A DNA stretch of 64,000 bases from the NCBI GenBank assembly GCA_903813345.2, contig CAIIXF020000001.1:18228001-18292000 (forward strand), written 5' to 3'. This document shows positions 1-64,000 of the stretch, piece after piece. A program made the position numbers and the translations under genes. Every line of letters begins with the position of its first letter. The stretch's first letter is position 1. Below the pieces are notes generated by a model. That model did not search any database. It was given only the letters and a program-made list of their open reading frames with translations, and had not been told where the DNA came from. Origin of the DNA: Owenia fusiformis. Lineage: Eukaryota.

Positions 1-307
1 ACTGTTTATGACGCAACATAGCATATGAATAAAATTTAGGGCATCCAAGTTTAACGTATTGCTTTTGTCTGTTTGAAATAACGTGAACCGTGTTTTAATG
101 GATTTTTATAAAAAAAACTCGAATCATGACAGATTTATTGAAAGGAAATTCTAAAGCAAATGTTGTCTACAGCTTATAGCGAGTCACAAACAAATCATCT
201 TCGCGTCTGCGCACTGAGTACGGATGCATAAAAATCAAGATGGCGGTCAGGTGTGGCAGACGGTTGAAAATGTTAGAAAAATCGACGAAATAGTTGGAAG
301 AAAATGT

Positions 308-389
308 GGGATTCTCTTGTACCCTGTAGAACCGAGCTTGTGCTGAAGTTTAGAACCACAAGCCATTCTACAGTGTGCATGGAAATTCT
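308..389 (+). ncRNA. mir-10: miR-10-family pre-microRNA (predicted mature 5p TACCCTGTAGAACCGAGCTTGTG at 320-342; 3p arm ~357-379)
   Basis: 320-342 differs from vertebrate miR-10b-5p (UACCCUGUAGAACCGAAUUUGUG) at only 2 positions. It pairs with CACAAGCCATTCTACAGTGTGCA (357-379) across a ~14 nt loop. A lower stem forms between 308-317 and 380-389. There is an apical UGUG at 339-342 and a CNNC (CGAC, 397-400) 18 nt after the 3p end. The exact paralogue is not assigned. Confidence 0.92.
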
Positions 390-3300
390 TACGATTCGAC
401 ATATACACGTGAAATATGGCACCAGACATGGAATCCAGGGCCCGGTACGATTATAGGTTATCCAGACACGGAAGACGATCGATATGCACGGCGTTGTGTC
501 TTGTCTGATGGACATTGTGTTACAGTGGAAGTGGAACATCAAGTCTGATGGGCAGCGTTTTCCACATAGTTTGATTATGAATCAATTGAATTTCTATATC
601 TATATTCTATTTTGAATCATCTAGATGTACAAAAGATGTCACTTGGTGAATTGAGCTCATGTATGTACATCGTGACCCAGACTTCATAGAATGGACTTGA
701 TTGGAAAAAAAGGAACAGTATCGAGTTTAATGTTATTGAAACGTTGTTCAATAAACCAATTTCTATATTCATATACATGTGAATCATACCAAACTATTTT
801 GTTTATTTGTGATTATACAGTGTTTGATAAACGTGCATTTACAGTTATTTCAAATGGAGTTTTCCATCTAGACGGCCATTTTGTTTTCTCAACGTCATCA
901 AAGAGCAGAGTTATGATTGGTCTGAGACAAATCAAGACCCTGTCCCATAGAACTCAATATATATATCCTCATGCTCTCTCTCTCCACCTATATATTGAAA
1001 CCAATATTTCCTACATACAACCTGTACTAAATGGCCACAAAAACCCCAATATTGCTAGCTTGTGTATGAATCAAGATATTAAATATATTCAACTAAATTG
1101 ACCCAAATGCAAAAGAATCCCGAACCATAACTAAAGATTTACGTTTTCAGAATATGTCTAATAAAGCAACGCAGATGTTGATCTATTTTTTGGTCTCGTT
1201 AAAGGCTATATTTGTTCACTTTTAACCCAGGTTCCAATTTTACTTTCTCATCGCGTCCACAGCTAGTGGCATATGCAGCAATTAATCAAAGCAAAGACAG
1301 AGATTAATTATCTCCCGTCTATTCTTTACAAATGCATATGAAAAATTGGCCTGGCCAATTCGTACGGAAATTAAAAGATAAAACAGTGATAACATTTAAA
1401 TTGAACTGGCATCTGTGTTCATCCATCGAAACATGGTTACTAAAAAGAACGGAGGTATTGATACAATGCTGTTCCTGTTTGTCCCTACAATGAAAATGCA
1501 ATTTAGTCAATCTTGCTTTAAATAGCATCAATCCTTCTTTACATAACGAGCATTTAATTTGTTTGTTGAGCCATTTTATTCGGATTGGAAAAGAAATGGA
1601 TAAAATCAAGCCTCGATGTAACTAATCAGCTCCAAGAGTTCATGGTTCGATAATGATCCACCTTCTGGACAAACTGGATCGGTGATAAATTCACCAAACT
1701 CGCTCACTTATTTAACCATTTCACTTAATTATTACTAACATAATAACATTTTAATCGTTTGTTATATTTAAAGGGTGTCAACGACCGACCCGTTATTAAA
1801 TTGACATTTATGTGGCCTATTTTATGAATACATGAAGAACGTTGTAACATGCTGTTCAGCTATATGTATTGGTATGTAAGGTCTATATTTACAAGATTTA
1901 TTGTGAAGTAACGAAGACTCGTCTCCAGGGCAAAACCATGTGTTAATTACAGATGTACTGTCGTATATGTGTTACATTGAACTGGCGTATTTGAGAGAAG
2001 TAACATTGAAATAAGGCAATACTATATTCGGTATATACTTAAGTTATTTATCAAATTTTTCGATGGTATAGTATCGCGTTGAGTTATCTATTAAAGATAA
2101 GTTGTTTTAATACATATTTCATGAATATAGCGCTCTTCTTTTCATCAACTCCAATTAATCTTTTAGTGAAAATTGGTGAATCTGGTCATATTTACAATCA
2201 TTTAATTACATTTGAATTATTTAACTCTTCTAATATTTTTCTCGAGAAGGATGGATGCTTGCATCATCTCAAAAATGTTATTGAACGCCTTTTCTACTGG
2301 GTGCAAATATTACAAGGTAGCATTCTGGTTTTAAAATGAGTGGCATCTAGTATATTATTAAACTATAATTATAATAAAAACAATTTCCTATAATTTTAAA
2401 TATGATATGGCACGATAATTCACCTTTAACTCCTTAGTAATCAACTGACTTCTTTGGATTATCATTCTATTAAAATTGCAATTATGACAACTGTTTATTC
2501 ACACGAATTCAAATTGTTTATTTTTTGTCTATCTTTAGATCGTTTCGAATTAATACAAATAATTACTGAATACAATAAATGGGTGTTCAGTGCTGTCCTC
2601 TGCTTTTTTGGTTTTAGTATGACATACTGTAAAACCAAAGTTTTCGGTATTGAATTTCAAACACTTTAAATTAAAATGTATTATATTGTTGCAGATAATT
2701 CATTAATTGTACCCAGTGTACTGTTTCACTTGTTATTATTTTCATGGAATGTTCTACCGTATGCTAGACCAATGGGCTATTGCTATCATGTGAGGTCCCA
2801 ATGTATATAAAAAATAAAACGTTGAGTATTCATTGTGTGTAATTGACCATTGCAGCCAAGTCCGAAAGGAGTTTCAAAAGTAGTCAAATAAACATGCCAA
2901 GAATACCAAGGACGAAAGTGAGTCTCATTTCGGCAATTAATATGAGTAGGAGGACCTCATCATTACTCTCATACATATCGATTATAAATCTCTTTGGACT
3001 TTTGGGATGACCTTTGACAAACCTCTGAATCTTATCTCCACTGGTGTTTAATAATTTTCCTTAATTACTATCATCAACGAATTTACATATAAATTAACTT
3101 GAATTGAAATGATGCATTTTTGACCATACAAACTCCAAATGTCTAGATGATTCATGGGATTTTAAGGATGAACGGGATACTTCTGAGAGAGATAATTACC
3201 ATCGAGCAATCAGCATTCTTAGACCCGTTATCCCAGTGATTAATTCAACGGTGAGTGTGTGGATAATCTAAAGAAAACCAGATGGCTTGACTGACCGCTT

Positions 3301-6300
3301 ACCCCAAGGCCCTTGGGACAGGGAGATAATAGAAGGTAGCTCGCTAGTCACGCCACCCTGTCATTATCGTGGGCACCATCTTACTCTTGAAACCTAGATC
3401 GTCTCTACTAGACCACAACCCTGTCATCGTTGTTTCTCTTTGGGCAATCGAGCATACAAGGACTTTGTTCTCGTCACCCTGGGATCCTGAATTTACACTC
3501 CTAGTCATGGGAAAGTTCACTTGTATTTAGATATCTACAATCAATCACACGTCTACAAAATCATGAACCGTTTCCCTCCAACCCTGCATGTTTCTACTTT
3601 AATTCATATTGCATACTAGTACCTTTTGTAAGTCTGAACTATATTCATAATAATTACACAATGGGTAATGTATTGCAATATTTGACGTTGAATGAATGAG
3701 AATTTTTTGACTTGCTCTATTGACAAATATTTTCATGCATCAATGTTTTTCTTCTTTATGTATATTTCTTTAGGGGACGTTTTGTGAGATTGCTTTAAAG
3801 TACGATTTTTCGTAATTTGATAGGTTCATATCCTAAGCTGTTGTAATGTTCGTTGGCCATTGTTATCCTTTGCATTATTGTGGTCTCCCCTGTTATTGCT
3901 GATGAATACTAAAACAATATAGGGTATATAACATGATTAGCAGGCAATGGCATAATTTATATTAATAAACATCATTGCCTGCTTCATTTTTTAACTTGTA
4001 ACTCCTTAGACAGGCTCTTCAAATATGCCATCATCGAGCTAAAACATTGTTCATTAAGCATATCCTGTTTTGATTGAATGTAATTGAGGAAAAATGTTCT
4101 TTGTGGATAACTCAAAACATGTTGCATATTCATTGCAAAAAACTATTAAGACTTATCCTTTGGAGCTGATTTGATATATTATATTGTGTGAAATAGTATG
4201 GCTTCTGGCTTCACATGCATTTGATATATACTGTGTGAAATAGTATGGCTTTACATGCATCTTGTTTTGAAGTAAATTCAATCGTTGGAAAGGGGTTGAT
4301 TTCTAACAAACATTCAATGTCACTGTGGGTGCACAGTCTCTACTATTCTTTGGGAAAGCTTCGGATATATTTTATTTATTCTTCAAGTACATTCACACCC
4401 CTTGGGGTCAAGTACATGTACAAACAAAAATTATAACAATTATAAAGGAAGGAAAAAGACGACATTTACATGTAAAAGAACTAGGCTACTTAACTAGGTT
4501 ACTTATATAAAGACTCTGATAAATCAGAGGGATTCAACGTCATTACATTAATCATATTACACAATCACTCAGACAGAAATACTCTGAAACAATAAAATAT
4601 GTATGTGTATGTGTATATGTCGAGCCATTATAAAAATACAAGGATAAAATAATAAATCATTTGCAATTGCATTGTTAACCTGTCGGAGTGTCAATGTCTA
4701 TGTCAACCCTGTAACTGTTATTAGTGTTCTATTAATCACGATATGACATGTTTGTTGTTCATATATTCAGTCCTCGTATACATAATTATGATATCTACAG
4801 ATATCAATCCATTTTATATTGACAGAATCAGTACATTAAGAGATCAATATTACGTCATCTAACATCATCAAATCGGATTAAAATTCATCTGGTAAAACTT
4901 TGAACAACAAATGTCTCGAGGAACCTTCCATGTCACATGTATTTTATTTACCTCAGTAACATGTACTTGGCCATTTTTCCAGTAATAGCAAGATGTTCAA
5001 TAAAAGTTGTTGTTGATCCTGTATTTAATGTTGTAACATTCTAATATACTATGGAGGTCAACTAATGATAAATATTAGAAGGTTAGACCAAAGATGGTGG
5101 TTCTGATCTAAACCTGTAATATGTAGAACTTCTTGCTACAAAGAATAACCAAAAAATGCAGAACACTAGTGTCCCATGAGACAAATATGCCAGGAGACTT
5201 TGGACTTTGGAATTCGAATTAGGGATAATGGGGATTGTTTCCTTTATTATTGATTGCCAGCCTACCCATGGTTTCATTAATATAGGATTTCGAAGATCAT
5301 TTCTAAAGATCAAATCGTTTCTCTAAAATATACTGTCAAAGATTGGCAAAACATCAGAAATATAAACACCAAAATGCATATTTATCCTTTATACATATGT
5401 ATGTTCAAAGATTCCAGTTGGAACAATCGACTGTCTCCTGATACTCTACTTTAGTATTATGACAATGTAGTGTATTAGGGGACAGTCACTAGACATATTC
5501 GTTGGGGAGTTAGGTATCGTTAATATTCTAAGGTGAGATGTTGCGTAACGTAATTGTCTTAGCTGGGATAAGTAGTTATCTAAGTTCACTAGTAAACGAT
5601 ACTATGTACATCTTATACACACCTAGTGCAAAGGGAATTAAAAGGAATATTACCAAATATTTTCTTCTATAACACTAATCATTAAACCATTAAAGCTCCT
5701 AAGATTTATGTGTTTTGGTTTTTACAGTTATATTATTGATAAACAGGCAAGTAGTTTGTCCCAAGGCAGGTTACTTCGACACAGTCAGCCAATTTTGTAA
5801 AGAGGTTGCATCGAGCCCCTGATTTGTGCCCTGTCAGTCCCTAATATTGGGAATTCAAATTTACATTTATGTAAATTGAATACCATTCATATCTCAGGTG
5901 TATAGGCATAAATTGATAAAATTTTTGATGTGTGTACTCATCTTGTAAAATGTGTTTGATTTGAATATATCCAATTATATCGGATTTTACCATGTTGAAA
6001 TAAAGAGGAACTCAAAAAATTTGCAGAGGTATTGAGATGTAGTTGAGTAACTTAGTGATTAGTTGTTTCCTAACTATAATGCCGCATAAGCACCCTTTGC
6101 AACTACACTGTGGTATATCGTCGCTATGGAAATTGATACAAATGCATTACGGCATTGACTTGAATTAAAGAGCCAATTTGTCCCCAGATGTATCTTCATT
6201 ATAATGTCATGCATTCATTTCCCTCCCAATTACATCTTAGGAACTTACTGATAGAAAGTGATACCATTTCAACTAATGAATCTTCCCCAGTGCTATTATA

Positions 6301-8695
6301 TTTTACAATAAATCAACCACGTTGACTTAATTAAAGATATGCTACATAATATCACATCTATAAAGGTAATGCACAAATGAAACCTGTAATCATCTTCACA
6401 TTCAACATGATAAGCAACATGATTGCTTGTTATGTGCATGTATTATCACTTTAGAGTCAAAACAATACATTGTCATTCATTATATTTCCCGAAATAATAT
6501 CCTCTCTAATTGTATGTATTGCAAATAGTGCTCTTAGGTAATCGAATGCCGAGTATAATTCATAAATTCATCTTTAGTATGAACGTAATGTTTAACTATT
6601 GCCATAAAGGAGGTGGTCCCTGGAGTGGGTAATTAACAGAAGCAAGACTCATCAAAGTAAAAGGAATTAACGTAACACATCATATATCAAAATACATTCA
6701 TCCGAATGTATGTTTCAGCAAGTGTAAATTGGTAAATTGGCTTTTTAGTTTTAAGCTGAGTCACACTCCCATTGTTCAATTAAGGATATCTTCCCGGGGA
6801 ATTATGCAATATGGTTCCCAGACGAATGTCTGAGTTTTTGCAATGTGATATGCTTTGGCTTTGCCCTCTTCGATCAGAAGTATGACATAACACCTGGTGA
6901 ACTGGAATCTACTGACAAAATAGAAGCTCATTTATCTTCTTAAATCAGTTTGCTCGACTTTTGTTTGAAATTAAGCATTAGAAATAACTAATTGTACACG
7001 GCTTTGTGTTAGAAGTACATCAGTTCATGATTGATGGAAATAACGCAATCGTGAGACTGTGTATTACACAAGAAGGGTGGTTGAAATGTGGAATACAACT
7101 TTTATATGGGTTAGCGCAGAATACATGGTAAGAATGCATGCCAAATTCCAACCCCATCCCTTCTCATTTTAACGACTAGAACATGAAAATGGTTAGAATT
7201 ATAATTTCACCAATAAGGTACATGTAATATTTTCCCTATGATAAGGTCGTTTTGTTATTTAGGATTGAGACAATTTTCAGAATGGAAAAGTTGTGTTTTA
7301 CACCGTTTCTTTGTACCTTAGGTCATTGGTATAGTGGTGACTTATTTCCTAATGACCTGATATAATCTCAGTTGTTCCTTCTCTATTTATGTCTAAACCC
7401 AGAGGCTTACAATAACAGAAGCCCTCGAACTGAATTTTGTAGAAGCAGGTTAAAAACCTCACAAAGGGAAATACTCGAATGCTTATAACAGTTTCTTATA
7501 GTTAGGGTTGACTTGATTCGTGTTTTTCAAAGAATATCATTTTGTTTTGTTACGTACACGTATATATATTCAATAATCATATGATTTTAGAGGTAAGTGT
7601 GCAGAAATTTCGTTGATGGTAATGTAATGGAAAAGAACACACAACAGCCAGTCCATAAATCACTTATATGAAACTTAGATTCAAGCCAAAAAGTCATCAA
7701 ATCATATTCACACCAGAAACTTGACAAGACATAAAAAAAGTTCCAAAGTACTCAATCTACTCAATAGGGAGGTTAAACAACTGTACGTGAACGTGTATGA
7801 TTATAGTCCTTTATGTATTATTTCTCCCATTTGTTCTTTTTACTTTGATGATGGATTGTAAAGATGTACGGAAAATAATTGTAATTAGGTCCCTGAAAAA
7901 GTGAAAAATTACATGCTCACTTACAGGTTCTCTAAAAAACGTGTAACTTAATCTCCTATATACCAAACTGAACAGACGCAATCACCAGGCTATTCAGGGG
8001 GTAAATAGCACAATTTTAATCTTCACAGCACATGTTTAAGTTAAAGTGGACATTTCTTTTTGTTACAAATGCGAATATAAGATGGTGGACATCTATGTGT
8101 CTTTATATCAATAAAACGTTTTTGTTGTTCATATTTATCTTAAATGAGACATGAACACAAAATGTTCCCCTGGAATAATGGCGCGAAATAGATGAAGTGT
8201 GACATGGACGGATTGGATTGAGTGTATTTCTTATGCATAAATTTGTTCTTGTTCACTCTGTATGTTGAGTCTGACGTCTACCTGTATGATGTACCTGTAC
8301 ATGATACCGTGATTATGCTGGCTGTTATTATAGCTAGGGCACGGGGCTATTACGTGTAAGAGTACTCGGCTGTATATTCAGTTCAACGTGTATTTTAAAA
8401 TGCTCACGGCCGTATGCTGAGGACTGGTTGGTACCCGTGGTTTCACAAAAATTCAAATGGTACTACATAGCCAAAAAATGTGCCCAAGAATAAGAGGAAA
8501 ATGTGCTAAATTCAAATCCATCGTTTTGGGTATTTATCTGCAAAAAATGATAAGACATTAAGCCATGGCTCATTTGAAAGGTATCTTTGTGCTTTTTAAG
8601 ATAAACAAAAATCCAAATATTGAAAGAATCTTTTATAACATGCCCTCATCCGTGCCTATACATATATTTATCGTATGATCTGTAAAATGAAGCCC

Positions 8696-8974
8696 TCTGA
8701 TTGGTCAGTTCTTGTGCTGTACCAATCTGTATTGCTACTGAGATTGTCCGCGTTGATCATCTCCGTCGCAATACAGAAAATATTGGTATGGAGGAGACAA
8801 TTTCAGTAGCAATACAGAGGATAACACGATAAAAACGTTATTGAATGATTTGAAGTGCAATACAGGATATATTCTGTCTCGATATTCTGTATTGGCACTC
8901 GACTTCGTCTCGTTCCAATACGGAATTTCTCGAACAGAATATATCCTGTATTGCACTTCAAATCATTCAATAAC
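8696..8974. mobile_element. Non-autonomous fold-back (hairpin) element
   Basis: TCTGATTGGTCA at 8696. Inverted repeat CTGTATTGCTACTGAGATTGTC (~8727) / GACAATTTCAGTAGCAATACAG (~8796). A second hairpin with ~59 bp arms spans 8837-8974 around a CTCGACTTCGTCTCG loop. Ends are approximate. Confidence 0.7.
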
Positions 8975-11900
8975 TTATAGTATACACAACATCGCCTACC
9001 AAAGCTCCTTTGTAAATCAGTCCATATGAGGGAAAATTTGTTTTTACATACAATATTACGTGTGACGACAACACATTAACAAAAACATATTTTGAACTTG
9101 ATCATTACAATTATTAATTGCTACACGGCTCATTTTTCAGTTGAGTTTTCGCAAATTGGTTTTAATGATGTTTTTAATAGATTGTGTCAAAAGTTAAAAT
9201 AATTATGTGACACATTTTAGTGTTAACATTTTTGAACTATGTATTTATGATAAAGTCGTGCTACCTTATAATTATATGCTTTCTAAACACCTAACACGCT
9301 ACTAGAACTCTAGTACTACAATTAATAGCGTGCTAACTAGACATAACATAAAATCAATAGATCATTTTCATTAACTTTATTTTTTGTGAATCACCCTTTA
9401 ATGTCAGTTTTGAACCTGTGTAGTGTTAATGCTCACACATGATGAAATCACTCCCATTGCCTATTAAATTGACAGGAATAAACTCTAATATACCAAGCAA
9501 TACATCAACAGTGTATACATAGATGTGCTATGTAGAGCAATATTAAAGACACATAACTAGGTCAATGTGTGTAGTATAGCTCTTCTATTGACTCTAAGCA
9601 AAGGCCATTGTCTCTTATGGTACTGCATGAAAGCTAAATTGCCTCTAGACCAACTATACTGCGTTAATGTCATCCACATTTGTCAGTCTGACCTTAAAAT
9701 GGGTCTATGACTATATTGATGTTCAAGAGGAAGCTAGATACTAAGAAGAACCGCAATCTTAACGCTATTATTACATTGACACAAAGACACCGCTGTAACG
9801 AGTAATTGTACAAAGTTTTCTTTAATATCACATGCATATTGGCACTCACTGCTCATATTCAGCCCGCTATATAAAAATAAGAAATATGCAGTGTATGCCC
9901 ATGACTTATTTACAAGACTATGGTTACAACGAATACATTATAACAAAATATTTTTGGATGTCCATATAACTTGCAATTTAAAGAATAGTAGTTACATTTT
10001 TCCAAGGTAGCATATTTTAATTATAATAAATCTAATTCACTCATCTTAATTTACTAGCTATAGTTATCCATCTGGTGAATTTAGAAATATATGTTTCAGT
10101 TCAAACAAATTATCTGAATTTCAGGACTAATGCGGGCAAGATACATATTAAACATTTACATGTTCCACCGTGCTTCAACGTATTATGGTTGATCTTGAGA
10201 AGAACTGGCAAGCTATCCATCAATGTTGCAGTTTTCAGATGATCAAATCAGGCCATATCTGTTGAGAAACTTGAATGTATGCCAGACAGAGGAACACTTC
10301 AGATAAGTACCGTATAGAACTCGTTCAGATGTTGGAACACTGTGGGAAAGTTGTATCTCTCACAGCAAAAGAGGGCATTCGAATTCCCAGTGCCAGTTGC
10401 CACCCCTGTGAGGTGTTTTACATGCACGATTACAAGCCATAGAGTATGCTTATATCATATCAAATTTTTGTCTTCCATTCTCCTCATACATATTCAACAT
10501 CATTATGGATCGTTTCACATTATATATTCCATATTTGCATTTTGATCCAGATTCATATGCAAATATATTCCTTTGCTAATGGACTTCATAATCTAGACTT
10601 GCTTCTTCCATTCAAGCGTCGATCGTTGCTGTCTGTCGATTTTTGGACCGTGTCACCGTGTAAATGCAAATTCTGAAAAAACGAAATAAAATCTTTACTT
10701 ATCATAAACATGTATTCTGTCTGTGTAAAAGATGTATCATTGAATAGAGTTGCTTTCTATTTCAATAGAAAGCTATTGCCAAATTTCAGCTTCTGTATTT
10801 TGTTAGCAAGGTGCATGATAAAAAATATATGATACATACATTTGCACATGTAAAGCAAATGTGAATGTATGTATACAGATAGATATATACGAAAAAGCAA
10901 ATTAACGGAGCAAGCCAGGGTTATACATTTATTTTAAATGTAAATTTTATATGTTTTAAGCCATAAATCGTTAAAATTAAAACAATTAAAAAATAAGGAA
11001 ATACACTTTTTAGACTTTTATGTAGCAAATGGTATGAGTAATGTACTTAATTAAATAACTGGGAAATTTGTGATAAAAGTGCAACAAGAGCTATAGAACA
11101 GTACACAAATACATGTTTTGAAAGGTGAAGGTCGAAATAAACATGGCTGCCTCTTAGTTTGTTTATGTATCCCCAAATTGACGAAACCATGCCTACAAGA
11201 AGGTAGCATCTGTCATGTTAGTCTGGCATTGTACTTCATGTAGTATGTTTAAAATTCGGTTCTTATTTCTCGGCCTACAGTTTTTGGATAACTTACTCTG
11301 TAATGTATATTAAATACTTGAGTCGTGAACAAATCGAGGAATTGACAGAGACGAAATGGGGGTTTCTAAATATATTTTTACAATGTCCATAAATTGTTTA
11401 AATTGGTGTTTGCGTTCCTGTCCGAAATAATGATATATGTGGGTAATCGAAAGCAAGAGAAATGTCTAGAATAACCAAGGAGCCTAATTCTCTCCTATCT
11501 TTTATACGACTGTCTCATAAATTAGTCAAAGGGACAATGAAACTATAATACACAGCACAGTGAGAATACTCCATCCTTAGAACCCATTCAGCAATCTAAC
11601 TTGTTTTCGGTCTTAAATCAAATATGTTGTCAAAATCAAAAATTGTTTTTCAAAAAGATGTGAAAATTAATTTAAATATCTAAAAAGTGGTTTAGTTCAA
11701 AAGGCTATTTTTCAAATTCCTCATTTTTCAAAGTATATATAATTAGAATGTAATTGAGAATATTTGTGAAAATATAACTGAAAGAGATTTTTTAGAAATA
11801 CATCTTACATCTAGTAGTTTTTCTCTATATGTATAAATATGTATACGATTGTTGGATACTATTGATATCTTGATCTCATACCCTGGATAGTTAATTGTAA

Positions 11901-14900
11901 TCCTGAGAAATAACTAGGATTTGGAACTGATAAAGATATCTTATAGTGAATGAATCCATTAGAATGCTGATTTTACTAATGACTAATATAATGACTCAAA
12001 AGCATCCATCCTACAAAAACGGGCCCAAGACAGCTCAATTTGGACAATTGCAACTCATTAATTAATTACATTAGTCCCTTTCCTTGAGAATAATCAACTG
12101 AGATGCTAACTATAATATCAGTCCATTATTGTTTTCGATAATACTGGCTAAATGCGCCTTGGAAACTAATGAATCGTTCCAAAGCAGTTTAATGAAAATT
12201 ACTTGTTCAGAATAAGAACTACTTTATAACATATTGGAAAAGACTATAAATTTAGGGAACTGTCTAGTTGTCCATTGAAGCAAGTTTTTACATTCTTTCA
12301 GAAATTAAAAGTGTTCTAGTATAGCTAATGAAATTTTTGAGTGGAACAACAAAAGCCCATACCATTGTGAGTGGGCTGATATCGTAAATAAAGGAACACT
12401 TCCTTTTAAACGATTGTTTGTACAGTAAAACACAACATTCGACTTAAACATATTCGTTTATTGACTTAGGATTTACATTACTCTTTGAGTTAATGATTCT
12501 TCCAGTCTTTCAATAATGAGGCCAACGTGTTCCCCCATTCCTGTTTATAGATCTTTAAATCACTTCCGTTTCCCTGTCATTGTTGGTATACTTAACAAGT
12601 GCATTAAAATGAACAAGTAAATGAACACATAATTAATTACGGTATCAGTATTTCTTGTTAAATCTCATTAGAAGTATCCGAGGTTGTGATCCTGTATAGA
12701 TTTTTTGGGTTTGATTTGATGGGGTATTACCCTGTTAAATCACTGCATGAAATGAAAAAGTTATGGCTACATAGAGATGCACTTGTTTTGGCCCATAAAC
12801 AAACACAGTACTTCTTAAACTAAACGTCTCTAAATTATAGCTATTTTCGTTAAACTGGTTTATTTTTAGTGCATCTAGAGTACATTAACACGTGCATGGT
12901 CCATACACAAAAGTTACTAAGACCCGGAATAAGTCATATCGTATCTTCACACAAAGCTAGTAAATCTGTCAAAATGTTACCATTTAATTTCTTTAAAATA
13001 ATTGTGGTCAAGTCTTCGTTTTGACTTGTGGTTCCAATACAAGTTTTGTTTCTTTGAACACACCATGTTTAGCAATAATTCTTAGTACCAAAAACGCCCA
13101 TGACAAAGTTGTGGCCAGCTTTGATTCTGACCCCATTCTCCTCAAATCAGATAAACAAAAAACAATCTACCTTTCCCCGAAGAGACTGTGACACAACTAG
13201 ACAAGACTATACACACTTTACAAGGTATACGTAAGTTAATTTTATGAAGTTTTGAATTGTTTCTTTGTTATTTTCGTTAAATCTGTCAAGTTGCTTAAAC
13301 TTCCCTTAGGGTTAAATGCTCTTTGAATCAATGGTCCACACATGCGCAGTAGGGGTCTTGTAGTTGTGATGAACTTTTGGCCCTCTAACAACTAACTGCA
13401 TGTCGGTCGAGATATCATCACAAACCGTTCAGAATCAAATTTATCTTAGAGAATTTTGTAGACAAAGTGCACAAAGTGACTTCTCTAATACTTGCCATCT
13501 CAAGTTGCACTTGTATGAATCCCATATGGCTGTTAGCCTTAACATAGTCTGTATATACATATCTAGTTACTCTAATTTCGAAAATTGCATGTTTACTTTT
13601 CAAGGCCGCATATAATATTAGACATTGCAGTGAGGATCTTGGGCAAAAAGTTGTACATGCATTTCGTAAAAGTCATACAATTGTCAAACACCATAATTGA
13701 TCTTTTCATAAAACGTCCGGTGTGTGTTTTTCGAGACCTTTGTTTTATGATTTTTACCTGAAACTTTGCGGTAGAAGCCCCCTGTTTTGCTAAGCAATTA
13801 CTGGCATTATTGAACTGGCAGTTAGACCGTAGGCCGTTATCGGTGTACACATTGGGAACATAAACCATCCTTAGTTTAATCAGTTCGTGTATCAAGAAAC
13901 TCGGTAATTAAATGTCGATTCAACATACTGAAAAGATGCGTCTAAAATCCTTTCATACGAATCAATATTCTTATACATAATTAATCTTACCAAGGACATT
14001 TTCCGGTGTTTAAAAGAACTAAATTTAAATAGATGTATTTTCGTCATTTTTCATTGCATTGTGATCTGCTGACAGTTTCACTATAAATCTACGCAGATAT
14101 TAAACATTAGCATGATTAATTAGGCGTTTTTAATATTATCGTACACACACACCCCGAATGAGATTTTTTTAAATTGAAAGTTGTACACAATAGAAATCAT
14201 TAGCCTTTGGGATTCAAGACATAAATTGATGTTTTCTTTTCAATCAGAATTAAAGTCCTCTAGTGCCGATCTTGGATGCAGGGATTGTTGTCTGTAATGT
14301 GAGTAAGCACTTCGACATAGCTGACCTTTTCTACAAGATCGTTTTCAGCAGTATTACTATATCGCCTTCCATACAAACACTCTGCTCAGCACCGTTGGCG
14401 CTTTACATTTATATGGCACACAATATTCCAAATTATTAATGGGCTGTTGGCAATGACAATGTGTGCAACAAGAGACTGTAGAGATGGTTGGCAATGTAAA
14501 AAGAGTAACATTCTATATTGATATTGATTAGCCTTTGATAGCAACACTATCATTTCAGAAGTCAAACCACATTGAGTCTAAACATCACCAAATGGCATCG
14601 AATTGTCAACGACCAAAATGTTTTTATTTCACTAAATTTGACATAAGTAATATTTAGGTCAAATTCCAACTAGATTTTTCTGAAAACTCTATAGAGTTTA
14701 GCTTACAGGGTGGGTGAACACATAACTATTCAATTATGAGCCGTGTATTTCACAATGATTGGTCTAGTGTCCATCAGAGGTTGATTTAGTCATTATTACG
14801 TCATGCCTTGACTGTTATCCACGGACAAAACATAACTTAGTATGGTTGATGCACTAGTACTATTGTTTATTGATGCTGTTTATGGTATTACACATTTGTC

Positions 14901-15269
14901 GTATGATACAAGTTCGTGATGCATAATAACTTGTCATTTTTCATAATTGTGCAATGATATGATATGGAATGTGATATGTCGTCGTTAAAAATGCCACAGT
15001 ATCTGGGATATAATGTTATGGTTTGTGAAAGTAGTGCGATATGACACCGTAAAACCTGGTTAATAATGCTATTCCAAGATATTTTTGATGTGCTATGATA
15101 TGTCATTGTTTTTAATGTGGCGTTGCGATTGATACGATTTGGTTTGACGCCCTATGGTCATGTTTATAATTGTTCAGTTTAACAATATATGATTTGATAT
15201 ACTGTGGTATAATATTGTTTTTGTATCGTATTTTATATGGTATAGCACTTGTTATAGTGGTGCAGTGTG

Positions 15270-16207
15270 ATTAACGGGATATGATTTGATATACTACTAT
15301 GTATAACATTGTAATGATGCATTCTGGTTGACAAGATATGTTTTGATGCACTATGGTATAGTATTTGCTATAATGGTCTAGTGTGATAAATAGGATATGA
15401 TTTGATATACTATGGTATAACATTGCAATGATGCATTCTGGTTGACAAGCTATGTTTTGATGCACTATGGTATAGTATTTGCTATAATGGTCTAGTGTGA
15501 TAAAAAGGATATGATTTGATATACTACTATGTATAACATTGTAATGGTGCATTCTGGTTGACAAGATATGTTTTGATGCACTATGGTATAGCATTTGTTA
15601 TATTGGTCTAGTGTGATAAATAGGATATGATTTGATATACAATGGTATAACATTGTAATGATGCATTCTGGTTGACAAGATATGTTTTGATGCACTATGG
15701 TATAGCATTTGTTATATTGGTCTAGTGTGATAAATAGGATATGATTTGATATACAATGGTATAACATTGTAATGATGCATTCTGGTTGACAAGATATGTT
15801 TTGATGCACTATGGTATAGCATTTGTTATATTGGTCTAGTGTGATAAATAGGATATGATTTGATATACAATGGTATAACATTGTAATGGTGCATTCTGGT
15901 TGACAAGATATGTTTTGATGCACTATGGTATAGCATTTGTTATATTGGTCTAGTGTGATAAATAGGATATGATTTGATATACTATGGTTTAACATTGTTA
16001 TGGTGCATTCTGGTTGACAAGATATGTTTTGATGCACTATGGTATAGCATTTGTTATATTGGTCTAGTGTGATAAATAGGATATGATTTGATATACTATG
16101 GTTTAACATTGTAATGGTGCATTCTGGTTGACAAGATATGTTTTGATGCACTATGGTACAGCATTTGTTATATTGGTCTAGTGTGATAAATAGGATGTGA
16201 TTTGATT
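15270..16207. repeat. Satellite block A: ~8 copies of a 114 bp unit (dimer of two diverged ~57 bp monomers)
   Basis: The repeat is directly visible, and the minus-strand ORF repeats with a 38-aa (114 nt) period. Both halves share the TATGGTATARCA...GTTGACAAGATATG / GTGATAAATAGGATATG backbone. Degenerate copies extend upstream to ~14900. Confidence 0.95.
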
Positions 16208-16956
16208 TTAATGTCACCCCAAAAAGTGGTGACATATTGTTATGGTCTCCAGTTTTGTTGGCGATCGTCAATCGGTTGGCGTCTGTAACAAATTCTTACA
16301 ACTTCCAATAACTTAACAAATACTGTTTAGTCTGATATCATTTTTTCAAAATCATCTATAAGTTGTCAGAAGATTAAATCTGACAAGATTTAAGATTTGA
16401 CCTTCTCAAGGTCAAAAAAAGATTAAAAAGGTCAAAAAGGTATATTTCAACTTGTTTCAAATTGACCGATTTTTTCAAAATCATCTACAAGATCTTAGAA
16501 GTTTGAATCTGACTTTAGATTTCACCTTCTATGACCTTCTCAATGTCAAAAGGGGTCAAAGGGTCTTTTTCACCTTGCTTCAAAATCATCTACAAGTTCT
16601 CAGAAGTTCAAATCTGACTATAGATTTGAGATTTGACCTCCAATGACCTGCTCAGGATCAAAAGGATTTGACCTTCAATGCCCTTCTCAAGGTCAAAAGG
16701 GTCTTTTTCAGCATTTTAAAAAAACATTTTCATGATCTGACATTAAATTTGAGATTTCACATTCAATGACCTTCTCAAGGTCAAAAAAGATTAAAAATGT
16801 CAAAAAGGTATATTTCAACTTGCTTCAAATTGACCATTTTTCCAAAATCATCTATCAAGTACAAGTACAAGTTCTCAGAAATTCAAATCTGACTTAACTT
16901 GAATTCATAATATTGCGAGCAACTAGGTGGTGACATTTTGTCTTGTCAATGTCTTG
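16208..16956 (+). mobile_element. Helentron-associated non-autonomous element (HINE/DINE-1-like) inserted in the satellite
   Basis: The 5' end has T-run + ATGTCACC (16211-16218) with a nearby inverted copy GGTGACAT (16228-16235). Internal tandem subrepeats are rich in TGACCTTCTCAAGGTCAAAA and AAAATCATCTACAAG. A 3' GGTGACAT (16929-16936) overlaps a short GACATT...AATGTC stem-loop. This matches the subTIR/IR/central-repeat/3'-hairpin layout of HINEs. Confidence 0.65.
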
Positions 16957-16959
16957 TAT

Positions 16960-17400
16960 AATAGTGTACTATTGTATAGCATTGTTTTATATTGCAGTGT
17001 GGTTGACAAGATATGTTTTGGTGTACTATATGGTATAGCATTGTTTTGTGTTGCAGTGTGGCTGACAAGATATGTTTTTGTGTACTATGGTATAGCATTG
17101 TTTTGTATTGCAGTGTGGCTGACAAGATATGTTTTTGTGTACTATGGTATAGCATTGTTTTGTATTGCAGTGTGGCTGACAAGATATGTTTTTGTGTACT
17201 ATGGTATAGCATTGTTTTATATTGCAGTGTGGTTGACAAGATATGTTTTGGTGTACTATGGTATAGCATTGTTTTATATTGCAGTGTGGTTGACAAGGTA
17301 TGTTTTGGTGTACTATATGGTATAGCATTGTTTTATATTGCAGTGTGGTTGAAAAGATGTGTAATGATGCACTATGGTATATGTATATATAGCATTGTTT
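16960..17400. repeat. Satellite block B: ~7 copies of a 57 bp unit
   Basis: Unit GTACTATGGTATAGCATTGTTTTRTATTGCAGTGTGGYTGACAAGATATGTTTTKGT. Overlapping ORFs show a 19-aa periodicity. Confidence 0.95.
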
Positions 17401-17599
17401 ATAATGGCGCAATGTGATTAACAAGATTTCTACTTGTACACGTATAATCAATTGTTTGTAATTTGACATTGCATAGTTAATGCACTATAATATGGCACAG
17501 TTTGGTGCAATGTGGTTGACTTAAAATGTCTGATCCTAGATTTGTATTATTGCACCTTACATTAGGTGATGACATGACATTGTTTAAATAGTGCAGATT

Positions 17600-19690
17600 G
17601 ACAAAACACGATTGTACATTACATCACGTGGCATTGTTTTAATTGTGCAATATGATGCAGTGTGATTACCAATATGTGATCTGATGTCATGTAATATGGC
17701 ATAGTTTATATTGCTACGGTTTGACTGACAAGATTTTACGTACTGTCATATGGTATTGCCTGAAATGGTGCAGTGATTGGCAAGACGTGACTGCGTACTA
17801 TCATATGGCATTGCTTGTAATGGTACCGTGTGATTGACAAGATATGCGTTAATTGCGTTAAACGTGATTGTACATTATATCACATGGCATTGTTTTAATT
17901 GTGCAATATGATGCAGTGTGATTACCAATATGTGATCTGATGTCATGTAATATGGCATTGTTTATATTGCTACGGTTTGACTGACAAGATTTTACGTACT
18001 ATCATATGGTATTGCCTGAAATGGTGCAGTGTGATTGGCAAGACGTGACTGCGTACTATCATATGGCATTGCTTGTAATGGTACCGTGTGATTGACAAGA
18101 TATGCGTTTAGGTACTATCATGTGGCATTGTGTGTAATGGTGCAGTGTGATTGACAAGATATACATTTACGTACTATCATATGGCATTGTGTGTAATGGT
18201 GCAGTGTGATTGACAAGATATGCGTTTAGGTACTATCATGTGGCATTGTGTGTAATGGTGCAGTGTGTTTGACAAGATATGCATTTACGTACTATCATGT
18301 GGCATTGTGTGTAATGGTGCAGCGTGATTGACAAGATATGCGTTTAGGTACTATCATGTGGCATTGTGTGTAATGGTGCAGTGTGTTTGACAAGATATGC
18401 ATTTACGTACTATCATATGGCATTGTGTGTAATGGTGCAGTGTGATTGACAAGATATGCATTTACGTACTATCATGTGGCATTGTGTGTAATGGTGCAGT
18501 GTGATTGACAAGATATACATTTACGTACTATCATATGGCATTGTGTGTAATGGTGCAGTGTGATTGACAAGATATGCGTTTAGGTACTATCATGTGGCAT
18601 TGTGTGTAATAGTGCAGTGCGATTGACAAGATGTGCGTTTACGTACTATCATATGGCATTGTTTGTAATGGTGCATTGTGATTTACAAGAAATGCATTTA
18701 CGTACTATCATGTGGCATTGTTTGTAATGGTCCAGTGTGATTGATAAGACATGACTGCCTAGTATCATATGACATTGTATGTAATGGTGCAGTGTAATTG
18801 ACAAGCTATTAATTCACGTACTATCATATGGCATTGTTTGAAATTGTGACGTGTGATTGACAAGATATGCATTGTTTGTTTGTTTGTTTGTTTGTTTGTT
18901 TGTTTGTTTGTAATGGTGCAGTGTGATTGACAAGATATGCAATTTACGCACTATCATATGGCATTGTTTGTAATGGTACAGTATGATCGGCAAGATATGC
19001 ATTTACGTACATCATATGGCATTGTTTGTAATGGTACAGTATGATCGGCAAGATATGCATTTACGTACATCATATGGCATTGTTTGTAATGGTACAGTAT
19101 GATCGGCAAGATATGTATTTACGTACATCATATGGCATTGTTTGTAATGGTACAGTAAGATCGGCAAGATGTGCATTTACGTACATCATATGGCATTGTT
19201 TGTAATGGTACAGTAAGATCGGTAAGATATGCATTTACGTACATCATATGGCATTGTTTGTAATGGTACAGTATGATCAGCAAGATATGCATTTACGTAC
19301 GTCATATGGCATTGTTTGTAATGGTACAGTATGATCGGCAAGATATGCATTTACGTACATCATATGGCATTGTTTGTAATGGTACAGTAAGATCGGCAAG
19401 ATATGCATTTACGTACATCATATGGCATTGTTTGTAATGGTACAGTATGATCGGCAAGATATGTATTTACGTACATCATATGGCATTTTTTGTAATGGTA
19501 CAGTATGATCGGCAAGATATGCATTTACGTACATCATATGGCATTGTTTGTAATGGTACAGTAAGATCGGCAAGATGTGCATTTACGTACATCATATGGC
19601 ATTGTTTGTAATGGTACAGTATGATCGGCAAGATATGCATTTACGTACATCATATGGCATTGTTTGTATTGGTATCGTGTGATTGACACG
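17600..19690. repeat. Satellite block C: a ~256 bp tandem duplication of degenerate monomers, then 59 bp units, then 58 bp units
   Basis: 17610-17850 is repeated at 17866-18108. The 59 bp unit GGCATTGTGTGTAATGGTGCAGTGTGATTGACAAGATATGCATTTACGTACTATCATRT runs ~18065-18960. The 58 bp unit GGCATTGTTTGTAATGGTACAGTATGATCGGCAAGATATGCATTTACGTACATCATAT runs ~18960-19670. A (TTTG)n expansion sits at ~18872-18910. Confidence 0.95.
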
Positions 19691-19794
19691 ACATGACATC
19701 GCACTGTCATATCATATAATTTTATAGCATTTTGAAAAAGTACTATATTTTCGCCTTTTTGTTCTGATGGGCATGCGTGTGTCATCGACATTCC

Positions 19795-20150
19795 AGGTAC
19801 ATCGCTTACCTGTTCAACTTTTTACAGATGCAAGAGCATATCATTGCTAAAATCTAGTTGGGTTTAGTGTATCTGGGTAAATTACTTGGTTGTCACTTTG
19901 AATTTTTAACTTGCTTCAAATTGACCGATTGTTTGTAATAGGAAAATCATCTAGAAGTTCTCCGGAGGTCTGAAAAGTGACATTTTCGAGGTCGGAGGTC
20001 AAGTTCATCAAACTAGGCCACAAACTAGCTAGGTTTATTTAAGTTCGAGACTGCAAATCAAATATTGTCGTCTAAATTCTAGGGACACCGCTAACTTTTC
20101 AACTTTCTTCAGATGCAAGGGCAGACTAATGCAAAGATCTTATTAGGGTG
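19795..20150. mobile_element. Fragment related to the 16.2-16.9 kb HINE-like element
   Basis: AACTTGCTTCAAATTGACCGATT...AAAATCATCTAGAAGTTCTC (~19907-19962) matches the internal repeats at ~16450 and ~16817. A TTCAACTTT...CAGATGCAAG motif occurs twice (~19813 and ~20098). Confidence 0.5.
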
Positions 20151-20742
20151 TCTGCATGTTTATTATTGTGTGTCTTGTTCGTACTTTCCACATTTTCTAA
20201 AATGTTTACCAAAATTGTTATATACTACTTTTGGTTTAAATGGTGCCTAAGTTAGTTTTCATTAACAGACTGTTAAGTATAAACTCCGAATAATCGGAAA
20301 GTTGAGACAACATGGAACCACATATACCCCATTCCAAGCCTCATTAGTTGATTACATATTTCATTAGTTGATATCGATTTTGATTGTGTGACTGTGTTCT
20401 TACCATGTCGCCACTTACAACTAGCGCCCCACCCCTAACCCAATGTGTGTCAGTTTGTATCGCTTTGTAATATCACATTGAAATGTGAAACTAATGATAA
20501 TGCATATTTTATTGCTAATTTGCCATTTAATGATATATTTCCCAGTAAATACATTGCATTAGAGTCGAATGTCGGATCCAAGCCTGACTAACTATCTCAT
20601 TAAAGGGATAAAGTTAAATACCTTTCTGTGGTCGGTGATGCATCGTTTGGAATAATTCAAAGAAGATATTACATAACCGCGATGGAATACTGTTGTTTTT
20701 AGATCTTTATTTGTTATTCAGTTGTGTACAGTGTAGATAACC

Positions 20743-20940
20743 CAGGTCCGTAGCTAGCTTTTGGCAAGGGGTGCTTCACTTTTTTAAGAATTCCAGGAGG
20801 TCTACATTAGACCATCTTGGCCAAACATCACGTGAAAAGTGATCAGAATGGTGAAAAGCAGCACGATTTTGAAATAATTTAGGATCAGGGGATGGTTCGC
20901 TCGCCCCCCCCCCTCCCCCCTCTCCCGGCTACCTGGCCTG
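20743..20940. mobile_element. Short MITE-like element
   Basis: Imperfect terminal inverted repeats CAGGTCCGTAGC / GCTACCTGGCCTG with a subterminal poly-C tract. It is GC-rich relative to its flanks. No clear target-site duplication. Confidence 0.45.
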
Positions 20941-21023
20941 ACACTCCGTTGGGCTCATCCAGGATTGATATGTTTCTTTTACCATATCAATGTGTATTGG
21001 ATTTGTGAAACGTATGTTTCACT

Positions 21024-21992
21024 TCGGGTGTCTCAAAAAATGCACCCAAAAGTATATCAACAGCACAGATAACTCAATCAATATTTTCAGACATTTTTTG
21101 CATTGTCATGTAGCCAAAACATGAAAATTTTCTCCCAAATACACCATTTTCATTTCAGTCTTGCCTTTTTGATGCTTTAACCCTTTACCTTTTACACCAC
21201 ATAATCAATGTAACCTCATATTTCGATGACAGCCTGTATCCTAACTGCTACATTGTTCATCACATTTGATAATAATTCCGATGGAATGTTTTAAATTTCT
21301 TTTTGGATGTTGCCCTTAAGTTGTTCTTGGTCTTTTTGCTTGGAATAATCATTAAAACACTCCTTCAAATATCCACAGAGAAAGCTGTTTAAGGATGACG
21401 ATGGCAGAACAAACACAGAGAATCAGGTCAATTATCGGCAAATGATTCAGGAGTCACCTTTCAGAGTTACGCAGGCTAGCCTGGAGACCAAATGCTATCC
21501 AAATGAATACAATGGTCTCAAATTGATTGAGCCCCTCTAACCAATGTAGTTTCTGGAAGGTTTGACCTATCTGTATAAGGGGGCTATAAGACATTGTTAG
21601 GGCCTACTATTCACCAGATTTGACGGCCCATACTTTTTTCTATTTGGCTGTTTGAAGGACCATTTTTATGCTAAACCCAAGCTAAGAGACTTAGAACAAC
21701 TTAATACCAGCATCCGAACAAAAGTCAAAACATTCAACCAGAAATATCACATGTGATGAACAATGTAGTGTTGTAAAGATGCAGAATGTCATCGAAACAT
21801 GAGGCTACATTGATTATGTGATGTAAAAGGTAAAGGGTTAAAGTATCAAAAAGGCAAAACTGAATTAAAAACTGTGTATAAGGGAAAAAACGTTCATGTT
21901 TTGACTCCAAGACCATGCAAAAATGTCTGAAAATATTGATTGGTTTGTCTATGCTGTTGATATACTTTTGGGTACATTTTTGAGACACCCTA
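21024..21992 (+). mobile_element. Internally deleted Tc1/mariner-superfamily transposon with ~205 bp TIRs
   Basis: The left TIR (GGGTGTCTCAAAAAATGCACCCAAAAGTATATCAACAGCA..., 21026-21231) is the reverse complement of 21788-21990, which ends TGAGACACCC and is followed by TATA. A frameshifted transposase remnant from 21611 reads SPDLT / FFLFGCLKDHFYAKP..LEQL, matching the SPDL..DFFLWG.LK motif. Confidence 0.88.
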
Positions 21993-24900
21993 TATATCCA
22001 AGCTTATAATTTTTGATTGAAATATGATTCTTTTATTAGTTATCTTACTGGGTAACCGAAAAATTATGCAACCTTGTAGTTTTGGAATAACTAGTACCCA
22101 TAATTTCCCACCTTTTTTCTTTTTAATTTTGATGAAATCTTTATTTTGTGTTCGATGGAGTAAACAATCGTATTAAAGACTGAGTTTTAGAGAAATCAGG
22201 TATGCTTTAGTATTAATTGTCAAAACACTTATTGGATTTATTTCTGGATTGCTTTCATACATATCGATGCTATCCTCCAAATACCTACTTTCTAGGAATG
22301 TATTTGTCAATGGTGGTATAAACACTTGCTTATTTAATAAATACTGACAAACACAGATTTTTTTGAAATCATTATTGTTTTCAGTTTGACTGATTTTCAG
22401 TATTCAGTACCTTATTACGGAAGTTATGTCACGTAAGTGGGCATGGTTTTAGTATTAAAGTACTATGGGTTAAGGGGTTATGTATGTGTTTCTATTTATT
22501 CAGTTGCAGCGTATATCATTTTTTAGATTAATTTGTGTCTTGGGGCATATTTCGTGCTGTACAAATAATCGTAGTATTAGTTGTAAAATAAGTAAAGATT
22601 ATACCTGTAATTATTTAGAAATTTGCAATAATTTGATAATTACGACATATTTATAGAAGGCCATTGTAAGTAACAAGATAGTTTAATGTTTCTATTTTGA
22701 AATGCAACTTACAGGGTGTCCGATGTCAATATTGTCACTTCTATCATTAAAATGCACCTACATTTGCTTAGGTCGCATGAGAACAACATTTTCCTAACAA
22801 TGAATTTATCATTTTCCAGAATATACAAGTATAATCCGATATATATCTTATACAGTTGTACTATTTAAAGTCATACTTTCGCTGTAGTATTTACATGTCT
22901 CAACAAACTCTTAGCTGTTACCAAATATTGTCCAGTCCATCTGTTTTTGACCATTGTGATTGTCGAAAATGAGCCTTTTTATTATCAAGCTTAACAAATT
23001 ATTCTATTCAACGATTTAAATAAATGTTGCCATAGCAACTATATATAGCTATAGATACGAGCTGCAAATCTTTAGGAAAATAAGTAGAAAAAATATGTTT
23101 TGAAATTTATATATGTATGCATTTGTTTAAATATTGTCATCGGTCAACAATATGTCCGCGTGTTTATAAGTTGTCAGGTGTGTTAAAGTTAGTGTTGTCT
23201 GTTTTTATGGTTTGATGGGGTTCTAAAAAGTGCCTTTATCTTCCACCTTACGTTTCTCATCCTGTGTTTCATAAATATTGTGTGATACTATCCTAAGTGA
23301 TGTCACTTCGGTCATTATATTGCTATATATAACATGAAATAATACTTTTTTCTGCCAACGAATGTGTCCAGGTAAGAATTAACTTTGTGTTATTGTGCTA
23401 AGAGAGGTGGCGTCCACATAATGTATTACCATTACATTTAAACATTGGTACTTAATTTACAATAGTTTTATTACTACTGTTTGTTTTAACTCACGATTTT
23501 GTTATACATTTAATATTTCGGACATCTTGACCACAGACACGCCCACAATTTGATATGCTCTGATTCACTATTCATCGGACAATTCAATAAATAGCCTCAA
23601 AGCAAATGCTACCTGAATCATGTGAACTACCTAGACATAAGCAGTGTCATATTTAGGAATCACACTTGACCCTACTTACTTAACCAGTATTCATTTGAGT
23701 GAAAGTACAGATCTTACTTTTCGCATTTGGAAGTTAAACAATAATAGCACAATAATGATTGGTTCATTGCAATTTTTGTTTGTTACCTTGTGTTTGCTTC
23801 CTAGGATTGAACAAAACTACTTTAGAGAAGCAGTCCAAAGAAGAACTGATTTTCGGATGGACTGGGTGTAGTTATCTTTTTGGAAAGAATTCTTTGGGAA
23901 CTGCCAATTTGTTATATCTGTGTCGTTATGTATTGTTATTATAATGCGTTGTCCTTTTAGAAATTTTACTGTAATGTTTGTTATGATTGTTCTGTGGTAT
24001 TTTCTTGTTGTAATAATAGTAATTTGATATTTTTAAATTGTATTCATTGTTTAATCTGTTATATGAAGGTTGTACTCATTCTAGTATTACTTTGTGATGA
24101 ACTTGTATTCTACGATAGGGAAGCGAATTGAGGAACAACAGAGAGGTGAAGTGATTGCATATTGTGGTGTTTTATATTATTCACTTGTGTAACGAATGTC
24201 ATTTTGTGGTCAACTATTGCACTTTGTGAATGTAGTTTATTTTTATGAATTTATGATTCACAGCAGGAACTTTACATGCATGATTCCATGGGTGATATGC
24301 ATGGACCTGTATTGTTTCAGGTTAGCCCTCTTATTCTGTAATATGTATAATTTGGTCGGACATGGTTGGAGATTTTCAAAATGAAATCCAATCATTTTCA
24401 TCACGTTTGAGTAAAAGTTGTACGTTTTTGCGAAATGGTCTTGAAATAGAACCTATGTATTCTGAGGCCACATTAAGGACTACTTCCCTATCTCAAACAA
24501 AAAAGGAACAAATGGACAAATGATAGCATCAAAAAGCCAAACAACTCAGATCCCCAAAAGCACCATAGTATCACTGTCCTATCGTGCAGGGGCTACCAGG
24601 TGTTCACTGTGATGAGATGTTATGTACTGTCAGTCAGTTAGTTTGCGTGTTTTATAGTTTTATCTGACCATTGATCGAACATGTCGACAACCGTTGAGAT
24701 TAGATTTAGATTTGCCTTCTTTGCTGTTTGGTCGGTTTCTTTATAAAACAGTTTGTCACACGTCACAAGGTTGTTTCTCATTTGTTCTTTGTCACATTAA
24801 TTCGCTTGACCAGTTGTTCAATTACATTTCATGGAGCAAAAACATTTTTAATTAGATAATTTGATTAATAATTTAAAATGGACCCATGTCACATTTGAAA

Positions 24901-26992
24901 AACAATTGTAATTTTGGTATTGACTTTTCGATTGATTGATGGCGATTTTGATTGATCGAAATTCACTTTCTTAATTTGTTAGATTCCGGTCAATAATAAG
25001 CCCTGGACAGCAGTTGGGAGTCATTAATACAGTTATACTGGCAATTGCATATTAAAGTCTGGGATAACGCATAAGATCTTGGAAGATCTTTACATTGTTT
25101 CCCTTTGTTTAAATCATTACATACCAATCAATATGTATATCATATCCATTGCATATCAACTTTTGACCATGATTTTGAGTTTTGACCAATGATCAAGATA
25201 TATTCATAACGTGATTTCAGCTACTACCTCCAATATCTTAAGATGTATCATGCATTGTGACATCGTAATCATGAAAAAACATAATCAGCTTCTGATCATC
25301 AATCAAGCTCTAATGCGAGCTGAAACATGTGTATTCAATTGATGAGCCCCGGTATTATGTCACCGTGACCCGATCCCTTGTGTCTATATGTTTCGGCGCA
25401 TAATTCGAAAGATGCAAAGGTGGTTGTGGTGTATTCTTTTTGTAAATTAATAGTAACAGACTGATCGATTGAGTCAATGACTTAATTAATGAGTAATATT
25501 ACAGTGTGTTGAACATAAGGGTGAATGAGTAATACTGCAATGAATCCGCAAGAAAATTAGACCTTGAAAATATAATACACACGCATATCACAACGACATT
25601 GGAAAAAATGAAAGCACAAGACCAACATTTGAAAAACAAGCACAACCTCCTTTAAAATATAAACTCGTTTACACAGACCGTTTTAAAATCCTTTCAGTTT
25701 CACATGATTCATATCGTATCTCTTCTTCTGCGCTCACTATCTATTTTCCCGACATGAGTTTATTTATGTTGTTTTCAAGCAGTGGTCAGTCAGTTAATTA
25801 AGCGAAATTATAATTGCCGCAGTTTGTTCTTCCAATGATGTCGATTTTCTATCATTTGGAATGTCAGTAAAATATTACAAATAACATTTTAACCTGGTTA
25901 CATTTGGATTAGTATTTAGTAAAGAACCACGCGAATTGCCCCAAAGCGTATTGAGGTCTTGATAAGTTACCTCTGTCACAATATCGAGAAAAACAACACC
26001 CAATTGACATATATGACTTTTTTGACTTGAAATACTATGGATATTAATTAGTTTGATGCGGGTTACTACATTGTCTTGTATCGCCAGTATGTGGCTTTAG
26101 GGTTTTAAACGGTAAAGTTATGTCGTAAATCTGTCCTTTGTGACTTATGTTCCATCAGTCACGGGAAATATCGCCAAACGATTCGATGTAAGTGAGTTAT
26201 GACCTCAAAGCCTCAGTTTGATCAGATTCTAAACAGAAACTGAACATGGTCTGAACTTATCACACCCCTTGACCACAATATATTGTAGACCATTTGAACT
26301 TTCGGAACTGGTCATAGACGAATAAAATTCAATATTGTGTTTTTAATACAGTGGAGCAGCCAGATGACGACTCAGTTTGATTTATATTTTGTATAATTTT
26401 CATATTAATTGAATTTTCTATTCAGACCAGTGTCTTTGTGGATCAATTAGATGAATACAAATGCTTTCAACCAATGGAAACAACATCTTCCCGTACAGAT
26501 GCAAGATGATATGCTTTCAAGGGTAGCATTTTCTTGATTTAAAATTATGATTTGAAGCTTATGTTGACTTCCTTATTATGCAAATCCCTGTCATTGTAAT
26601 TACTCACCTTCCCAATATCTATTGTTCTCTCCTAACTTTTCTATTCTTTCTAGTACAACAGCATTTTTATACATTTCAATAGAACTAATATCAATTCTTT
26701 TGTCTGATCATGTCAGTCTTTCATCCTTGAACAATGTGATCCAAAGATTTTTAGAAAGCATAAAATAGAAATGTTAATGGGATAATTGTCATTTTATGTA
26801 AGCCTACCATTGGTCAGTCTGAGACAAATGGACAAAAATTATACTTCTGGCACGTCATTAGCCTTTGATACATGTCTGACTTATGCAATACGCATTTATT
26901 ACTGTATATTGACTGGCATTGAGAACAATAGGAAATCTTTCATTCCCCAGTACAAGTCAAATTTACGAGGGCCACCTGATAGCCGCCGTGTG

Positions 26993-27015
26993 ATTGGTCA
27001 GTGAGGTCACGTGGT
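26993..27015 (+). promoter_or_regulatory. Lox5 proximal promoter module: inverted CCAAT box + E-box
   Basis: ATTGG (26993-26997), 10 nt, then CACGTG (27008-27013), ~100 bp upstream of the ATG. The same arrangement occurs before Scr. Confidence 0.6.
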
Positions 27016-27111
27016 AATTGGTTTGGTGAATAATACAAGTTGTTGGCAAAGATTCCATGGCAGAGATCAAGAGTGGAGACAACTAATCATTTGGCATAAA
27101 ACTTTTACAGA

Positions 27112-27586
27112 ATGAATTCATATTTTGGAAATATACTTTCCAGCAACTTACCAGGAAATGGCTTACAGGAAAGTTTATACAACTATGATGGTAAATATGA
27201 CAATGCAAGTAACTTTTACGCTGGTATGACAGGGTATCCGGGTTACGATGACCCTAGCACAAGTGGAGGGTATCCACGGATACACAGCTATGAACCACTG
27301 GCAGGAACCGCCAAATCGCCATCATTCTCTACATATACTCCGACCACATATCCAAACTCAGGAATGCCGAACTATTACAGTGGACAAACTGCAGGGTATA
27401 TGAGCGATTCCGGAGGGAGCGGAGTGAGCCCTAAATTAGTTAACACACCTGTGGTCAGTTCCAACCAGCCAGCCCAAGCCGAGTCATCGCCGCTCCCCAG
27501 CGCCGGCTACGGTAGTGCCTCTCCGGGTCTTGCAGTCTCGCCAACCACTAGTCAGTATTCCACATGGGTGCGTCAAGTTAACGGAG
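27112..27586 (+). CDS. Lox5: Lox5 homeobox gene, coding exon 1
   Basis: The ORF starts MNSYF (Hox N-terminal SSYF-like motif) and is S/P/Y/G-rich. A hexapeptide-position motif YSTWVR is followed by a phase-1 donor GAG|GTAGGT at 27586/27587. This splices in frame to the homeobox exon across a 1533 bp intron, giving a predicted 257 aa protein. Confidence 0.9.
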
Positions 27587-29094
27587 GTAGGTCCAGCAAC
27601 ATCCATAACACTTATGCATCTACTAATTTATTGAAGTGTTTCAATTATCTTTTGATGGGCATTATAGGAAGTGGCGTAGGGCATGAAACATTAACAGGCA
27701 CATAAACAACTTCGTTATGTCCATTTAAATACTACATGACCAACAATCATATATCATAAAAATCAATCATTTTACCTGTATATTATATTGTTTTATTGGG
27801 ATTCTATCAACTATAAATATATAATTCAAAGATGATAAATTTGGAGTTATGATTTGTTCAAGGAATCATATACCAGAATACTTAAGTGCATTATCCATGC
27901 ATCTATCAATATAACATATAATGCATCGGGGAGTCATCAATTCTGACTGTATCTAATATTTTATTTTAACCCATCCATCATGCTTGTTGTTAGGTGCCAT
28001 GGCCCATACACCGCACAAGCCTCCTCTGGTTTAAAACATTCATCATGTAATTTGGGAACACAAAACACAATGCAACAGTAAAATGAGGATATGTCGTGCT
28101 GATCTATTTGATAAAACCCTAAAAGATGTTTATTAGAACTTCGAGCCAAAAACCAATATAAACTTTAATAAGATAGCTGTTGATAACTCTTTGGAATGCA
28201 AACTGTTTTAAATTCTGGGGGTATCTAACTGAGGTTCCTAACTCATCTCAACTTTAATCAATAGAGTGTCTAATTAGAGATGGGCTGTTCCAATTGTCTA
28301 TAATCGGCTAGGGGACTTGGCAATACACTCTTTATTATCACATATCTGTTTTGTATCAAACCGAGTGTCCCATGAGAGAGAAAGGTTGAACCGCAGTTCA
28401 TTATAACAATATGAAATAGTATCATCCCTCATGTCATGCGGTCAGTCGGTTCACGCCCATACATACCATATTCGACTCATTTTATTTTTGTAATCCCCAA
28501 ATTGTCACTTGCTGGGTGGGTTGGTATTGTGTAACAATCCAGTGAAGGAGATAGGAGATGAATGACAAGGGCCGGTGTCTATGAAGTCTGGAGTGTATTA
28601 ACACCCACTCCTATGATTAACTGCTCGGTTGCATGATGCTACTAGTTTTTGTTGTTGACCACTTAGATAGATATTTCAATGGTATGCCTTGATGAAAAGT
28701 TATCAAATAGTCACTGACTTAGAATAATGGAAAAGAAAATCCCATTGAAGTTTCATTCAATAATTCACTAAGTTAGATTTTTCAGTTATCACGAAATTCA
28801 TTTAGTGCTCGTGAAAGTGCTCTTACTAGTACTTCAAAAGAAACTTTCTAAATTGAAACAAAGGAACTTGTATTTGCAATTGACTATAGAGGAAATGGGA
28901 TAGGGCTAAATGCAAGTAACATAACGTTTTGATGTATGGAGTGCTGCAATTGACTTTTTGTTGAAATTTGAGAAATTTAAAAGTATTTGAAATAAGAGTA
29001 AAAACATTAGAAATGGATAACAGCATATTACGCAGCTAATGGAATTACATTTTATATCATTTTACTATTCGAACCTTGTTTAGTTTTTTGTTGA

Positions 29095-29418
<324 letters not shown>

Positions 29419-32400
29419 ATCTATGTATTAACTTATCAGCACAGAGTGTACTCCTTTTGACAGATCACTGAGAAAGATACAAGCCCTTGTCTACAACTGT
29501 CTGGTCAGTTATTTGACTTACTACAGCAGTGTTGTGTTATTATATGGAGATAGAAGGGAAACTCGTCCAGGTCTGAGACATAACTTCTATCTTTTGGATG
29601 TTAACGCTCATGTTGACGGTGTAAAAATGTTTTTCACGTGATTGTTATCTCCTTCTTATAAAATGGTATTTGTATATTTATAACTTAAAGTGTGATTCTG
29701 CGAATCATAGAACACCAAAGATGGTCCAAACGTTTATTATCACGGGTGTTTGAGGAGAAAATGATAAATGGAGAATAAAAGTTGTTCTCATATATCATAT
29801 CGACAAAGCACCATAGGCAAATTTATTTTAAAGCAAACAAAACAACAACTTTGTATGGATCATAAATGTATATACGCCAATCTTAATAATGTGATAAGTA
29901 ATTCTCTTTTTGCATTAGGAACCGTTTTGTATGATATAGATGTGATTCTATAAGCTTTACATACGTTTACATTTTTCAAGTACGTTAAGCTTGGGTACAA
30001 TTGAGGAGAATTCTTGAATATATTTGTACATTTGCCCGATTCTTCGGAAAATATAGGTGTAAGTAACTTTAATTATTAGAAGCTATGCAAATGATTTAAA
30101 TTGAAAACTGGACCAAAAATGACACGTTTAATATTATTGTTATCATACAACATTTAACACATAACTTAAGTGTGTCATTTTACTATACATAGAAAACTGT
30201 ACATTTGTAAATACTATGACTTTAACTTATTTTATGAAAAACAACTAACAAGAAATATATATGTATATGGATACTTCATACAAACTTTATTTTGTGCATC
30301 ATATGTTGATATGTATATTTCTGCAGGATTGATTTTGTTTTCCATTACTTCATTCATGCACTTGTGAAACACATCATTAACACACACATGTTCTTTTGTT
30401 ATGTATAGCTACCATTGTTTGAACCAGAACTTTACATTTTACATCTTTCGAGAATTCAATCGTAATTAGCTGTATATCATTTATTTGACGTGTAACAAAT
30501 GTTTAGACAATGGTTTAAATTACCATAATCTTGAATTGGTTAAACTGCATCATTTTCAGGGAAGAAAAGTAGGTGTAACGGTTTAAATTGATTTTAATTT
30601 TTTCCAATTGTCACTTCAATTCAGATTACAATGCCAGAAGACAATACAAATACAAATTGTTAAGTAAATATATTCTGGGCAGCATATACTTTTGGCTAAT
30701 CAATTTTAAGGTAGATTCGTATTTGATAAAACAAAATGCACAAAAGGCGATTTCAAAAAATCACAAAAACACCAACTTATTATACAGGGTGATCTCATGT
30801 ATCTTGACGTCGTGTGTACGATTTGTTTTAATGTTCTCACTCATGGATTCATAAGTGTTCAGGCCACGCTAAAGAAATTTACTTATTCACATGATAGCAT
30901 ATATAAAACTTCATTGACATCCTATAAATTAACGTCATCGTTTTTGTATAAGAAAAATGGTAGAATAGTTGCGATTTTAGTTCTGAATTGATTAATAAAT
31001 ACACAGATCTCTTCATAAGATAAAGAAATTACATTGTGTTGAATTAGAATACCAAGTTGTACCCTGCGCGCAGAGTCTAGTTATAAACTACAGGCGAAGC
31101 TCTCTTTTAAGAAGTGAAGTCGAATGAATGCAAAGGGTTGTGTTTCTCGCAATAACATTGCATTTAAATTTAGGATGTATAATATGTACATAACTTGTTT
31201 CCCATAAATTAAAATACAGAACAAAAAATACCGAATTGTCTTCTCTGTTTAGTCAAAATAGTAATACAGTCTAATAAATAAGCTCAAGTCTGAGTACTTT
31301 TCAGGTTTGTAGGCAGGCATATGTTAACATATAGAAAATTCCATAAAGATGGCACTCGCGTAGAATACCAATTCATACACTCTTATACATAAATATGGAA
31401 ATTATGAAGCACTTTTAAAAGACTTGTTTTTGTCATTCTATTGTTAAATTTTCATTCTACGATGCTGTCATAAACTAGAAATATTTATTTGATTTGCTTC
31501 ACTTTCGGAAGTTATTACACAAAATAAGCAAAAATAAGTGCGGAAATGAACTTTGCCTAGTGTAGAAGCGATTTCACATAAGTTATTCCTTTAATTAAGA
31601 TAGAATTTGCCAAGTAGTGCTTTGGTGATAATATGATATCTGTTGATCTAACGCTATTCGTTAGGTCCAAAGAAAAGTGATCTGGGTTTCCAACCTTATG
31701 AAAGGGGTGTATATATACGTATAACACAGGAAAACAATTTACCAGTAAGATGTATTTTTTATAGTTTACTTTATTTGCATTATCAATAAACAACGGAACA
31801 AACACATAACGGAAATACTATTGACAAACGTCCAATACATGAACACACATGTAACAGTGCTTTCTCGTTTTGTTTTCAAATGTTACTCGATGTGATTTCG
31901 CTGAAGACTGTCACAACAATTCACAATTATTCAAATATAATCGAGAAAAGATATAATAATGAAATGCAATAAAAAGATGATCTCATAAAAGGACTTCAAT
32001 GATCTTTAACGGTTGAATGATAATACCTATTATGAGATCATGATGACCTACATGTCAACTCAGTGGACAAAAACGTAAACAATGTCAACAAAATTTATTG
32101 AATTTTTTAATGATTTTCCACTCTCTGATTTAGACATTGCTGACAGCGATAATCTGTTTAAAGCAGTCTGTAATTCTACATTGATTGAATAGAATGTGTT
32201 TACTCAAATCGTCTCAGAAATTGCATAATAATTCATCTTAGACATGAGAAGAATAGTTGCTCATAGTTGGTCATTAAGATAACTTGAGAGATAAACATGT
32301 ACAAGTTAAACATGCACGCAATTCAATATTTTTCTTCTAAGCTTTTATTTATTTTAATGGGAATTTTGATTTTTTTTTTTAATGAGTCATAACAATGCTA

Positions 32401-35400
32401 TACAGGTATATAATCTTACACCGGAAATGCATTATCATTAATCAAGAAAACAGTCATTAGTAGATAAATCCATTTGCTCCAACATATTCCCATTAAAAAA
32501 ACTCTTCTCATTTAAAATGATATCGTATCAGTAATTTGATAATATATTCCATAGGATATATGCAATATACTAGCGTATATTCCCTCTACAATCCCTCTAC
32601 AGAAGTGATTTTAATTTAGTCATTGCTTCACAAGCCATCCAGGTGATGCTATCAAGGGAACACTGTTTTACAATGTCATATTAGAAAGAACAAAATGGTA
32701 TGTATATTTATTTTATTTGCATTTGATAAGTTATAAAGGTTATATTTTATTGTAATACACGAAAGCATAATCATTCATCGTTGTATAATTGTTAATTATA
32801 GTTATTGTGATTTACTTGGTTTGTGACAACAGTCTGGTGATATTATGTAAACTTTGATTTACAAATGACGATGACGTCGAGTCTCCAAAATACATGTAAA
32901 CGTGGATCACGTAAGAAAACGGTCCAGTCTATTGCACATGATCAAGAAAACAACAAATTAAGAAATTAACCATGTAAATCATCTCATTAGACTAATGAGT
33001 CATGTTTTGATATTATTGTCAATAACAGAAATATATATACATCGCTTATATTCAGATTAAAGGCGCGTTTTCACACAGTGCCAACTGAGGTGTTGTCTCA
33101 GTGTTTAACTTCCTCAACAGTGGTTAGACAGGCAGTACTTTTCTTCACCGTACTATAGTTAAATTCACCAGGGTCACATTGATCCATTGAGGAGGGGGAC
33201 GGTTATGACTGGTCTCAATTCAAACTGTATTAGCGTGTCGTGTATCATCAAACTTGATTTTGCTCTTCCATGTTGGCAATACTTTGTTTTTTATCACTTT
33301 TGAATTCATGACCAAGGTTCTTGTTGTCACCTGTTCCAATGCAATACATCATAACAATGTGCAGGTTTGATGCTGGTATCATCTGAGTGTTCTATACAGT
33401 ATGGGTTGATGGGGAGACCTTATTCCACTGGTATGGGTTGCAAAACTCAGTCGGTTTGGCGCCAGATTGCGAAGCATCTAAGACTATGCGGACGACCTGA
33501 AATGGCATAATAATAATGCATTTGTTATTTATTACGTAATATCATTACATCGTCAAAAATTAGACTTTCCAAGCTGTAATTAAAATATAAATAAGACAAT
33601 AAGACATCTATAGATAACCTCAAGTAATCGTAGAAATTGATCTTGTTTAATCAGTCTTGGGTTAACATGGAAGTAATACCATTAAAGTTCAATAGATTTC
33701 ATTTAGTGATTACCATTCCGTCTTGATTGGGTCTGGGAATAGTTCAAACTGTAATGGATTTTTGTAATAGCATTTAAGAAATCCCATAGAGGCTACACTG
33801 AGCCACCCCTTTCCTTAATGAGAATGACAAATATCGAAATAATGGAGGCGAAAATGAATTATTTTACCGCAGCTAAAATATTGCTAGCATTAAAGCAATA
33901 AATTGTCTAATTGCTAGATATTTTGACAATTTTGCATTTGGCTAGATGAGTTTTTCTGCATGTTAGATTTGTCAACAAATAGAGTTTGTTGGGTAAAAAT
34001 GAAATTGGTTATATCTTCTGGCCCAAGTGACATGTTATTGGACAATAAATCAGCGAGCGTGAATTGAGTTACGAACTCCGCAACATCCATTAAATTTATA
34101 AAACGTCGAGGGGGAAGCTATTTGCAAGGCATTAAAGTTAGGTAGGCGATAATTTGCCCTGTACTTTGCAGGTTTTTCTGTTTTAGTTGATGAACCGCCC
34201 AGAGTTGGCCTATGTTCGTATGTATTTTCCACTTTCGGATCGTGGTGCCACGTAAATCAACCGGGACAGACCTCAGTTCCGTCACACTAGCAATTTTAAT
34301 CCTCGCAAGCTGATTTATTGTCTTATTTGCTTTATATCAGGGTGGAAAGTTTCAGGATTTCATCCAGTTGTACACAGGATCCCGGAAAGATATCTTTGAT
34401 TTACTGCCCATTGATGCATACCGCAGTTTCCATTTCACTAATTGCCTTCAAGCAAAGAATAAGCCTTTCATTGCCTGCTTGTCTTTCAATACAAGCACAC
34501 ACAAATAAAACCTTATCTCATTCATACTTTTAAATCTTTCTTCAGCTTATTTATTCTCATAGCCCTGTTGGTGAAGCTGATCTCTGAGAAACTGCAAATT
34601 CTTGATAAGAAAACATGACGTTTGGTGTATTATTTAAAAAGTAGGTCAAATAACTCTAGAAATAACTATAAACCCCACGTTTTGTTTACATATCAAGCAA
34701 TGTTGTGATGTTAGCGTGACCAATTTACACTCTACTATCATAGTGTACTAACATCAAATGCTCTGAAATATCTTCTTATTTATTAGGCATAAATGTCACT
34801 TTTATTGCTGGTTTAACTACTGATCATATTTATGGGTCAGTCTTGGTGTAAATCTGGCTATACAGATTTGCTGCAACATTGTAGGCTTGACCGTGAAACC
34901 AGGGGACTATAAAATAGCGGCTGGAGTGGATAATTCCTCTTAAAGCACCAGGGGCTGACACAAATGGTGGTTTACGACTTGAGGAGGTGAATGGGGACCT
35001 GGAAACACCTAAAACATTCGACTACTTAAACTGTCAAATAAAAGATCACCATAACCAATTTGCGTTGACCCTGAAAACTACTAGAATCAATTATTACACC
35101 ATAAAACAGATTAAAAGGACACGATCGTTTATAAATAGGTTATAAGTAGAGTAGATTCTAGTGACAGTGCTAGTACCTTCAGTTTGGATATATCAACCTA
35201 CAGATGCTCAGCCTGTGCTTTGTTTTTTTCATAAGGGTTGTTTTGCGTGCCCGTTCTTACATGCCGCCGTGACACTGAGAGTTGGTCATTTGTCATAAGT
35301 CATGTTTTAACCATTTTATAATTATATCGCTCTACCTTATCAATAAAATATATTCTTTAAAGTTGCCGAAAATTGGCTCCGGTTTTTGACTCGAAAACGT

Positions 35401-38400
35401 CTCCATGGAGATACATGCAGTCCCGTGTATTGGATTATATTATTCTTCATAGAAAATACATATTTCATACAACTGAATTCCAATATATAGATATAAATTC
35501 CAAATGGAAAATACATCTGAGGAAATTGTAGACCTTCAAGATGATTAAAACTATAGAATCATCAATCCAAAATGTTCATTTGATCATTATAGGACCCATT
35601 GTGACGATCAGCGTGATATATGGTGGAACATAACCATATATCACATAATTCTCCAAATGAATGCCTTGTTAAGATCTTATATAACATAATAGTCATCAAG
35701 TATTCCCATCGTTTAAATACAACCCCTATCCTTGCTATTTACGAGCAATAAATTACGAAATAGTGGAATTGCTTGGACTGCATTAGGTTCACATACATTA
35801 TATGATTCAGAACCTTGGTGTATTAGTTATTGAGATGTTGACCAAACTCCAAGATGGACTCCTTGCTGGACGTCTTGAAGTTTGGAAGACGTACAAATGT
35901 GGCTAAATGAAATAGTTTTTGTTTATTTAAACAACTAATGTAATTGTTGACGATTTTGAATTTTACCGCGATATTAGAGAACGTCTCCAATTCGTTTTTT
36001 GCTCGAGCCTCATTATAATTCCCTCGTTGTCACGTGATGAAGTTTGTAAAAAAACGCTTGCTACATATATTCGGTAAAAATTAATTCTGTGCTTGTCAGG
36101 CTAATGTGAGAGAATAGAAGGAGGTCACAAACCATTAAAAGGTTATTTCAAGGAGAGCATTTCAAACATTTCACAAAAAGAGCAAGGTAAGCGAGCAAAA
36201 GGATTAGAGCCAAGAGGCTTGTGGTTGGGTGATTTAAGCGCATAGGCCAGAGCTAGAAATGTGATAGCACAAGTGCGGACGCTGTAGCTTTATTATCATT
36301 AGTTTTTCCATAACTACGGTCATTTGCGTTATTTAGGTAAGTGCATTTCAACTTCCTGTATTTTTATACATGTTTTTTAGTCAGATGGGATCCTTGTGGT
36401 GCAGGAATGGGCAAGTAATGTATACATGTACACACTAGCAGCCTTTGACTTTGCTTTATTAAAACTCCATAGATCATTTCATAGTCTGCGGGGTAGAAAC
36501 AATTGCTCACCTCACATACTTTATAATCACAAACTTATTATCGTTCGTCATAGCACATAGCTAAAGGAAACACTGGGGCCAGATGATGTACCAAGAAATT
36601 TATGAAATCATAGAGAGAGGAGAGACGTGATATCGGACCACAAAGAAGATGGATATTTTTCGAAGTACTTCCCGTAATCGTAGAAATTGTGAGATCTGTA
36701 AATAGAAGTAGAGTAAATATACAATTCTGCCTATTCATTTATCTTATTGTTTTAAATAAAATCTAAGGCACAGAATTTGAGGATAATTAGCAGAAGTATT
36801 TGTTTACAGTTGATGTTATAATAAATGCATTTAGAAGACAGTTGGGTTCTCGAAATAAATTAAAATGGACGATAAAATACACTTAGACTGTACATTGGTA
36901 GTATTTCTAAAAGGTAGGTGTTTCTCAAATTTTGTAACATTTTTTGCATGCTCGTCTAAATTCATGATTTATTTTCAATTTGGGAGTATAATTTGAAATT
37001 GATTACATAATTAATGATAATTTGGTATATCCTGATAATGATAAAATAATAAGTTTTCTCAATTAGAAAAATGGTTCAAAAACGGACAATGGTAATATGA
37101 TTTGTTCATTTCACTATTACATGTCGCCATCAGACGGTATAACTAAAACTATAGATTTCTTCTAATAGTTTAACATCAAATTTTATATTCTTGCAATATT
37201 TATGAAAACTGTCGGCCTTTGACAGTTACAAATATAATTCTTAAAGCTGAGTTTATGGTAGAAGTAGAATAATTGAGATCTAACACGGTCCTTCGTAGGC
37301 ACTACGATCTCACTACGGACATGCCTTGAATCCCATTCTTCTGCATAAGGTCAGTACTTTCAATGTATATTTAAATAATTTTCAACTCTATGATTTTATA
37401 TAAGCTCGAAATTTAAAACTAGAAGAAAGTTCGACTCATAGTAAATTGGAAAATGGAAAATATCATCCTCGATATCGGCGAACAAACTGCCGCCATTTTA
37501 ATTTTGACTTCTTCATCAACTAAGTTTCTTCATCGTTTACATACTGGTTAACAAACGATGGTAGTATACATAATCTTGCTCGTAATATTTATTATTGTAT
37601 TTATGATTTATAAAGTATTTGTTTTGATGCAAAAAGACACACATTTCTAATGGTTTCTCAGGAAAATATACGTATTCATTTTGGTTATTATGACATTCAC
37701 CGCGCTACTTGCTGTAAATTAAAAATAACGAGATATTTGCATTCAGATTGCTTTTCAAATGACACATATGTAAAGCAAACATACGACTAATTATGATTAG
37801 ATTTCAACCATTGTTTATATCAAAACCAATTGTAGCTGAAATGAGTTTTAACTGATTTATATTAGAATTCAATTGTATTCGCGAGTGTTCTAGTTTTATT
37901 CACGATCATATGCCACAAAAGTCGTTTTTCTCAGGAATTAATCAAACTGATTTCAAGTTAATTCAAGAATAATTTTCTCCTATTGACTCTGAGAAATATA
38001 ATATGTTGATTTTGCTAAACGAGTGTCAACAATTTTCATACATAGTATCTCATTTGGGAGTAGTCTATAGAAATAGTTGATCAGTGGTCGAACAATTTTG
38101 ATTAATATTGACACTTTACAACATCAAGTTGTCACCCGTTAACAAGCTTTATTCTTGGACTTTCAACAACGTGAAAGGGATTATAATTACCATTTGCCTC
38201 AAAAATCAAAGATGGTTAATGCGTTCATTCTCAAATATTTCATATCTTTGTCTATAATTACCGAAATAACTCATATATTTCTGTACTTATCTCGTAGTAT
38301 TTCTATATGGCAATCATTCAAGCCTCGAGTGCCCTTAAATTTTTGTCTAAATCTCATATTTTTATATCATAAATCTATCAGATGAAACTAAAAAATACAC

Positions 38401-40721
38401 AATTATCTCTGAAATGTTTCACAATTCTGAAAAAGGTTTTGATTTATCTCGATGGTATGTACTAGAATGAGCTTGCAAAATGGCGGATCAATTCATTCTG
38501 ACTCTTCTATTTTAGGGTAGAATATTGCACTAGGTAGATAGGATAGGAGCAAAAAGTCATCTAATAACACACATATTCATGAAGAACATGTCGTAAAGGT
38601 TCCTCCAAAATGTTCATCAATTTATCAGTTTGTTAGTTCAATCTAATGGCCTCAAACATGAATCTCCTCTATCATATCAGTTCAGACGTAAGGCAAGAGA
38701 AATTCAAATTTATTTTCGGAAAAAACAAATGTTTGGCGAACAAGATTGAATTGAATTGTGTTGGAATTATATTTGTATGTTGGTGGTAGTTGTCATAAAC
38801 TAAAAGGAAATCATAAGAGTGGCATTCGGTTAATGAAGGCACATTCCACTCCCATCAGGAAACACACAATCCAACATATGACTCCAAACTCAAATTCCAA
38901 TTTTAACTTTTTCAAAATCTATCCACTCGTGGTCCTCTCCATTTAAAATATATTAAAAAAAATACGTGGACATATATTTTAGAATATCTATTTGACACCA
39001 TTCCTTACAACCAGCATTGTATCAATGAATCATATATTACTGGGCAGTGTTAGTAAAACAAAAACTTCGTGAAAATGTAAGGGTAAAAGCTTTACATTAT
39101 CGTTTATTATTTTGATGACAGAAAATGTATTTTTTCCATTTTCATTATAGTTAACCCTTGAGTCGTGTCTTCTATATTAAACTTAATCTTTTGATGGTGA
39201 GATATATCCTGAAATTAATGAAAACATAGACTTCTTATTTGAAGCAATTCCAAAATGTGGTATCCTCCATATGTCTTGCGAAGAAAGATTCCTCGTATCA
39301 GTCGAAAATGATACCGTTAATCTATCATACATTCATGATTAAAATATATCCCCGTCTTTCGTAATCGCCTTAATGAAATATTACCAGTAATTTATACCAC
39401 AACATTAGATTGATGATGTTTTTTCTGACAACCGTATATAGGAGTTAGGAATTATTGAAAAACGTTTTTGTTAATTAACATTGGGTTTGCAACATGATAA
39501 CTACATGTATACCTAACACATGAATGTAATTTGAAAAAGTATATCTTTGCACATGCCTCGATTATGACAGTTGATTACTTTTAATCTTGTACTTTTATAT
39601 GTAGATTCACGTAGTATATTTTGTGAACGGTATATTTTGTAACGTTATCAGACGCATTTGTTAACTCGACATAAAATATAGTTATATTAATTTTAATTAA
39701 TATCAAATAAAACATGGCATGATATTTATTTATGTTTCACTCCTATTATAGCCTGGATAAAATATATTAGTACCATATGACAAAACAATTTGATAATAAT
39801 CGCTAAATTGAACAAAGGTTTTAGCTTGGTTAACTGGATATTCGTGAAACTAGTATAGTTTTGAGAAAATTCACGTTTTGCCATTGAACAAGAAGCTATA
39901 TTTAAGACGCAGATAATGTACACACATTCCTAAGTGCTAGGTCAGATCGATATATAATCAGGTATTGCTTGCCTTCTTATTGTGTGTGTTTTTGTCTTTA
40001 TTGTTGTGTTGGTTTCGAATTCATTTGTTTACTCCTCTAAGTTAAGGTCATTTACGTGTAGTAAACGTACATTATTATTGATGCTTTATCAACATTACTG
40101 CTTTTGCTTAACTTTAAAATGTAGAATACAAGTGATAGAGGCATACAACATTTGCACATCAAAGACTTCCGAATCCTTTGAAAAGAGACAGTGTTGCATA
40201 GTAATGGTTATCAAGTGGTCTTCACCTGAATCCACTCACATTGGAAACAAAGCTAGAAGATTCCTAATTCCCAGTTAATTTCCCTTTGAAATATTTACAC
40301 GTTTACTTCAGACTAACCAACGATAGGAGCGAACCTATTGGGAAAACCACTAAATAATCGTAGTTATAGAGATAGAAATGGTTTTTCATGTTTGTTAAAC
40401 CATCTTTGTCGAAATATGATCCGAACAGCTTTATGAAGGATGTGCAGCTCACAAATAGAATTGAGATTTAATGAAATATGGAATTATTTCTTCATTTAAC
40501 CGCCAGGGGGCTAATGGATAGCGATATAGTTTTGAAAGTGTTTATTAGAGGGTGCGCTTGTCGTTGCAGCCGTTATCAATTGAAACACGATGTGGGAATA
40601 ATGTTTCTTTATACAGTTGCCATGGTACTTGTATTTGTATTTATGCATGTAAAAAGTATCTGTATGTGTCACTTTCACATCAATAAACAGTATTGTTAGT
40701 ACCTTAGTGTAAATACTCGCA

Positions 40722-41036
40722 TCTGATTGGTCAATTAGCGGTCAACATTTTTGCCTGTACCTCACTTGTGCATCCATGGGATATCATATTATTGACCGCG
40801 TATGTTACTGTACTACACTTGTGAATTATGGGAAATATGAGTATTATTAGTTTCTTCTGACTAACAAAACAATTGTAGACCTCTCCATTCGGTCAACTGT
40901 CAAATTCATATACCTCGACTGTAAACCTTGAAACTACTGTTGACCTCGACCTTCGGTCTCTGTCAACAGTAGTTTCTCGGTTTACAGTCTCGGTATACAA
41001 TTTTGCCGGTTGACCTCTGGAGAGGTCAACAATTGT
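40722..41036. mobile_element. Second fold-back (hairpin) non-autonomous element
   Basis: TCTGATTGGTCA at 40722 and a short inverted repeat GCGGTCAA/TTGACCGC. A hairpin with ~75 bp arms spans 40869-41036 around a CTCGACCTTCGGTCTC loop. The architecture is the same as at 8696-8974. Confidence 0.7.
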
Positions 41037-44000
41037 ATACTGTGTTTTGTTTGGGGTACACATTCAAAACATATTATTTTGGTTCTGATTTGTTGTAGTG
41101 ACGATATACTGTACAGTGAGTGCAATTACGTAAAACATAACCAATTCAAAAACATTTCCATTAAATCATTAAATACTTTAATTAATTAAATTAAGATATA
41201 CTCTAAATAGTTTATATTGTTCGAGTGGTGTTTCAAATTTCGTTGTTACCAATTGTAATAGAACCACCGTACGTCATGACATGGATGGGGAAAATACACT
41301 TGCTAGTTTGAATAACAAGAATATTTCAAGTGTCAAAAGTATTTTAGATTTACAAATAAAGATCACACATCACCTCCGAAACCAATACGACATATGGCAC
41401 AACCAAAACAGCACAATCGGATAACAGCACAAGCACATATCAAAAACATAATCCAATGTGAACAGTCAAAGACAATCAAATAGAACTCGGAATAGAACTG
41501 CCCTTCCAACAAACTCAAATCTACGTCACCTGTAGACAGTTCCAACATTATCAAACAAACCCATCTGTAGGAAGACTTCTATCGCGTATTTACTAATATG
41601 GCCAGAAAATCACAATTCACAATAGGGCTTAACTGACACTTTGGACTAAAATATCTGTATATAGTATCCATCTAATATTGCAGAAAAGATTCATATCAAT
41701 AAAATGGTGGAAAAGCAGCACAACTTTTCATAAAGCAATAATAGTTTTCAAATGCAGACAGAGTATTGAATTAGAAAAAATGCACGTCAATAGGTAGACA
41801 GATGTGGACAACGGTAATCACATTTACGGATCAGATAAGTGTATACTTCTTTGATATCGAGATTTCAATAGAATTTTTTCTTTAAAAATGATCTGTCTGC
41901 TTTATGGGAGGTTTGTGGGCTTTTTAAATAAAGGTTTTTATGACCTTTGTTATGAATGGGTCTGGCTTTGAATGTTATTCATAAAGCCCATTGTTTTAGT
42001 GAGTTTGTCTGTGTTCTTCAGTTCATTCCCTTGGTACTTTCTGATTTAAATCAACCATTCGTTGTGTGAATCATTGATATAACCCCTTGCATGCCCCTCG
42101 TAAAGTATTACCTGATTCTAAGTTCATTATTTGCGTAATATATACATCAAATCTAAAAAGCGTATCATCCGGAATCTATGAACTTGAATATCCAACTTCA
42201 TGATCAGATAGTAGATAGTAATTGATTACTAAAATTCATCATTCACCGATGTGTCTCCTGTAACGGGAACAATCTAATATGAAGAATGGGATATGTGCAT
42301 TTACGGAAATAACGAATGAACGTATACCTTTCACATTATGTAGTTATTAACATCCTAGCTGGGATCACAACACAGTCGTAAAAACATATCTTCTCATTTT
42401 AAGCAAAACAGTCCACCTGAAAATACAGATTATCAAGAGATAAATACACTGTCAACAATAACTTTGGAAACAACAACCGAATAAAATTTTGAGTAATGTA
42501 CACTGTAGGCAATGTTGTATCCTCTCAAATGTTGAATACACTTGTTAAACTTGCACAGGCGTTCATATTAGAAATGAATCGGCTACTCGAATTTTTCGCT
42601 TATGTGTGTTTTTTACAACTCTAACATGGTGTTTTGTGATGCAAATTTATAATCAGCATTACTACATGTAAATCAGGTTTTAAGGGACACACAACTATGC
42701 GTTAGTACATCTACAGTCAACCTGAATCAACACCTCGAATAATGTGGAAGGTACGTCAATGAGTGATGGTGTGTTCGGAATACGTCAATGTATTTTTTAG
42801 TCTTGAGTATGTGCATGTCAATTTGAAACGTGCCGTTGATGTCATCCTTTTTGTGACATGATGCAGGCTTCATTAAAGTATGCATATAAATATGTGAATG
42901 AACCCTTATGTATACATGTCCCTGTGTTAAACATTGACCTTAATTTAATTAAACTTTTTCCGGGACAACTTTGTCATTTAACATTCACCATATTTTAGTA
43001 TTTAACCTTACATTTGGTTAATCCTAAAAATCATTGTTTATATTGGAATCGTTGATTTTTCTCATGGTAATATTTTACAGATTAAATCTCTAAAACGATT
43101 GAGACCTTATTAAAATGTACATGTACTAATATTGAAATTTAAATGAAATTATAACGAACTTTTTGAACTTGTTTTTCACAGACTTGACCGAATCAATTAC
43201 CTCAACATTTTTCCAATGTATATACAACAAACTATATTTCATTTCTCATATTAAGCTGTCGAAATCATATGGTGTTTTCTGAAATTTCTGGTAAAATAAC
43301 AATCAATAATATCCCTTTTTAAAAGATGTAAACTTCAGTGGAATTTCATTTTTCGAAAAATTAGTGAGGTTATTTTTGCATCATGCGTGACAAATTAATT
43401 TTTTGGTTGTATTAAGCATGAAAGAGGCTTTATAATTTTGTCGTGTAATATCCATCCATACATTTGAGCAAAAGTGTATCGGAAAAAAGCTTAGAAATAT
43501 GAATTATATCCCTAAAACCTGGAAAATACAAAAATGTATTTACTTTACCCATGTTTAAACTATGGCTTATTCTAGAAATGAAGACTTCATCCAAGGGCTT
43601 GTTTATATGAATTCTGGTATTTTGTTGAAAATAATTCATGGATTGATTAAAACCAATACTTCTATGTAGAAACGAGAGTCAGATGCACGCAGCGAAACTA
43701 TTTAGAAACATCATATTCCTTTTAATACATGTACATTTCCATGACTATATCTTATATCTCATCATTATGAATATAGAATTACAAGTTCACACCTGTCTAT
43801 GAAGTGTACATTTTCATTATCGTTTAATCAAAACAATAGTATTTAATATATTCATAAAATCAATGCGAGAGTGGCTCTTGGCAAACACCATTAAACAATA
43901 CCAAAAATACAGTTATGTTTGCTTTTGTGTTTCCTTATGGTACCGCCTGTGAAACATCATAACTGGATGTTAGTATTATTAATGGTGTAAAAGTTTAAAA

Positions 44001-47000
44001 AATAGAGACGGTGATATTGTGTCAGAATGTTCACAACGAGATATATTTTGCATATGTTTTAAGCGTGTTTATGTACTAGATGATTTATAGTGAACGACTG
44101 TGAAAAGAATTCTAAGCAGCATAGTACCAAAATGAACGACCCTTCACCTTGGAGTCTTCTATTACAGTTGTCATAGCAACGAATGAGACGAAGATATCTC
44201 TTATCCAGTCACTATTATATCGAGTCAGTTTGTTCATTATATGGGAACAACGAACGACATACCTGATAAACAGAATGATGAACACAATCTACAAACTAAA
44301 TGATACGTTCTGGTATCATTGGAATGTCTGTAGGGTTGAAAGCAAAACTAAATCATGTCTAATGCGTGTGTACTTGTAAACAGTTTGTGTGCATCAAGGG
44401 GTATAAAAAAACAGTTATAATTTATTTTTCTTTCCAATAGCCATGTCCCCTATACGACATGAATATAGACATTTTTAGTTCACGGTGTGCGTTTTTCTTA
44501 TGTTAACCTTAGCTAATGTGAATTATCGTTAATTCTGAAATAATATCATAAAACACACAGAAACATGAAACACTACCTGATACAAAGTGATCATGTTCCT
44601 GTCCGGGCCACTAGATTATATGACAAACTGCATACCTACAGAAAGGCATTTGTTGAATATCAAAACGAATGTTGCTAAGCAACCTTGAAGAGCCCATAGT
44701 TAAGATACAACTTGAACATGAAAGTAAAGAAAATTGTTAATTACTCTATCCGAGCTGGTTGCCTGGGCAATGTCTTTTTCCCGTACAATTGACACCATGA
44801 TGCCCATTAACAAAATATTGACGGACGTATCGAACTTAGAAACTTTCAAAATTAAGTTATCTTTGGCTGTTTGAGTGGTTGACTTTCTTGGAATAACAAC
44901 AGACTCCTTAGGCTGTCGTGATTCATAATTTTCTAGACTGGAGGCATGTCCTCACGAGCGTATGGTAAGCTTATGTGGTTTACTTATAAGATTCACAATC
45001 ATTCCATTGTTCCAAGGTGTATCCAAACCTTAACTTAAGTACAATGATCAGACTGGCTTCTGAACATTTTACAGTTCTAATTCTGACGTCATGCAACAAC
45101 ACATTCTCAAGTTGTCTCACTTTGTCCAATCCTAATGTAAAAGTAAATCAAATAATACAATTAATTCTGAATATTTCGCTCAATGAAGCTGGTACCTTTG
45201 TTGCTACAATACCTTAATTGGTACCATCACTGTAGTACCCCTGTGACAATTTACAAAAGGTCGACCCTGTAACAATATGGATCATGGTGGCCTAAAAAGA
45301 TTTTGCCAAGATATTTTTGATTTGGACAATTGAATCTGTTGAGGAATTTTGTATATCCTATTGAAAATACATAGATATGATAAATTCATATTTTATAAAG
45401 TTCAATGTATCACAACTGAATTTCTCATGTGTCAGTTTGTAATGCCTGATATGATACTTTCGTGTCGTCAATCGATGAATAATCAATGTTCATTTCTTGA
45501 TGTGTCATTTGAGGCAAAAAGTGTAACTTCATCTCAACAGTTCAAGTGATAATCATGGAGCATGCAAATCCTACCAAAATCTTCCAACGCAATCCATTCA
45601 TTCTATTCCGCTTGGCCCCATCGTGTACCAAAAACCGGGGAACAGTGATTGTTATCCTGGAAATGAGGTACATATGGTTGATGTTCTAAACAGTTAGCTT
45701 TAATTGTAGGTTTCAGGGTTGATATATGAGTTACCGGTATGTGTGTTTTTGTTTTTGCACTTGCACTTTTTAAAGACTATGTTATATACCATTTGCACGC
45801 AATGTTCTCCGATTCCAAGTAAAGTTTGTCTATTACCGCATACATTTTTGATTAAATAGATACACACCGTAGAATTTGTCAACTAAAAAAACTAACTGGA
45901 TAAAAATGGACTGAATACTGAAAGCTGTATACAATTTATTAAGACTAGATATTTTTTATACAATATTTATTGTTATATTTGGCACTAAGAAACATTTATT
46001 GTTTATCGAATGTCAAACTCACCTAAGATTGCCAATATTTGATGCATAATAACTGCCAGTGCTGGATATTCAAAAATAGCATCATCCTACGCAATTCGAT
46101 CACTCCCTGCCACCAGAGTTGACACAGCCCAACCATCACTGTAACACAGTAGAATAATACATTTTGAATTTAACAATAGTTTCCTATAGACCCATACATC
46201 ACAATCCAAATCATTCATGCAAGTGAAACAAATACATGAATAAACATTAACACCACAGAAAGGGGACGTATGTTTAAGAATACGTTGATGTGTTCATTCT
46301 TGATCTAAGCGCATTTTATCTTAATTACCGTATCATTCTTACATCGACCATTATTGCGATAGCTTTAATGCTGCAGAGTTAATCATTATATTCTCAAATG
46401 GAAAGAAAGGCATGAGTTATAGCCACATCACAAAGCGTGGTTTTTATGAACTTTCAAATACTACAATACTCTGAACTATTTTATCTTATGCTTTGTGTGA
46501 CACTAAATGAAAAAACAGGTCGATAAAACAATATTTCAAACAATACATCATCCCGTATCCATCTCGATATCATACCACTACCCGTAGATATATAATATAT
46601 AAACCTGCTTCCATCCCACATACAACAAATGTTCAGAGAAGTATTTTTGTACCATGATATAATGCAATTCTTGTATATCTAACATGCTACTTTTACATTA
46701 ATTATTGAACTAATGTTTTTTGAAGTACAGTGAAGAAGAACATCAATTTCATTTTCATTATGTTATTTTTGAAAGAACGAAATAGATTTAATTGATCTTC
46801 AATATTAAAATACTCCGATTTGAAAAAAACATCACAAACTTTCATGTATTTCCTATCAGAAGCTTCACTTGAAACACGTGACAATATGGCGTCAAAATAT
46901 TGACCTAGAAAAGTACCTAAATATGACCCTTTTCCAAGTTGAATACAGAATGTCAAAACAGCTGCAACAACTAACATAGTCTTTAACATAACTGACAAGA

Positions 47001-50000
47001 CATTTAACTCATAGGTCATTGTTCTTTCTTTTTCCTTCCAAATGAATATACAGTTGTTGTTGGCTTGTTCGATTGACTAAGATATGTAGATTGGTGTCAG
47101 ATATATATATTTAAAGTTGTATATGTATATTTTTAAATAAAACTTATGGAGTTTTTAACATTATGAGGACATTGACTAAATAGTTCGATCTCCTTTTTGT
47201 ATTTTTACTTGGAGGGGTATGGGTCCCTGTTTCTTTTTTTCTTAGAATGTCCAGGATATCATTATGATATGTAACCACCAACTAACTTGCGATAACCCAT
47301 CGTCATTTGGGGCTACGTGCGCAAATATTTTTCTTTGAAAAATTGAAACAAACCGAAAACAGGTGGAATTGTTTATGGGAATTTTACGACATATCATTTA
47401 TCTTCTTGAAATTCCTTTTTGAGGCACTTATTTTAATTAGAGTTCCAGACAGGTAAAACTTTGACCAACCACTCCAATGAAGTCAGACGATCGTGGATAG
47501 TAATCAAAGAAACGAATATTATACGAATGGATTGAAATCATTTCTGTGATTGAGATTAGATTCTGAAAAATGTAGACTTTAAAACGATATATTGTGAAAT
47601 AGTAGTTTAAGCTTAATTGAAATATTGGAGCCTGGAGCTGACTGAAATATAGTGATCAGTTTTAATGGCTTTTGTAAAATCACTTGCTTTAACAACAGAG
47701 GATCACCAACCAGTTTCTGATCAATGTCATTGTTCGTCGTAATTCAGTTTCGCTCTCCGGCAGACCTGGAGAAAACCTTTAATTTTAGAAACAACTTAGT
47801 CAGAGACAGAGAGGCTGCTATGTTTTAATCAATTGTATGAAGCTTCCCCACGTAATGAGAATTTATGGGTATGTGACATAGCTTAACTTAAGTGGAAAGA
47901 AGGTACTTAGAACATAAGCCCAGTGGAATGTCGGCATAATTACACTAAATTAATTGAATCCTGAAAAAAGCCATATGCGTCAGTCTCCTAGAACGAACTT
48001 TTGTAGATTCTCAACTTTTGTTTCTTTTCTCGTGGAATTCTCATTTTGATTCATCAAGAAATGTACTAGTATACAGGTATAATAGTATGTGGAATTCCTT
48101 CTTTTAATTTTAGTAAGGGGACCAACTTGAAGCTTGAAATCTAATATTCACAAAGCGTTTAATTGCTTACCAATTTGATTCCCATTAGCTTCGCCCAGTA
48201 ATCTTTGAAAGTGTATACTATTCATGTGCTCTGTAATTTCACGGCGATATGTCGCCTTGAAAGAACTAATGATCTTCCGTATGATCTGGTAGAATAACTA
48301 ACCAAAGATTGTTTCGTTCATCTAAACAGAGGACTTGACTTTTTGAAATTCTGCATCTTATGCCAGCATTGTATCGCATTTGTCTGCGTGTCTTATGACC
48401 ATTTCTTTTAGAAAACAAATATACGACGCCAATGATCTTTTGTAAACAGGTTCATCTGTCAATTACAAAATTGCAATCAAAATCTAGTGATAGTTTTACA
48501 TTATAGTTTACAATCATTGTATTTCTTTGGAAATAGATAGCCAAGCCAAAACCGTAGTTTACATTAAAAATATCAACGTTTTGCCTCGTATAAAGTACTT
48601 TGTAAAAAACTACTGACCGCTGGCTGGTTTTCTTCTAATATCACCACTAAATCATCGCTTTTGGAGAAAGTTGGTCTACGGAGGGCCATCATGTGATGTC
48701 CTTTATAAATATCCTCGATAATGAATCTGCTAACATTGCTTTTATGGCCCCGTTGAGTGTACTTAACTACATACCAATTAAGAACACGAAAATATTAATC
48801 GCGCGTCCAGAAAAGTCCCAATTAAAGCTGCCCATGGCCTTTTATCATGTTGAAGAAGAGGAATGCCCTGTCGATTTCTAGTACCATGTTTTACTTTTAT
48901 AGGGGTCCATTGGATTGTCCCATGTTTGATTTCCATATGGGAGCTCTCTGCAAGATTGCCCCCTTTGATACCACCTGGGGCAGTCAAAGGCCACCATAGA
49001 GAGGTACAAAGCATACGAAGAGCTCTATTAATCGAACAGACAAACAAAGTTGACAGGAAAATAGCAATTTATTTCAAAAACTAAAACTAACTTTTTGGAA
49101 TTGTCTCCCAAGGATTAATGGGGGTATGGATGGCGGGGGAGGGTGGGATTTTCTTGGGTGGTAAAAGGAAGGTCAAATTATCTTAGTCTCGCTGACAAAT
49201 TCCCTTGTCTGTGTCATCCTATTTTTCAAATTCAATCATTTCGCGTTATTTATATTTGGTTGATTTGCACAGGGGGAGCAGTAAATACTATCCAATTTAT
49301 CACATCCGTGATCACGCTCATTTGTAGAAGTCAATAAGATAGACAGAAAAGAAAAATCTGCTTTTTCCATCCCAAGTCGAAACCAGATGCACATGTGCAC
49401 ATATTCTGAGGCTGTGAATGATGGATTTGGAACAGCCAAAACAAAATTGCACCGCAAGTCATGATCAATGTTAATCTGCTACATTTTCTAATATTAGTAA
49501 AATGATTCAAAAGTTAAGATACTCTCAGACAAAATGGACGTGCGTATTTAGGAAGTTCAACATATCAATGAATGAGTAGTGAAATAGACATATATGAGTG
49601 CGAACGATTAGACGAATAATGGATACAAAACGTGATAAAAGAGTCAAAAGAGGTTAGGAACAGCTCAACATCATCTATTGTGCAGATTTGTGTCATTAAG
49701 AATGTAAGTCATTAGGTTGTTCCGAAGCTCAGATTTTCGAGGATAAAAGATTGACTGATTTTTGTCAGTATGATTTAGTATGCAAATTGTATGCATGAAA
49801 TCAAATACCAGCCATCTTGGAGGTTTATTAGTTGAGAGACTAAGTAGTAATTTATATACCATTAATCACAGATTCCATTTAACGCAATATGATGTTATAC
49901 AATTACTTTTGTGAGAAAGGCAATATGCTAAACCCCGGGTGTTGTGCGTGTCTACGTCTCTAATTTCCTTGTATCGATAATTTGGCTCACAAGATAATTA

Positions 50001-53000
50001 CAATGGGGTAAGGCGAAAGAAAAAGATTTGGTCAAGCGTGCTTTAGGGGAATTCTACAAATCCGGGCATAAATCAACTTGTTAAGCCACTAGTGGTGACG
50101 ATATATTCCATTTTAACGTTCTTTGAAGTTCTAATCTGACTTGAAATTGCTTTTTACGATACCATCTCCACTTTAGTATAATCGCCACCATTTATTACCA
50201 CCGTGAGAGGAAGAAAGCTTAGCCCACAAAGATCTTCTAGAATGGCGGAAGCTTTCCAAAGAACTTGACTTTTTCGATCCATCGTAATGACAAATAGACC
50301 ACGTTCAACGATCTCTTTCATGCAAAATTACTTAATGGTCAAAGTGAAGTGTTAGCTATTATAACCATTCTATCAAACAATAAATACAAATGAACTTTTC
50401 TAGTATCGAATCTAGAGGAAAACATTTTTTAACTTCGACGATAATAACTTTACACTAATGGGTGATAAATTTTAAGGATCCCTTTTATTTATTTTACAAC
50501 AACTTTTTCATTGTCAGAGTTATGAAAAATCCATTAGACCTTACGGGATAGTGTCATAGATTAAAACTGTTATAAATTATTAATAAACAGTCGTAAATCA
50601 TATTTCACCAATATGGTATTGAATTGCATAATAATTACGATCAGAGCGATGATGAATTGCAAAACAATGAGGTGACAGGGTATCCGCAAAGGACAACTTA
50701 GTTCCATTTTAAATTTATAGAGGGCATTAGAATAGCAATCGTTTCCGCTGTAATTCTTCCATGCCATTGCTATGGGAACGACAGCAGACGAAACACAGAG
50801 CTCTATTATGCAATAAACTATCTCTCTCGTAAATTATATTTGATAAACTGAATGACAACCTTAACGAGAAAGCAGTCTCCAAAAGCGTATATCCAAACGC
50901 AGAACATTTGTCATTCGAGTGATTAGATCCACTAATCGGGGACTTGTGAAACCATTTTCAATTTGAGCAACCATTCTGTCTCATTTCATGACTCTGTAGA
51001 AAATTATGGTATAAAATGATTCATAACTGGTAAATAACTACTGCGGAAATGAAAGATTTATCAAAAAAGCCATATTCTACATTTTGTTTTTGTGCTTCAT
51101 ACACATAAAGGTTGAGTGTGAATGGCCAAAGTTCTCCCATTTCATCTGTACTCCGTGTTGTGTGTGGGGGGGCCAATGGATTCATACACTCGTCATTGAG
51201 AGCACCAAGTCAAGCAAATTACCACAATTATTCTTGTGGATATATTATGATTAATTATTATATATATTAGTAATTATAATAGCAATCCGTACCATAAACT
51301 ACCCAGTACTTTTGTGGACTTTGAATAGTGAAATGGTGTCGAATCATCCGCCACAGCGATAAGCAATTTAATGCTCGATGATCACCAAACTCCCGTATGT
51401 TGTCACTGTTGTGTATATTTTAATAATCTCAACGGGGATTTCTGAATGTCAACGTTATTCTGTTTCAAATAAAGATAATCATAAAAGTCAAAACATTTTA
51501 GAAGTGGTAATAAACTCCTTTACTCTGCTTAAAATACAAATCGATTACTAATATACTACATGTATTCACGTAATTTTCCAATTGTTAAATGGAATTTTAT
51601 ACCAAAAGTAGCTGATTACCTTAATTCTTGTAAACAATATCGGTAACCGGGAACTTTAGATCCATATTTTATCATTGTATAACTATTGTCAAAGTACTTC
51701 TGTATCTCTGCGCCATGCGTGTATGTTTGCTATGTTATAAATAGGGAATTTACTCATTTATCTTACAAAAGACATGATGGTATGAATTTATGAAGTTGTG
51801 TTTACAGAATATAATTCAAAGCTTTCATTTTATTATTGCATTTTATAACAAATAACAATTAAGTTGAAAAAGTGCATTACATTCTAAACATTGAACGCAT
51901 TATAGTATAGACATTTGTGAAAAATAAGATAATAAAGTAAGCGGTTAACTGGAACCTATTCTATTGTTAGTTTGCAGTTTGCATGGTATTGTCACAATAA
52001 TGGTTGGCTCAAATGTACGTGATACGCATGCAAAACTAAAAGGAACAGATAGAGACAATACTGCAAATGGAGGACGCTTGGATTAGAAAATATAACTCTT
52101 CGGATTTGGATAAAATCCTTTTACATAGAAATAGAGAGTGAGATTTTAAGATTTATTTCAATTATAAAGTTTATTAATGTCTAAGTTTTATAAGCCCATT
52201 TCACTATCATTCCATATTTATTAGTGATATGGTAGTTTGATAGACATAAACAAAAACTAGTCTTTTAAGACACAGTTTATTGACAATGAAGATGTCATCC
52301 TCTACTAACTTTGAAGAAGCTGAGATTTCGTGTTACTTTATTGCAAAGAAACTGACAAAACGTATAGTTTCGGCATAATACTGTTGTCTTTTGAGCTATG
52401 AAAAGTGCAAAAAACTTTGGTTTTTTTGGGGGGGGTGGGCTTTAATAGGGTCATCTATAAATAATTTGAAGTTTAATATTGTTTTTTTTCAACATGGTAT
52501 CATTCAGATACTATTTGTATCTTTCTGTTTTACTTAAACATCTCATGCATGGCTGAGGAGAAATGACTTATCATGAAGACTTGGTTTATATACAAATACA
52601 AGTATAGTATACGACACGCCCTATATATTTCAAATTATGCCATTTGAGCGTTATTAAGAACAAACCCATGAATAAGCTGATGTATCTATTATATTATTAC
52701 TAACCATCAATCACTATTAATAACCTGATAACGGAGTATTATACGGTCCCACATATGGGAAACCTTTGTTATTACAATACTGGTTTTGACTTTGAGTCAA
52801 GTTCGGTCTAAAAACGTTACTTTGTGAGGAGAGAAACTCAAAGTTCTTACGTTCAACCTATGCATTCCTTATTCAATAATTACTAAATCTTGAGCTCATT
52901 CCAAACAGGTCGTTGGCTCGTTGGATAATGTTTGTGCAACATTTGCGTAAATTGATTTTGCTACAAAATGTTCATGTAAGCCTTTGTTTAGGGTGTTTCG

Positions 53001-53795
53001 TTTTACGGTGTAGTGTTGGGATCCAAAGGGCGTCTCGTCCCCAAGGAAAACCGTCTCTGCATCAGGTGCTGATGCAGTACGGTCATTAGCAGGAGACGAA
53101 TCGGTTGACCAATCATTACTCAGAAGTTAACTCTTAATGACTTAATTAAAACGCATAATTCTCAACTAATAGTGGTCCCTCTTATAGAACACTAATGAAT
53201 TTAAAGGAGAAGTTTTAGTGAAGCAGAACACACGGCGATGCAAGTATAAGTTAGTACTTTTGTCCATTTACAAGTTTGATGAGCCAATCATTTTGCAATC
53301 AAAGGTAGGTCGAAACTAGGCACGGCACTTGCATCCATGGTTGACTTGTTTCATTTGAATATCGCATCATCGGTTATTGTTTTATATGTATGCATGTTTT
53401 AGATAGATGGATTAATGGATGGCATACTAAAACTAGATTTCATTTTTCTTTCTTTTATATATAACGCAGTAGAACTGTAGATGGTTGATATGTAAATGGA
53501 CATTTGGCAATTACAAGAGTGGAGATAGCATTTGTTTTATCAACAATCATCACATGGTCCTGAAGCAAGCAAAAACTGTTTGTTATTGTTGGCAGGGAAC
53601 ATCAAATCTCTATTAATTTCACGCTTTTTAGGGAAACAGCACACGAAGAGGCAAAGATTAATGAGGTTGGCTTAAATTCAATGACTTCATAGATTACAAT
53701 GTTCTACAATAAAGTTGAATCATGTTCATACATCTGGGGAGTAATTTACCGCCAATTGGTCGGTTGCTCGAACTTTACCCTCATTGTGGAGAATT

Positions 53796-53842
53796 ATTGG
53801 CTGTTGAAGATCACGTGGTGTTAATCAACTTTCCTTATATGG
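53796..53842 (+). promoter_or_regulatory. Scr proximal promoter module: inverted CCAAT box + E-box, followed by a CArG-like box
   Basis: ATTGG (53796-53800), 11 nt, then CACGTG (53812-53817). CCTTATATGG (53833-53842) fits CC(A/T)6GG. The module is ~120-160 bp upstream of the ATG. Confidence 0.6.
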
Positions 53843-53959
53843 TTTAATGTTTTGTTTAGGTTGTGAGCTCGTGGCGCTGATTACCGGCTGCTGATCCAGC
53901 GAATTATTAAAAAGACGATATTAGAAAATCCCGTCACAGTCAGATAATCAATTAGGACA

Positions 53960-54557
53960 ATGAGTTTATACTCCCTCAAATCCCCGGCTGCCTATAACTC
54001 GTTTATGAGCGATAGTGGTGGCGGCGGACACAGAGAATTCACACATTCTGAGAATCCATACCGCGCTTATACGAGCGGTTATCCGTACACATCTCATACA
54101 GCAGCGCCGTCAGGTTCAACGCATCAGAACGGTACACCAACCGATTATAGCAGCTTCTCGAATCCAGCTACTCAGCGTCTCATACACCCATCGTATAACA
54201 GAGAGGACAGTCCCACACCAGTTAACAACAACAAGCCCATGCCGGCCGCAACCACGTCCGTGATTACCTCAACCAGTCCACAGGATTACTCCATCAAAAG
54301 TAGAACAACCACGGAATTCGCCACAACAAAGTCAAGTAGCCAGATTACAGACAGAGACAGTGCGGTCGACTCGCCCTCTCCAACTCCTGGAAGTGTAGGC
54401 TCGCCCGTGAGTCCCGGTCAACCAAACAAGGATAATGACAAATACGTTAAAGAGGAAGAAGACGGGAGTGATCGGGAGGACAGGGATGGAGAAGGGGGTG
54501 CCGATAACCCAAACATACAGATATACCCCTGGATGAGAAGGGTTCATCTCGGACATG
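53960..54557 (+). CDS. Scr: Scr/Hox5 homeobox gene, coding exon 1
   Basis: A GC-richer ORF ends in IQIYPWMRRVHLGH, a Scr/Hox5-type hexapeptide context. It is directly followed by a consensus phase-1 donor ATG|GTAAGT at 54557/54558. Confidence 0.95.
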
Positions 54558-56851
54558 GTAAGTTACAAACTTGTACATATTTCATAAATTATCTGTATAT
54601 TTCATGATGGTATTAACTGCATTTTACTGACAGTGTAGATAATGCTGCTCGTATTACGCTCATATGTCACATTGCTTTAATTAATGACATCACTTTCATA
54701 TTTTGTTGATTTATGGTATAAACATTTGTTAGCCCATATGTGAAACAACTCCAGTATTCATTGAAAAGAAAAATCACCATCCTATATATATTTGCATTTA
54801 TACTATTTATCTAAATTGTATCGTATTTAAAATGATTTATATATTTTACTTTAGCGATGTGAGTAGTTAGAGAATCTATCATTTATCTAACTTTAGAGAT
54901 GATGATTATCATTTAGGAACGTCAATAAGGCTTCAAACCCTCGGGAGAAGTATTCAATTAAAATGATCTACGTTATTAGGTGTTAGTTTAGGTGTAACTT
55001 TTCTAAGATTGCATATTTTGTTGACCTGCATGATGTATTTTGGACCCCTGGTATTCGGGCCAACTCCATGTTTACATTAGCACGGGGATATCATTATAAC
55101 TGATAGAATATGACTAATGTCTTCCCCTCAGGGTTCCTCTTTATTTAGCAACCTTTGACCCCGCCGTTCACTTTTGATTTGTATCATACACTATTTACTG
55201 GGTCATACGACAAATTCTGAAATTGGTATGTACTTGTCCATTTTTATTGTAGAATCAAAAAGACTTTGTCGTTATAATGATGAGACCAAGCACACCTATG
55301 TAAAGTTAATGTACATTTATTTATAGTATGTTTGACAGGACATCATTGTGAACTTCATTCAGAATGGTAAACAGGAATCACTTGGCCAGTACAGGGCACA
55401 CGCTATGATAGCACTAACAAAATATTAATGATATCAACACAGCTGTATTAAAACACATCGAATCAGACCAATATGATAATGGTTGGTAAAACAAGCACCA
55501 AAGCATTCATTCAATATATCTTAAGTGTAACAACACCTTCACCCATCTAGGTATTATGAAGTTGTACGTGTACAGAACATTGTCACCTGGTAACCACTCT
55601 CTGGTAGATCATCCATTCATAATGTTACAATAATCCATGCTTTCTTAGTTGTTGACATTTATAAGAAAAGCTCATTTGATGAAATATAATTATATTTAAT
55701 GCTGAAAAAACCTTGAAATGATAAATTACCTTATCGAGACGAGCAGAATTAAGCGAATTATTATGAAATACAAAATTGAAAAATAAAAAATCCCATAAAT
55801 AGATAGGTCAAGGTCAAACAACTAAAAGATGTTTTAATTTATCATAATGAAGGCTTATTGGTAGTCTGATGAATGCTGCAGTTTGAACACTCATTCCTTC
55901 ATCTGAGAATCTGCATCTGTATCCCACACAGACTTTACTGATTAAAATCTCACCAATTGGGGTGATGGCCCATCATTTTTCACAATTAAACCATTTGATA
56001 AAGAGTCTATTTATCAATGTGATTCAATCATCGGCTGACTGTCATACAGATATGCGTCTACCCATACTTCTCAAAACGCCCTGTCACCATGGGCCAATTT
56101 TTCAATCAGGAAACACATGATGCGAGTCATGTCATGTTGTCAAAATTTGTATTCTCATGGTATAATCTTGTTAATGATTTTATTATTTATCTATATATAC
56201 CGGTATTTACATATAATCACATTATATATTACGTTTAATTGTTTTTGTTTTATATCAAACGGTGACCCCTCATGAAACATTTCTTTTAGATCTTATATTA
56301 ATTCCATCTGGGAAAATGCCTCTGTGAACTTCATTTGACTTTACTGTTCCATATTGTTTGTTGGTGTTTGTACACTACATGTTAGTATTGTTTAATTATG
56401 GCGACAGCATTATACCATCATCACATCATGTATTATTCATTAAGTCTTTTTACTCTAACATAACATCCGATTCAATCCGATCGACTGTTCACCTGTCAGT
56501 TGAAACTGTGCATGAGTTTTGTTTTTCTGTAATATTACGATGTAGTCGTGTACAGAAAATATAAGGAAACTAAAATGCATAAAACCTTATTCAAATTAAA
56601 ATTCCGAAACATATATATGCCTGTAGTCACATGCTCTACCAAGTCAAACAAAGTTTGAAAGAGTTTGAATATCATGTCAGACCCACAGTTCTTTTCATTT
56701 GCATCATTCCATACTAAAATCATAGATGCTGCATGAGATTCTTATGATCTGGAAACTGTTTTCAAGATGCTATTAGCACCAAAAGTCAACCTAAATCCCG
56801 TCCATCTCCCCTTCATTCCCCACCCCATTAGTTTTGAAGGTACGCGTACTA

Positions 56852-57637
56852 TACAGGGTGGTCAAACATTTGAACACTACTAAATGTATGTAGGAAACCA
56901 TTTCACATTTTGCAACAAATTGTTACTGAGAACCGTTTCAAAATAATTCATTCAATTTTTGTGTCCCTCAATTTATCTATTGATATTGGCCAAACGTCCA
57001 ATAATGTTTGCCTTGGAAGATCAAATCTGGTGACATGATCACCATTTTGTATTCAATTTATTGGTATCATATTTTGATGATTATTGTTGGTTATATTACT
57101 GATGTAATATTCTTCTCCAAAAGGAGGGCAATCTGTTTCAACTGATATATGAAGCCCTTCCTCTATAATGTTGCAAGTTACCAGTTTTCTTTTTAAATAT
57201 CTTAACAGTTAAACGAGTCTGTTTTCCGATTCACCAGTATTATTATTGTCATTTTAGTTTAGAATTGGTCTTTGAAGCTTTGTAAATAACTTAAATGTCA
57301 GTTTTGCCTTCTAGAAAAGTTGAGTAGCTGTACAGATGTTGCAGTATACCCACCTCTGACATGTTCTTTCCTCTCTGTTCTTAAATGCATCTAATCATTC
57401 GATCTTATTTTAATTTATAAAATATGTATATTGAAAGAAAGAATTTTGGAAAAACATCGGCAAATTTGACAAATGTATATTTAAGAAAACGAGGTCCTAT
57501 CAAACATTGGGCATCTACATATTAACTTTATGAATTGGACCTGCAAACTTTACAGCCAGCAGGTATTCACTTTGCATAGAAAAATGAATAAATGTTCACA
57601 ATTAACAAAGGTTCTGATATTTTTGGACCACTCTGTA
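56852..57637. mobile_element. Possible highly decayed Tc1/mariner-type element in the Scr intron
   Basis: TACAGGGTGGTCAAA (56852) has inverted counterparts TTTTGGACCACTCTGTA (57621-57637) and TTTTGGATCACCCTGTA (~57823-57839). These are TA-flanked CAGGGTG termini. No intact ORF. Confidence 0.4.
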
Positions 57638-58186
57638 GTATTTAACAGGAATGGGAGCAATAGCAACTCATACATTACACGTTTACAGTAAAACGCTTGG
57701 TGATTTTGTGACAGAATACTTCACGACATTTTCCATTCTGATGGCACCAAACACATTCGAATTTATATTTACAAATCAAAAATCTATATTACAGAAATTA
57801 ATTGAGATTATTTATCGCCCGCTTTTGGATCACCCTGTATTATCAAACTGATTGAAGCCTATGTCTGACTTTATGCACGTCTATTACTCTTACTTCTTTT
57901 CAAGTTTATCCAAATCTAAAAATAATTTATCGATTGATAATGAGAAATTCCAACAAATAGACATGTATTGAATTGATGCTTAGTGTGAACCAAACATAAC
58001 TATTGAATTCACTTCACAACAATCCTGATATTTAGTCTTGCTTCAATACCCTGGGCCCCCTGTATTATTTTCATGTAATGTGTTGGAGAAGTAGATAAGG
58101 GGGTCCACAGTCTTGGGGCAACACTACCTGATAATGAACCCTGTGTATTGTACAACATGTAAAGGGGATACCTCTCCAAAGTCTAG

Positions 58187-58330
58187 ATCCTGAAGATATT
58201 GGTATTCATTTCTTTTGATCTTCAAAATACTGGTAGTTATTTCTTTTGAACTTAAAAATACCTGTAGTCATTTCTTTTGCTTTTCAAAATACTGATAGTC
58301 ATTTATGTTGATCTTCAAAATACTGCTAGT
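58187..58330. repeat. Degenerate 31 bp minisatellite, ~4.5 copies
   Basis: A unit resembling ATCTTCAAAATACTGGTAGTYATTTCTTTTG is repeated in tandem. Confidence 0.75.
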
Positions 58331-60479
58331 TTTTCTAGGATTGTCTAGTTATCGCTAAAATGTTATGGTTAATATTGAAATATAGAAATATAGTGCACCA
58401 CTTAGTCATACAGAACCCGACATGGGTCACCCGTCTATGGCGGCAAATAAAAAATCCTATATCCATTATCATCGAGGATATTGTTCAACATATAATGAGC
58501 ACAAGGCAATAAAGTTTTCAAAAGCTTTATGTAATTGAAAAAGGACAATGTCTAATGAAGGCTGAAACAAATTAGAAACAACGGCTTAACTCAGTCTCTC
58601 TTCGCCTTAATAGAATGATAGATAAGCAACTATTCTAATAATTTGTTGACAAAAACGCCGGTGTTCGGATATACCTTGACATATTTCTGCCATTCGTGAT
58701 AAATTGATATGATTAATTGATTGAAAATGTTCTCTTTAATGTTTTTTAATGTGTGTAGTGTATTGTGAAGCCCATGAAGTAGGCATTATCTAATTGGCAA
58801 TATGATGGTGCAGGCATATGGCTTCAATTGCTACAGTCATTAACCAAACAAACACTGACTATCTGCATGATAAACACATGATTATTTTGACATATCAGAA
58901 ATAAACGACCATGTTTTACAAAACACATCCATTATAATAAATCATACCTAAAAGTAAAACATGATTTTGGCTTCTGCCATGCACGCAAAATGGTGCTAAG
59001 TCTATGTAGGATGAAACGTGTTACTTTGATGAAGATGATACGAGGACCCTTGCACGGCATATCATTGTACCATGCCCAACATCTACCGGAGATGAGCCAA
59101 AAGATACTACAACAGTGTCATGATAAAATATCCATGACAAAAATAATTGCATGTTCTGTTTGAACTTGAAAGGGGCGAAAACAACCCTTCTTAGAACATA
59201 GAACAATAAACATGACATATACATAGCTTCATACGCTCTCGATTCATCCACAGCATCACGTAAGTGTGGTTTAATGAAATTCACCCTGTCAAATGACGTA
59301 GATTGGAGACCATAGCTTGACATGCCAAACCCTCAAAATGAAAACAGTGACTCATTAGAGCATTAGGTAATCAAACCAACATTTGTGGAATGTGGTAGGG
59401 CTAATTTCACCTTAATTGAAAGTTGTGCTTCTGGAAAGTTACGTACAGCATGCTAATTTCTCAAATGACAGACGGAATTCTATTTGTAAAAATGATTTAT
59501 AAAAAGAATCACATTTATCAAACCTCCTCTGCATTAATCCACTGCAGTTGTTTGAAGTGATGGCTGACATTGCCAGTTGGTGCCGTAATGGATACATCTC
59601 TTACTTTGGTATGTAACCTTTGAAAGAAACTGGGGTAATAGGGTCACTCACCAAAGCTGAAGACAATATAATACACCAACCAGAGCACCATTCGGTCACT
59701 GCAACTTCTTTATGCATGTAGATATCAATCATGTTTCAACAGTTTGTTTATTGTGTACATTCTTTGGAATACATTGAATCTACTCAACTTGTACTCGGGT
59801 ATCAGCTGTTAGCTATGCACACATACAAATTGGTCATTATGGACAGGAGTTTTCAAATTGATAACAATACTCCCATCGTGATGCCTTTGTTCCTTAAATG
59901 TTTATGTGTGAACACAGATGATACACAAAATGGATGAGGCAGCTCAAAAGGAACTATATTGTACTAAATTTAAAACATGTATATGTTCAGTGGTCAAATG
60001 GAAAATAGATATCGATAGATTTGCAAATCAATACATCATTATAGCGACTGTAAAAAGTGCAATTAAAAAGGTCGTCCAACAAAACTGTCTATTTTAAATC
60101 GATTGGAAAAACTAGACAAAGCTTGCTCCGAAGAGGCACTGCCTCATGCCAAACATAGGAATTATTATATCTCCATGTTCTTCTTTTTTCATAATTTGCC
60201 CGTTGTGGTATTTTGAAAAGAATTGACTCCAAACAGTTTCCATTTCATTTCTCACGATAGTAATGTTTCAACTAACCAATGTAACACAGTTTATCAACGT
60301 GATTGACTTTTGATTCAACTGCGGTTACCCACAATGTCCTAAAAGACAAATCAAAGGGAACAACTTAAGAAATGATCGACATCTGTCGACTTGTTAGTAT
60401 GTACTATCCTTAGAAAACTGATATTTCACAGACCAGTGGTGTGTAAAGAGACTGATTGTAATATGACAAAACTCTGGAT

Positions 60480-60700
60480 CATACAACAGTACAATACAAA
60501 ACAGTACATAACAATACAGTATGATACAGTGATACAGTGATACAGTACAATGTAATCCAATACAACACAATACAACATAAAACAATTCAACACACAGCAC
60601 AATACGACACAATTCAATACACTACAATACGATACAATACAATACAATACAATACAATACAATACAATACAATACAATACAATACAATACAACACAATAC
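60480..60700. repeat. (AATAC)n pentanucleotide microsatellite with a degenerate 5' half
   Basis: Pure AATAC run at ~60636-60690, with variants AGTAC/GATAC/AACAC upstream. Confidence 0.95.
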
Positions 60701-61409
60701 CACGGTGCATAATGATATGGCGTGAGATAAGGTTCAGGTTAGGTAAGTTCAGGAATTGATAATCACAGCTGTACAAGGAACAGTGCATGCATGTTTAGGC
60801 ATACAATTTTAGGTCCAGTAAAGAGACTGTAGTAGTGTAAAGAGTGGTTGCATTGTGTTAAATGTAGTTGCAGGTACCATAACAATGCTAGGTTTAGGTA
60901 ACAATTTTGAGAGTGTAGCTATGTTTCAAAACTATTTTTCCTTCGCCAGATATCCGCATATCGAAATTAATTAGACAATCCTCATTTTGAGATAGAATTT
61001 GAGTGACCCTCAAACTCCCTCAGAAGATTCTAAAGTAGCTAATTGTAAGCTATCACCAAGAGGAAGCACATTGTGCAATCTAATGGAGTAATTGATCTAT
61101 CCATTACCTTCTAACGAGCTTAAACTCTCTAAAGTAAAGTAGTTCTTCTAAGACTAATTCTCACTATAAGTAGAATATTTATTTCTTATTATTTCTTATC
61201 AAGAACACATGAGGGGCAACTACAGGGAAACAAAATCAAACAATCATAAAACAAATAGAAACAATTAGTACTAAAACAGAATGGTGTCATGCCGATTTAG
61301 GAATCATAACAACCAACATGCAAATCATCTGAAATTCAAAAGCCTTGATGCAATCGTTAAACATACATGTTAGTCAAAAGAGCATGCCACGAAGAGTGCT
61401 GCTAAAACC

Positions 61410-62533
61410 ACCGTTCATAAACATATTTGGTGATATAAATCTTAAATACGCATCACATCAGACTGGAGATGAAGCTACCTTTTATAAATACATACGGCAA
61501 TATAAACTTAGCTAACAATGTGTTTTCAGATCATGATGGGGCTAGATCTTCTTTCATAAAGATTTTTGGTGATATTTTAACATCGAGCTACAATGCATTT
61601 TCTGATCAGAATGGGGCTTAAGCTGCCTTTCATAAACACATTTGGTGATATTTTAACCTCAAGTTACAATGCATTTCCAGATCAGAAAGGGGTTGAAGCT
61701 GTCTTTCATAAACACATTTGGTGATATTTTAACCTCAAGTTACAATGCATTTTCAGATCAGAAAGGGGTTGAAGCTGCCTTTCATAAACACATTTGGTGA
61801 TATTTTAACCTCAAGCTACAATGCATTTCAGATCAGCATGGGGCTGAAGCTGTCTTTCATAAACACTATTTGGTGCTATTTTAACCTCAAGCTACAATGC
61901 ATTTCAGATCAGCATGGGGCTGAAGCTGTCTTCCATAAACACTATTTGGTGATATTTTAACCTCAAGTTACGATGTACTTTCAGATCAGAATGGGGCTGA
62001 AGCTGCCTTTCATAAACACATTTGGTGATATTTCAACCTCAAGTTACAATGCATTTCAGATCAGAATGGGGCTGAAGCTGCCTTTCATAAACACATTTGG
62101 TGATATTTTAACCTCAAGTTACAATGCATTTTCAGATCAGAAAGGGGCTGTAGCTATCTTTCATCAACACATTTGTTGATATTTTAACCTCGAGCTACAA
62201 TGCATTTCAGATCAGAATGGGGCGGAAGCTGCCTTTCATAAACTCATTTGGTGATATTTTAACCTGGAGTTGCCATGCACTTTCAGATCAGAATGGGTCT
62301 GAAGCTGACTTTCAAAACGTACATATTTGATCGATTTTTTAACATCAAGTTACAATGCATTTCCAGATCAGAAAGGGGCTAAAGCTGTCTTTCATAAACA
62401 CATTTGGTGATATTTTAACCTCAAGCTACAATGCATTTCAGATCAGAATGGGGCTGAACCTGCCTTTCAAAACACATTTGGTCATATATTAACTTCAAGT
62501 TGCAATGCATTTTCAGATCAGAATGGGGCTGAA
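61410..62533 (+). repeat. ~75 bp tandem array (~15 units) overlapping the Scr intron/exon-2 junction
   Basis: Unit GCTGCCTTTCATAAACACATTTGGTGATATTTTAACCTCAAGTTACAATGCATTT(T)CAGATCAGAATGGGGCTGAA, with unit spacing of 75-80 bp. The last unit ends inside the coding exon. Confidence 0.97.
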
Positions 62534-62830
62534 ACGAAGAGGACCCGTACCTCATACACTCGTCACCAAACTCTGGAGCTAGAGAAGGAATTCCATTTCA
62601 ACCGTTATCTAACAAGACGTCGCCGAATAGAAATAGCCCATTCTCTCAATCTCACTGAAAGACAGATAAAAATTTGGTTCCAAAACAGAAGAATGAAATG
62701 GAAGAAGGAACATAAGCTAGCACATTTAGCCAAATCACAAGCTAAGATGCTGGATCTCGCTCTTGCCCAGAGAGCAGCAGAGGCCAAGATGCATCACCAT
62801 GCAGCCCATGGACACACCTTGCATCTATAA
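62517..62830 (+). CDS. Scr: Scr/Hox5 homeobox gene, coding exon 2 (homeodomain); absent from the supplied ORF track
   Basis: A TTTTCAG|AT acceptor at 62516/62517 is in phase 1. My translation is (D)[107 protein letters not shown] and KKEHK are Scr/Hox5 signatures. The intron is 7959 bp and the predicted protein is 303 aa. Confidence 0.95.
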
Positions 62831-63540
62831 ACAAACATGAACTCACGCTGTCACTTGACATTTTAGAGAATTGGTTCGAGATTTGAGTGATGTACCTCTT
62901 GCATTTGCAAGCTTGGCTGGAAATGATATGTGGCTGAGAACAGGGTAAAGAAGTCTACTGGAATAATGTAGAGGTGCAAGAAATCTATATATTCACTGAT
63001 ATAGGTGCCAGGGTAAACCTACTCGCGAACGGTGCCAGGGTAAACAGAATATATATGTTATATGTTGCATTAGTAGCATACATAACATTTGACCTATTTT
63101 ATGATTAGATGCATTTTATGGTAATAGGTAGATACAAACTGTGCAATACTTCATGAAATCATCAACAAGACGACGACGATAAACACGTTGTAAAGGAACT
63201 TACAGAGGTGCATGCATATACTGTAGACCTAGTGAATTAAAAATACTCCTTCAGAAAGGGTAAACAGATCGACATTCGTATGTATATAGAGGGTAATATT
63301 TGAATAGTAAGGAATGAACTTGATTGAATTTTAAAATATTTAACAATCCACCGATGGCATAGACATAAAATCATCAAGACACATGTTTATTTAGTTATAT
63401 TGCATGAGATAACTTGAATGTAGCCATGTAACTCCTAAAATTGTATTTACAATAGCATTTCAATAACACATTTAAATTCAAGAAAATAAATTTAAAAGTT
63501 TTTTAATTAAGCTGTGGAAATAAAGTATTATAATAGTATT
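62831..63540 (+). promoter_or_regulatory. Putative Scr 3' UTR with miR-10-family seed matches and poly(A) signals
   Basis: ACAGGGTA at 62940-62947, and CAGGGTA at 63009-63015 and 63036-63042. AATAAA at 63485-63490 and 63519-63524. The UTR end is inferred. Confidence 0.6.
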
Positions 63541-64000
63541 ATTTCATCTTTGAATTAATTTGCCTCACAAATTTAAATTTGCCTAGACTTTTGTCATATC
63601 CTGGTTCTGCGTCTGAAGTGTTTGGTAATGTTGGAGTATCTTGGTTTGAGTTGTCTCTCATTCAGTCTGGAACTAGGCATATAATGACATTGTATTTACA
63701 CTATTGTCTTTATTGTGAAAATGTGATGATATTGTCATGAATATGGGTACCCTACATTTTAAGGGAACCAACCACTGATGGTTGCCAAATGTAGAATGTA
63801 AATAGTCAAAATAATGTGAATGTCAGGTAAATGTGTATAGTGTAGATGTTTCATAATCAGCTTATATAATTACAGCAGGTATATATTTATTGTAAGAGTA
63901 TATGTCTTGTCTGGTGCTTCACAAGTACAACTTGGTCAAGAGGGTAACTTTTTCAAATTTCAATAACTACTTTTGTGATCGTTTTATGTAATACATCATG

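Follow-up and report, generated by a model that had tools for sequence, protein, structure and literature searches.

An array of tandemly repeated splice acceptors in the Hox5/Scr intron of the annelid Owenia fusiformis: a probable mirage-type minisatellite

Introduction

How does a Hox gene obtain its homeodomain when the only acceptor that yields the annotated protein is preceded by a dozen intact copies of itself? This question is raised by the window studied here, that is, the whole 64,000-nt (64-kb) stretch of Owenia fusiformis DNA that was analysed, in which the boundary between the intron and exon 2 of a Hox gene is repeated in tandem. The initial annotation of the window knew of no equivalent in a Hox gene. 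That statement is weakly supported in that no Hox example was found; it does not hold for the kind of array, which is already described in the amphioxus minisatellites called mirages and in the human allele CBS 844ins68. In separate searches of the literature on Owenia Hox genes and on splice-site repeats, we found neither this array nor a mirage in a Hox gene. The main text of the Owenia Hox preprint (10.64898/2026.05.18.725834) contains zero occurrences of Hox5, tandem repeat, splic, isoform and satellite.

The array is probably a mirage-type minisatellite, a class described in amphioxus (PMC3087553, PMC3902484). Mirages are reported to leave splicing undisturbed, carry splice signals in many but not all of their units and have edge units that are not homogenised (PMC3087553, PMC3902484). 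The amphioxus examples lie in the globin gene BflGb6 and in Adh3 (PMC3087553), to which PMC3902484 adds troponin C and PGBD5.

Results

Identity and exon layout of the host gene

The features of the host gene, all on the + strand of the window, are as follows (a slash marks a splice junction).

53960..54557, + strand: Hox5/Scr exon 1, coding part (199 codons plus 1 nt, YPWM hexapeptide, phase 1)
54558, + strand: GT of the Hox5 donor, which reads G/GTAAGT
54558..62516, + strand: single Hox5 intron (7959 nt), as in the annotated protein
62517..62830, + strand: Hox5 exon 2, coding part (end of the linker, homeodomain, C-terminal tail, TAA stop)
63519..63524, + strand: AATAAA poly(A) signal

It was found that exon 1 is 100% identical to protein CAH1773438.1 (P0001; 303 aa, source label Owenia fusiformis), the single member of its protein cluster. 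The sequence of this protein corresponds to exon 1 spliced to the last acceptor of the array, at 62516, which gives a canonical linker of 13 aa. The linker, homeodomain and C-terminal peptide match Capitella Scr and Alitta Hox5, and the traits of Hox5/Scr are all present: YPWM, a linker of 12-16 aa, an Scr-type homeodomain and the lophotrochozoan C-terminal peptide. The host gene of the array is Hox5/Scr of the annelid O. fusiformis; the protein matches and the 13-aa linker bear out the first naming of the gene as Scr.

Structure of the array

The array and its parts, again on the + strand, are given below.

61410..62533, + strand: minisatellite, 15 units of 73-80 nt, each pairing about 58 nt from the end of the intron with 17 nt of exon 2
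61410..61621, + strand: three decayed 5' edge units, with junctions at 61456 (CAC), 61529 (CAG) and 61604 (CTG)
61622..62383, + strand: ten interior units with intact CAG acceptors at 61680-62366

Tandem Repeats Finder reported 61515-62533 with a period of 76, 13.4 copies, 87% matches and a score of 1473, and two further decayed units extend the array back to about 61410. The intron part of each unit contains a branch-like TTAAC, a pyrimidine run and CAG, and the branch-like motif is present in nearly all non-terminal copies. Of the 15 junctions, 13 are CAG (counting the real one), ending at 61529, 61680, 61756, 61831, 61907, 61984, 62059, 62135, 62210, 62286, 62366, 62441 and 62516; the other two end at 61604 (CTG) and 61456 (CAC, decayed). 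There are therefore 12 extra intact acceptors besides the real one, with CAG kept in 12 of the 14 non-terminal copies. The unit of about 75 bp, the 13 intact acceptors and every CAG and CTG coordinate of the initial annotation hold; the copy that it placed at about 61457 is indeed decayed, with its exact junction end at 61456.

Two traits of mirages were thereby found, namely a unit that lies across an exon-intron boundary of the host gene and an AG or GT splice signal in many but not all units. The array unit had no other significant match in the 64-kb window (next best E 0.14), no A[AT]TAAA poly(A) signal was found within the array, and there was no Rfam match over 30000-64000 of the window. 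Recursive splice sites (AG/GT) were considered and rejected, as the junctions read CAG/AT; in 61400-62516, only two 9-mers resemble a donor by agreeing with the consensus at 6 of 9 positions, and neither is at a junction.

Divergence of the units

All 15 units differ from one another, the smallest distance being 2 alignment columns and the longest exact repeat 66 nt. The three 5' edge units differ from the consensus in 36, 21 and 13 columns and most interior units in 2-8, the lowest identity to the consensus being 74%. An exception is the 80-nt unit ending at 62366, which differs in 13 columns despite its interior position. The earlier observation that the units differ and decay towards the 5' end is thus right in that all are unique and the 5' edge is the most decayed; the decay is not monotonic. 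Some substitutions are shared in a nested manner: the units ending at 61680 and 61756 share two, and those ending at 61831 and 61907 share one. Such nested sets fit real duplication, as would be expected.

Interior units next to each other did not resemble one another more closely than randomly drawn pairs (p 0.57), and therefore simple local turnover is without support from the neighbour test. The third trait of mirages, concerted evolution from which the boundary units are excluded, was also found, subject to the divergent 62366 unit (13 columns) and to this neighbour result.

Substitutions were counted against the consensus in 13 non-terminal units (979 sites). The overall number was 75 of 979 (7.7%), and the site classes gave 1/26 for the AG, 1/26 for the branch T/A, 17/221 for the exon copy and 58/758 for the intron copy (p 0.7-1.0), with the power for the AG being low (2 changes expected, 1 seen). 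The exon copies carry 11 distinct changes, of which one is synonymous (in comparison to 10 of the 51 possible changes) and one creates a stop. Because all site classes lie at the 7.7% background, the decoys appear to be neither purged nor detectably preserved. There is no sign in the substitutions of selection for or against the decoys, at the low power available for the AG.

Predicted products of the acceptors

When exon 1 was joined to the first 11 intact acceptors in turn and translated, a stop was met 14-30 residues past the junction, in agreement with the roughly 31 codons initially claimed; for the ten interior acceptors (61680-62366) the premature stop lies 14-17 residues past it. The predicted products are 213-229 aa long (229 aa by way of 61529 and 213 aa by way of 62366), with YPWM present and the homeodomain absent. 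Such transcripts would have their stop in the last exon and a 3' UTR lengthened from 0.7 kb to 1.1-1.9 kb.

The 12th acceptor, at 62441, is different and had been missed initially. It is in frame and stop-free, so the predicted product has 328 aa with a full homeodomain and a linker of 38 aa, in comparison to 13 aa by way of 62516.

62442..62516, + strand: stop-free 75-nt segment after 62441, which would add 25 aa to the linker between YPWM and homeodomain if spliced in

The segment 61530-61604, which looks the second oldest at the 5' end, and the last segment, 62442-62516, have the same open 75-nt frame and encode a similar peptide; this hints that both edges of the array retain an older 75-nt form and that the interior is an expanded 76-nt variant.

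The linker was surveyed in the 120 relatives listed of 1753 matches; 95 of them, each with a single homeodomain and a [YF]PWM motif, could be parsed, and 25 were left out. Among these listed matches, 92 of the 95 parsed relatives have a linker of 12-16 aa; the linkers of the remaining three, of 6, 7 and 46 aa, are of non-Hox5 type. No protein with a 25-aa insertion was found among proteins of 70-224 aa, nor among the 120 matches listed of 1753 (166-531 aa). An open last segment is also not rare by chance, because two of the 14 inter-junction segments have a length of 3n and are stop-free.

Choice among the acceptors

The acceptors and the first 17 exon bases are near-identical between decoys and the real site, as first noted, and by sequence no decoy appears inferior to the acceptor in use. 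What differs is the sequence further downstream.

62534..62591, + strand: purine-rich exon stretch, candidate splicing enhancer by composition only, present only behind the real acceptor

Bases +18 to +75 behind 62516 have a purine fraction of 0.57, six GAR triplets and no TTT, whereas behind the other 14 junctions the purine fraction is 0.40-0.48, with 0-1 GAR and 4-8 TTT. Local folding did not distinguish the real acceptor, whose 12-nt accessibility of 0.028 lies within the range of the others (0.0007-0.119).

Exon definition is the likely explanation of the choice: each decoy offers only 17 nt of exon, followed by a U-rich intron copy. The last acceptor would be chosen through the purine-rich coding sequence behind it and a terminal exon with a poly(A) signal, and the decoys would be bypassed because only the last copy precedes the real purine-rich exon sequence. 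Reed and Maniatis (1986) reportedly found in vitro that the exon sequence beside a duplicated splice site decides its use. Each unit contains a GGGG run, as does the real exon. This run resembles the G runs of CBS 844ins68, an allele with two identical 3' sites in which splicing goes to the distal one, a choice promoted by the G runs between them (PMC1802585, PMC2630376). By analogy with that allele, the run in each Owenia unit may add silencing of the hnRNP-H type, with the caveat that the same run is present in the real exon.

RNA and DNA reads at the array

Reads of four of the 24 sequencing runs listed were aligned to 62392-63141, which comprises exon 2 and the one and a half units before it. 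The target is without exon 1, and junctions to exon 1 could therefore not show as joins. In run X14, which we guess to be RNA, there was one contig of 1711 nt (word depth 12.6) that aligned to 62516-63141 from contig base 698. Its 697 unaligned upstream bases fit, by length alone, exon 1 plus a leader of about 100 nt, and by length the contig ends at about 53860 and about 63529, just past the AATAAA at 63519. By length, the contig fits a spliced mRNA that uses the last acceptor; contigs drop rare forms. No X14 contig lay on 62392-62515.

In the RNA run X23, one raw read starts at 62516 and a second lies inside the array, on about 62396-62469, so the raw reads near the junction are one against one. 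This array read may come from pre-mRNA or DNA, or it could be decoy-spliced mRNA. To judge from depth bins, it continues for 11 nt beyond the exon copy, thus entering the unit that follows, and it stops where the interior units carry an extra T. As one read, it weakly supports a true tandem array in the animals from which X23 was made. Run X21 had no read over 62392-62591, and most X21 and X23 reads aligned to the target derive from other homeobox genes. No read or contig starts at 62441/62442, at very low depth, and no decoy junction was seen at an RNA depth too low to measure leakage, the junction evidence being a single read and a single contig that both use 62516. The annotation, one contig and one read agree with the initial proposal that functional Scr requires the decoys to be bypassed.

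The DNA run X24 had a mean depth of 3.6 on 62717-63141 and of zero on 62392-62566; the mapper is unspecified, and the dip alone is no finding. In a BLAST-based simulation, about 7 reads per 1x depth were expected on 62392-62516 with the array present, and a mean of 3-6 reads (lowest replicate 0.9) at 15-30% intron divergence. Differences between X24 and the window were counted at 4 of 21 third codon positions and at 5 of 111 UTR sites, so that one label may cover a divergent Owenia population or a cryptic species. The X24 blank serves only as a lead that another lineage may lack the array or have a diverged form of it. The differences at 62785-62910 number nine (4 synonymous, 5 in the UTR).

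Discussion

We consider it quite probable that the Hox5 array is a neutral mirage-type minisatellite that is bypassed by the spliceosome. A stretch of about 75 bp across the boundary between the intron and exon 2 is seen to be tandemly duplicated; from the divergence pattern, the array would then have expanded and been partly homogenised by slippage or unequal crossing-over, and the 5' edge copies left to decay. It would be tolerated because the spliceosome picks the last acceptor, as is supported for the dominant form only; the decoys would drift neutrally, and any leak would be small and unselected. The neutral minisatellite that the initial annotation held as its own alternative is hence the best fit, no decoy junction having been seen and no selection being visible. 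Its idea of a dose control or a source of truncated isoforms gained no support from either result, the RNA depth being tiny.

The array is confirmed as real in the sequence and is probably real in the animal. That it could be an artefact of assembly, or inflated by assembly, has a precedent in one mirage that was mis-assembled in a draft genome (PMC3087553). We nevertheless regard it as very unlikely, as 15 of 15 units are unique, with nested shared substitutions and identities down to 74%, which is unlike read error, and as the single X23 read, according to its depth bins, crosses into the next unit. A leaky or regulated use of the decoys would give a Hox5 protein with YPWM and without a homeodomain, the copy number tuning the dose or providing a Pbx-binding antagonist. 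The retention of CAG in 12 of 14 non-terminal copies, the branch-like motif in nearly all of them and the one array-interior X23 read speak for such leakage, as does a mouse parallel: the homeodomain-less isoform Hoxa1-T acts as a dominant negative (10.1101/2023.04.24.538176). Because translation of the truncated-product transcripts would end in the last exon, junction-dependent decay would not see them, and decay could be triggered only by their lengthened 3' UTR (1.1-1.9 vs 0.7 kb). Against this, no decoy junction was seen at the very low RNA depth, the exon copies freely take non-synonymous and stop changes, and the CAG retention is the neutral expectation; we find leakage of this kind unlikely.

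Use of 62441 as a true alternative 3' splice site would produce the 328-aa Hox5 with its 38-aa linker, in the manner of Ubx and with altered Pbx co-binding. This acceptor is in frame, stop-free and adjoins the candidate enhancer of the real exon, and in Ubx the microexons before the homeodomain alter partner binding (PMC4186791). Two of the 14 segments share the 3n length and lack of stops, however, 92 of the 95 relatives parsed among the matches listed keep to a linker of 12-16 aa, P0001 forms a one-member cluster, no insertion-bearing protein occurs among the matches listed, and no read or contig starts at 62441/62442 at very low depth. Such an isoform is decidedly unlikely. Both kinds of product could be combined in a copy-number dial, in which upstream copies leak YPWM-only proteins and the last copy gives a linker three times the conserved length, a proposal we find about as doubtful as leakage. 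If it were true, repeat turnover alone could yield linker isoforms like those of Ubx and make trunk patterning vary within populations.

The Hox5 array is like the amphioxus mirages in that its tandem units join the end of an intron to the start of the exon that follows, and in that its edge units have escaped homogenisation; as to normal splicing, which appears intact with mirages, the one contig and one read on 62516 agree for the dominant form. It differs in having 15 units of about 75 bp, whereas BflGb6 has 6 and 3 units of 150-160 bp, and in lying in an annelid, in the sole intron of a Hox gene, before the terminal exon and with one copy in frame, the mirages being cephalochordate. Length instability between haplotypes or somatic cells is a further trait of mirages; the Hox5 array was seen in a single haplotype sequence. 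CBS 844ins68 has two sites rather than 13, at an internal rather than a terminal exon, and its mechanism was tested by experiment, whereas ours is a proposal. Multi-copy repeats at exon-intron boundaries also occur in human VNTRs, but on the donor side: the 31-bp CBS repeat c.1444_1467+7(16_21) and the 37-bp repeats of F7 intron 7 (PMC2630376, PMC4238797), one 37-bp repeat of F7 being included by way of a cryptic 5' site once the real donor is mutated (PMC4238797). The Ubx microexons and Hoxa1-T illustrate possible effects of a longer linker or of homeodomain loss, which are predicted here from sequence; their isoforms arise by dedicated alternative splicing with demonstrated expression, in contrast to the predicted Hox5 products.

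As a neutral mirage, the array would add an annelid to a repeat class that is little known and has been described in lancelets, and even a Hox gene would be seen to tolerate a dozen decoy acceptors. It offers a natural test of 3' splice-site choice, with 13 near-identical sites that SNPs distinguish in a species with published developmental transcriptomes and a late onset of Hox expression (PMC9977687), and a caution for annotators and short-read mappers on junction assignment in such arrays. If leakage or the in-frame isoform were true and the copy number variable, this would be a new route to vary Hox dose and cofactor geometry.

Further observations in the window

In keeping with its identity as Hox5/Scr, the host gene has a Lox5-like gene as its neighbour in the cluster, upstream on the same strand at 27112-29418.

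27112-27586 and 29120-29418, + strand: Lox5-like Hox gene, with KLTGP after the homeodomain and exons that join in frame

We take KLTGP after the homeodomain to be a mark of Lox5; the hexapeptide position of this gene has YSTWV instead of YPWM. Upstream of it in the Hox cluster, at 15236-19695, are three related AT-rich minisatellites with periods of 114, 57 and 58, copy numbers of 8.5, 7.3 and 29.7 and a strong G-over-C skew. The Hox5 intron contains two more tandem repeats, at 58196-58330 (31-bp unit, 4.4 copies) and at 60540-60700, the latter being an (ATACA)n tract that precedes the acceptor array by about 700 bp.

Most of the X21 and X23 reads aligned to 62644-62706 come from a single other homeobox transcript, which has GC-rich flanks and reaches a depth of up to 215-fold in X23. 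On 62942-63141, in the Hox5 3' UTR, both otherwise stranded libraries contain a few opposite-strand reads, which represent either antisense RNA or DNA carry-over.
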